DNA of 63,649 nucleotides, the filler included, from Sphacelaria rigidula (lineage: Eukaryota): NCBI GenBank assembly GCA_964200075.2. It is 8 parts of 8 records of this genome, joined end to end, with 100 filler letters (N's around TTAATTAATTAA, not from the genome) between each part and the next. Parts side by side here need not be neighbours in the genome. Positions count along the whole stretch, not along the records: positions 55,783 to 63,649 come from CAXNAA020013166.1; 7 more parts are not named here. One strand, 5' to 3'. A program made the translations under genes and the position numbers. The notes beneath the pieces are model-generated. The model saw nothing but the letters and a program-made list of their open reading frames with translations, made no database searches and was not told the origin of the DNA. Shown here piece by piece: positions 1 to 63,649 of the stretch. Each line of letters starts with the position of its first letter. Position 1 is the stretch's first letter.

Positions 1-474
1 AAACGACTAAGGCAAGCAACAAATGAGTACGCCCCCCCCAACACACACGCTCTCTCTCTCTCGTTTTGAAGCAGATTTTATGTTGTTCAGCAGTCAGCCA
101 GAAACACGAAGATCTTTTTCTGGCAATAATGTTTGAGCATACGTTTGCGCACCTCGTACGTAGAAATTGTCGGAGATCCCGTTCGTATCGGGTTCGCTCC
201 ACTGATCTCTTTTGGTAGACGCAACATTTTTGGAATGAAGTGAAACAAAATGAAAAGGTGTGTGTCCAGTTTTGCGACAATTTGAGCAGCGAGAAAACAA
301 CACACAGATTCTGCCAACTAACGCTTATCATGCAATCAAAGCGTTTTGTGGGCCCCTTGTGTGCGCCTTTTTTGTTTTTCGCCAGTGTATACTAAACCTG
401 CGAGTATATCCCTCGTTCCCGCCATCACTACGCACGCATGTTGTTGTTGCTGTTGTTGTTGTTGTTGTCGTCAG

Positions 475-604
475 CGTACAGCGGAAGCACTGCAGCGTTG
501 AGGTGAAGAAGAAATCGAGCGACGGTGTGCCTGGTTCGGTGACGCTCGTCGGGGGCAGGGGCGACGTTTTCCTCAACGGAAAGCGAATACGGAAGCAAGA
601 AAAG
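475..604 (+). CDS. Internal exon, FHA domain of a kinesin-3-like (KIF1/KIF13/KIF16/KIF28-type) protein
   Basis: Boundaries tcag|C...AAG|gtgaat. Encodes VQRKHCSVEVKK...SVTLVGGRGDVFLNGKRIRKQEK, matching the FHA pattern 'xxxHC.I...V.L......VNG'. Phase 0 end matches the next exon. Confidence 0.75.
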
Positions 605-1518
605 GTGAATGTGTCGTCGCCACGTCGTGTTACGTTGCGCTGTTTACAATGTTCTTAACTACCGTGAGGTATGGAGATGAAACGGGGTAAGAATTAGGAA
701 TACGCTGAACACAAGATACTCCGCCTTTGAAAAATAGGCACTTCTGAAATGTACTCGTGTATGCATCACATGTGAAGGTTGCCGTAGACTGAAAAATCTC
801 ACCTTTGTTACTGGTGATGTGAGACTCTCACAAGGTGCATGTAGCGCGAAAAACTACATTTGTAATTGAATACTTCGAGGGATAGGTTTATCCCAATACG
901 GAATAAACTAAGCGCGAGTGTACTTCATCCTTCATGTAAGTATTGACGCATGTTTCACCAGTACCTATTTGAGTAGCATGAGGCACCTTACGAATTTAAT
1001 GGAACAAAGGAAGTATGTAAATTTTGTTACTTAGCCTCTACTAGAGCATTGCGGATCTACGTCACAGTTCCAGCTGGAGGTCAGCAGGGCGCGTCATTCA
1101 CACGCACACCCATCTCGTCAAAGAGTGAAGAAGTTCTCGTGGTTATGGTTTTACTTCCAACTGCATGTGTAGACTGGACAGCTTTTTCTCAGGGCCCCCC
1201 GAGGCCTCGAGGATACCTTTCGCTGCCGTATCGTCGACATCGTCGTTATGGTATTTTTTATCGTATATGTTTACTTTCGAGGCTTCTACTGCAGATTGTT
1301 GTTACTTATCCTAAAGTTTGGGCCGTGCTATCTTGTCTATATTATTTGATCTTGTTCTTTTGTTGCTGTTCGTCGTCTACCCTTCCTTCTTCTTTTTCTT
1401 CCCTTCCTTCTTCCATTCTTTCTTTTTCTCCTACTCTGCTCATGGTCGTGCTTGTCGTTTTTGTCGTTTTTTACCGTTTTTGTTGCTCGTGCGTGCTCGG
1501 TGGCGACATTCTGGTCAG

Positions 1519-1656
1519 GTGGTTCTTGCGCCTTACGACAGAGTGGCTATTGGGGGCGAGCTGCTCCTCTTCAGGTGGAAGGAGCTGGTCAACGCTGATA
1601 CCCCACCCCCGCCGAGCGCAGAGGAAGCCGTGATGGAGTTCAAAAAAGCCCTGCAG
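1519..1656 (+). CDS. Internal exon, end of FHA domain plus linker (same gene)
   Basis: Boundaries cag|GTG...CTGCAG|gtatgc, 138 nt, phase 0/0. VVLAPYDRVAIGGELLLFRW resembles the FHA C-terminal 'L.HGDRI.xG....FRF' of kinesin-3, followed by AEEAVMEFKKALQ. Confidence 0.78.
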
Positions 1657-1721
1657 GTATGCACTGGTTGATGTTATCCTTGCTGTTGCTGTTGTTACGA
1701 ATGCCTCAAGTAGTAATGGTA

Positions 1722-1795
1722 GTAGTAATGCTAGTAATGTAGCAGCAGTACCAGCAGCAGCAGTGGTTGTAGGTTTTTACTCGTCGTCGTCGTCG

Positions 1796-1844
<49 letters not shown>

Positions 1845-1911
1845 GGAAGAAGCAGAAGTAGTAGTAGTAGTAGTAGTAGCAGTAGCAGCAGCAGCAACAG
1901 CAGTAGCGATG

Positions 1912-1989
<78 letters not shown>

Positions 1990-2040
1990 ATAGCAGCAGC
2001 AGCAACAGCAGCAGCAGTCGTTGTACTGGTAGTAGTGGTA
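1722..2040. repeat. Compound trinucleotide microsatellite (CTA)n / (TAG)n / (CAG)n, intronic
   Basis: Directly visible. (CTA)n at ~1796-1844 is followed by its reverse complement (TAG)n at ~1858-1988. Confidence 0.95.
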
Positions 2041-3579
2041 TTATCGCCGGGTCCATAGTCACAGGGCACAAAAACAGACACGGGGACGGCAGCGTTCGAC
2101 CGTAATGAAGCAAGCACACGCGAAAACCCCCCACTATGTTCTGGCAAAAAAGCAATTGGTGAGTAATATACTCCCTGTGAAATGCGATGGATAGCATTTG
2201 CGATTTGCGAGGTTCAAGGCGGCAAGTTGGCGAGAGTTTCTCTTAAAAGCAGTGTTTTGTAACTTCAATATTCCTCATGCATACCCGTGCTAGTTCTGAT
2301 ACGTACACACAAATCGTACTTCGTATGCAATATGTATCTATGGCAGTTCCATTCACATGCGCTGCACCAGTTCTGACGTACAACACAGGCTGGCTCACGC
2401 TTGTCAGCCCAAGCGCACTCAGCGGCAAAGTTTCACGCAGGTTTTCGGAGTTAGACTCTGAAACTTTGCACACATGTGCTTCAGGTCATTACTCCGAAAG
2501 CCTGCGTGTGTTTCGCGGATGGGTGCGCTGAAGTGTAAAGTGCTCGGTACAACCTCCTAACTAGTTGATTTTAGTATAGAAATGCCTTTTTCGGCGTGAA
2601 AACGATCCCCCTTTGTCACCCTCTTCGGTTGTCTATGCCGGTCAGTGCGATAGCATGTATACGGTTATTGGGTAGGTATCGCAAAGCGGATTTGCGGATT
2701 GGTGGATTTTAGATGATAACCGTGAACCATCCTGTACAACTTGGTTAAAATATCAGATCCTGCCATCTTTTTCAGACTGGAAATCATTTTTCAGTTTCCT
2801 CCAGTTTTGACCTACTAAACGACGGACCATGTATCCAGTCAATGCGGTCCGGACAGCCACCAAAGCCATCCCTCGCGTGAAGGACATGCCGTGTCTACTT
2901 TTTCAATCCGGCAATAAATATATGACGAAGTTAGCACAAGTCTGGCATTCAATGAAATGGATGCCGTCTTCCTCAATTTGCCATCGTCAAAAATTGATGG
3001 ATTCCATGTAACTTATTTGCCGGATGTACTTCGATTGCAAAAGTAGATTGTAACGGGATATTGTGCCTGCAAATAGAGATCTCGACGTTCGTTTAGGAGA
3101 TGCGCTGACTGTATCTTTTGTTTTTCGGGTCAACCGACCCCCAGAAAATGATTAAGTAGTTCTCGGTCTGGTACCTCGTAGGATCTGATCTTGGCCGATA
3201 CAACGTGATCCGCGGTAAGGACCGTGCGTTTTTGCGATATGTTCAAGTTGCGCGATTCTTATTCTGTCAGGAGTCAACCGCATCAGAGATGGTGTAAGAG
3301 GATACCGTTTGACGATTTTTTTCCAAGTTGCACCTGTGTCCTGGGACGCCTACCATGTATGTATCTGTCAGCTTTACTGGATAAAGGCCAGTATCTTTCT
3401 TCTGTCGATATTTTTATTTCACAAGTATCATGAGTTTGGATCTTTCGAGTCAGACGAATAGAAACTGACCTTACATTCATAGCCATCATGTGCGTTTTTT
3501 TCGTGTGCTTTTCTGGTAGAATGCTTTGTAACGGTAGGATGCCGCACGTGCTCAGGCGCACATATGCTATTTTCTACGC

Positions 3580-3975
3580 CAGTTAGTGTTGTATTGAATA
3601 GAAAAAGAAGGATAACGTTGGAGGTAGTAATATCACCGAGTTTTTTACTTCTCCGTGATCTAAATACCGGAATTAAAACTCAACACGAACGTGGTAAGTA
3701 GACAATACTGTCACGTCTCATCAAGCTACTTGTACTTTTTGTATTTCTTCTTATTGCTTTGTGATGTTGTGGTATCAGTTAGTGTTGTATTGAATATAAA
3801 AAGAGGGATAACGTTGTAGGTAGTAATACCACCGAGGTTTTTACTCTCCCGTGATCTAAATACCGAAATTAAAACTCAACACGAACGTAGTAAGTAGAAA
3901 ATACTGTCACGTCTCATCAAGCTACTTGTACCTTTTGTATTTCTTCTTATTGTTTTGTGATATTGTGATATCAGA
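3580..3975. repeat. Tandem duplication, 2 x ~196 bp, intronic
   Basis: cagttagtgttgtattgaat... starts at 3580 and again at 3776, with high similarity along the whole unit. Confidence 0.9.
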
Positions 3976-4541
3976 GTGTTCGGGAAAATACATACTTTTT
4001 CCTCGTTTTTGTCTTTTTCGTGTATGGCTACCAATGGTAAGCGCATGCACTACTTGATTTGAAGGAGACCTTGGTGTTAGAGTACTAGATTCGGGTCAAT
4101 GATCCGACTACCAGCTATGCACGAGAAATAAGAAATGGGAAACTGACAAAGATAATACTTCGTCGCGCACTCGACTTTTTTATGTTGATACGAACTTCAT
4201 TATTGGTATTTCTATCATCACTGTCGCCATCGTTATGGTCATCGTTGTTGTCATTATTATGTTATCATCGTTCCCGCTATTAATACTATTCCTACCATGC
4301 TGTTACTCTTCCTCCAATACTACTACACTACTACTTCGTACTACTATGTGAGGTTCATTCGGCTAATACTTTCACTCTTTCAAGGAAGATGGGTTGGGAC
4401 CATTGGGTCGTTACACATCCGTCCGCACAATTCCCGTATACATGAAAGCACATATACGTAATTGAGAGTGTAATGTGCATTACCTCGATCAGAGAGGGTA
4501 GAGTATCGCTATCTTGCATCGTGTTGTGCACGGGGGTACTG

Positions 4542-4641
4542 AATGTATGTATGTATGTATGTATGTATGTATGTATGTATGTATGTATGTATGTATGTAT
4601 GTATGTATGTATGTATGCATGTATGTATGTATGTATGTATG
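4542..4641. repeat. (ATGT)n microsatellite
   Basis: Directly visible tetranucleotide run. Confidence 0.95.
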
Positions 4642-4996
4642 AATCTATGTATTGTGTACGTGTGTGGCCAGAGTTTTTCTCTGCAAGTTCTACTCAAGTG
4701 TTGTTCAGAGTCTGCTTGTTCGTTTATCTTCAATCCGCGTATTGTATGACCGATTACAGGTGAATGAGTGGTAAATCAGCTGCCACATATGAGGCACTCA
4801 GTCAACCAACCGGCCATTGAACCAATCAACCAAATCAATAGAAGCTGCCCACCGTTTCCACACAGACCGTTCTACACACCATTATACTTGTACAGTATAA
4901 CTCAATACTTACGTGAGTTCATCACACGCACACACACTCCTCTACCCCCACCTCCCACCCGCCACCCCTCCCCCCTATTCGTTGCGGACGTTGAAG

Positions 4997-5062
4997 GGGC
5001 GCGCGACGCGACGTCGATCTGCCGAACTCCACGCAATGGAGCAGCAGCTCAAAGATCTACAG
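4997..5062 (+). CDS. Probable small internal exon, coiled coil (same gene)
   Basis: Boundaries gaag|GGG...CTACAG|gtgagg, 66 nt, phase 0/0. GRATRRRSAELHAMEQQLKDLQ is heptad-like. The acceptor is weak. Confidence 0.55.
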
Positions 5063-5739
5063 GTGAGGTGTAATATGGAACAAACGAAACGAGCAGAAAC
5101 AGCAAAGAGCAAGATCTGCAATTTTTATTTATTTTGAATATTAAAACCACTTGGATCCACGAAAACGTCATAGTACATACATGCGTACACAGAGAGGAAG
5201 AAACAAGGTAGGAAGTGAGAGCAGGCATCATAACTACTTTTACTGTAGTTGTTGTGTCTTTTCGAGTGTTCTCCACCCTCAGCTCTTGGAGCGCAAGTAT
5301 TTGTATATCTTCCGGAGTTGACAGTGTGTAGGTGATAGCTCACTGACTGCAATGACGTCGTCCTTTTTTGTTTGGATGGTCCCACTTCAAGGTCGGCGAG
5401 TGCCACACAGCGAAATGAAGACAGCCTTACAGCCGATTTATCTGGAGGGGGGCGCCCCGGTTTGACACATGAAGTTTCAATCAGGAAAAGCTAATAGAGA
5501 TGATCTGTAGTGCTGTGAGATGAGCGAATATATACATTCATATATCGTTTATATATACGTATGGTAAGAGGCATTTTGTTCTCAATGGCGATACCATATC
5601 TTCTGTAGAACGAAATGGTGACATACATACCGTCATCAGCGCCAGAGTTGACCTGAAATCCACAAAACGAGTCACGGGTTTGAAATCGTATCCTGGGCTT
5701 CTGCTGCCATCCCCCCCCTCCCCCCCCTTCCCCCTTTTC

Positions 5740-6044
5740 ATGGTGAGATACCCGTGAAGCAGTGTGTAATCCGTCGCTGTCTCTGGAAGTGGCAATGCCA
5801 GAAAATGAAGCAACTTATTGGAGGCTGCCATTCATGTGCAGGAGAATCAGTACGCTTAGGACCGAAATTTTTTAGCAGAGTGCAGCCCACTCTTCATGCG
5901 ACCCGCCCAACACATCACGGCGCTTCGCGCTTGGTGATTGATTGCAAGCCTGGTCCAGGGAAACCCGGCGTGCTCCGTCCCTGCTTTGCAGGGATGCGAG
6001 GTCAATATGTCACACGACTACGGCATGCAAGGTTGTGAGTACAC
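5740..6044 (+). mobile_element. 5'-truncated non-LTR family B copy
   Basis: Homologous to 24180-24469 and 62589-62907. Preceded by C-run 5711-5734; ends gtgagtacac before a pyrimidine tract. Confidence 0.75.
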
Positions 6045-6104
6045 CTCTTTCCCCTTTCAGATAGATCGACTTCTAAAACTCTCGAGGAATTAATATCCTC
6101 CAAA

Positions 6105-6148
<44 letters not shown>

Positions 6149-6589
6149 ACGCGGAGTTGGGAATAATACGCATTGATTTCAAGCACGTGGCTGAAACGCG
6201 AGAAATAAGCCCTTCACATGTACACTAAATAACGAGCGGCCAGAGAACCTTCTAATCGATTGGCAGTTGAGCATGGAAGCGTGTTTTATACTCCACACAC
6301 ATCTACCCAGATTTACGTTCAGTACGGTTGAAGTCCTCTTGAGCGGTAGCAGCCACTATTCGTTCGCAACATGGATTTTTTTCGTCGAATTCGTATGTTT
6401 CGAACATGTCATCCCCAACAAAATACTTGAATATACAACCCACCTTCTTGACAGATGCGAGCAGTCGCGAGGTACCGAAAGTTCCACACGTAGGACAACT
6501 CATGAGCTAGCTCCTCTGCGGGCGGTAGCTCACTTGTAGTCAAGCATGTACATGTGAGCTACGTCCGATAGCTCAACACAAGGTACACG

Positions 6590-7870
6590 TGCGCTGATGA
6601 GCTACGAGTTGGTAGCTCACCCAGGACAAACATGCGTAGCTCATGCAGCTGTCATAGCTCACCCAGGGCGAATCTGAGCTGATGAGCTACGGGTTGGTAG
6701 CTCACCCAGGGCAAACATGTGTAGCTCATGCAGCTCTCATAGCTCACCCAGGAAGAATCTGAGCTGATGAGCTACGGGTTGATAGCTCACCTATCGCAAA
6801 CAGGCGTAGCTCATACAGCTCCCATAGCTCACTCAGGGCGAATATGAGCTGATGAGCTACGGGTTGGTAGCTCACCCAGGGCAAACATGTGCAGCTCATG
6901 TAGCTCTCATAGGTCACCCAGGACAAATATGAGCTGATGGGCTACGGGTTGGTAGCTCACGTACGGTAAACATGCGTAGCTCATACAGCTCTCATAGCTC
7001 ACCCCAGGAAATATATGCGGATGAGCTACGCTCGATAGCTCACCCAAGGCAAACATGTGTAGCTCACGCAGCTCTTGTAGCTTACCCGGGGATAACATGA
7101 GCGATGAGCTACGCCCGGTAGCTCACCCCAGGGACACATGGTCGTGGCTCACTCACGTCATATGCCTAGCTCGCCGCTGGCCAACCCCGTGGCGCTTATG
7201 ATGAAACGTTCTTGTTCGAACGGTTCGAACAATAGCGCCACATTTCATTAGGTTGTGATGTTTTGCCTCACTTTTTGCGATAGTAAGAAAAGAAGCCAAC
7301 ACATATCCTCGTTCGCATGTTCAGATGGTTGAAAAAGGTATTGATATTCAGTGTCTACAACAATCGACCGATTCATTTCTATTGATGGGTTGGCCGCGAG
7401 GGTACGAGTCTATCTCGTCATGCATACGTTTTTCAAGTGAAATTGGAGCCGATTCAACGGATTACTTATGCTCGCCGTCAAGGGGTTAGCCCTTTGACCG
7501 CGAGGGTAGGCAATCTGATAAATCAGCAAAGTTCACTTTATTTTTCGGGTGTGAATGGTGCCGATTCAGAGACCTCCTATCCTCGCGATCAAAGGGATAA
7601 GCAATCGTAGCTCTCATAGCTCTCATAGCTCATCCAGGGCAAGCATGCCTAGCTCATGTATCTCTCATAGCTCATCCAGGGCAAACATGTGTAGCTTATG
7701 GATCTCTCATAGCTCATACGGGGCAAACATGTGTAGCTCATGCAGCTCTCATAGCTCACCCAGGACAAATATGAGCTGATGGGCTACGGGTTGGTAGCTC
7801 ACGTACGGTAAACATGCGTAGCTCATACAGCTCTCATAGCTCACCCCAGGAAATATATGCGTAGCTCATG
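6590..7870. repeat. 85-bp AGCT-rich tandem satellite in two blocks (~6590-7130 and ~7605-7870, the latter running into the contig end)
   Basis: tgagctgatg(a/g)gctacgggttg recurs at 6675, 6760, 6845 and 6930 (period 85). Contains the internal palindrome TGAGCTAC-gggttg-GTAGCTCA. Confidence 0.9.
7490..7596. mobile_element. ~100-bp piggyBac-like MITE; other copies 38066-38163, 55330-55430, 57680-57781; degenerate adjacent copy ~7390-7485
   Basis: TIR CCCTTTGACCGCGAG...CTCGCGATCAAAGGG with TTAA-like flanks (ttag/ataa here; ttga/ttaa at 38062/38164). Copies share the internal gccgattc and gtatgc motifs. Confidence 0.65.
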
Positions 7871-7970
7871 NNNNNNNNNNNNNNNNNNNNNNNNNNNNNN
7901 NNNNNNNNNNNNNNTTAATTAATTAANNNNNNNNNNNNNNNNNNNNNNNNNNNNNNNNNNNNNNNNNNNN
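7871..7970. other. Artificial contig-joining linker (N44-TTAATTAATTAA-N44); also at 15841-15940, 23810-23909, 31779-31878, 39747-39846, 47715-47814, 55683-55782
   Basis: Identical 100-nt spacer seven times, with stops in all six frames. The flanking segments fall monotonically from 7870 to 7867 bp, as expected for size-sorted concatenated contigs. Confidence 0.98.
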
Positions 7971-8898
7971 CTGGTATCGCCACTTCCTGAGACAGCGACG
8001 GCTTATACACTGCCTCCTGGGTGTCTCGCCATGTAAACACTACGTGATACGATCATCTCCGTTGTGCGGAGGGGGAAAAAGGAAAGGAAGGAAGGAAGGA
8101 AGGAAGGAAGGGAAAGGGAGGGACAAAAACGTGAGGGGGAATGGCCAAGCCTCTGCCGCATATCTTTACGAAAGGAAGTCGCATAAGAGCAAAACAAAAT
8201 AAAACTAAACAAAAAGGAACAAAACGAACAAGGCCATAAATTTTACTGGGAATCCATCAACCCCGTACACCATCCACGCGACGTCTTGTGCTACTCCCGC
8301 GCCTACTCCTTACTCCGTGGTCAGGCGCAGCCGAAGCACAAACGGTAAGGACCAGAACAACATCGCAGAAAGCACGGTTTGATGTGCTTGGTAGTTACAT
8401 GGCGTATATGACACAATACAAACGAACAAGATGACAAGTAGCTCACGCGTAATGGAAGGAAAAAAAAACTCGGAATACGAGTCATGAGAACAGAATTGCG
8501 GTATATCCTAAAGAAGTTACGGTTCTTCTTTCGACTTTTGGGGGTGAGAGTAACAGAAAGCGAACAAGCAAAATGCTGTGCTCTCGAGAAAATGATGTCG
8601 TAGTTATTTCATCATAGTAAGAAAGCTACCCACGTCGTACTCGTGTACAAGACGAGAATTCCGAGAGGGAATTCATACAGTCCTGTGTACTCGTTTTTTT
8701 TTTCAAACCGAAAATGGACATGTTGATCGATTTAAGTCTTCACCTGTTCATCTCGACTCTACAAACGATAGACAAGCCAAGTTTTGACGTGAACGACCAA
8801 ACAGTTTCGTTCGCACCACGACGCTCCTGCAGAACTTTAACTTATGTTTAGGGGCTTAAGGTTTGGACGGGGGACGGGGGACGCGAGGGGAAACGGGG

Positions 8899-8995
8899 TG
8901 TGTGCCCATGGTTCTGCACGCCGTAATCATACCAACAGTGACCCCACATCCCTACAAAGCCGGGACAGAGCACGCTGGGTTTTCCCCTGATCAGG
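8899..8995 (-). mobile_element. Short 3' fragment of non-LTR family B
   Basis: Reverse complement of the aaaacccggcgtgctccgtcccggctttgtagggatg... 3' end. G-rich flanks on both sides. Confidence 0.65.
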
Positions 8996-10421
8996 GGAGG
9001 GGGGGCGGGGTTTTCGTCATACGAAACTTCGTGTACACGCTGCTTTCTAGATTGAGGTCAAACCTCAACACACAGGCGGAGCAGTTTGTTCGAAACATTA
9101 CGGCGACAACACCGATCAGAGGCAAGAGCAAGCATTTACTATTACAGGGCTGGTCCTACTCCTCGAGACAAGAAAATTGTCTCCGGGACAAACAGGTCTA
9201 ACAGCAGCAAAAAGTAGTACCAAGTAGGTGCTCTTGCAACCGTACAGCCAACCTGGAGTGCATCGCGCGCTCTAGTCCTTCAGCCAGGAGGTATCTTTGT
9301 CATTTCACACTACCCTCCAACACCAAATGCAGTCTAGTGTCAGTTCGACACAAAAATCAATATATCCTAATTCTTGACATCGGTCGAGACATGATCCAGC
9401 AGTACACAATTTACAGTTACCACATCAACGCTACAACCAACCTCACCACACTCCAACTTCATGCCAACAGGACGAAACGCTACCGTACACGCACGCCACA
9501 CACCATGATCAACAACCAAAAACTGAACACACGCGTCCATCCAATTCCCGATCCATTTATCCACACACCTCGCATACACCAACCAAAATCTCGCTTTACA
9601 AAAACTAACTCCTCTTCATATACAAAAACAGCAAAATAAAAACAATATGTTCGTCAGTTACCCCGGCAACTAAACATGTATTTAAAGCCTGAGCACACCA
9701 GAAATAATAATATCCGGAAACGTATCGAAAAATCTTCCATTTTCGATCAGATTTTTTTGGTGAAGCCATATTGTCGAGCCACAGAGATGAGTCATACTAT
9801 GATTGTACACCACAGCGTATCGCATTTTTTGCACTTTAAAACCATTGGGGGGCGGGGGGCGGGGGGAGGGGGGAGGGGGGAGGGGAGGGGTAATCTGAGC
9901 CTATACAGCCATTTCTTGAATGAAACAAAGACGGTGCCGATTCAACAGATGATCCACCCTGGCGATCAAAGTTTTTCAGAACTTGAAAGTAGTTTGAAAA
10001 TTTCCATGTTTCGACCTACGACCTTGTCTCTGCGAAAGAACCCACTACACAGTAAATCACGCACATCAAAAGGGTATTCCTCCTCCCTGAGTAGGCAGGT
10101 GAGTGTTCTTGCCCATGCGTGAGGCACGCGAGCCTCCCCTGTGGCCTGCACGTCGGCATGGGCGGTTTTTACCTTGGTTCTCGACTGATAAGGTGTGAAA
10201 AACAAAACTGGGTACCGCTCCCGCGACATGATGCCAAAAGGGGTACGAGCAGGGGAGGACGAGAGTCGCAAGGGTGTGTACGGTACGGTAGGTAGGGTAA
10301 ATACCCGGGTATTTACTGTTCCCAAGTTTGTGTTGCGATGATCCGGTCTCCCCGAATATTGGATGGAGTTAGGTACGGTCACAGCACTATACCCAATATC
10401 TGCCTACAGTAGTGTTGTTAA

Positions 10422-11240
10422 GGCCGGATGTTATGGCAACAGATCTCTGGCCCACAGATTTTTGAATTCTGGTGAAACAAATCCGCGGCCAATTTGGTTT
10501 CGGGAACGATATTATGGCAACACACAGATTTTCGTACCATACTGTTCTGATTTGTATGCCTCCACCAGGGTTTCGAGTTTTATGTTTGGCGTGTTTCAAC
10601 AGCTCACAGTCCCGAGGTGTCTTGTGTGTTGTGGCGTGCTGTAGTGATGTAGCGTCACTGCCGCAGAGAGGTCATCACCACCCCACTAACATCAGTGCCG
10701 GTTCTTTCGAGCACATAAGTAAGCGACCATGCCCCCCTCGTTGCTGCTAAAGTTGAATCCTTCATCGAAGGATCGCAGAACTACCCGCCAGACAGCGACA
10801 GTCCGCATCACATGTCTACTCTCTCAACGCCTTTGCACTGCTTTCGCCAGGACACCGACGAACAAGGCGTGTCGTTTTTTGTCTCGTACACGCGAAGCGG
10901 GCTCCATGACGCATCGGCTGCGGCGTGTGCTTGCTTCGTGTGTTGTTGAATGTTGTCGACAGGATCACTCACGAAGGCGCAGCCAGCACGCCAGCACATC
11001 CAAGGAAAACGCGGCGTGACCCCAGTATGACGGTCTGCCGGCCAAAACGCAAAAAATCGTGTGCAAAAATCTGTGCTTGCCGATCCCCGCCAGTTTGCCC
11101 AAAAATCTGTGGGACTCGGGCCCCGAATCTTGGCCACGGATTTATTCACCCAAAATTTCGATAAATCTGTACCCATAACATGGGTGTCACACGAATTTTG
11201 AAGATCCGGGGCCGAAGATCTGTTGCCATAACAGCCAGCC
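10422..11240. mobile_element. PIF/Harbinger (Tourist-like) non-autonomous element, 819 bp
   Basis: Left TIR GGCCGGATGTTATGGCAACAGATCT; right end AGATCTGTTGCCATAACAGCCAGCC. TAA on both sides (10419-10421 and 11241-11243), the PIF/Harbinger TSD. Confidence 0.8.
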
Positions 11241-11371
11241 TAAGAACGATCTCGATACTCGATCCGAGTTTTGGGTACTTCGGGAGTACGATTTTTCAGG
11301 ACACCAAAATGTAGGAAATACCCTACCCAATATAACCTTGGAGAGTTGTCAAACGAACCGAGGTCCAAATA

Positions 11372-11583
11372 GGGCCGAAGCTCGTAAGAGTAGAGCGGCG
11401 CGTACACTACGCCAAGTTGACAGGCGGTTTTACTGGGTTCAACTCCCATACTGCCTTGAGCAAAGTTGTCCGAACGCTCGAGGGGCCTGCCCCAGTTGAC
11501 CGCCACACGGTGGTCTAGCCGAGCCTCCGGGTAACCGGAACACGACCCCATTCGCGGGATAACTGTTGGGTGAGGTTTACACT
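11372..11583 (+). mobile_element. Putative tRNA-derived SINE
   Basis: A-box-like AGCTCGTAAGAGTAGAGC and B-box GGTTCAACTCC (11436-11446). No intact cloverleaf; followed by T/A-rich tracts. Confidence 0.55.
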
Positions 11584-11859
11584 TTTCTTTTCAAGGGAAA
11601 AAAGAAAAAAGAAAAAAGCTTCAACTCATCGGCCAGTCTAGTAGGGGAGAATGTTGATGAACTCACCGTATAGCTTGTGCGAGGAAGGTCATGACTAACG
11701 GTGCATGTACATCATCCACATCCTGGACAAAGGATTACATTATAGGAAAGTGTACCGCGTACAGTATGGAATATTTTGTCTATCGCAATACATACAACAG
11801 TCGATACTGTACACAGTACACTTTTTCACGGGTCGGACAAATAAATTATTCGTGTGGTA

Positions 11860-12463
11860 AATTACTTGATTTTAGTGGATAGATTCGTACCGTACGAATC
11901 AATCCTTAGGCTTTGTTTTTAGCGTCGCAACCCAGGTACACGCAACCCAGGCACACGAGGAATGGCGCAAAAAATGCGTGGAGACTTTTTTGACAACCGG
12001 TGAACTTTTTTTTCTCCTTGTTGAGCAATCAGGCCTGAAAAATCGTGCATTTGGTGATTCGAATCGGGGAAGTTTCTTCCGAACCGTGCACTTTTTGACA
12101 ATGCAATCTATAGTATTGTCATTATCCAGGGCGTGACACAATCGTCGTATCGTTCACGTTCAAAACGAAACTAAAAATGAAATGAAAGCATGTGGAATGC
12201 CACCCCCCCCCCCCCCGTTCTCCCCACTCCCCCCGAAGTTCCAAGGGTTGACCGAACAATGATTCATCCGAAGATTACTTGATTTTAGTGTAATTAATTT
12301 GTGCCATACAAATCAACCCGGTGCACCCCCAGATACACGCACCCCAGGCACGTGGAATAGCGCAAAAAATGCGTGGATAATGTTTTGACCCGCGGTCAGC
12401 TTCTTTTTCTCCCTCTTTTTCGAGTAAACCATGCCTCAGGAATCGTAGATTTGGTGATTCGAA
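11860..12463. repeat. Two diverged direct copies (~11860-12065 and ~12274-12463) of a ~200-bp intronic repeat
   Basis: Both share attac(t)ttgatttt(t)agtg, cccaggcac..ggaat.gcgcaaaaaatgcgtgga and atttggtgattcgaa. Confidence 0.7.
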
Positions 12464-12508
12464 CAAGCGATGATTAGTCCGACCTTTGCTAAGCTAAGCT
12501 CCACGTAC

Positions 12509-12749
12509 CTTCTCCTTCGAGAAATAGCCGACGATATGTGCCCCCTCGTCGTCGACCTCGCAAAGCACGAAGAACATGAAGGGGTCTACGTCGTAGTAAA
12601 GCGTCTTGTGATCCAAGAACAGCTTGGAGAGCAGGCACAAGTTCTGGCAGTACACTTTGTTCGTCTTGCCGTCCACCTCGAAAACGGATAGGCCGCAGCC
12701 TTGCCCACCTTCCGCCGTCTCGCGGTAGATTTCGTCGCCCGGCGGGTGT
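12509..12749 (-). CDS. MYST-family histone acetyltransferase (ESA1/MOF/HAM-like), internal exon of the MOZ_SAS domain
   Basis: HPPGDEIYR...[60 protein letters not shown] is the canonical MYST signature. Boundaries cag|A...AAG|gtacgt; starts in phase 2. Confidence 0.96.
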
Positions 12750-13565
12750 CTGTACCGTGTCCGTTTGAATTTTCGTTCCACGAGGGGAACGCGTGTGCAT
12801 GAATAAAGGACGTCATAACAGAGTACACTTATTTTCTGAGAATAAAAAATGGGGTGGGAATATGAACATTTATATATTCATAATACATACAACACCAGCA
12901 TCAACACTAGCACCAACAATAACATGTGAATCATGAGAAAATAACAACATTGATTGGATCACGACAAGGACGTAAGGGGGAGGGGGGGGGGGAGATTTCA
13001 ACTACTTTTGTTGATCGAATCAATCATTCAAAACCCGGCGCACATCAGTGTATCTACACATGACGATAGAGACGTGACCGCCCGCAACCCCCACCAGATC
13101 AGAATGCTCGAATGACCATCGTGAACACTGCTCTACGAGCCTTGACATTCCGTGCCTGATACATTGCTTGCGTTGTTGATCGTGCTACATAGCGAGCTCG
13201 CGACGAGTCCACCACGCGTACTCGCAAGTTTTTCACGCTGGCAAGATTTTCCGACAACGCTGCAAACTACTTCAAGGGTTGACTGCCCGAAAAAAAATAT
13301 GCGAGCAAAAAAAGAGCTAACGTGTTGCCAATACTCGCCATCCCAAACACACACATACATTTTGATTGATTGTTTGATCGTCGCACTTTAAGTGACCCCC
13401 CAGGGGTCCAGCCGTGGTTTCAAAGATAAACGAAATTGAAACACGCTCTGAGAAAAAAAGAAGGAACAGAAAAAAAAAGGAGGGGTCGAACAAAACGACA
13501 TAGCAGACTGAGTCGTGACAAAAAAAAAAGTAATAATACATACATGCGCAAAAGCCGTCCGTCAC

Positions 13566-13645
13566 CTGAGCCGACACACGCTACGGTGTTTCCTGAGCGT
13601 GCACTTCTGCCGGATGTACTTGAGGCAAAACTCGCATACATAGAG
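13566..13645 (-). CDS. MYST acetyltransferase, C2HC zinc-finger exon
   Basis: Boundaries ctgcag|CTC...AG|gtgac. Encodes LYVCEFCLKYIRQKCTLRKHRSVCRL. The phase-2 end splices to 12749 to give R-HPPG. Confidence 0.94.
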
Positions 13646-14077
13646 CTGCAGATCGTTCGTCCACCACCACCATTGCAGATATACATACGCACACACGCGC
13701 GCACACGCACGCGCGCAAAACGCACAAAAAAGATACGTGAACAAAACAAAAAACAAAAAAAGACCATGAAGAGGACAGCAAATTATAATCATGCTTTTTT
13801 TTTTTTTTAATAAAAAATAATGGCACGCCACGCCATTTGGTGTCAAACCCTGTGGCGCAAAAAATTTAGTCTTGGTTGTCGTTCTCCTCTCTTGTAGGCA
13901 CAGTATTATAGTATACTTCACTTCAACAACGCACGACTATGACAGCAAACACGAAAACCCCTTCCTGACGAGACTGTGGTTTGGATCATGACCCTGGTTT
14001 GCTTGTTCCATTTCTCTCACACTTACCCCTTATCCTAAAAGGGGGAATTACTGTTTTTCGTTTATAGGTATAACGTT

Positions 14078-14116
<39 letters not shown>

Positions 14117-14903
14117 ACACACACCGACCCCCCCACCCACCCCAACACCACCACAAAACNNNNNNNNNNTTTTTTTTTTTTTTTCTCCCACCTTTTCCCC
14201 CTTACCCAAAAGGGGGAAATTTTTTTTTTTTTTTTTTGGGTAAAATGTTCCCCCCCCCCCCCCCCCCCCCTGACCCCGCATAAAAATAGTTGAGCCGAAG
14301 TTTCGGCAAAAACCGAGTACATGACAGTATTTGTACGTTTGCCTTACAATTATGTTTCTGTCGTCTCACACGGTGACTAAACCAGGGATATCCCCGATTT
14401 TGTTTTCGTTCTTCTTTCTTCTTATCGATATGTACCTTCATCGTTCTCACACAAAATGAAAAACCGAACGGTTGAAAGGGTACTCATTGGAAAAAGAAAA
14501 AGAAACGGGTGATCGGGACAGAGAAAGAAAAGAGCTACAAACCTCAAGTCACCAACTTCGTTGAAAAGGAATAAAAGACGCACAAGGGGACCGGTAATGA
14601 GGCAGTAGCAGCAGCAGCAGCAGCAGCAAAAACAAAATAACATGAATCTAACCCTTCCCCGAGCGGAACAGTTTTTTATTTTCGAAGTTTCCATGGTATG
14701 CTAACCCGTCGGCAACGATTTTCCTTGAAAAATACAGCCAGGCATATAATGCCACACCGGAATGATCAGTTCTGTCTTCAAGAAAGAGATTCCGGCATAC
14801 TACGGGCGATTTCAGTGCAAGAACTTTCACTTGGGGCCGAAACATGTATCTCATCGCTCAAGAAGTGGCATATCTCGCAGTCCTGGGCTCATACCCCCCC
14901 CTC

Positions 14904-15840
14904 CATCTGGGAGAAGAGGAACTGATGATCGTAGACCAGCATACATACCTTGGCATAGATATATAAAAAAACTGTTCTTGGGATGTACACATGAATAAAG
15001 TAATAGAGAAGGATAAGGCACAGATAGGCAGGATGAACGTGATTCTCAGAAACTCGCACCTAGACTCTAGGATCAAGAGATGTATCCTGATGAGCGTGAT
15101 CGTACCAAAGCTGGAATATGCAGAAGTGTAGGAGGGGAACGCGAAGTTGGTGGAGAGGTTGGAAACAGTACAGATGGCAGCAGCTAAGAAAATACTTGAA
15201 TGCTCGAAAACGACGAGTATTACAGTTTTGAGAGCAGAGTTGGAAATGTACTCCCTTGAAACAAACAGGGACATGAAGAAATTGAGATGGCAAAAGAGTG
15301 TAAGGAACACGCGGAGAAAGAGATTGCCAGCTATAGTTGATGGGGCTGTAAGGAAGAAAAGTACGATAGGGCAGGCTGGAATGAGGTGGGATAGAGAAGT
15401 CGAGAAAGTATGGAAGGAGATAGGAGGACGAAATAATACTGTCCGTAGGGGAAGGCGCGGGGTACAAGGCAAAAGTAAGGAACATGATAGAAACAAGGGG
15501 AAAAGAAGCACTCAGACGCGAAGTAGACAAGGAAAAACACCTGAAGATATACCGGAGGCTGAGAGGAGGAATAGGGGTGAGAACATATCTACATGGCCCA
15601 ATGGACGCGGCGAAAAATTGAAACTTCGATTTCGGGTGGGGGACCTGGACTTGCCACAAAGAAGAAGGAGATATACCCGTCGTCGAAAGGAGGAGGAAGT
15701 AGATGGACAGAACTGCCTCTGTGACGAAGCAATAGAAAACAGAAGCCATATAGTTGCAGAATGTGAGTTATACAAGGAGAAACGGGACGTGCTGGAGGGG
15801 GAAATGCGGGACGTGACCGAAGATGGCATGAAATCGTTTG
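14904..15840 (+). mobile_element. Degenerate 5'-truncated LINE (family A), post-RT region with C-terminal CCHC knuckle
   Basis: Collinear with ~61220-62140. Peptides YLGxDI, PKLEYAEV, LETVQMAAAKKIL and CLCDEAIENRSHIVAEC, with stops and frameshifts. Preceded by C-run 14894-14904. Confidence 0.88.
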
Positions 15841-15940
15841 NNNNNNNNNNNNNNNNNNNNNNNNNNNNNNNNNNNNNNNNNNNNTTAATTAATTAANNNN
15901 NNNNNNNNNNNNNNNNNNNNNNNNNNNNNNNNNNNNNNNN

Positions 15941-15993
15941 AGGGATGCGAGGTCTATGGTCTTATGACTATGGCATGCATGATCATGAGTACA
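15941..15993 (+). mobile_element. 3' tip of non-LTR family B with poly(C)
   Basis: agggatgcgaggtctatggtcttatgactatggcatgcatgatcatgagtaca followed by (C)9. Confidence 0.75.
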
Positions 15994-16967
15994 CCCCCCC
16001 CCGTAGCATGGCTCGCGATCGGGCCGTTCGGTCGTCAAACGTTAACGAAAAGTCGGCCTTGATACTAAGACCGAGCAGTCGAACGAACACCTTCACGCCG
16101 TTGAACGTTTTTCGGAGTTCGATCCTCAATCTTCGCATATATATATATGCTATGATCCATAACGAAGCGTTCCGATGTTGGGGTCTTGAGATTTTGTTTT
16201 TAATTCGCCGGTTATCGGGGGTCCGAGAAGAGCATGTGACTCCCCAGTGCTCCGGGACCCCCCGTCTACCGGCGAAATTGAGAAGCAAATCAGCAAATGA
16301 AAGACCCTAATCGCAGAGAAAGGGCACAATGGACCATAGTGTATGTGCGCGCAGTTCCAGAGTCTGACTTCAAACAACGGCGTGAATGTTTGCGGATGAG
16401 TGAATTATGGGCGATGAGGGTGAAACAGCTATACGTAGCTAGCCTGCAACGCTGCGCGAGCCAGACGTAGTCGATTTTTTATTGGCATTCTCAATGTATT
16501 GTATCACGTCGCCACACTTCGCAACCACCCCAAGGTATAGCGGGTTCGAGCAAAATGAGGTGAATCGCGGTAGACGAAGAATCATGCTATAAAAACTGCA
16601 CCCCAGATTCGGGTATCACCTCGGGGCTGTGTAAGCACGTGAAGCATACGCACCCAGTGACTCGTAGTTCAGACGGTAATTGTCGTGTCCACGATGCTAC
16701 ACTTCATGTACACATGCACAAATCAAGGCGGATAAATGAATGCAGCAGAATGCAGGTAGATAATCGAATACAAATCGGACCAGAAGTCCTTCATGACCGA
16801 GTAGATGGACAGCACGTGGTGGTTGGTTGACAACTCTGATGATCGCACCAGGCATGGGTAACTGACTGAAACAAGATGTAACTGCTTTCAGTTCCGACAG
16901 GACTGGCGCAAAAGCGTAAAAACTCTCTTGTGCTCCCTCCCACCCTCCGTTCGCGTTCTATTTCCAG

Positions 16968-17686
16968 CTCTGTTCGACCCGGTGGCAGTCACGTGCCATC
17001 TGGGCGACAGTCCCTGGATGGGCCACTATGTGACCTACTCTAGGGAGAATGCGGCTAAATACTCCCCTTGGTTGAAGTTCGACGACACCAAGGTCTCCCA
17101 GGTGCCGTTCACGGACATGCTCTCCACCAATATGCGCAAAAATGCGTATATTCTGTGGTACCGCCGGGCGGATGATTTTTCCAGGTGTAGCCACAGGATG
17201 CAGTTCACGCTTTCGACCGTCCCCCGCACGACCAGCAGCAAAAATATCTCTGCCATAGCCAGTACCGTTCCAACCAGCGGCAGCCAGCTTGCTACGGTGG
17301 CCAACGCCGATAAGATCGACTCCACCCTCATGGGCAGCAGCAGCAGCAACAACAACAACAACAGCAACAACAACAACAACAACAGCAAGAGCAACAACAA
17401 CAACAACAACAATCGCAAGAAGGGCAACCACAACATCAAGAAGAACGGTGAAAACAGCAACAACAAGAAGGAAGGCAACGGTGGAAAAGAAGAAATGAGT
17501 CTCTCGGTCCCATGCGTTACGGTCAGTGCTTCCCTGCGGAGGTGTTGCGGAGGGGAGGCGGAGGGGGAGGGGGAAGCGATATCTTCGTCACACGCATGGC
17601 ATCATCTGACGGTTTGCGTGTTGGCAAGACCGTTCTCTCCCCTTGCTCGCTGTTCACTGCAGAGTAGTCCGCCCTCCGTGAGATGA
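16968..17686 (+). CDS. Ubiquitin-specific protease (peptidase C19) C-terminal His-box exon with Asn-rich tail; 3' boundary uncertain
   Basis: Acceptor tttccag|CT. AVTCHLGDSPWMGHYVTY...WLKFDDTKV...NAYILWYRR matches USP boxes 'H.G....GHY', 'W..FDD..V' and 'AY.L.Y'. In-frame (AAC)n follows. Confidence 0.78.
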
Positions 17687-20600
17687 AGCTACGTATGGTG
17701 TTGGGGCACATGATGTATGTCTTTACCAATCACCCCCTACCCCGGTTTCCCTCTGTCCATGCTCAAGATTCATTTGCATATCGACGGCTGAATGTTTGGC
17801 ATCGCGAGGCGTCACCTATTAATATACCCAGGCAGCAAGTTCATTTCCGCCGGTGGGTTTCTAGATTGGATGGGCTTGTTATTCCTCCTCCCCCGTTTCT
17901 ATCTCTTTCTCCAATTTTGCTGGTGGCCGCACTCTGTGCTGGGTTGTTACGCCGTGCGTTTGAATTTTGCGTCGTTCACAAAGGGTACGTGTCGACCCCC
18001 CCCCGGTTCCCCCGTTCGGTTCCCCCTCTGGTCCACGATCTGTACGATTGTGGGGTTTGTAAATGGGAACGTCGCATGAGTAGGATCAGCAGACCCGTCG
18101 TTTTAGCTTCGGTTGCTTTACTGGACGCTGGGTCTGCAGTGGTCTTATTGTTTTGCCTTTTCGCATGTGCTACCCCAAGTACACCTGTAGTATCTCTTCT
18201 AGGTGATGTCGTTGTGCGGTGTAGGCTCACTTGGATGCTTGATCTGCTATGGGGCTTCGTGTCTCGATGACCGGGCAGCAGGGGCACGAGTACCGCGCGG
18301 TAGACTTGTGGACACGGTTGTCGTACCGTTGGCCTACGACTATCAGCAGTTCATGGCCTTGCCGATAATCTCGCAAATGCGTCCTTCGCGGGAGGTAGTG
18401 TTGGGCATTCGCCCTCTCTCGTCCTCTTTTCGTGTGTGTCACCCGTTGTGGCACGGTAGTCGTTCAGCGCTGCGCCGTCTGTTTCGAGTGTCGTGCGATT
18501 TCACGCCATTTCTCTGGAAAATCGCAATTTGTCTGTCGATGACCGCACTCGTGCGTGCATCGCACACGGCATAACCGTCGTTAGATGGGGTAGGCGATGC
18601 ACTGGATTGCAGATAACGCATACCGTTCCTCTCCTGTGAAGCGATGCTGTGTGGCCAGTTGTACGCAGGACTTCCAATCTGGGCTTCTGTTCGGCGGTTA
18701 GTCACGTAGCAATAGCCCTCGCGACTTGTGAGAGAGAGCGCGGAAACCGCGTCCCTCAACCAGTATTGTAGTCTGAATTGCTTCCGTGCCGTAGGCTATC
18801 GGCATCTTGCACGTGGAACCGTTTCATTTCCGCCTAGGTAGAGAAGAGATTCACGATTTTTGGCGTTTTGTCGTCAAAGGAGTGCATGGTGGGCGCGTCC
18901 ATCTCCCCATGTTGGCTTTGTACGACTCAGCTACTCCAAGACAGAAGGTTCCAGGTTCTCGTTCGCGTGTGCCGAAAATTGTGTTTCCCCCTGCTGCGCC
19001 ACGATTTTGGTATCCGTTGGATCTCCGAAAACCGTGTTAGAATGACAGTTAGCATGTGCTTGTTGGAATGGCAGTTGGTAAATATTGAGTCTGCCTGTCT
19101 GAATTGAGTAGCAAGTGGAGAGACTGTAACTGTTCTTGCGTAGTGTTGGTCGAACTCTCGTTGCCCCCCCCCTCCCCCCGCTGGCCTGACAGTCACCGCC
19201 CAATACGCTGGGTATGACCTATGCCGACTAGCGAGGACGTCGAGATGTTTTGTCACTTAGATTCTACACGTGCTGGTGGTGTGTCGGGTTGAATGTGCCC
19301 TTAGTTCGAATTACGAGGACTATTGTTGCTGGTTGGCATCAGTTCAAACAGCAGCAGCATATAATATTTTGTAGACCTTAATAAACTTGAGTGGCAATTG
19401 AAGTAAGCCGCATAAGCTATAGCTATGCTGTGCGAAGTTTTAGAGGCAGCGGCTAGTGCATGCCGTACAGTACATGCTCGTATGTATACATACATATTTG
19501 GAGTTAACCTATTTCTCCACACGGGTGCACGCGTGACGTGTATCGATAATGATCCAGGCTGGTGTATGTCTGCACCTCGAATGTACGAAGAGAGATGGCG
19601 TGATTTGTCATGAGCATGTTGACGTGGTTCCGTTTCCGGCGTGCTTCCGCTATCTTGTATCAGGGTCAAACCCGCGTGCTTCAGAGTATTTCTTGCTCAA
19701 GCCTTTTATACTGGGAGCGGGTTGCACAATCTTTAGTGTGGGCTGTTCAGTTACGCTTCGGTTTCTACGGAGCGGCCGTCTGATTCCAGGTCACTACCTT
19801 ACGGCGCCATGCGTGCTAGACACGCTAGACGTACCTCCGCTCAGGCTTGCTTTTCTAGGCTGCTGGCGCAGGCTATTGGTGCTCAAGGTCTGAGTCGTGC
19901 GTTTCAGGCTTGTTGGCACACGTGATTGTTCGGGACCGGTGTGGGGGCATTGATGTGCTCTTCAGTCGTTCTCTCGGCGCACGTGATGAAGCCGCCGAGG
20001 TTTGTTTTGCTCATTGTTGTTGTTTTGCTGTGGCACCTGCTATCGGTTCATCCCATCTCGGTGCCGTGGCCACGCTATCGCTGGTGGGTGGGCTTTGGTG
20101 CCGTTCCTGTTTCGAGAGTCGAGAGGATAGCAGTACGCCATAGTATCGCTCCTGGTCTGTTGGCAGTCGCACGTGGGATGTGTTGAAAGTACGGCGTGTG
20201 TTCAGTGTCGATCGAGCGCTGTCCTTCCGAAACCCGTGTTATTCGTTTCTACGAGCGAACACATTCGATTTCGGTGGACCTCGCATATCGATGACGGGTG
20301 GCAAAGTGTATGGAGTACTGGTGGGCGGAGAGCTAGAGCTGCGGCCAGCTGACTCTTGCTGCGCATGCCCCTCGGTACTGACGGCCTCTAGTATACACGC
20401 CAGTTCTTCCAGGCAAAAAGGCCATATTGGTGATCGTTGTCGATACATAGATTGAGTAGCGGCGTGTCATTCTTCTCACCACTTGTAGGTGTATGTGGTG
20501 GATTGTCATAGTAGTTGGTACGTCGTGGCAGTACAATAGCACACGGGGGATATGGTTGTCGTATGGACGCCACTGAAAGCATGACGGACACACGTTGTAC

Positions 20601-22269
20601 TCTGGTCCTCGTAGTATCTACTTTGTTCCTGGGTCGTTGTTTATCGTTCGACACGGGTATCGAAATCTGGGTGATCATGGATTTCAGACACATCGGTGGC
20701 GCACCGCACGCGGTTGCGGTATGCTGTGTAGGATAGGATAATCCCTTAAGGCAAAAGTAGGTAGAGGAGAAAGTTCTTTTTACATCCAAAATAATGAAGC
20801 AGCGGTCAGCTATTGCGGTATTGATCCCTCTAGTGGTAACTTCTCTCGAGGAGGCGTGGTTGGTTCTAGAACAGAGACGCATGACTGCTGCCTGAGCCAA
20901 CGTTTACATCGAACGGAGTTGTGTGTGACCCATTTTTTCATGGTAGCGTTGGACATACGATCCAGATATTCGTTGGTCCGTTGTCCGTTGCTCGATCTCG
21001 AGAAAGCATGGTGCCAGGACCCATTGTTTTGGTGCCGGACGTGTATGAATGTGGTAAATGACTCGCGTTTGTGCTGAGCTGTTTTCAATGAGTAGGGGTT
21101 TTGTATGGGTCTCCTGAAGCGGTAAGGATGGATCGTGCCCGTTACAAGTAACCATCTTACATCATTATTGTTGTACGTCCGACTCCTGCCAACCGTGGGG
21201 ACGAGCCCGCAGCCTCGAGGGATCAGCCCATCTTTCCCGTGTCACCTGCCTGACCTTGTAAGGTTGCGGGGACTGGATCACCACTCCCGCATCCCGTCGA
21301 CTCTCATAGAATTCAGTTGCTCCTCATTTCCCTTCACGTCTTCACGCCTCCGACGACGCAAGATAGGTCTTGGCAATATTTTGTTTTCGCTTTGTCGTCC
21401 TACTTGCTACTCGTCCCCTTCCTTCCTCGAGAGGAGCCCGTGGTACACACCTTGCATCCCGTGGGTCAGCACTCCCGCACCGTGTCGACTCTCTCGTTAG
21501 ATGAACTCCCTTTGCTGCTCACGTCCTCGCATCGCCAACAAAGGGAATCAGATACTTTGCAGAAAATAAACATTTGCACATGTATGGCGGGAATCAGACC
21601 CGTTTTTCACCGACCTCATTGATTTCAGATATACTAACTAAACCACGAGGTTGTGGCGACAATATCGCCAAGATCATGTGTCGTGATCGTAGGTCGGTGG
21701 AGCTGACACCTACAAGCGTTGACATCAACACAGCAACTTGCGATGAGATGTGTGTCTCGACCCCCCACCCCCCAAACCCGTGCGCCTCACATGTCGAGAA
21801 CCAGAACCGGCCACGCGTGCGCGCCTCCTGACCAGGCTATTCATGAGCGGCAGGGGGGGCCTGAGTAGTGGAGAATCTATAAAAACTCACATTGCCAACA
21901 ATACCCACTCTACCGCAGGTGATACGTGATCTCACGCACTCGCTTGATGAAGAAGGCAGATAGCAACATTGGAAATGTATTTTTTGCGAGTGGATTGGCA
22001 CTCTCCGCTGGTATCAGACGTTGGATGCATGCGTTCCGCCCCTGGCTCGTTGTACTGCAAAGTAGCGCATTTTCAGAGTCGGTTTGTGTCGGGGCGAAGG
22101 CATTGCTGTAGCAAGGGTGACGTTCAGAACGAGGTCCTTTTCAGTGTTCATTTTTTGCAGAATTCGATACCTCCGAGACAACGAAACGCCGTACAAACCA
22201 CGCACGCAACGCGTTGAGAGCGCACCGTTTGCTTCACACATTGTTATTGTCCATGATCACTGGGCATGG

Positions 22270-22359
22270 AACCTTGCGATTCTCAGGTCTTTGGTTGGTG
22301 GTCTTTGGGGCCTCAACCTTGCGATTCTTAGGTCTTTGGTTGGTGGTCTTTGGGGCCTC
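22270..22359. repeat. Tandem duplication, 2 x 45 bp
   Basis: aaccttgcgattct(c/t)aggtctttggttggtggtctttggggcctc occurs twice. Confidence 0.9.
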
Positions 22360-22740
22360 GAGTTTCGCCCGTAGTCGGACCCCATGTTTATTTCTACTTG
22401 GCCTCGCGCGTCGGGTTGGAAAGCCGGGTGCCACCCCCTGAAGTGCAAATGGCCACCTGCGGCACCGGATCTTCTTAGGTTAGCCATATTTGTGCTCCTT
22501 CTTCATTACTGTTTATTCCTGTTTTTCTTGTATCGCGTTTTGTGAGTTTGTTTCCTGGGTCTATGTTTTGTTTTGTTTTGTTTTGTTTTGTTTGATCTCC
22601 TCATATCTCACTGTCGGTAGCTAGCCTGTGACGACGAAAGGCGTCCGCATCAGATACCCAGTACGAATGTACCGCGCACATATCGGAACGGTTTTTGATG
22701 TGAAGACGGCAACAGCAACAACAACAGCAACAACAACAGC

Positions 22741-22786
<46 letters not shown>

Positions 22787-23979
22787 GTATTGTATCGGCC
22801 ACCAAAGTGTTTTGGGGGCGTGCACGTTTCGACATATGCGAAGCACGCAAATGAGGAAAGTGCAGGCCTGATTCATCGATTCATCGATCAATTGATTGAT
22901 TGCCGTACCTTGAATCCAACCGCTGTCACAAAGTGGACGTATCTTACAAATCGTATAGTATATACCGCTAAATGAGACGTGAGGCAGGGACAATACAAAG
23001 AAGGAAGAGAGAATAAATAGAGCGAACTACAAACGGAAAGAAGGGAGAAGTCAGGCAAAATATCTACCACCCATCCCGTGGAAAAGGCCAGGTCTCTGTC
23101 CCATAACCTCAGGTGAGAACAACGTACAAGAGCAGAACGAAACAAGACGAAACAACGCCGTGGAAGCCGGTAGCGACCAGAGCTTGTCACGAAGCTTCGG
23201 TACAAGACGGGACGGGAATGTTCCCCCGTCGACGAAACCTCAGCGGGACGACACAGGAACAGTTTTTCCATTACCGAAAACCCAAGGGACAGGACGGGAG
23301 CGATTTTCTCTCCGCCGCGAAAAAAATGCGTGACGGGAAGAGATTTGGGGGACTGACGGGAAGAAACCGAAACTGCCGTGCCGTTGCGTGCCGTGCCATG
23401 CCGTGCCGTGCCGTGATCACGGGAATATGAGTGTACCCCTCTCAAAATGAGGGCATTCATAACACCATATTATAGTGCGATGCTTGAGTACCTCTAGCTT
23501 CAATCACAGCGCGAATGGAATCGGATTTGCCATGTGCACGCGCTGGACAAGGAATGATGGGACGCTTGGTTGACTTTGCTCGCCTCGTTACCCTATTCTA
23601 TCGAATGCCGTGTTTGTTGATGTATCATTTTCAAAACATTGTTGCCCAACTCTCAACCAATCATCGGTGGATGAGTGACAAGTCTTGTTCACGCTTCGGA
23701 TCACTCAAGGGTAACCGAAGACCGGTATCCCGTGCACCATCCCCCCCCCCCCCCCCCCCAGGGGCCGCCCCCCCCACTCGTGCCCGGCGCGCCCCCCGCG
23801 CGCTCTCCCNNNNNNNNNNNNNNNNNNNNNNNNNNNNNNNNNNNNNNNNNNNNTTAATTAATTAANNNNNNNNNNNNNNNNNNNNNNNNNNNNNNNNNNN
23901 NNNNNNNNNGGCCCAACTCGTCTGTGTCGATGAAATATTGCTTTTAGAGCTTAAATCCGTTTTTAGGCTGGCCCAGCTC

Positions 23980-24469
23980 GTATGGGGTTGGCGTCGGTTA
24001 GCGATGATGCTGTAGAACACACCTCTCACTGCGTAATCTAGGCAACCAGATTGCCCGATTTGTTTTGCGCGCTTGCGGTTTTTTTCGCGGTAACCATGAT
24101 TGTGGTCGAGCTAGATCATGTTGTGCTGGGTGGGAGGTCCTCCCACGCATAGGGGATGATATTACTACGTAGTGTTCGAATGGTGAGACACCCATGAGGC
24201 AGTGTATACGCCGTGACTGTCTCTGGAAGTGGCGATACCAGAAAATAGAGCAACTCATTGGAGACTGTCATGATCAGTGCGCTCCGGGCCGAACACTCCC
24301 AGCAGGATGCAGCTCACCCTACATGCGACTCCCCGAACACACCACAGCGCTTCGCGCTTGGTGATTGATTGCGAGCCTGGTTTGACGAAAACCCGGCCTG
24401 CTCCGTCGTGGCTTGGGTAGGGTTGCGAGGTCAATGGTGATGAATATGGCATGCAAGATCATGAGTATA
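23980..24469 (+). mobile_element. Non-LTR family B copy (~490 bp; may extend to the contig start)
   Basis: Collinear with 62389-62907 from tatggggttggcgtcggtt to atcatgagtata, then a C-run. Confidence 0.8.
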
Positions 24470-24603
24470 CCCCCTCTCTCTCACCCTGGATGTCTGTCCA
24501 TCACCCTACTACCCTTGCTAACCCTCCATGTTTCTCGTTACCCTACTACCCTTGTTTGTTTGTCTTTCGCATGGGGTTCTTCCATTGGTGTTTGCTTTGC
24601 CAG

Positions 24604-24741
24604 CATCTCACCATGGAGCTGCAGCGGCGTTTGAATGTGTTGAACCAGCTCCACCAGCGCATGGATAGTAAGGGCGCAGATGGTGCTGAGGTTGGTGGCG
24701 GGAGTAGCAGGAACGGGAACTCCGAGGCGATGGCCTTCGAG
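24604..24741 (+). CDS. Internal exon, uncharacterised protein
   Basis: Boundaries tttgccag|CAT...TTCGAG|gtattt, 138 nt, phase 0/0. HLTMELQRRLNVLNQLHQRMD...AMAFE. Confidence 0.7.
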
Positions 24742-25129
24742 GTATTTCCTTTTCCTTCGATTGAAACCGTCATGCATGAGGACGTAGATCGCCATCGGAG
24801 AAACCCCATGGGTCAAAACAGAAGATTTATGGCGAAACAAGAGAAAATGTCGTGAAAGACAGAACCATGGTATTTTCCGTAGCGAACCATTATCGTGGGG
24901 AAAAAAGGAAAATAATAAAAGCGTGCAGACTCCAAGAGACCCTCTCGTGTTCCGGAGAAGTGTGCCATGTCTGTATTACAGTAACGTAGTAACCCCGCCG
25001 ATCCATCCTTGGCCACGCACACGGCGCACCAACCGCCTGATCTCCTCCTGTGCTTATTTGACCCCCTCTCCGTGTTTGCCGCCCTTCGTCATCTGTGTTG
25101 CCTTACCCATGCACTACACACACTGCGCT

Positions 25130-25165
<36 letters not shown>

Positions 25166-25166
25166 G

Positions 25167-26261
25167 TTGATGCGAGAGGTAGCCAACGAAGTGGTGACGG
25201 TGCTCCGCAAAAAGCTGACCAAGCTAGAAGCCAAGGCCGGCGGCTACCGGGTAGCTCTGGCGAGCGCGCAAGCTGCAGCTAGCGCCAACGCCGCCGCGCA
25301 CGCGCAAGCAACCAAGTCTGCCACCGCCGCTGCTGCCACCGCCGCTGCTGCCACCGCCGCTGCCGCCACCACCGCCGCTGCTTCGTCAAACTCTGCGAAC
25401 CGTTCCCAAGGTTCCGAAGGCACCACGGGTTCTGGTGGTTCTGCAGAGGGAACCGCAGATGGTGCTGAGGGCGATGGTCTCGCGGGTGTGGATCCTAATG
25501 CGACGTCGACGGTAGCGGCGACTGCAGCGGCATCCGCGGCAGCGGCGGCAGTCGGGACGGAGGGGCTGAACCTCTCCCGACAAATGTTGCAAGAGAGGAG
25601 AGAACTATCGCGTATGCAGACGTCCCTGACGCAGGCTCAGGAATCCGTCACGGCGTGTTCTGGTCTCATCACCACTATCTTGTTTAACCTCGTGGCCATG
25701 GCGTGCAGCTACGATCTGCACCATGCGAATGCGATGGCGGGCGTAATCTGCGAGCGCGTGTCGGCCGGAGATGCCCAGTTCGTCAAGCTAACCAAGGCTC
25801 CCTTCGCGCTCGAGTTGTTCGGAATTATCACGGAGAACTGGGCGCCTGTCACGGGTTGCCTCACGCGAGGCGGTTCGAGTAAGAACGGCGCGGCGGTTAG
25901 GACACCGAGGCACGTCCTGGCCCTTCTGGCGAAGCTGGCTCCGGAGGCTGTGAAGCACATGGACGACGACTGCTTGAACATCCATCTGTCGCGTCTGTGT
26001 AATTCTCTCGCGACCGCGGCGAACAATGTGATAGGGGCTTTGCGCAAGAGTAAGACTGCAACGCCTCCTGCTGATCACTCGGAGAGGCAGGACCATCGAG
26101 AACAATCACAGCAGCAACAACCGCCCGGTCGCGGTGGTGGCAGCGGGTCTAGTAAGCGAGACGACCAAGTGGGTCGGAGTGAAAGAGCTGGGGGTGGAGA
26201 AAGCAGCAATAACTTGAGAGAGGATCACCCTGGAAATGCTGGTGTCCGCCTTGTCCGTGAG
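25167..26261 (+). CDS. Large internal exon, uncharacterised helical/Ala-rich protein
   Basis: Acceptor (caa)n-cag|TTG, 365 open GC-rich codons, donor CGTGAG|gtagtg in phase 0, joining VRLVRE to VSKWLSLFF. Confidence 0.8.
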
Positions 26262-26606
26262 GTAGTGGTGGTGCTGATTTTGGAGGCGGTGGTGGAGGTG
26301 GGGGGAGGGGTGATTCCTTGCGATGTTGGATCGGTTCTCATGCTGCCACTTTTGTTTCGGTGTGTGTGTGCGTGTGCCAGGTGAGTATGTGCATGCTTTC
26401 CCGAAGAACGTTAGCTGTGGTCACTAACGTCGAATCAAAGGTACACGCATGAGTTTGGTGGCCCTGGTTGAACAAACAAGTACAACAGAGCAGAATTCGT
26501 CGCCACGAGCGGCTTCACGATTGAAAATCTAAAAGGTCCATCATCGTACAATCTGTCGATGTTTTTTATTTTTATTTTTCGCCTTACCCCTCTCCACCCC
26601 GCTCAG

Positions 26607-26819
26607 GTGTCGAAGTGGTTAAGCCTGTTCTTTGCTGTGCGCAAAGACACGGACGCGGCGTGTAAAGCCACCTGCATTGGCGTCTTGTCCGAGCTGAGCA
26701 CGGTTGTGCGACAGGAGGCGAACGAGCATGCACACGCGGAGCTACTACAAAGCCTTCCGTGGCCTGTCCCCTTGGAAGGGGAGGAGGAGAAGCTCGAAGG
26801 GGGGTGGAATACAAGCTGA
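26607..26819 (+). CDS. Terminal exon, same uncharacterised protein
   Basis: Acceptor ccccgctcag|GTG. Encodes VSKWLSLFFAVRK...GGWNTS, then TGA. Confidence 0.78.
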   Translation: MSKWLSLFFAVRKDTDAACKATCIGVLSELSTVVRQEANEHAHAELLQSLPWPVPLEGEEEKLEGGWNTS

Positions 26820-29800
26820 TGGAGAGCTGCTAGGCGTTTTTCTGCCGCGATGTGCGCAGGATTGACTGGAAAATGTCATTGATTCAGTCCGTCAACGATA
26901 GATCAAAGTTGAGAGGGTGCGGTGATGGGCTGGCGTTGGGGCGGGGGGAGGGACCCTGCTGGGAAGGAAGGCTGCGAATGGAGTTTGACCTGCTTAGCCA
27001 TTTCAGGGGATTGGTGTCAGTTGTTGTTGGGTTTTTGTTGGATCTGGTGAAATTATGACCTCCGACAGTATTCCTTGAACGGTGGGCGTGGTCTGGGAGT
27101 GGGAGATCTGCGTCTTGAATGACTTGCGGGCCGGATCTTGATTGTTTGCGTTTTGGTGTATTCGTCCTCCTGCGGTAACTTGCTTTTGGTTGTATTTTTT
27201 GCTCCTCGGCGTGCCAACCTTATTGATGCCACGGGGACTATATCATGGTCATCCTCAATCATGGAGAGTTGTCGGACTATGCCCTAGATTATATCTCGAC
27301 ACGCGGACACTCTTGGAACACGGCTGCTGTGAAGTCATGCGCATTATGGATAATGGATCTAAATCCTCGCTTTTGGCTTACTGACGTCAACCACGTTCTC
27401 CGCAGCTGTACTTGTTCCCGACCGTAATGAGTATGCACGGTCGGCGCTCTGCAGTGCTCCTGTTTTTTTTTTTTCTGCTTCTTTCGGGCAAGCAGCGTTG
27501 ATACGCTGTACAGTAACATATCGTTCACACAAGAAGGCATCAGTCAAGGTTCAAAATGTTTGCTTTCATGAGGGGGAAGGGTGGGGGTGGAGGCTTGTCG
27601 GGTAATCATCACTTGCATGTGCCCTTGTTGAAATATATGTATCAGCTGGTGTGGGTGGGCAATGGGCAGTGGCCTAACATGAAATTGAAAAAAGTCTCGT
27701 TGAGGGACACTTGTGTGTACTCGAAAAGTCAACCAAACTTCGAGGTCTGGATAATGACTGATGACAACAAAGAGTGAGAGGCGGAGGAGACGGAGGGGGG
27801 ACGGAGGGGGGTCGGCCTTTGCGTTTGTTGACTAACAATAGCAACGGGGGGTGGCACTGTTACCGCCTTACTGGCACGCCGATGCTTTGTTAATTTCTTC
27901 TCTAAGCATCGCGGGTGGACGTTGGGGTGGGGTGGAGTGGGGTGGGGTGGGGTGATGGATGTCCGGAGAACTGCTCGAGCTGTTTGGTATGAGCCTGCGT
28001 TTAGTTTCATGGTGGTTTGTTTGTGTATTTTCGCGGAATATGTAGACGAGGGTACCGGTGGTTTTGACTATGGTGTGCATGTGTGTGTGTTTCATGCAAT
28101 AAACGTGACCATGTGAGATGTCGAACGGGTGATGCGCAACGCGGTTGCGATAGAAATGTCGAGTGGTATCTGTTGTCTCCGACTCCTTTTTAGATGTACG
28201 GGAGCAACACGAAAGATATCCTGTCGAATGTTTTCGGCTTCCGTGGGTCAATCCTGCGGTCACCCCCTGAAAACTTCGGGCTACCGTGGAGGCCGTCCAA
28301 CAACCATCATTTCGTCATATTTCTATCGGACGCAGAGAGAGGGGGGGAATTCCCCAGCTCTTCTTTGAACCGTGGAACAAGGGGATATCGTCCCGACAAC
28401 TCTCCTGTTCGGCAAATTTCTTGTACGAGGAAAGCGATATGATTGGTTGGAATGAAATCTTGTTGGCAATCCGTTGGTAATGGCTCCGGGATGGGGACTG
28501 TAATCCAAAGCATGCATCTAGACGGGGTTCGCGCCGAGCACGCAAACAACACACAATTGGGTACATTCTTCAGCAACTTTGACTTGATGCTCGGAGGTTT
28601 GCCCTCAGAGGATTGCCGACGCACACCCGATTACGTCTTGACCTCTGAACAAAAAGAGTAAAACTGCGGGCATCTTCCGAGTCGTGCCCACGCCCCCTGT
28701 AGCATGGCGACACAATCATTCCATAAACGCAGAGAACAAAATGCAGCCAATTATCTACCCTGCCGTCACTATGTACGCCAACAATACCGACAACCGACAT
28801 GGCAGATAATGATGAAAAACTCATGAAACAACTTTTTCTTTCCTCGTTGCATGTCAAAAATTAGCTGATGAGAGTTACAACCGCCATCCACACTAAACGA
28901 TACCTCTCTCTCCCCGGCTACCCCTCCAAGACACTATGTATGATACATTTTTTTGACGGAAAAAGTCAAGAAAAGGCGACGAACCCCAGACGACGAAACG
29001 GGTCCCAAATTTGCACCTTCCCCCCCCCCCCCTCCGACCCCCTCCCATTTATCACGTTTTGTAACCAGCAAAATTGCCCCCATCCCCAGCCGATAATAAT
29101 TAAAGTTCAGATGTTGCCTCCCCCGCCCCATCCCATTTTGTTCCTGTTGCCGGGTTTTACACTATTCTATGCGTCGCATAAGTGAGTGCGGTACTCCTTG
29201 CTTTCAGTGTCCATTTTCGGACATCGAAGGGCGGGATAGGTGCTTTTTTTCTTATCATGTGAACTCCTGCCCTTCCTCGTCGTAGTCGTCTCGAGGATTC
29301 AACCCTTGTCCTCCCTCCCTGACCCCTGCCTGGCATTTTGGTGTAGCGGATTGGATCATGACCAACACTCCCGCACTCCGTCGACTGTCATCCATTCGTA
29401 CTCGGCATTCGCAGAGACACACTTTACAGGAAACTGCTACAGCACACAGGTGAAAAAACTCAATTGCGCGCCCCCATCTCCAAACCTACAACACTTCTCG
29501 AGAATGCGTGGTAAAAAGTAGGCTTCACAGTAACCACATGCATGGCGCGAGTACATGTACCCCCGCTGCCAAGCAAGAGCACCCTCATGCTGCTAGCGCG
29601 TACAAAGCAGCTTTCAGCCTCATGCCTCGAGCGTGCGAATATAAGGAACATTCACAATCAACTAAATGTCCAGCCCTAAAAAATTATTATTATTTTATTT
29701 ATTTTGAAATATTCTCTTGCCGGAGGGGGGGGGGGGGGGGGAAGGGAAATAACGCAACACCCCACCGTTTACTCGGTTATCGCACCCGAAAACTCAAACA

Positions 29801-29866
29801 AGACACACACGTTGTCGGAAAGAAAGATGACTCTCCCATGAATATTCGTCACGTATCGTGGTGAAA

Positions 29867-30063
29867 TCACTTGTACTCGGCGGTGACTTTATCGACAAAG
29901 TCGGAGTTTCCGAGGATGATCGGGCAACGTTCGTGGATGTCCTTGGGAACGATCTCCAGAACCCGCCCGATAGAGCCGTTGAACATGCCCGTCGAGGCCG
30001 ACCCTCCCGCCTGCTCGATGATCAACGCCATGGGGAAGCCCTCGTACAACACACGGAGCTTGC
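29867..30063 (-). CDS. FBP: Fructose-1,6-bisphosphatase class I, terminal exon
   Basis: [21 protein letters not shown]...[10 protein letters not shown] matches the FBPase signature GKLRLLYE..PMA...EQAGG...IHQR.P..LGS. Acceptor cctgcag|GC; TGA at 29869-29867. Confidence 0.93.
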
Positions 30064-31616
30064 CTGCAGGATATATGTGACCCCCCCAAGAAAACACACA
30101 AACAATAATTACTTAGTGTGGTGGCGACACCGGATGAAAATGTGTACAATACCGCTTTTTTTCCGTAGTAGAGAATGAAGTCGACGACTACTATTTTTTT
30201 CATTTAGCATCCTCGGCAGCCATGTTTGTTTTTCTCATAGAGCCAGTTAATTACAGCCGTCATCATAAAGGCAAAACATGTGTAAATTAAGTTTGTAGAC
30301 CCAGCCTCTGGCAGTGAAAATTAGACTTCTCTAATACGTGCTGAGCACGCATAGTCGGAGCGCAGCCCCACCACAGCTGTTCAAACGCTGCCCACGATCA
30401 CGAGGGCCTTGGGGATGATGCCCCGCGGTCGCCGTAAGAATGCTGTGCAACAAGACGGGCTCCCAAAATCGTTGTGTGAGTGTCTTGTGGAGCTTTTGCA
30501 GTACAATATCTCGGAGGTGCCCAAATGTACCTACTTGCACGAGGACATGAAATGATGCTGAACCACACAACAAGCACGGGCTGGCGATTTTATCGCGAGG
30601 TGCTCAACTTAAAATTTGGAGTGCGAACCCCTGTAGATTGTGGGCTACTCACGCAAAAACGAAGGCACCCAACACAACGACATAAGAACCGCAGGCACCC
30701 ATGCAACAGGGTACCTAACCTTGTTAGGCGTGATTTTTTTGTTTTGTCTGGAGGGGGGGGGGGGGGGAGGGGGAAGGGGCTCGGTAATGCACGCACGTAC
30801 TGAGGGGTTGTGTGACAGAATGGCCCACGTACCAGCCAAGAAAAGTCATCCAAAACGAGAACAAAAGTCGAAAAAAGTTTTAGGGTTATCAACAGAGGGT
30901 AAATTTGCGTCAAATGCACAGGACAGGTCCATGATATTCGATTCCTGGCCGTTGTAACGACCGACAGATATCCGCTGGAAAAAAAAAAGGTCGTGCAAAG
31001 CTTTTTTTTTGTGTGAAAAAAAAAACACTTTTATGTGCAAGCCCCGTCCGTGCATACAGAACAAGCTGCCGTGATCACACCTCACAGTTCAATCCTCACA
31101 TCGCCCATTTCTTTTCTCGAGAAGGAGGAGGTAGATTGAAGTCTACGACGTGCTCTACTTCGCTTGACAACTGGACACCCTGGAAAAGTGGCCATTCCTC
31201 TGTTCTACTTACAAGAGCTCAAAACACACAGACATGCACCAACGGTACACAGTACAGTACCATGCCGTACAAGTACTGTACAGCACAATATTTTGTTGCT
31301 CGATTGTGCAGAGGGCAACATCACTCCGTAGACTTGAGAAAAAAGAGTCACAACAAAAAACATCTTAACACGGTTAATCCCTCCCTCTGTCTGGCTGGCT
31401 CTCTCTGCTCGTCTCCTTCTCTGATTGTCTACCTGTCTGCCTGTCCGTCCTTCTCTTGATACACGTGCGGTTATTTGATCAATGACTATCACAACGTGTT
31501 CAGCTCAGTTTTTGTTGCGGTGGAGGTCGAGGGTATGTCATACACATACACCATATCCAGACGTCCATTGCTTCTTTTTTTCAAGGCAATGGCACGCATA
31601 AAGGGGGGGGAGGGGG

Positions 31617-31678
31617 CGTACTCATTCGTTGCCTGCCTTAGTCGTTTGACCATTGACCACGCATCCTTTTCGACGGAG
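31617..31678 (-). mobile_element. ~60-bp 3' tip of LINE family A embedded in a G-run
   Basis: Reverse complement of ctccgtcgaaaaggatgcgtggtcaatggtcaaacgactaaggcaggcaacgaatgagtacg. G-runs on both sides. Confidence 0.8.
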
Positions 31679-31878
31679 GGAGGGTGGGGGGGGGGGGGGG
31701 GGGGGCGGTCCTGTTGCGCCCCCCGGCCCTTTCCCCCTCCCCCCCCCCCCCGCCCGCGCCCCCGACCCCACCTCCAAGNNNNNNNNNNNNNNNNNNNNNN
31801 NNNNNNNNNNNNNNNNNNNNNNTTAATTAATTAANNNNNNNNNNNNNNNNNNNNNNNNNNNNNNNNNNNNNNNNNNNN

Positions 31879-33020
31879 GTTAGCTTCTCTATTCCATGTC
31901 TATGTCCGGGCTGTGTTATGGTAGGTTAAATAAAAAGGAGGGTTAGCTTCTCTATTTCATGTGTATGTCCGGGCTGTGTTATGGTAGGGTAAACAAAAAG
32001 TAGGGTTAGCTTCTCTATTTCATGTCCATGTACTGGCTGTGTTATGGTAGGTAAAATAAGAAGGAGATTTAGCTTCTCTATTTCATGTGTATGTCCGGGC
32101 TGTGTTATGGTGGGTTAAATAAAAAGGAGGGTTAGCTTCTCTATTTCATGTGTTTGTCCGGGCTGTGTTATGGTAGGGTAAATAGAAAGTTGGGTTAGCT
32201 TCTCTATTTCATTACTATGTCCGGGCTGTGTTATGGTAGAGTAAAAAGAAAGGAGGGTTAGCTTCTCTATTCCATGTCTATGTCTGGGCTGTGTTATGGT
32301 AGGGTACATAAAAGGAGGGTTAGCTTCTCTACTTCATGTGTATGTCCGGGCTGTGTTGAAGTAGGGTAAATAGAAAGGAGGGTTAGCTTCTCTATTCCAT
32401 GTCTATGTCCGGGCTGTGGTATGGTAGGGTACATAAAAGGAGGGTTAGCTTCTCTATTTCATGTCTATGTCCGGGCTGTGTTAAAGTAGGGTAAATAAAA
32501 GGAGGGTTAGCTTCTCTATTTCATGACTATGTCCGGGCTGTGTTATGGTAGGGTAAATAAAAAGGAGGGTTAGCTTCTCTATTCCATGTCCATGTCCGGG
32601 CTGTGTTATAGTAGGGTACATAAAAGGAGGGTTAGCTTCTCTATTTCATGTGTATGTCCGGGCTGTGTTATGGTAGGTAAAATAGAAAGGAGGGTTAGCT
32701 TCTCTATTTCATGACTATGTCCGGGCTGTGTTATGGTAGGGTAAATAAAAAGGAGGGTTTGCTTCTCTATTTCATGTGTATGTCCGGGCTGTTATGGTAG
32801 GGTAAATAGAAAGTAAGGTTAGCTTCTCCATTCCATGTCTACGTTCGGGCTGTGTTATGGTAGGTAAAATAAAAAGTAGGGTTAGCTTCTCTTTTTCATG
32901 TGTATGTCCGGGCTGTGTTATGGTAGGGTAAGTAAAAAATATGGTTAGCTTCTCTTTTTCATGTGTATGTCCGGGCAGTGTTAGAGTAGATGAAATGAAA
33001 AGAAGGTTAACTTTCTATTT
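31879..33020. repeat. 63-bp tandem satellite, ~18 copies, running into the contig start
   Basis: gttagcttctctatt(t/c)catgt.tatgtccgggctgtgttatggtagggtaaataaaaaggagg starts at 31879, 31942, 32005, 32068 and onward. Confidence 0.95.
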
Positions 33021-33632
33021 CGTGACAGTCTGCACATTTGTCTAGGTTTTGGGGGCTTGTTTTACAGCGCCGTTGCCACTCGACGCCAACCCAAAAGTCT
33101 AGAGGTGAGAGAGTGGAATGATGGGGGGGGGGGAGGGGGGTGAGGGTACCGTCGGTCGGGCGCGCTGTATTGGGCGGTGGTGATCCGTGTGTCTTTAGCA
33201 CTCGCCCTCATCAACACGAAAGTTAACACGTGATATATAGTATATTCGGCGTCTCGACCTCAAGATGGGGGTGTTTCCTTCCCCCGTGGGTCAGCGTCGT
33301 TGACTTCGGACGGTATCTTGTGCGAGATTTACCATGCAACGAGATCCTCGCGCGATGGTAGGTCGCATATCTTGGTCGGGATCGTTCCCATTCGGAGCCT
33401 CCTACATGTATGACGTGCGCAGCATATGTGTGACGATGCGAGGTCTTGCAAAATCCATTTGAGGCTTCTCTGTCCTATTGTGGTGGTAATTGTTGCGTGT
33501 TGAAAAAATAATCGCGTGGTGATTAGGCTCTCCTCGGAGAGCATCAATGGCTCCTCAGATTGCATTCTTTCCCCTCATATTGTTGCCACTCTGCACAACT
33601 TTCGTTGTGAAAACTTCGATGTCGCACGGCCT

Positions 33633-35792
33633 CTAGCCTTTACTCATTTCAGTCCACACCTGTCGTTTCCTCGGGTTCGATCTCGCTACCGGGTCGTAGT
33701 CGGCCTCGGCGTCTTCGGCTCCCCCCTCCCGGCGGTTGTTCGGACGTGGTACAGCCGTCGTCGCCATCCCTTTCTCGTTTACATCGGTGTACATATTCCA
33801 CCGGACCTCTCCGGGCGCCGGTCTTCCTGTCGAGTTTGCGTCCGAAGCGACTGAAGCCTCTCTCGACGTCCCGCCCTTGTGTCGTGGGCACTCGAAGAAC
33901 AAATTTTGCATCCGAGTGCATTCGACGCAGCTACGGCCTACGTACGTCGACTTGTGTGCTTCCACTCGCATTCCGTCACGCGAGGTGTACAGATACTCCT
34001 TACTGCACATGTGCTTCTCGCTGAAGTTGGCCATGCCGTGGATGGAGTTACGCGAGGTGTATGGGAGGTAATCCACACACCCGCCGTCCTTGCAGAGGTT
34101 GCATTCGCACGGGCAAGCGGAATCGGGGGTGAGTCCTTCATGAAGCGTGGGCCACAGGTCGTACAGGGCGATGGTAACGAGCTTCGCCTTGTAGCAGGTG
34201 GCGCACAGGCACGATCGATTCGACTGCTCGATAACGTAGAAGGGGATCAAGTCGTCGAAGGCTCTTCGGCTAATGTTCTCCACCTCCACTGCACTCGTTT
34301 GAAACTGAGCGAGGATGCACACATGCAGAAGAAAAAACATCCGTGTTTGGTGACAAAGCAGAAGTAGAATAATCTTCCCTCCTTCAAACTTCACGCTCCC
34401 ACCCTGTTGTCCTGAAAGGGGATGAGCAAGCGTGTATTCCTACGTCGATACTCTTACACCAATGCTGCACATGACATTAGTCGCACATCTGGGCTCGCCG
34501 GGGACCTCCTACGTGTATGACGGGCAGGAGATCGGCGATTAGGACTAGATGCACATATGAAAACATTCACTAGAGCGAGATGTCATCGCCCGGCCATTGC
34601 GGGAGGTGTTAGCGTCCCGCAGTCGTGGGTGAGGTAGAGGATATGTCTTCCCGAGTTTAGTATGAACAACGATGCGATCGGCTTTATTGTCGAGCACTCG
34701 CCATGGTGAAGCATAAACGTATACGCGACGCCTGTGTGGCACATGTTGTCTCACCGCCTCTTCCATCTCCGTCATGATGTCGTCGTAAGGCTTCAGCTTC
34801 GTGCCCATCAAGTATTGAACAGGCATACGAGAGCATAGCTCGGGTTTAACGCACACCAGCGAGTGGTCTGCGTCTGAGCGTTTGCGGTTGCCGGGTGAAG
34901 AGTCGTGCTTCCATTTCACCTCACATGGAGACGGTTGGGTGTGAAATGTGTTCCGTTCTTGAATCCAGGCCAGTGCGTTGGGACACATGACCTCCAGACG
35001 ATCTGATCGCGGCTTCCTGTCGGACACGCTGGGCGACGGCAGCATGGCATAGGTGGATGCCGAATACGCGAGGGGGGTGGATACGCATTATACTCTATTT
35101 CCATGCACACGGGATGCTCGGCAGCCGACGCATCATCGCGACTGAGCGTTGATGAAAGTATTCCGTCTTCAGAGTAGTGGATATTGTGATGGATGCGTCT
35201 GCCCGTGGCACTAACGGGAGGAAATACTCTTCGTATACGCATCATCGACATCCACCTCAGTCGTAGTTACTCACATGCATTGCGGCTCTCCGTTTTCCAT
35301 GGCATCCTCTCGCCTCCTCTTCGCGCCATAAAACGCTTCTCGGCTGAGGATCCCTCCAATAAACTCTCTGGCATCTACATATGTAGTGGATTCCCCGCAC
35401 ATAGTGCCTAAAACGGACCTGCGGATTTGCCATCCTCCCTCAGAGGCGACGACATCTGGCTCGGACAGTTGCGCCCAAAGTTCACGAATACTGTCGCATA
35501 TCGCGCTGTCACCGTTCCTCCTCTTTCTGTCAATCGCCAGGTTGGGATCGATCAGGTTCACAAGCCGCGGATGTTTCTGGAGAAGAGACCTCGTGAGCTC
35601 CCTTATTTCGTCGCATGTTGCCTCTGTGTTCAGCCACTCCTGCTCTTCCTCTGACTCCACAGCGTTGATAAATACGTCTGCGGCTTTGTACAGTGAGGTT
35701 TTGAGGTTCCATGCTGACGTCCTCCCCATTACTTGAGGTCGGGCTCGCTCCACAGTCCTGGGTGATATCAAGTACGTGTTGAGGTGTGACAT
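33633..35792 (-). pseudogene. Spliced, frameshifted Cys-rich DNA-transposase-like gene, N-terminal part (Sola2-like is tentative)
   Basis: Phase-compatible GT-AG introns at 35274-35211 and 34754-34305. Motifs RKPRSD, HTQPSP, ISRRAFDDLIPFYV...RSCLCATC and a CxCxCxxC cluster. Frameshift near 35050; no catalytic core seen. Confidence 0.5.
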
Positions 35793-35889
35793 CCCTTAGT
35801 TTTACCATAGTTCGGCCATGCGAACATATGTTTCAGCAAGCCATACGTTGTCGGCGCCTAATCTCTTATTCGAATCCGGGAGCCTCATT

Positions 35890-36730
35890 TACGAAGGAGA
35901 CTCGCTTCGAGATTGTTATATTTTGATATCCTTTGCGTGCCTTGCAGAACGCGATGAAAAGATGTGGGCGTAGGCCTATCTCTTCATAAGGCGAGATGAT
36001 TCATCGATGAAAAATGTAACGTTGGCATGTACCGTAGCAACACAACGCGTATCCTACTCGTGGGCGGCCGCTGACTTCATCACAGATTGTCAAGATTGGG
36101 TCTCCTTCGTATATAAGGCTCTCACGAGGCCCATCTAAGAATATAGGTATTATGCTTGCTACTTCGCCGGCGATTGGCGACGGCGAGGGTCATATGCGAA
36201 GGACACTCCCTTCAAGTTCTTGATGTTTATTATCCGTTGCGTGCCTTATTTAAGCGATGAAAATATGTGGGCTTATACCTCCATAGGGCGAGGTGATTCA
36301 TGATTCATCGATAGATTAGGTCATGTTGGCATGTACCGTAGCAACAACGCATATCCTACCCGAGGTTGGTCTCTGACTTGATCAGAGATTGTCGACTTTG
36401 GGTTTCCTTCGTGTATGAGGCTCTCGCAAGCCCCGTCTTGCAACACTAATATTATGCTTGCTTCGTCTGCGACTGATGATGGTGAGCCTCATATCCGAAG
36501 GAGACTCCCTTCAACGTAAGAGTACTTTTATACATGTTATGTGCCTTGTCGGGCGCGATGAAACGATGTGGGCCTATTCCTCCATAGGACAAGATGGTTC
36601 GTTGATGGATGAGGTTATTGTGTTGTTGGCATGTATCGTGGCACCACACTGCATATCCTATTCGGGGGCGGCCTCTGACTTGATCAAAGATTGCCGAGTT
36701 TGAGTTTCCTTCGCGTATGAGGCTCTGATG
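35890..36730. repeat. Three diverged tandem ~300-bp units
   Basis: gaagga.actc.cttc, gcgatgaaa..atgtgggc, gttggcatgta.cgt.gca and tatccta recur at ~35892, ~36199 and ~36497. Confidence 0.8.
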
Positions 36731-36739
36731 GGGTCCAGG

Positions 36740-37227
36740 GGATCCTAAGTTTCGGGGTTGAAGTAAAAAATGAGGTTCAAGCCGCAAATCGTTGACGTTG
36801 GGCAAACACCAAACAGTAACACAGAAGGAAACTCTTTCCGCCAAAAACTCCGCACGAGGAGTTGGGCAGTTGGGGCCAGGTGCACCGAACGAATGCGGTG
36901 TACACACGTGTCTACGACGATATCACCAGAGAGAGAAGCAGCGACAGAGAGGAACCTCCTCGCCCGTGTCCTTTGTGTGTCCTCGCTTGGCGATTACCAA
37001 TCGCTCGAGAGACTGGCACCATCGATGTTGTCAACTCTGGGTTTCCTTCGTCATCGACACGCGTGTACACCCCATTCGTTGGGTGCACCTCGCCCGAACT
37101 GCGCAACTCCTCCTGCAGAGGTTTGGGCGGAAATACTTTCCTTCTGTGTCACTGTTTGGTATATTCCCAACGTAAACGATTTGCCGGTTGAACCTCATTT
37201 TTTTCTTAGCCCGAACATTTAGGATCC
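36740..37227. mobile_element. Foldback/MITE with ~170-bp imperfect inverted arms
   Basis: 36740-36911 (ggatcctaag...gtgtacacacgtgtc) is the reverse complement of 37056-37227 (gacacgcgtgtacac...ttaggatcc). Confidence 0.8.
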
Positions 37228-39397
37228 GGTGTTACGTCTGTATCTGTCGGGGACTATGAACAATTCTTTAATGCGGTCGTCCTGGGTTATGGACATGTGC
37301 AGGGGTGTTGGGTGTCTGGCTGGGATAGCTGCGTAGGGCACGCGAGGGCACAGCACATTCAACGCGGAGGCGTGGCGCTCGCCAAATGGTCTCCATATTG
37401 CAGCATGCCATGCTACTTTCGGCTCGTGTGACGCCGGTTATACCGTGACGTAAATTTGTGTTAAGTGTGCGCATGTGTACACATTTTGTTTACATGTATC
37501 ACGCTTACGGTATATGTTATGGGACCTGTTGTTGTCCATGGCCGCGAGGGTGCCCCTTGAGTTCAGCCTCGATGCACGCATCGCCGCGTTCATGTCGCCG
37601 TCCCCTCCTGAATTCTCCGTGTCCATGGCGGCTGTTCCTCCCGTACGTTGTCCGCGCCCATTCGGTGCTATCACGTGCAGGTTATGCCGCGTGATAGGTC
37701 ATTTGCAATTATCAGCCGCCCGCTCACTTCCTTTACCGTGAGGCTGGGGGTGGATAGATCATTCGATCACGTTTTTTTCTTTTTTTGTGTTCATTTGATG
37801 CCGATTCTGGAGTTGACCTACCGTCGTGATCGAGAGTTCAGCACAGTGTTGTGTCCGGTTTCCAGTTTTGCCGTGTCTTCTTCGTGTCAGCTGGACCCTC
37901 ATGCTTGTATAAGGAGGGTGTTTGATTACTTGGTGAACCGGCACCCATCTTATCTTGACAAAAAAAAGTATACACGATCGACGTGGATGACCCTCTTCGC
38001 GGTGTATGGGTCTACAGATTTTTTTGGATATTCGGGGGGTGAGAGATTGCCTCCGCCTTGCTTGACCCTTAGACCGCGAGGTTAGTCTTCTGTTGAATCG
38101 GCATCAATTTTAAGTGAAAAAGAGTATGCATGATCCAGAAAGGTCAATCTCGCGGTCTAAGGGTTAAGACGCCATGCGCTACCACTGTCTGGTTGAAACT
38201 TTCGCTGTGTTGTAGGCTTCAGAGTTCGCGTTACCGCTTACGTGGCGAGGGTAGGTCACCTGCTGAACCCGCATCAGTATTCTCGAGTACCTGCATTCGA
38301 TATCTGGTTGGGATGAACTACTGGCACCTATGGGTGAACATCTGGTGACCGTTGTCACCATCACTCATGCACTGGTAATGATACCGATTCACAGCAATGC
38401 CACCGTTTGCTGGCTGGTGGAGGCCTGCCTCTTATTGCAGCTTTATCGGGCTGAAAGATATTGGGTGATGTCCTTTGCATCGAATCTTCCCGTGGATTCA
38501 TGTCTCGATGAACAGGGCAGTCTAGTTTGACTTGGGTCGTCTCCTTCGAATAGGACACTGCTAGCGTACGCGCTTGTGCGATATGGATGAAACGGGTATC
38601 AAGGGAGGGAAGGTCGTAAATGTACCTCCCGAGATGATGTGTTGGTTCGTTAATAATTAGCCCATGAACGGCCCATTTCACACGAAGGGGGACAACTACG
38701 GGAAAAACGACAACAATATCTCTCCCGTTACCTTGCGGGCAGCAGCTGAGGCGTTTAGGGGTGGTTTTGATCCTGGAATCTCAACTTCGATGATACTGTG
38801 TCCAGCTCGTGAAAGCACCGGCGATCCCCGGGCTTTTCTAGAAGCGTACAGGAAGGCGACACCGCTTGCCCAGGGAGATAAGCAGGTGGGTGAACATGTG
38901 AACTGAGTTGTGTATTGTTTCTCAGTATTTATATGTCCGGTGCTTAATGGTATAATTGCACGCACGTTCTCAGCGCTGGACGTCGTTCGCCTTCCTTCCT
39001 GTCGATGGTGACATGTTCAAACCGAGTTGTTTCGTCTTAGCACCCATACATGAGGATAATCTTGTAGTAAATGAAACTATTTGCGCCAAGCACGACCACG
39101 TCCGAGCTTTCAGGATCGGCACCCTGCAACTACTGAGGGCCCGTTTGAAATCAGCCGAAGAATGGGACATGTCCGGTTTCACTGTACTGCAGCATAAACA
39201 CACTCACGTCCGTTGTTATGTGCTGTAACTATCACTGTTCTGTGGTGTGTTTAGACCTTGCAAAGATGGTTTGGTCTTGCGCTGAGATTGATTGATGTGC
39301 TGTATTGTTGTGTTCGTCTGTTCGTCATCTATAGCTGTATCACTCGGGACGCAGTGCTGTCTACACACTTGACTGTCTATTGAAACGTTCATGTTAC

Positions 39398-39683
39398 CCG
39401 GACCCATCACCCGCGCGATACCGAACATGGCCGGGTAAAGGCACACAACCAGCAGCAGTATACACCACTCGAGCGGCTGGACCAGACCCCATGCTCCAGT
39501 GAAAGGAGCAACGCACAGTACAGTGCCGATATACTGCACCGCCAGGGCACTGCTTGCACCCGTCAGCATGGCGGCTTCTGTCATTCGGATCGGCGCCAGC
39601 ACTCGCGGCCATGAAAAGACATAACGAGCCATACGAGTACTAAGGTGGGGATATACTGATACACGAGCGTCGCAATGACCCAC
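39398..39683 (-). CDS. Possible exon of a membrane protein (weakly like P-type ATPase C-terminal helices); 5' boundary uncertain
   Basis: Hydrophobic ALAVQYIGTVLCVAPF...LEWCILLLVVCLY; donor CCGG|gtaac. Candidate downstream exons (39181-, 38903-38732, ~38545-38361) do not join without a stop or frameshift. Confidence 0.35.
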
Positions 39684-39903
39684 TGCGGCGGCAATGTACC
39701 ACTCGCTGTCTGCTTGTCTCCTTGCAGCTCCGTTTCTCTGCTGCTGNNNNNNNNNNNNNNNNNNNNNNNNNNNNNNNNNNNNNNNNNNNNTTAATTAATT
39801 AANNNNNNNNNNNNNNNNNNNNNNNNNNNNNNNNNNNNNNNNNNNNCCCCCCCCCCCTAGCTACCACCCGAACAAAAACATACGAACGAATGAATACTAC
39901 CAG

Positions 39904-40049
39904 GCGACGACGCGGTGAAGGATGAGATGATGCGGCGAAGCTTGAGCCTCATACACGAAAGCGAGGCGGTGGCTATCACTTTCGATTCAAAGGCGACGAG
40001 GGATCAGCTCGGCGACTGGATAGACGACAAGTGGTCTGTCTCCAAGTAA
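39904..40049 (+). CDS. Possible exon of an unknown protein
   Basis: Acceptor cag|GC, then open reading DDAVKDEMMRRSLSLIHESEAVAITFDSKATRDQLGDWIDDKWSVSK, ending at AA|gtaag or TAA. Confidence 0.4.
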
Positions 40050-40306
40050 GGACTTCTTGAACAAAACGAAAATTCGCCAGGAAGTTCGTTTTTTTCATTT
40101 GTTTTTTTGGTGCGACAACAAGAAAAATAAACGAAGTGTGATATACCACCTCTGCGTTTTTTTCTTCTTCTTTCCCTCCTGCTTCTCTTGATGAGGAAAT
40201 ATCTTCGCTTTGGACTCGATTTTCACCACCATTTCGAAAAAGAAACCATCGTGCATGCTTTCATTGTAGTAAGGGTGTGTAAAATATCTCTGTACCCCCC
40301 CCCCCC

Positions 40307-40587
40307 TGGTCCGGCGAAAACCCGGCGTGCTCCGTCCCGGCTTTGTAGGGATGCGAGGTCAATGGTCTTATGACTATGGCATGCATGATCATGAGTACAC
40401 CCCCTCCCCGGCGAAACAGGACGGGGATAAGATATGTAAACGGTTTTTGTGTAATGTACGGAAGAAACGGAATGAGCGCCGGAATGTTGGAGGCGTCTGT
40501 CTCTATTAGGAGTAGGAACGGTGCTCCGTCTCGAAGGGGATGCGTGGTCAATGGTCAAACGACTAAGGCAAGCAACAAATGAGTACG
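40307..40587 (+). mobile_element. Head-to-tail family B 3' fragment (40307-40399) and family A 3' fragment (40410-40587), separated and flanked by C-runs
   Basis: (C)13 - B end atgagtaca - C-run - A end aaatgagtacg - C-run. Confidence 0.85.
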
Positions 40588-41424
40588 CCCCCCCCCTTCC
40601 CCTGGCTACCACCAACAGCCGATCGAGTAGAACGAACACATACACGTTGACATACACAAAACACAATAAGTAGCACGCATGGGATGGCAGTGGTGAGCAT
40701 ATCCTCCCCGCAAAGCCCAGCTTGCATCCGCGGCTGGTTGCTGCTGAGCCTGATGCAGACACGGCCTACAAAAACCCCGACCCGCCCTCTCAACCAAGTC
40801 ATCCTGCTGCGATGCCATTGGTCGGAAAATGAGGTACACGAAATCTGCTTTATTAGGCCTCGTCTTCGGGAGTGTCTCAGCAGATTAGTTTTCGATCGAA
40901 ATTGTGCGGCGGAAAAAAAAATCCCGATCTGATGGATAGTAATTTTAACCCCTGTCGTTACTTTCGAAGACGGTTGAAACGACGACTTATCAGATCGGGA
41001 CTTTTGCTTCCCACCGCACTTTTTCGATCGCCGAATGATGTGCTAAGGCACGGCCTTGTCGAGACAGGAAAAAATGAAAACACGGTGTGCTATTGATAAT
41101 TTTTCCGGTGGTTGATATTTTTTTCTTCTTTTTGTCCTTCTGATAGGTTGGGGGCTGATGCTCTATTCTCATCGCTCCCCAAATGTTTTTCACTAAATCA
41201 ACTCAAAAATGACTAATTTTGAGAAACGTGAAAGAGAACATGAAATGGTTGCCACGCGTGGGCTGTTCGGCTGATCATGGGCTGCACAGATGGCTTTCCC
41301 ATCAGCAGTTGCCACACGTGAACCACGCACCCTTCGTTTACTGCTCCCAAAGAGGGATGCGCACAGCTATACCTTCCAGCACTTCGCGAATGAGCAAGCA
41401 TGGACCCATCGGCGGTTAGTACGA

Positions 41425-41512
41425 ACCAGCGATTCCCAGCGGGGCGGCAGTCACACGCAAGGTGCATCGGTATTGTCGCACGGTCGAAACGCGGACAGTC
41501 TTTCGCACGAGG

Positions 41513-41549
<37 letters not shown>

Positions 41550-41802
41550 TGGGCAAGGTTGATTCAGCTCCACCCCCAACCGTGCTCCGTCTCGAAAGGG
41601 ATGCGTGGCCAATGGCAAAACGATTAAGACAAGCATCAAATGAGTACGCTCAACCGTATGCAACTAACTGGTGGCGGTAAAGCTGCTGCCGCTGCTGCCG
41701 CTGCTGCTTCTCCTCCCCGTGCGAAATACGGTCCGCGTTTCGACCTTGGGACAATGCCGATGCAACTTACGCGTGACTGCCGCCCTGCTGGGAATTCCTG
41801 GT
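41425..41802. mobile_element. Foldback element with ~120-bp arms ending in (CAG)n/(CTG)n, with a family A 3' tip (41581-41648) in the loop
   Basis: 41425-41547 is the reverse complement of 41682-41802; for example attcccagcggggcggcagtcac pairs with gtgactgccgccctgctgggaat. Confidence 0.75.
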
Positions 41803-43174
41803 CTGTTCGCGTTTCGTCGCCGTCATCACATTCTCCACACCATTTCCTTGCCGTCGATAGGAGAGGCGGGCGATTTCTCGTGACCATCATTTTCATAGTT
41901 TCATCCGCATTTTTTTGTTTCGACAAGACGGAGCCTTAGCGCCCGGACGTCCTAAAAGGTCATTCTCGTCTGCAATATCGTCATCCTCCACGGTACTTCA
42001 CTATCAGATCTCATTGTAGGCCGTGAGTGGTATACGGTTAGCCCGGGGAAAAGTTCGGGTGCAGGCAAGACTATCCGTGTACTGAAATTGTGGATACCCA
42101 GGCACCCCCCGCCCCCCGCCCCCCGAAGCGGAAATGTCAATCATGGGGCACTCAGGCCCTGTCTCATCAAGACAAGAAAAGAAAGCGAGAAGCGAAACAG
42201 GTGTCCAAAAGCAGCACGTTGATTGGTCGCCGGGTGGATCTATGGTTGTGGCGACTAATCAAAATGCTGTTTTTTTTACGCTTGTTTCGATTTACGCTTC
42301 TCGTTTTTGACTTGGAAAAACAGGGCATCAAGAGTTGAAACAAGCAGAATTGTACCAGGTGGCACCAAGAGTGATGTACGTCCCTCTTGTATATTTTCCT
42401 CTGTGCTACCGCGTGCCCTCTGTTTCTTTCGCGTGACACCAGCTAACTTGAGCCGATGGTGCCTGCGGATTGCACTTTCGGTACCACCCCCTGAGGGACA
42501 ATTTCAGTATTTGGACAAGGACAAGCAGGTTGCGGAGAAACTACACGTGGAGGACCGAGCGTAGTGCGATGTGCGGTTTTCAGGTCGGGAATGAAGCTTA
42601 CAGTACGAGTATCCATCGTCAAAATAGTGAGGTGTTTTACACCTGCGCGGAAATCGTCCCCACGCGCACAGATCGACCGGCCGCTAAGCTGCCTTGCCAG
42701 ACGTGCGACAAGTAGTCGTTCTTCTGTTGCTGCCGGCGAGACCCCTTGATGAGCCGCCCCGTGGTGCAGCTTCTGACGATGAACCATCACGCTCGGGCAC
42801 CTCCATACCCATGAGTCATGACCTTCGGGGCAAGGGTAGGGGGTGGTATCCCGCTACCTTCTGGATGATACCTGAGAGGAGTACGACATTCGCGGGATAC
42901 CACGCCCCCCACGATTTTCCACTCGAGGGGCCTTAGTGTGGTGAAAAATGCACGGTTTCCCTTGGTGGAGGTGCCTCTTTTTTCGTCGGCGAAACCAGCC
43001 TGCACACTAGCAAACTGCATTCTATAAATATATATGTATATATGTTTGTGTGACAAAACAGGCGCAAATATGTCTGGGGTGGGTAGATAGGGTGGATCTG
43101 TGCCCTCCGATTTAATCATACTGCTTCTGCAAGGTTGAGTTGGGTTGGGTTGAGTTGAATAGAGTGTACATGAA

Positions 43175-43745
43175 GAAAATGAGGTTGAATATTATATTGA
43201 GATTCAAGTCCAAAACAATGTTGTCCCTGACCTAAATCATAACAGATGATTTTCATATAAACGACCTCATGTCCCCCGACCTCCCTGATACTGTGTTTTC
43301 GGGGTTTCCCGTCTTCCATTCTCCCAAAAGGTATGTGCGAAAGCTATGTGCGAAAGCACCATTTTTTTAGCTAAAAAGCGTGCTTTTTTTCGCCGCGAAA
43401 TAGAGGGTCCCCAAAGTTTGGGTAGACTGAGTACGACCTCAAATACTCTACCCAATATCGGGTAAGTACTCTCAGTAATACTTGAGTATAGAGTATCATT
43501 TGGGTATGACCTCGACACTCTACCCAAAACTTGGGTAGATGGTATATGCCCTCAAATACTCTACCCAAAGAAAGCGTGTCGAACATATCTCATGGGGGCA
43601 CGGAAGACGGGAAACCCCTAAAAATAGTTTCAGGAAGGTCGGGGGGCATGAGGTCGTCCATTTAAAAGACATGTGCCATGACTTCAGGTCAGGAAAAGCA
43701 CTGCTTTGTGGTTGAACCTCATTGCAACGTTCAACCTCATTTTCG
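43175..43745. mobile_element. MITE with ~150-bp imperfect TIRs; a solo arm homologue lies at ~50157-50300
   Basis: gaaaatgaggttgaa...acgacctcatgtcccccgacct...gggtttcccgtcttcc versus ggaagacgggaaaccc...ggtcggggggcatgaggtcgt...ttcaacctcattttc. Internal tactctacccaa repeats. Confidence 0.7.
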
Positions 43746-44109
43746 AGGAGACTCTCTCGACGGTTTGTTGAGTGGATTGGTTGGGTTGGTTGGTTATTTG
43801 GTTTGTGCGGTGGGTGGATCTGTGCCCTCCGATTTGAGCATCTCGCTTCCGTGAGGTTGGCTGGGTCGGTGGATTTGTGCCCTCCGATATGAGCATACTG
43901 CTTTATTAGTGTTGGGTTGGCTGGGCTGGTTAGTTGGGTTGGTGGGTCGGTTGTTTAGGTGACGGTTTCGTGGGGCTTGTTGATGTCTGTGCCCTCCGAT
44001 TCGAGCATGCTGTGAACCAGTGGGCGGATTTCGGTACGGATCAGGCGCGCGAATACGGAAAAAACCAACGCAATCGGCAACTAACTGTGTAAATCTGCAA
44101 GGTTGTGTT

Positions 44110-44470
44110 CTGTAGGGTACGGTTTTCTCCATACCCGGGATATTTTGCCGGGTATTTACCGTATCCGACAATTCTGTGACTTATGTAAGACTTTCATACC
44201 AATAACCGACAGTTCTATAGTATCTGTAAGACTTTCATACCCTTACCCGATAGTTCTGTAATCTCTGTAAGACTCCCGTGCCGTTACCGGGGGGCACGGC
44301 TACGCTCTTGATAAGATACCTGATTGCGGGTACGGTTTTCTGTGCAACCTCCATACCCTACCCGGCAGTTTCTGTGAGTTCTGTAAGCCCCTCATACCCT
44401 TACCCGACAGGTCTGTGAGTTCCGAGAATGTTCACCTGTACCCCGAGCGCGGGTATGCTCTTGAAAAAAT
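44110..44470 (+). repeat. Dispersed repeat built of ~40-bp cataccc.tacccgacagttctgt subunits; also ~46320-46475 and ~47180-47700
   Basis: 44110-44420 and 47180-47490 are collinear direct copies. Looks like DNA-transposon subterminal repeats. Confidence 0.75.
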
Positions 44471-45058
44471 ACACACTTTGGACAATGGACACGATAGTAA
44501 ACACCATATTCGTGAGATTCAGAGCGTAATATCGAATTCAGAGTGGATGCTCTAGCGTTCCTTATGGGCAACTTTGTTTTTTGCTTGAGCACATGTCCTG
44601 TGCATGCAGCTACCGTACAGTACCCCATTCGAGGAATTCGGCGGTCTGGTTGGTGAGATACCGCACAAAACATTTTACGCCTGGGGGGAGGGCATTTCGG
44701 AACTGAAACTGTTTCAGGCACTTAAGTCTTATCGGTTTTTCCTGAAAGAGGGGATATTTTGTTGCAATGGACTGACTACGTCGTTGCGATCAAGTGATGT
44801 GTCAAATTGATCGTGTAGGTGACAGCTTTCATTGAAGCCACCGCTTTGCCAGCTGGGNNNNNNNNNNTGTGGCGATGTCAAAATCGACGGGAAAGTCAAT
44901 TGTTTCGGGGCTCACTCTGAATCCGACGTTACACTCTGAATCTCACGAATATAGTGTTAATAGGCCATTGCTTCAGCAGTAGACACGGGGGAAAACCTAT
45001 CGACATATATCGCCGAACGCATTAGATGGTCAAACACATCCATTGATATGTATTGCAT

Positions 45059-46312
45059 GGGACAATAGATGTTGCAATAGTCGATCGACGGCCTATGGCA
45101 ATTACAATAGATGAAGATCATTCGCCCTCGACGGACATCGTGTACCGCAATAATAGGTTATGTGATGTATACATCGATAGCCATTGCCATAACCAATAGG
45201 TTTGATGAGCCATCCATCGGTAGTCATTGCCGTTATCAATTGGTTTGGTGAGCCATCCATCGATAGTCACTACCGTCATCAATAGATTTGGTGAGCCATC
45301 TATCAATACCTATTACTACCATCAATGGATTGGTGAGCCGTCTATCGGTAGCCTCTGCCGCCAACAATGCATTTTTTGGTATCTATCAATATGAAAATTA
45401 TCGTCAACAATCACTTGTTCTTGGGAGCGCCTATGGATAGCCAGTGAGGCCAACGATAGGTTTTGAAAAATAGGTCGCTCACTGCAGTGGTCTTATGACA
45501 TCAACGGCAATACCCCTTACACATGAACACGCAACGACCTGAGGCAATAGCTGGCCATTACATAGTCTATTGTCCGGGGTATAAGCACATCTCACCCACA
45601 CACAAAAGTACTGTAAGCGCTCATGTCCATCAGAGGGACAACCATAAGTACCAACACTCTATACCAACAACAAAAGTTCTAAACTTTTGTTCACACATAC
45701 TGCGGATTCCTACAAAATTCGAGCGCTCCGAAAGTGTAGAAACGTGATGCCATATATTCACAAGTAGTAGCATTATATACCCACTGCATGTCCACCTGCG
45801 GGTTCTCTACCGTATCTTCACGGAGTGTAATATGCTCTATACGTAATATGTTGCGATGTAGGTGTGGCAATAGACGACAGAGAATATCTATCGGTAGGCA
45901 TTGTATACCATGGTAGATTCGGGTATGTGTCCATTGATATCCATTGCCGCCATGCATAAATTTATGCGCAATCTATCAATAGCTGTTAACGTCATCAATA
46001 GATTTGGTATACAATCTGTCGATAGCGATCGTCGTCATCAGTAGATTTGGCACGCGGTCTATCGACAGCCATTGCCGTCATCAACAGATTGTAAAGCTAT
46101 CGATCGATGCATTTGGCCGGCCGCAATAGATTTCGGTGTGGGGTCACAACAGACTGCTGCCTGGACAAAAGTTTGGGACCCTAGCCTATCGATGGACATT
46201 GCCAACGACAATAGAAAGAGAAAATTGCCGATCGATGGTCACTACGGACGGTAATATTGGCATCTACCGTGGCAGATTCTATTGCTATTGCAATAGATGC
46301 CATCTATTGTCC
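45059..46312. mobile_element. Probable non-autonomous DNA element with ~42-bp subterminal tandem repeats
   Basis: Inverted ends ggacaatagatg / catctattgtcc. Units atcgatagccattgccgtcatcaatagatttggtgagccatc occur at 45170-45370 and 45970-46090. Confidence 0.5.
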
Positions 46313-49300
46313 AGGGTGTGAAAAATACCTGATTGCCGGTACCGGTTTTCTGTACGCCTCCCATACCGTACCCGACAAGTTCTGTAATTCATGTAAGACT
46401 TTCATCCAGTAGCGGTACCCGACAGTTCTGTGAGCTCTGTAAGCCTTCCACACCTCTACCCGGGATTAGGGTATACCGTTATAAATAAAGCCGATTGCAG
46501 GAATGAGCACAGGTATTTACCTTGGGGAGGTACGGATATAGGTTCAATCCAAACACAACCTCATGAGTTGAACATGTACCTCCCATCGATCAACCCGCAC
46601 CCGACTTCTTCATTCAGAGCTGCACAGCAACAATGATTCAATTTTGAAAAGTCTTTTACTTTGGAAACTGACGGGATACAAGGTATCGCTGAGTGCAAAC
46701 ACGAAGCATGAGCAGCACTGCAGACGGCCAGGATGGATCACCCCCAGACTCGAGTGGTGGCTCGAGCGGGGGCGGTTCATCTACGCCACCAGAGGATCAA
46801 GTAGCAAGACGCACGTCATCGACGTTGACGGTGGTTGTGTCGTGGTCATCGAACCACAGGCCGTTATCGACATGTACAGCACGGAGTATGAGCTGTCACC
46901 GAAGGTCGTCAAGGCCGTCGGCGATTTTGTCGCGTGCCGAAGGGCTTCCAGGGAACGGGTAGCCGTGAATGCTCCTTCATGTACTCTCTGGAAGTGAACG
47001 TGAAGCCGACAGATGTTGACGATCCCGTGCGCATGCATGTACTACCACGATTGTTCGTGTAGTCTTTCTCTATCAACCCCGTGAAACCGTTCAGAGTTTT
47101 CGTGAATTGCCATCTGTATTTCGCCACTGTAGTAGTGACGTAGGTCCCACCACAGGGGTGATGATAATACCAAGGTCGTGTTTTGTAGGTTACGGATTTC
47201 TCTATACCCGGGGTATTTTGCCGGGTGTTTACCGTACCCGACAGTTCTGTGAACTCTGTACGATTTGCATACCAGCACCCGACAGTTCTGTAATTTCTGT
47301 AAGACCTTCATACCCGTACCCGATAGTTCTGTGAGTTCTATTAGCCTCCCGTACCGTTACCGGGGGGCTAGGTATGCCCTTGATAAGATACCTGGTTGCG
47401 GATACGGTTTTCTGTGCAACCTCCATACCCTACCCGACAGATTATGTGAGTTCTGTAAGCCTCCCATACCCTTACCCGACAGTTCTGTGTGTTCTGTACG
47501 AAACATTTACCCTAACCTGAGGAGCGAGTATACCCTAGAAGAGTTATGCGATTGCCGGTACCGGTTTTCTGTAAGCCGCCCGTGCCGTACCCGACAAGTT
47601 CTTTAATTTCTGTAGGAGCTTCATACCGATACCCGACAGTTCTGTGAGTTCTATAAGGAATCTCATACCCTACAGAACGTACCCGTTCCTTACAGAACAT
47701 AACCTTGCAAATCTNNNNNNNNNNNNNNNNNNNNNNNNNNNNNNNNNNNNNNNNNNNNTTAATTAATTAANNNNNNNNNNNNNNNNNNNNNNNNNNNNNN
47801 NNNNNNNNNNNNNNGCCGATGCGCCCACATATCCCGAAAGGGGTAGACTGGCGCCCAGAATAAATGGGACGACAACACACACAGAGAGATCCGTGGGAAT
47901 TCTATTGTGATCTTACAGATATGTTGAAACTGTCCCGTAGACCGACGGTCATTTTCTACAGGAGTATGGTATCGCTTACTACGGAAGCCGAAGAGCAGGC
48001 AGGCAGTGAATCATCCTTCGCGTACATTTTTGTACCGTGGTACCCTAGCGTGATACAGTGCAATACTCTCCATCATCGCAGTACATGGTATTGCCGTGTG
48101 GTAAATACATAATGGTACAGTCATTATTGCGAGAACAGAGAACAGTGTGCGAGCAGAGTTTAGTACGAGTCCAGTGCCGCATGCCATCATGCGAAAAGTA
48201 GGATAGTACGGTATCCTTCGTTACGGTGATACATGCAGCAGTGCAGTGCAGTATATTTCCATCGCTGGTACGGCGTCAATACTTCTTATCCGATTGTCAA
48301 ACCCCGTGCGCGCTGCCTGTGCTACGAAGCTGCTGCCATAGCTGGCGCGGGCAGGCACGGCTTGTGCTGTCACGAGACTATCTGCTGCTGCGGTTTCAAA
48401 ATGATCGAACGCTTATTGCTCTATCAGTGTATTCGTACGTCACTGTAAGTACGTCACCTTCCTACAGATTGAGGGGATCTCAACTTTCCCCCGATCTGTG
48501 GCGCAGATGGGGAAAAATCGTGCGAAAATCGAGAAACCCCGGCTTGAGCTTCCACGACCTGGGCCACATTGGGGTTCGTAAAAGGCGAATCCCGAATCTG
48601 ACCGCCCCCGATTTGCGTACAGGTAGAGATTTGTGTCGCCATAAAAGCTAGTCTAATAACGACAAAAATTGAGTGTCTTTTATCTTTCAGTATCGTTTGG
48701 TGACTGGGAAGCCTGTTGTCTATGTTCGATGGATAATTAACTCGTCCCCGACGAGGTAGCGTCATCATCAGTAAACAAATAGTTCTGCAAAAATATCGGC
48801 GGCTTTCGCCGCCACCTTCAATGGATCGATAGCCAAGATGCATGAGCACCGGTAGTGAATGGTTATGTGTTTTGCGTCATGATGGAGGTCATACTTTGAA
48901 GAAAACGTCGCAGCTGCTCACCAGCTGAGCACGTTGTGCGCGACCTCGCACGGATCTCTTCAGAAGTCATTGAGAAATGATCCGGCAAATGTTGCCGATT
49001 TAATTTTGGAATAGGGCCCACCCAAAAATTGAAACTTACAAACCGTTGAGTGGTTCTACGGGAGGGGTGCACATTTTTTTCTGAGGCTCTGCACTGTTGG
49101 AACCTCTCGTTGACAAACATCTGGGCTTCAGTGTGCAGCCGACATTTTCTACCATAGCCCCCCCTCCAAAAAAAGTGCCTGGTTCGAGGAGGAAAAATCT
49201 TCACGTAAATCGAAGTGGAAAAAGCCGAGCACAACGAGCAGCTGGGAGTTCCCACGGCTGGGTTGGTTCTCGTCAATGTCGCCCATATGAGGCGCTTCAT

Positions 49301-50819
49301 GCAGCCTAAGAACAAACACCACGCGCTGTATGGCCATTTTTTTCGTGACAGGTTTTGGCTATTCCTTGCGGGGGGGCTAACGTAGAAAGTGTTAGCCTCA
49401 GAAAATGTTTAGACTGGAAAGAGCACTCCTACCGTAGAATCATCCCGTTGTATTCAGCGCCTCTCAATGAAAAATATCCGCATGTGCGGTAGAGTGGCAG
49501 GAGCAGCCGCAATAACAGTACAGAGACTGAAAAAGGAAGTACAGTCGAAACGATGCGGCATGCGTGCAAGATCACAGCACGTTCGAGGTGTGCCAGCTCT
49601 GCCCTAAGGGTTCACTGCAAAACAACGGCACGCTTCCGCTTCATATATTCTCTGATTCTCAACTGAACATGACGCTGGTTCAAACAATTGAATATTTTGA
49701 CTCGATGTTAGCCCTACGAGGAATATACATGTTCCATCGACAGGGGCACATGCAAAGTCTCAACACTTCGACAATAAGTTGCTCCTCGAGCCGTAGCTAC
49801 TCATCAACTGAGCTGTGCGTGACCTTGCATAAATCTGTTCAGAATTCAACGAGAAACGATGATCTTCGCGGAACGCGCGCAAACCGGTGATAATTGTGTA
49901 CGTTGCCTAATGGCGTACACAGTTTGGAGACTGAGCCGTAGATGTTCACCGGCTGCACACGCTGTGCGCAACCTCGCACAAATCTGTACATGGTTCAATG
50001 AGAAACAGCCCGAAATATGATCCCGATTCAATTTTGAAAGGATGCCGACTTAAATTCGAGATAGTAGAAACCGCTTTACTCCGCGCCTCATGATAAAAGA
50101 ATCGCTGTCCGTTGGTGTTTGCAAGAGCTTTTTCAGTAGATAAGAAAGATCCCTCAGAAATGAGGTTCAACTGCAAAAGGGCGCATTCCCTGACCTAAAA
50201 TCACGACAAACTACCTTCACATGAACGACCTCATGCCCCGCGACCTCCTTGGAACTCTTTTGGGTAGTTTCCGGTCCTCCGTTTCCCCAAAAGGTATGCG
50301 CGGAAGATGCCAAATGCAGCCACGCCATGCCTTCCAAGGGTGCGATGAGACAATGACCCGAGCTGAAGGAAATGGTGCGCTGACCGTTGGTATTTGTGAT
50401 ACCCTTCTCAGCAGATGCCGGAACGGTACAGAAGGCCCGAGCCGAGAGCATTTCAAGCTATTTTTCAGAAGGGGTCACGCACCTCACAATGGATGTCAAT
50501 CTCGAGACCGATGGTGCCGATTCAAGTGAAAATGATGCTGATTCAAAAATTGTGAAGACCAGAACGATTCATATTTCCACAGAGGCGTTGAAGCCCTGCC
50601 TTCAGAGTAAACTGTGCTCCGTTGAGATGGCACGACGATCGACTCACGCACGAAGACATGCTTGAAGTGTTCAAGCCCTGCTCCGAGAGTAAATTGTCCT
50701 CAGTCGAGACGACACGTTGATCGACCCACACCGCCATCTCGTTTTTGTTGCGTCTCGCCATGACCATGATCGTTTCTTATAACACGATCAATTGAAAACG
50801 ATGCCGATTCTGAATGCAG

Positions 50820-51066
50820 CACACGTCGGACAGATCATGATCCGTCTGAAAATTATATATTCTCAGTATACTGATCTGGATCATTTGGCCGCCCTTTTCC
50901 ATGCTTGCTCCTTACAGCGCCGGAAGCTGAGCACGCCGAGTAGTGCAAAGGTTGCGCTTTGGCTTTTTTGATTCCGCGGTCACATATTTTGCATTTTTGG
51001 ACCAACGGACTCGAGAGTCTTGTATGCTTAGCTGTTTTAGACAGATCATGATCTGTCCGACGTGTG
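50820..51066. mobile_element. 247-bp MITE
   Basis: TIR CACACGTCGGACAGATCATGATC(C/T)GTCT at both ends. No clean TSD. Confidence 0.75.
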
Positions 51067-51391
51067 GAATGCAGCCACGCCATGAACTCGAACGGCCCGC
51101 TGAAACACTGAGGAAAACTATGCAGAAGTTTTTTTTTTTTTTCTGTTCCATTTCTTTTTCTTCCTTAGAGCATGTTTCAGTTTCGTCTTTCTTGGGTACG
51201 TCTATCATGAGACCACGGCTGGACCCCTGGGGGGTTAGTTAAAGTGAGACAATCAATCAATCAATCGATCAAGTTAGCGCGGAATGCATATGACACTCCA
51301 ACGTTCAAAGGCACGTGGAAACCATAGAGAACACAACGCGGGAAGCAAATGTACTCCGAACCCACGCACCCTGATGCTAGTGAAGTGCTAG

Positions 51392-51509
51392 AGAGGAGAG
51401 GATCGGCGAAAAAGACTCTGAAACGTAAAAAAACGAAATTATGGCTTCAGAGGAGAGGATCGGCGAAAAAGACTCTGAAACGTAAAAAAACGAAATTATG
51501 GCTTCAGAG
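51392..51509. repeat. Perfect tandem duplication, 2 x 57 bp
   Basis: agaggagaggatcggcgaaaaagactctgaaacgtaaaaaaacgaaattatggcttc at 51392 and 51449. Confidence 0.92.
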
Positions 51510-52444
51510 AACGTCTGACGAAAATGACACCAAAAGAAACGACTTCTAAAATCAAATAAAGACGGAATGCTGCTTCATGGGGCCTTCGTGGGGCGAAATC
51601 ACACCTACTTGTCTGCAGGATAGGCACATGACGAAAAAAATAATTGATAGTACTCTCGCATCAAGTAAAGACGGAATACTCGTCTGTGAGAGCTCCACAA
51701 GGAAATGACACCTGTCTGTAGGGAAGCGAGTTAACGCAAATATTGAATGCTATAACTGTTGTTGACGATTAAAGCTTTCCTGTAACGGCTTCCCTGCAGA
51801 ACGGCCTTGTTTCGTATTGTTGTGCACCAGAGCTCAGCATTTCCCCGGACTGCGACACATTACAGCGCGGTATTTCTTTTGGGCACGTTCTCAGTGAATT
51901 CGCCAGACCCCGCGTTTTTCTTCCGTTTCCATGATCAGGACTTCCCGGGAAGTGGTTCATTTTTACTCGCAGCTCCTCTCTATTCCTCCTTTTGGCTGTC
52001 AGCTCCCCTCTCTCTGTTGGTCAAAACCACCTCTCCATTACTCCCTCGCTCCCTCGTCGTACCTACCATTCTACCGCTACAGTACACAACTACCCAGCTT
52101 GTTCCCTTTCTGTAGCGTCTTGAGTTCTTGGAGCTGACCGCATGCCGCGCCGTGGGTATGAGCGTGCCCTGTTCATGCACGGGGAGCGTGCTGTGACAAC
52201 CAAGTACAAGCCTGTGTGAAGACCTGTACCTGGATTGCAGCTGGTAATTGTCAACTGTTCACTAAATATGGTCAGAGGTATCTCAATCTCAAGGTCCCCG
52301 ATTTATTCATGTGTAAATCGCGGTGAAAATTGCCGGGAACCTCGAGTTTGAGATACCTTTAGTAGGTCCTCTTCTCTCTTGTCTTTTCTGGCTATTAGTC
52401 CCTGTCTCTCCGTTGGCCACCACCACCTCTACACCTCTACATGT

Positions 52445-52484
<40 letters not shown>

Positions 52485-53174
52485 ATCTGTGTCTCCCTTT
52501 TTATCGTTCCACCACTCTCCAGCTCGCTCCTTTCCTACAGCATGTTATTTTGTTGGAGCTCATCCCGTGACGCACCTTGGCACGAACGTGCCCCGTGGAT
52601 CCGAGGGTAGTGCGGTGAAAACCAAGTAAAATTCTACATGAAAATCGTCATCTTGACTGCTATTGGCACTGATTCACTGTCGACTCAATATTATCAGGTC
52701 TTCAAACATTACTGTGCTGACACATACATTGCTATGGCTGCGATCGCTCTTGCTGAAGGCTACGGCGTCAGTAGCATCATCACTACGCCCCTAAGTATCA
52801 CCGCTGACAAATACGTTGCCTTGGTAAAGATCGCTCTCGCTGAGCACTCGTCAGCCACAGGCCTTGACATCTTCGGGTGTGTGTGTTGCAAACATGCCAT
52901 ATTTTTACGCCCAGAGACTTTCCCGTTTGAAGCCGCACACTTCGACTTACTCTTCCCGAATTGTAACTCACAAGCGGGGGATGTTCTGCGGTAACATCAT
53001 GGTCGTTGACAATACGTATCGGTATTTTTCTCCGCAGATTGGGCGGGCGACACTGTTCGAGAGACTTTGACGCTTCTTGGCTTCTCCGTAGTCGAATTGC
53101 GGCGGTCGGGGCAATTATGCGACGTGGGGCACAATGACAATTATATCTTCAGCGCATCATTTCAGCCCCCCTAT

Positions 53175-54289
53175 CTGACAGCCGATCATCAAAGTTGAGG
53201 ACGGAGCTTTTCATTGGGGATGAGGAAGCCCCGGAGCGGCGCGCGGAAAGTGCCCATATATATTCCCCCCCGAAAATACTTCGGTAGTTACGGAGTGTAC
53301 CGTAACGATTTGGAAGCGGCCTCGACGAAGTTGATAGTGCATCGGGGGGCTGTGGCGACGGTTTGACATGACAGCGGTCCCTACCAAGTTGGTAGCGCAC
53401 CGGTGGTGTACTTTGTATATATACAGTACTACTCTACTCGTCGAGACAGGTTCGGGACACCCTTGCATTTTCTGGCGGCCGCACTTGTTTTCGGCTAAAC
53501 TTGCATTTTTGTCCAAAAGCGGCCGAGAACGGTCGAGCCTAGAAAAAATGGCAGTTTATTCTAGGCTTGACCGTTCTTGGATAAAAGTGCAAGTTTGGCC
53601 AATCAAAAACTGTGGCAACCGAGAAACGCAAAGGTGTCCCGAAACCGTCTCAATGAGTATGTATCGTGTTTATTTTGATCCGACGGACCGCCCGAAACTA
53701 AAAGGCCGGCGTGACCCCTCTTCACCATTTTTCATAAATCCGACTCGCCGCTGATCACGTCTGTTCTTATTATTTCGTATTAAAGTCGGCTGTTGAAAAA
53801 ACGCTGTTGCACTTGTATGGAGTCAAAACTGAACTCCAAGTTTGAAGAGGCGGTGTTGTTTGCTTGAAATTCAAAGCCAGGTCCTGACCTGCACTTGTAT
53901 AAAAAACAGTCCCGACCACCAGGTATGGGTGACACAACCATTTGAGCGATCTGTTTGGACCCGAAAAATTCGAATCTCACTCTACTGCTCCTTTCATGCT
54001 AACCCTTTGGGTGCCCGACTCTCAGAATTATAATGTGGTTTGCACGCTGGGGCCTTTTTGTGAATCGACGTCATTTTTACTTGAAAACGACTGAAAATGA
54101 TGACGGTGAATGAAAACGCCCCTGCGTGCAAAGCTCATGTTTCTGGGAGTCCGGTCCCACAGGGGTTGCAAAGGTATTTTCGGGGAAAAAAAAATATATA
54201 TATATGTATGGGCACTTTCCGCGCGCCGTTCCGGGACTTCCTTATCCTCAATGAAAGCTAAATCCTCAATTTTGACGGTCGGCTGTCAG
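53175..54289. mobile_element. ~1.1-kb non-autonomous DNA transposon with ~105-bp TIRs
   Basis: ctgacagccga...ggcgcgcggaaagtgcccata...ccccgaaaatac is mirrored by gtattttcgggg...tatgggcactttccgcgcgcc...tcggctgtcag. TA on the right flank. Confidence 0.78.
53437..53657. mobile_element. 221-bp Tc1/mariner-type (Stowaway-like) MITE nested in the previous element
   Basis: TA|CTCGTCGAGACAGGTTCGGGACACCCTTGC ... GCAAAGGTGTCCCGAAACCGTCTCAATGAG|TA; arms ~80 bp. Confidence 0.75.
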
Positions 54290-55833
54290 TAGTAGTAGTG
54301 ATACGAGGCTTTGCGGATTGTGGCGCTTCAAACGTCTTGCTGTACTTTCCCGAGAAGATTCCAGTGCGTTTGGCGACTTTTCGTACGCCCAGTTTGACTT
54401 CTGTCCCGATGAATATGATTCGTCAAGCAGGGCGCAAAACCTTCGAGATTTTCACCAGAAAATGACATATACCGACGGTCTCAGAGAATTAGGTTAATAT
54501 TAGCTCGTCTCAGAGAAACACGGTAGCGTTGTTCTTGGGGTTGGATGAGAAGCTGCTTGTCCCACCAAATTCAAACTGGGTTAACGAAAAATCGGAAACG
54601 TGCACCAGAATCCTCCTAGAGAGTACAACATCAACTCAATAATCTGAGGCATCACAATACGGCGAACCACATGTGCTGGCGAAAATCGGCACTGAATCAC
54701 CAAAATATAGGCCTTTCTGGAGAGATGGTTTTTGTAGCACAACAACGAGCGGCGTCACACAAGTTGTTCGTCCCTTACTCCCACGCCGAGCAATTACCCC
54801 GCACAAATGAGCGGCAGAATGATGCTTTCCGCACGTGTATGGCGATCCCAGCTACTGTGAATATCTTTATCGTGACCTCTCTGTGGGAGAGGAAACCGTA
54901 ACCTAGATTCTACTTCTTTCATCTGAATTTCCAAACTTTCTCTGAACTAACCGTTAGCTCTGAACACTTTTCGTTTTGGGCAAAGCCTGACGCCGATGGC
55001 AACACTCCACTCTATCCTTGGTCTTGGGGTCGCTCAATTTGGGCGGTGGCGCGAAGCGCCAAGAACCTTGTGTTCATCTTCCGCATTGTCCTTTTGCTTC
55101 AACGACTTCCCTGCAGACAGGTGCCATTTTGCAACGCACCAGAGCGCAGCATTCCCCCGCACTACGACGCACCAGCGCGCAGAATTGCACTCTTCTGTTC
55201 TCTGTGATAAACCGCACCACAGAATATTATCCGTTTCACTCCTCGGAATTTGCCTCGCTCTGGTGCCAGTGACTGCTCTACTACTCTTCACCAGTGAGTG
55301 ATTCCCCAGTTTCCCTTCTTGCGATTGAACCCTCAGACCTCGAAAAAGGTAGTCCATCGGGGTCATGCATACTTTTTTCAAGTGAAATTGATGCCGATTC
55401 CACAGATGACCTACTCTCGCTGTCTGAGGGTTCACGCAACCTGTTGCCCCGTCAACAGTGACTACTATTCACCGATGAACCTCACGGAACCTTTCACTTC
55501 AGCACCGGTGACGTTCCCAGCCGTCTGCCTCCCTTTCGTGCCAGTGATTACTCTACTATTCCTCACCAGTGAATCTCAGATTTCCGTTATAACACGAGAT
55601 CTTACAAATTGGGGATGGATCATTTATTGGGGATGAGAAACCCGGAGAATTACAATCTTCGTATCCACACTAAATCTTCGAANNNNNNNNNNNNNNNNNN
55701 NNNNNNNNNNNNNNNNNNNNNNNNNNTTAATTAATTAANNNNNNNNNNNNNNNNNNNNNNNNNNNNNNNNNNNNNNNNNNNNGATTGGTTGCGGGCTGGC
55801 GGGCGGGCGACGGCGGTGGCGGCCCCGCCGCGG

Positions 55834-55873
<40 letters not shown>

Positions 55874-55874
55874 A

Positions 55875-56010
55875 TCATGATCATGCATGCCGTAGTCAGA
55901 AGATCATCGACCTCGCATATCTACGAAGCCGGGACGGAGCACGCCGGGTTTTCGCCAGACCAGGCTCGCAGTCACCAAGCTCAAAGCGCCGTGATATCTT
56001 CGGCGAATCG
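55875..56010 (-). mobile_element. Family B 3' fragment abutting a long G-run
   Basis: Reverse complement of the family B end; G-run at 55836-55872. Confidence 0.7.
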
Positions 56011-58499
56011 CATGAAGGGTGATCTGCATACTGCTAAGATTCTTCGGTCCGAAGCGTACAAATTATCTTGCAGGAGAAGGGGGGGGAGGGGCTACTCCCA
56101 ACCAAAAACGAACTTTAAAATGTGGACAAATAAGCAAGCAGTGCTGACACACGGTTCACTCCCGTACTTGCTTCGTGAAGGGTTTCTTGAGAGTGGACGA
56201 TTATGCTATTCATTCTGCCGTGCTTGGCACCGCCCCTCCCTCCTCCCTCCACCTCTGAGGTGTAGGGGTGATAACCTCGTGGTCACCCAAGGTTGAGCCA
56301 CAGGGATGAGGCTGTCGGTTCACTCGTTCGTGTGCGTCATCCTCCAGTGTTTGTGTGGGAAGACCACTCGAGCACGGAGGATATGAGAAGGGGATGGGTA
56401 GACCGCAGGTCTGCCGCATTGTTCGAGGATAACAATACACCGGTGACGGCAATGGATGATGACGCGAGGTGACGAAACATTTCGTTGCACGAGAACAGTG
56501 AAGGAAAACGTGTGGGGCGACGATTTCTTGCCGCATGCATGTACGTGTTCAGTATTGAGGACTGCCAGCTACTACCCTGGTACTCACAGGCTTCGCTCTA
56601 TATGTTTGCCTCCAACAACAAAGCATTGATTTGTTTGATGGTCGCACTTAAACTGATTCCTCAGGAGAAATTATGCACCCTTGGGCATTATCCACACGAT
56701 AAAAGTACCCGGCACAAAACAAATCTGAAACACTCGCTGAAGAGAAGCGAAAAAAAAAAAAGGGAGAGCAGATAAACAGAGCAGACCCAGAACAGCACCC
56801 CCCACCCCCCCCCCCCCCACCCGGCCCNNNNNNNNNNTCCATCGGATAAACCCACAACGAAAAAACAAATCTTTAAAAATGAGACCAGTAAAGACAAAAA
56901 AAAAAAAAAAAAGGTAGAGCAGATAAACAGAGCAGACTAAGAACAGAAGGAGCAACACCACGCTTCCCCACGTGGTCCGCCACCGCAGTACTAGCCTGTC
57001 CAGACAGCGACCCCCCCCCCCCCCCCCCCCCCCCCACCTCGCCCCCCCGCAGGTGGACTGAGATGGACTACGCCACATTTGGGGTTTAGAACAGCTATTT
57101 TCTCGCTACACAAAACGCCTTTTTTTATGATCATGTGGATGTTGGGCATCTGTACGGAAAGACTCCCGAGAACCCCCGACCGGTTTTGATTCTGCAGTCT
57201 ATTGCGTGCAGTCGGTATGCGTGCCGTGTGCTGTATGTCTTCGCTGGACACAGCGGCAAAAAACAGTCAGCGCGCCATCGCTCTCCGCCGAACACAATCT
57301 ACTGCACACAGCTGATGTCTGTGCTTAGTATTCCACAACAACACCACAGTGCCGAGCTAGCTGGCAGCACATGAGGGGCCAGGCAGGCGGCGCAGATCAC
57401 GAGCAGAGAAAAAAGCACGGTATTTGTGCCCATGGACTTACTCTATGGTTGTTTTGTCGTCAACAAAATGACAAGTATGGCTAGACAGCGAAGTAACCCA
57501 TCCGAAGTTCACCTGTACTCATGATCATGCTTGCCATAGTCATCAGACCATTTCACCTGTAGGGGAACGAAGTGACCATTATGACGGCCGTGATTGGTCA
57601 GAACGGTCACTTCGCTCTTCCAAGATCTCGTTCCCGGCTTACAAATTTCCGTGGGAATCTTCCAAACACACATGGTCAACCCTTTGACCGCGAGGGTAGG
57701 TCTCCTGCTGAATCAGCATCAACATTCACTCCAAAAAAGTATGCCTGGTCCAGATGAACTACCCGCACCGCGGTCCAAGGGTTGACTTGGTGAGCGTTTC
57801 GACCGTTCTGCGAACAGGCCTTACCCCCCTGTCAAAAACCACGCCCCCGCCCCCTGGAAACACCCTGATGTCCCTGGACTGTCAGCCTGTGAAATTGTTT
57901 CGGGGCGACACTCGCTGTCCGAGGGTGTTCGTCACAGAGCGGACGGGATATGGTGCTATCGACGCAGTATGGTCCTCAGCGGCTGTCAACAATACAACAT
58001 TGAAAAACACGTACACACAGAGATAAACGCACTCACCTCATCATCGGCACCTCCCTGTGAAACAGCGGCGGAGTACTTCCACAATGCTCCGTGCTTCCCC
58101 TCGTGGTCGGAGATCAAGTCGGACACGTCGATCTCATTTCCTACCCTCAGAGTAATGTCATTGTAAAATCGTGGATGCGTCTGTTCTTGTCGTGGGGGTG
58201 CAGGTAGAACAAAGGAAGGGGTACACCGGCGGAGAGAAACGGGACGGAACTGTAAAAAAATAAACGTTTGTCTGAATCAGGGTTTATTCCAGCTACAGTC
58301 GATTTTGCGGTCACCACCACATGGAAGGAAACACACACACACACACACACACACACAAGGTCCATCGAGGACTCATCGGCTCTTCATATGCTACTCCTTC
58401 AATCCCACGAGCGCTAATATTATTACAAGCATTACTATCTTCATGTAACAATAAAAATGATGAATCCATTTCGCGGAAACGTCTCCCTGCAGATGCCAT

Positions 58500-59400
58500 A
58501 ATTCAAATTTTTTGACTCGGCATCATGTTTAGATCGTTCCCCACTGAATTTTTAACGAATTTGTGCAACGTCACGCACAACTTGACTCAACTGATGAGCA
58601 GCTACGGCTTCTTTCTTCCAACTATGACATGCACCACTAGGCAACGCACACAACTACAGCATCACCGGTTCGCGCGCGTCTCACACAAACCATCGTTCCC
58701 CATTGAACTCTGAACAGATCTGCGCAAGTTCACCCACAACGTGCTCAACTGATGAGCAGCTACCGCCCGAGGTGTGTGTTTTTAATTTGCCGGGACAATG
58801 AATTAGTTCCCCGGGATCACCCTCTGACCGTGTTGGGTTGTGCGACAAGCCTTTGCACGTGCGCCCGTCAACGGAATATCTATGTTCTTCATTGGCTCAA
58901 AACGAAGTAAACATAATTATTTTTGGAATCGGCATCATCTTCACTTCAAAATGGAGTCGATATCATGTTCAGTTGAGAACCGGAAATCCTGTCAACAGTC
59001 AGCGTGGCACCTTCCTCCACTCAACTCTCGGGGTAGAGCCGGCACAACTCGAGTGTATTTTTTATCTTGCACATGCGTCACACCGTCTCAGCTGTATCTC
59101 CCTGTATTACTGGCTCTGTACTGCTGTTGCAGCTGCTGCTGGTACCCTGCCGTGCATACGTTTTTTTTCATCATGAGTCGCCGTCGTTTCAAATTTGAAT
59201 CGCCACCATTCATTTGCCGGATCGTTCCTCATTGAATTCGGAACAGATTTGTGCAAGGTCAGCACAACGTGCTCAGCTGATGAGCAGCTACGGCGTTTTC
59301 TCCAAACTATGGCATGTGCCGTTACGCAACGCATTCAACTACAACATCAGAGGTTCTCATGGTTCTTGGAGTCCGATTCACAGAGCGCGGAAGCGTAAAT
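58500..59400 (+). repeat. Dispersed repeat family (gatcgtt.c.cattgaattc.gaacagattt..gcaaggtca.gcacaacgtgctcagctgatgagcagctac), 3 copies here; reverse copies at ~48890-48990 and ~49790-50030
   Basis: Motif seen at ~58530, ~58690 and ~59220, and inverted in contig 7. Confidence 0.7.
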
Positions 59401-59414
59401 GTGTGCTGTAATCC

Positions 59415-59758
59415 CATCTATTCTGAACGCCTGCCTACACCTTTCGGTACGCGTGGGCGCATCAGCCGGATTCACACAGGAGTAAGCCCAACACAGGAAT
59501 CATGTATTTGTTGTGTTTAGTACTCCACCGTCCTTTTGCGGCGCTTGCCTTCTTTTTTTATCGCGAGAGAGGGGTTCACCAATCCCTTCCCCTCATCGAT
59601 CGTAAAGTCGAATTTTGGGTATCCACGACACGGTCGCTCTCCACCGTTGGGCATGATGTGAAGAAAAAAAATCCCCGATCGTGTGACTACACCGAGATTC
59701 GAACCCACGACCTAACCGTCGGTAGAGGACTCGAAGCTACCAACTGAGTCACGGGGGC
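59415..59758 (-). mobile_element. tRNA-derived SINE
   Basis: Minus-strand head GCCCCCGTGACTCAGTTGGTAGC (A box) ... GGTTCGAATCT (B box). The 3' part (gatgcgcccac...ccgaaagg...cagaata.atggga) recurs at 47815-47870. Confidence 0.7.
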
Positions 59759-60101
59759 GACTAGCGTCATCTCCTTCTCCCATGCTCTAACAAATCCGCA
59801 TTCCGCCTATACTTGATTTTAGGGTTTTATCAATTATATGTCATCCAACATTCTCGTCAGATGACTTTCCTACAGACACGCGTTATTTTCCTGCCAACGC
59901 CTGAGAAGCCCACCACTTCGGCTTTACTTGATGTTAAAGTACGTATCTCTCTACCGGTTCGTTTGTACACTTTTTTTTTCATCGGCATCATTTCCGAGTA
60001 AACCTTCGCTGATTTTCTCCTCCTGTGCATTTCACTGGACATGTACACCTAATTACTGTCATGGACCAACCAATCACGGAACCACACCACCCCCTCCCCC
60101 C

Positions 60102-62371
60102 TGTAGTCGGGATAAATAAGATAATGGGCCAATAGGCACGAGAGACAGACAGGGGGATAGCTACCCTAAGAGCAGAGAGCGGTAAAATGACCAGTAGCTC
60201 GAGAGCGAAAATAGAAGTACTAGCAGAGCACGACAGAAAACTGGGGACGCCAACAACGAACGAGAGGTTGGACACGGAATTCGAGAAAGAAATCAACGCG
60301 TGGGCAGAGATAAAAATGTAGAAGCATCCGAACGGGAACATATTAATGGCCCAACAGAATTGCAGAGAGTTACCAAAGAGGAGGTAAAGGAGTGTGTAGG
60401 TAAACTCAAGAATAGAAAAGGCATCAGGGGCAGATGAACGAACTTCTACAGTATCGGGGAAAGGGAATGACTACCATGACGGTTATGATGTAAAATTGGA
60501 TATGGGGAAACGAGTACACGCCCACGAGGTGGGGAGAAGGAGTGGTATTAAATATTTTCAAAAAAGGAGACAAGGCTGGCCCAGGGAATTACAGAGGGAT
60601 AACCCTTCTGAGCAACGTAGGAAAGACATCATGTTAAGTTCTGAACGATAGAGTGGGAACGATGCTAGAGAAGGAAGAAAAATCAGCGAGGGGCAAGTAG
60701 CTTTTATACCAAACCGTAGCTGCGTAGACCATGTGTACACATCAGGTGAGATTTTTCAAGGTAGGAAAGACGCCGGGCCGACACAGTATGGAGAAATGGG
60801 CTGAGGGGAAAGATGTGGGAAACTGGCATTAGATAAAAGTTCTGGAGAATGGTGAAGACGATGACAGAATGCGCCAAAGGTGCTATGATGCTAGACGGGG
60901 TAAAATCGAAATATTTTCATACTTTTACAAGGAGTTGCACAAGAATGTACATTATCACCCACTTTATTCGAGGTATTCATTAATGATCCGACAATAGCAA
61001 TAGAAGCAGCAAAGCAAGGGGTTCAGATGGGGGAAGATACGGTAGCGGGATTAATGTTCGCGGATGATTTCGCGGGGATATCACAAACACCGGGAGGATT
61101 GCAGAAGCAAATAGAGAAGGCGCTAGAATACACCACGAAATAGAGAGTGACAGCGAACGTGAACAAGTGCGCTGTACTTGTATGTAAGGAAGATAAGAAC
61201 AACCCGGTGGAGTTCAACTGGAAGTGGGGAGAAGTGGAACCGCCGGTCATATACCAGTATACATACCTTGGTGTAGAGATCTCAAGCACATGTTCTTGGG
61301 AAGTACACATAAATAAAGAAGAAGAAAGCGGAAAGACACAGATAGGTAAGATGGGCGTGATTCTACGAGATTCGCACCTAGATACTAGGATTAATATATG
61401 TTCTTGATGAATGTGATTGTACCGAAGCTGGAATATGCAGGAGAAGTATGAGAGGGGAACGTGAAGTTGGTGAAGAAGCTGGAAACAGTACAGATGACAG
61501 CAGCTAAAAAAATACTTGGATGTTCGAAAGCGACAAGTAAATACAGCATCGAGAGCAGAGTTGGGGCTGTACACACCTGAAACAAACGGAGACATGAGAA
61601 AATTTAAATAGCAACATAGCGTGAAGAGCATGAAGAGAAAAACATTGCCAGCCATAGCTGACAGGGTTGTATGGAAGACAGTGACGAAAGAGCAGGTTGA
61701 AATAAGGTGGGATAGGGTAGTCGAGAAAGTATGGAAGAAGATACGAGGAAACCACGTCGACATAATGTTCATAGGTGAAGGCGGGGGGGTACACAAAAGT
61801 GATAGATATGATAGAAATAAGGGGAAAATAAGCCCCAAGACAGATAGTAGAGGAGGAACACCTGAAGATATACGGCGGGTTGAGAGAGGGGAGAGGGATG
61901 AAAACAGATCTACATGGCCCAATTGACTCCGCGACGAAAACTAAAGCTGCGATGTCGGGTGGGGGACCTGGACCCGCCAGAAAGAAAAAAGAGTTGTACC
62001 AGTAGTCGAATGGAGGAGAAAGGCAGAGCAATAATGAGTAGAGCTCATACAGTGGCAGAATGTGAAGTATACAAGGAGGAACGGGGCGCGCTAGAGGGGG
62101 AAATGCGGGACGTGAACAAAGGTGGCATGAAATCGTTTGATGCATCAAACGGTAGGGAGAAAACGAATGCCATACTAGGAGATAGATGGTGGCCACAGAC
62201 GGCGAAACAGGACGGGGATAAGACAAGTGAGGTTTCTGTGTAATGTACGAGAGAAGCGTAATGAGCGCCTGTATGTTGGAAGTGTCTCCATCAGTAGTAG
62301 GATCGGTGCTTCGCCTCGAAAGGCATGCGTGGCCAATGGTCGAACGACCCAGGCAAGCAACAATGAGTATG
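60102..62371 (+). mobile_element. 5'-truncated degenerate LINE (family A): RT domain through the 3' end
   Basis: RT motifs LKNRKxxGAD, GNYRGITL, QxAFIPNRSCVDH, QGVAQECTLSPTLF, GLMFADDF (~61047-61070) and YTYLGVEI, with many stops and frameshifts. Ends caatgagtatg + (C)10; C-rich 5' flank. Confidence 0.93.
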
Positions 62372-62388
62372 CCCCCCCCCCTTCCCCC

Positions 62389-62907
62389 TATGGGGTTGGC
62401 GTCGGTTGGCAATGACGCTGTAAAACACACCACTCACTGCGCAAGCTAGGCAACCACGTAACCGACTTGCTTCGCGCACTTGCGTCTTTTTTGCGGAAAC
62501 CATAATGGTGGTCGAGCTAGATCATTTTGTGCGAGCTGGGAAACCTCAATTCCGCGCAAAGGGGATGATCATTCTACGTAGTGTTCAAATGGTGAGACAC
62601 CCATGAGGCAACGCGAAGCTCGTGGCTGTCTCTGAAAGTAGGGATGCCAGATAATGAAGCAACTCATTGGAGGCTTTCATGCATATGCAAGACAGTTAGT
62701 ACGGCAAGGTAATCAGTACGCTTCGGGCCGAACGATCTTGAAAGAACACAGCTCACCCTTCACACGACTCGCCGAACACATCACGGCGCTTCGCGCTCGG
62801 GGATTGATTGCGAGCCTGGTCCGGCGAGCCCAGCGTACTCCGTCCCGGCTTTGTAGGGATGCGAGGTCAGCGGTAATATGACTACGGCATGCAAAATCAT
62901 GAGTACA
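62389..62907 (+). mobile_element. Non-LTR family B copy directly after the LINE's C-run
   Basis: Collinear with 23980-24469; ends atcatgagtaca + C-run. Confidence 0.82.
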
Positions 62908-62918
62908 CCCCCCACCCC

Positions 62919-62989
62919 AACGGTGCTCCGTCTCGAGAGGGATGCGTGGTCAACGATCAAACAACTAAGGCCAGCAACAAATGAGTACG
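62919..62989 (+). mobile_element. Family A 3' tip, third unit of the head-to-tail stack; a further tip lies at 1-31
   Basis: aacggtgctccgtctcgagagggatgcgtggtc...caacaaatgagtacg followed by a long poly(C). Confidence 0.8.
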
Positions 62990-63020
<31 letters not shown>

Positions 63021-63649
63021 CCCCCCCCGCCCAGACCACCACCACCCCCCCCCGACCCGCANNNNNNNNNNCCCCCCCCCCGGGGGCGCGTGTCCACCAA
63101 CCCAACAAATCACCCCCCCACCAAATAAGTCCCCCCCCCCCCCCCCCCCTCCCCCTCCCGTCCCCCCGCGCGTGAAAAAAAACCCGCCCAACATGGAAGA
63201 TACACAAACTCATTGAACCGATACGATAACTCAAACCGATCCGACATAACAGACCCACCGGTAAAACGTCTTTTGTGGCAGGGTCTTCGGCCACGAGGTT
63301 CTGCATCCCGGTGTGAAAGAAGGGGATTATACGCGGGGTCCTCGGCGCGTGAGCGACGATTTTCCCCACGCCCCACTTTAAGCGCCCAAGCGAGTGCGAG
63401 CCGGGAGGCGGTCTACCCCCAATCGATCCGGTCTATGCGTCATTGTCGCGTACCACCGCAACGGTTGGTATATTGGTGCATGCATCGTCGAGTTTGTTTG
63501 GGCACCGCCGACGACATGACGTACAACGACGAGGCAGCAGCGTGAGGCAGGGGAGGGGGGGGGGGGCGGGGGTACATACAGTTGTTCGGGGGGTCAAAAT
63601 GATCACGCTCAGAGGTGCGACACGTTAGTCGACATGCTCGTCATCAGCA

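What the first reader, a model, noticed from the sequence alone, without database searches (positions are those of the whole stretch)
60084..63020. Candidate poly(C)/poly(G)-targeted LINE with no poly(A) tail
Seen: family A LINE copies end in ATGAGTA(C/T)G followed directly by (C)n (1-39, 31617 minus, 40587, 62371, 62989), not poly(A). Copies truncated at very different 5' points also have a C-run just upstream: 14894-14904, 31677-31705 (G on plus), 40399-40409, 41571-41578, 60084-60101 and 62907-62918. The 41581-41648 tip lacks a 3' C-run. Known: some non-LTR clades (R1, Tx1, R4-related) target simple repeats or telomere repeats. Inference: this element inserts into (C)n/(G)n homopolymer tracts, so the 'tail' is the split target. 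I do not know of this specificity being described for this lineage.
Basis: partly seen in the sequence, partly recalled or inferred. Interest (0 to 1): 0.8.

Follow-up and report, generated by a model that had tools for sequence, protein, structure and literature searches.

The report
C-tailed LINE targeting C-rich tracts
This jumping gene really does end in a run of C instead of A and lands at C-rich stretches of DNA, but a matching family with the same habit is already listed for the model brown alga Ectocarpus, so it is a known oddity whose mechanism is still untested.

Summary
966 of 1,292 exact genomic copies of the element's last 30 nt are followed directly by CCCC. In 561 kb sampled without regard to the element, 15 of 16 3' flanks and 10 of 15 5' flanks are C-rich (background about 1%). 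The element is a single-ORF APE+RT LINE with Ectocarpus homologues. The tail is not a bluntly split tract. Copies carry target-site duplications that begin in the C tract and run about 10 nt past it (13 of 110 versus 1.0 expected). Paralogous empty sites show the tract intact before insertion. Best reading: ordinary target-primed reverse transcription with C:G priming in place of L1's A:T. The supplement of PMC12477816 already lists Ectocarpus RTEX-1/-2 with '(C)n 3'' ends and 'C-rich' TSDs, plus RTEX-N1. That match rests on features and homology, not on a direct sequence comparison. Where the extra Cs come from remains open.

The parts
60084..60101 (+). C-rich target tract 5' of the longest LINE copy
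   Evidence: the junction is bridged by contigs of runs X1, X2 and X4 (table 8)
60102..62371 (+). Family A LINE, 5'-truncated, with many stops and frameshifts; covers about aa 583-1359 of homologue P0002 (RT and C-terminal region); the ORF stop lies 5 nt before the C tail
62372..62388 (+). C tail / TSD of the long copy; its last 5 C can also be read as family B's own internal C-run
62384..62907 (+). Family B non-autonomous element (SINE-like, RTEX-N1-like), lacking its ~55-nt head, sitting in the LINE tail
62908..62918 (+). C tail of family B, used as the target by the next LINE tip
62919..62989 (+). 71-nt family A tip
62990..63028 (+). C30 tail plus C8
1..39 (+). Family A tip (1-31) and C8 tail (32-39) at a contig start
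14894..15840 (+). C tract (14894-14904) and family A internal copy (14909-15840); the 3' end is cut by a contig end
31603..31705 (-). Family A tip 31617-31678 with C-rich tail (31603-31616) and 5' C tract (31677-31705)
31879..33021 (-). 63-bp tandem array, 70-77% like the array at the 5' side of four near-full-length family A copies; probably the element's 5' repeat region
40295..40602 (+). Nest: C12, family B 3' piece (40305-40399), its C tail (40400-40409), family A 3' piece (40409-40587), C-rich tail (40588-40602)
41571..41657 (+). Family A tip (about 41585-41648) inside a palindromic repeat, with an ~9-nt TSD and no added C; empty paralogous sites exist
5736..6045 (+). Family B 3' half with a 5' C tract (5711-5735)
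8902..8995 (-). Family B 3' piece with C-rich flanks
15941..16002 (+). Family B tip and C9 tail at a contig start
23974..24476 (+). Family B near-full copy with short C tail
55836..56086 (-). Family B 3' part (55873-56072) with C36 tail and 5' C tract
57515..57552 (-). Family B 39-nt tip with a candidate 6-nt TSD and no C tail

Best explanation
Family A is an abundant, here degraded, single-ORF APE+RT LINE of a brown-algal lineage, the same kind as Ectocarpus RTEX-1/RTEX-2_Ec32. Family B is its ~560-bp non-autonomous passenger (RTEX-N1-like). They insert by ordinary target-primed reverse transcription, with C and G taking the roles that A and T play for L1. SHOWN: oriented C-rich targets, pre-existing tracts, TSDs that start in the tract and end up to ~10 nt beyond it, no poly(A), and APE and RT domains. 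INFERRED: the endonuclease nicks the G-rich strand inside a C/G-rich tract. The freed 3' end ending in Gs pairs with Cs at the RNA 3' end, which the transcript picks up by reading through the donor copy's own C tail, and this primes cDNA synthesis. The top strand is nicked within the tract or about 10 nt downstream. The 3' C-run is therefore the duplicated part of the target plus a variable number of added Cs (RNA-templated or slipped). Every new tail is a new target, which gives the nests seen at 40295-40602 and 60084-63028.
For: 3' C-run genome-wide in 966 of 1,292 tips. Oriented 5' C enrichment: 66 of 107 C-rich, 0 of 107 G-rich. TSD scores of 6 or more in 13 of 110 copies against 1.0 expected from permuted flank pairs; part beyond the C-run median 10 nt, range 5-18, in the 18 copies scoring 5 or more. 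Empty paralogous sites with the intact tract in 4 of 6 stretches fetched. APE hits in genomic copies: PF03372 E=2.8e-05 and PF14529 E=9.7e-05, both under the curated cut-off. RT PF00078 E=1.8e-06. Intact homologues P0002 and P0003 have both domains above cut-off. P0003's cluster holds Ectocarpus proteins CAB1110456.1 and CAM9932640.1. The A and B tips are 80% alike over 61 nt, against '60 bp 3' end 83%' for RTEX-N1 versus RTEX-1/2. All 3 close metagenome relatives whose 3' end is on the contig end in the same motif plus C8-C10.
Against: No direct sequence comparison with the RTEX_Ec32 consensuses was possible; those FASTA supplements cannot be read here. Only 13-18 of 110 copies show a clear TSD. 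An excess of C on the 3' side is not significant overall (10 more, 6 fewer, 2 equal; p=0.22), so an RNA-borne C tail is not shown. About a third of 5' flanks are not C-rich (41 of 107). Nick positions are inferred from old copies that are about 75-87% alike.
Confidence: 0.8

Rival explanations
1. Split-target model: the RNA has no tail, the element is inserted bluntly into a homopolymer tract, and the two C-runs are the two halves of that tract.
For: In many copies the C tract abuts the 5' junction (median distance 1 nt among the 82 of 110 with a tract, loosely defined). Some copies, such as 41578, have no added C.
Against: TSDs extend beyond the tract (13 of 110 vs 1.0 expected). At 41578 the tract stays whole on the 5' side. 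Some copies have many more C 3' than the target had. Tracts are mostly interrupted, not homopolymers.
Confidence: 0.07
2. The RNA receives a non-templated oligo(C) tail in place of poly(A), and target choice comes mainly from RNA-DNA annealing at G-rich nicks rather than from the endonuclease's sequence preference.
For: Several copies have long 3' C excess over their target (2 vs 12, 4 vs 18, 5 vs 13, 5 vs 11). The 3' UTR is only 5 nt. Oligo(C) tails exist on algal RNAs, though in green-algal mitochondria (PMC5727444 and PMC12547628; search listing and abstract starts only).
Against: The 3' excess is not significant overall (p=0.22). Tails are interrupted much like genomic tracts (29 of 84 pure), which read-through explains more simply.
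Confidence: 0.08
3. There is no targeting: C-runs arose after insertion, or the 5' C-runs are just tails of earlier copies co-transcribed in tandem, or an alignment-edge artefact in a C/G-tract-rich genome.
For: C/G runs of 8 or more are common: 148 in 561 kb against 12.9 expected. 20 of 107 5' flanks lie in another copy's tail.
Against: Without nested copies, 49 of 87 5' flanks are still C-rich against a background of 1.4%, and none of 107 is G-rich. Empty paralogous sites hold the tract.
Confidence: 0.03

Closest known systems
RTEX-1_Ec32 / RTEX-2_Ec32 of Ectocarpus sp. 7 (PMC12477816; read: section 5 part 1, term passages, and supplementary file 1 rows)
   Same: Single EN-RT ORF; '(C)n 3'' or '(C)n termini/TSD'; TSD 'C-rich'; listed lengths 5,511-5,867 bp against about 5.2 kb or more plus a variable 5' repeat region here. 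Protein homologues of this element occur in Ectocarpus.
   Different: Copies here are old (long copies about 75% alike, no intact ORF among 20 long loci), whereas the paper counts many intact RTE-X copies. The paper gives only a table note: the main text has 0 hits for 'C-rich', 'homopolymer' or 'insertion preference'. Sequence identity to the consensuses was not testable.
RTEX-N1_Ec32 (same paper)
   Same: Non-autonomous, 604-607 bp, last 60 bp 83% like the LINE, C-rich TSD, 'can be present in tandem'. Family B is about 545-565 bp, 80% alike over the last 61 nt, and nests in tails.
   Different: About 40 bp shorter as delimited here. The paper calls the 5' head unknown; here it is an 82-91% copy of an internal segment about 100 nt from the 3' end.
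Mammalian L1 (TT/AAAA target, poly(A) priming; recalled, no call)
   Same: APE nick, homopolymer RNA end pairing with the nicked target strand, TSD starting in the homopolymer, 5' truncation.
   Different: C/G instead of A/T; no ORF1 seen; the ORF ends 5 nt before the tail; a shared 3' tip with the passenger element suggests sequence-specific RNA recognition.
Kibi and Koshi (Tx1 clade; (TC)n and (TTC)n targets; PMC4494074 passages)
   Same: LINEs inserting into simple-sequence tracts, so that both flanks are target-like.
   Different: Their targets are di- or tri-nucleotide microsatellites in fishes. Here the target is a loose C-rich tract. No evidence here of Tx1 membership.

Membership tests
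APE-type non-LTR retrotransposon (LINE) | N-terminal APE endonuclease | tested here: met
   PF03372/PF14529 hits in genomic copies L062 and L073 (E 3e-05 to 4e-04, below the curated cut-off because the copies are broken) and above cut-off in homologues P0002/P0003; APE motifs visible
APE-type non-LTR retrotransposon (LINE) | Non-LTR reverse transcriptase | tested here: met
   PF00078; P0002 aligns along window 60106-62361
APE-type non-LTR retrotransposon (LINE) | 5' truncation, fixed 3' end, variable-length TSD | tested here: met
RTEX-1/2_Ec32-type family | Single EN-RT ORF, (C)n 3' end, C-rich TSD | tested here: met
   against the table rows
RTEX-1/2_Ec32-type family | Non-autonomous ~600-bp partner sharing the last ~60 bp | tested here: met
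   family B
RTEX-1/2_Ec32-type family | Sequence identity to the published consensuses | not testable with these tools
   FASTA supplements unreadable; only indirect homology through Ectocarpus proteins P0008, CAB1110456.1 and CAM9932640.1
RTE-X (RTEX) clade | RT phylogeny with Repbase RTEX references | not testable with these tools
   No labelled references available; the paper's own label rests on best blastp hits to RTEX-4_NV and RTEX-1_BF; the Atlas gave only unnamed RVT_1 clusters
RLE-type site-specific elements (R2/R4/CRE) | C-terminal restriction-like endonuclease and no APE | tested here: not met
   APE present; Pfam shows no RLE domain in P0002/P0003
Tx1-clade microsatellite-specific LINEs (Kibi/Koshi) | Target is a (TC)n or (TTC)n microsatellite | tested here: not met
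   tails are about 88% C with scattered T, G and A (1053 C of 1190 nt)
SINE (for family B) | Pol III RNA-derived head | tested here: inconclusive
   No Rfam match on B in L144/L145 at E up to 1; the head duplicates an internal segment; no tRNA-specific scan was run

The most novel reading that the evidence does not exclude
This lineage has fully swapped the A:T logic of retrotransposition for C:G. Its RNA ends in an added, non-templated oligo(C), and its APE nicks G-rich (possibly quadruplex-prone) strands. Sister lineages re-tune tail and target together: a 27%-identical relative is bounded by (TC)n and another ends in (TAA)n. The element and its passenger, roughly 14,000 copies here by extrapolation, would also seed part of the genome's C/G tracts. 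That would make it a natural G-tract-directed, poly(A)-independent insertion enzyme.
Probability: 0.12. Interest if true: 0.7.

Novelty: new member of a known kind. Interest (0 to 1): 0.3.

Why it matters
LINEs are usually thought to need poly(A) or a microsatellite tail, so a C-tailed, C-tract-targeting LINE is a real oddity. It has been noted only as a table comment for Ectocarpus in the papers my searches reached. This work adds numbers, TSD anatomy and empty-site evidence in another genome, and shows the same 3' end in three metagenome relatives. If the endonuclease's G-strand preference or an oligo(C) RNA end were shown, it would test how far priming by RNA-DNA pairing versus nicking specificity sets LINE target choice. 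As a discovery it is modest, because the behaviour is already annotated.

Tried and rejected
Orthologous empty sites: I laid four runs on 57100-62980. X1, X2 and X4 bridge the 60101/60102 junction; X1 may be the source sample. No empty allele appears among the 15 joints listed, but 885 more were not shown and repeat-derived contigs swamp the table, so this is uninformative. RNA end: no RNA holder was listed, which is no evidence either way. G-quadruplex preference: 15 of 56 5' tracts against 94 of 573 free tracts have a four-run pattern (p=0.06), so it is not established. The 5' tracts are longer (median 16 vs 11 nt, p=2e-8), but the two sets were delimited in different windows. Self-targeting beyond chance: 3 of 30 sampled copies are nested, against tails making up 25 of 615 tracts (p=0.12), so it is not shown. 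The element as the main source of genomic C/G runs: only 23 of 148 runs of 8 or more lie within 80 nt of a recognisable copy, so this is rejected as the main source. Ribozyme or known RNA in the shared tip: there is no Rfam hit. RNAalifold gave a weak hairpin on 8 tips (-5.4 kcal/mol, 2 of 11 pairs with double changes) and no consensus structure on 48 A or 57 B tips. A first, unconstrained TSD scan included false matches to neighbouring elements and was replaced by the constrained one. Rows left out: copies lacking 45 nt 5' or 55 nt 3' of flank or holding N, A copies reaching the profile start, L067/L070/L073 (interrupted), L077 (duplicate of L057) and L176 (no 3' end). A genome search with PF14529 gave 6 weak matches whose link to this family was not checked. 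Earlier scan notes: none by sequence or by the first word search; the eight listed concern other genomes and other tails. Paper searches for a mechanistic study were (0 papers); none found one. Repbase, Dfam and most subscription papers are not searchable here.

Full report
1. Observation. Every coordinate given is right. Six family A ends lie in the window; five are followed at once by C-rich runs, and 41648 is not. The window is eight contigs joined by N-spacers, so these copies are independent loci. The copy at 14909-15840 simply runs off its contig. Genome-wide, the exact last 30 nt occur 1,292 times and are followed by CCCC 966 times (75%); the reversed control has 0 matches. I drew 60 contig stretches by contig number (561,429 bp) and found 17 A and 15 B copies with a 3' end. 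For A, 15 of 16 scoreable 3' flanks and 10 of 15 5' flanks hold a 10-nt window with 8 or more C, against backgrounds of 0.8% and 1.4%. Without copies nested in another tail it is 9 of 13. For B the counts are weaker: 6 of 15 and 4 of 15. Pooled with the window and search-selected loci (133 copies), 91 of 129 3' flanks and 66 of 107 5' flanks are C-rich and 0 of 107 5' flanks are G-rich, so the target is oriented. Poly(A) is absent: 4 of 128 ends have an A6, against a background of 2.1%.

2. What it is. Family A is an APE+RT LINE. Open stretches of genomic copies hit RT and APE, in both cases under the curated cut-offs because the copies are broken. The intact homologue P0002 (1,360 aa, APE+RT above cut-off) aligns along near-full-length copies and along window 60106-62361. 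The ORF stops 5 nt before the C tail. Near-full-length copies span about 5.2 kb plus a variable array of 63-bp repeats at the 5' side; the array at window 31879-33021 is 70-77% like it. A second homologue, P0003 (72% to P0002), clusters with Ectocarpus proteins. The host is thus inferred to be a brown alga. The finding's interval is a nest: C tract, long A, tail, B, tail, A tip, C30.

3. How it inserts. A scan for duplications that end at the 5' junction and begin in the tail found scores of 6 or more in 13 of 110 copies (1.0 expected from permuted pairs) and 5 or more in 18 (3.6 expected). The duplicated part beyond the C-run is 5-18 nt, median 10. Most copies show no scorable TSD, which fits age or duplications lying wholly within the tract. 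The tip at 41578 sits in a palindromic repeat with many paralogues. Of six paralogues fetched, four are clear empty sites with the C tract followed by A(A/G)CCGTA, one aligns poorly, and one is filled at the same place. In the window copy the tract is whole on the 5' side, and about three of its bases plus AACCGT recur 3'. So the tract pre-exists and is duplicated in part, not split. Among the 18 TSD copies, the 3' run has more C than the 5' tract in 10, fewer in 6 and equal in 2 (p=0.22). Some copies clearly gained C, but a general RNA-borne tail is not shown. Tails are impure (29 of 84 pure). The inferred mechanism is L1-like target-primed reverse transcription with C:G priming. Its steps are a nick on the G strand, pairing with Cs at the RNA end (most simply from read-through of the donor's tail), and a second nick in or just past the tract. 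None of these biochemical steps was tested. A G-quadruplex preference (p=0.06) and self-targeting above chance (p=0.12) are not established. The element explains only 23 of 148 long C/G runs in the sample.

4. Relatives. Of 21 metagenome loci, four are close (51-91% best-segment identity). The three whose 3' end is on the contig all end in the same motif plus C8-C10, and one has a B-like element in its tail. Distant ones (27-32%) differ: L189 ends in (TAA)n and L191 is bounded by (TC)n at both contig ends. The C tail therefore belongs to the close lineage.

5. What is known. Supplementary file 1 of PMC12477816 (rows read) lists RTEX-1_Ec32 ('single EN-RT ORF; (C)n 3'', TSD 'C-rich', 5,867 and 5,511 bp). 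It also lists RTEX-2_Ec32 ('(C)n termini/TSD', 5,582 bp) and RTEX-N1_Ec32 (604-607 bp, last 60 bp 83% like the LINEs, C-rich TSD, 'can be present in tandem'). Section 5 part 1 calls RTEX-N1 the most abundant family. The main text has no hit for 'C-rich', 'homopolymer' or 'insertion preference'. Every feature I could test matches. I could not compare sequences because the FASTA supplements are unreadable here, and I could not test the RTE-X clade label. PMC4421812 (passages) names an RTEX-1 in Saccharina without describing its ends. PMC4494074 (passages) gives Kibi/Koshi as microsatellite-targeting precedents. bioRxiv 10.64898/2025.12.07.692804 (passages) adds nothing. The L1 comparison is from recall. 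Searches found no mechanistic study, but Repbase, Dfam and subscription papers lie outside them.

6. Verdict. The pattern is real and strong, and it is correctly read as C-tract targeting. The 'split target' wording is wrong in detail, and the habit is already annotated for the matching Ectocarpus families. It is a new member of a known kind, with interest 0.3. The open and more interesting point is the source of the Cs and the nicking preference of the endonuclease.

Noticed in passing
window 40305-40399, 8902-8995; full-length B in L144, L148, L150: Family B's ~55-nt head is an 82-91% copy of its own segment about 100 nt from the 3' end, and B pieces often start at that internal copy (3 of 15 sampled are 99 nt). 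There may be a separate ~100-nt short element from which B was built.
   Followed up: partly
window 31617-31678, 41578-41648, 62919-62989; sample L081-L140: Family A truncation lengths cluster: 7 of 17 sampled copies are 63-69 nt long, about the region shared with B and predicted to form hairpins. Detection bias toward the conserved tip was not excluded.
   Followed up: partly
window 31879-33021: 18 copies of a 63-bp unit, homologous to the array 5' of four near-full-length LINE copies; a tandem-repeat 5' region or promoter is possible.
   Followed up: partly
L184 (G000:C16351) versus window 41578-41657: A second copy of the palindromic host repeat carries a LINE tip at the same site with a different 5' junction: either an independent hit at one target or duplication of a filled host.
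   Followed up: no
L191 1-5234; L190; L189: A 27%-identical full-length relative is bounded by (TC)n at both contig ends (a possible TC-microsatellite-targeting sister lineage); another relative ends in (TAA)n.
   Followed up: no
window 41425-41802, 36740-37227, 40872-41051, 53435-53659, 53997-54170: Several palindromic, MITE-like repeats; the first has CAG-rich arms and many genomic paralogues.
   Followed up: partly
window N-spacers at 7871, 15841, 23810, 31779, 39747, 47715, 55683: The window is eight unrelated contigs of about 7.9 kb joined by N44 + 12-nt spacer + N44, so neighbourhood across these points is not genomic.
   Followed up: yes
sample L081-L140: C/G runs of 8 or more are about 11 times more common than base composition predicts (148 vs 12.9 in 561 kb), and most are not beside a recognisable copy.
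   Followed up: partly
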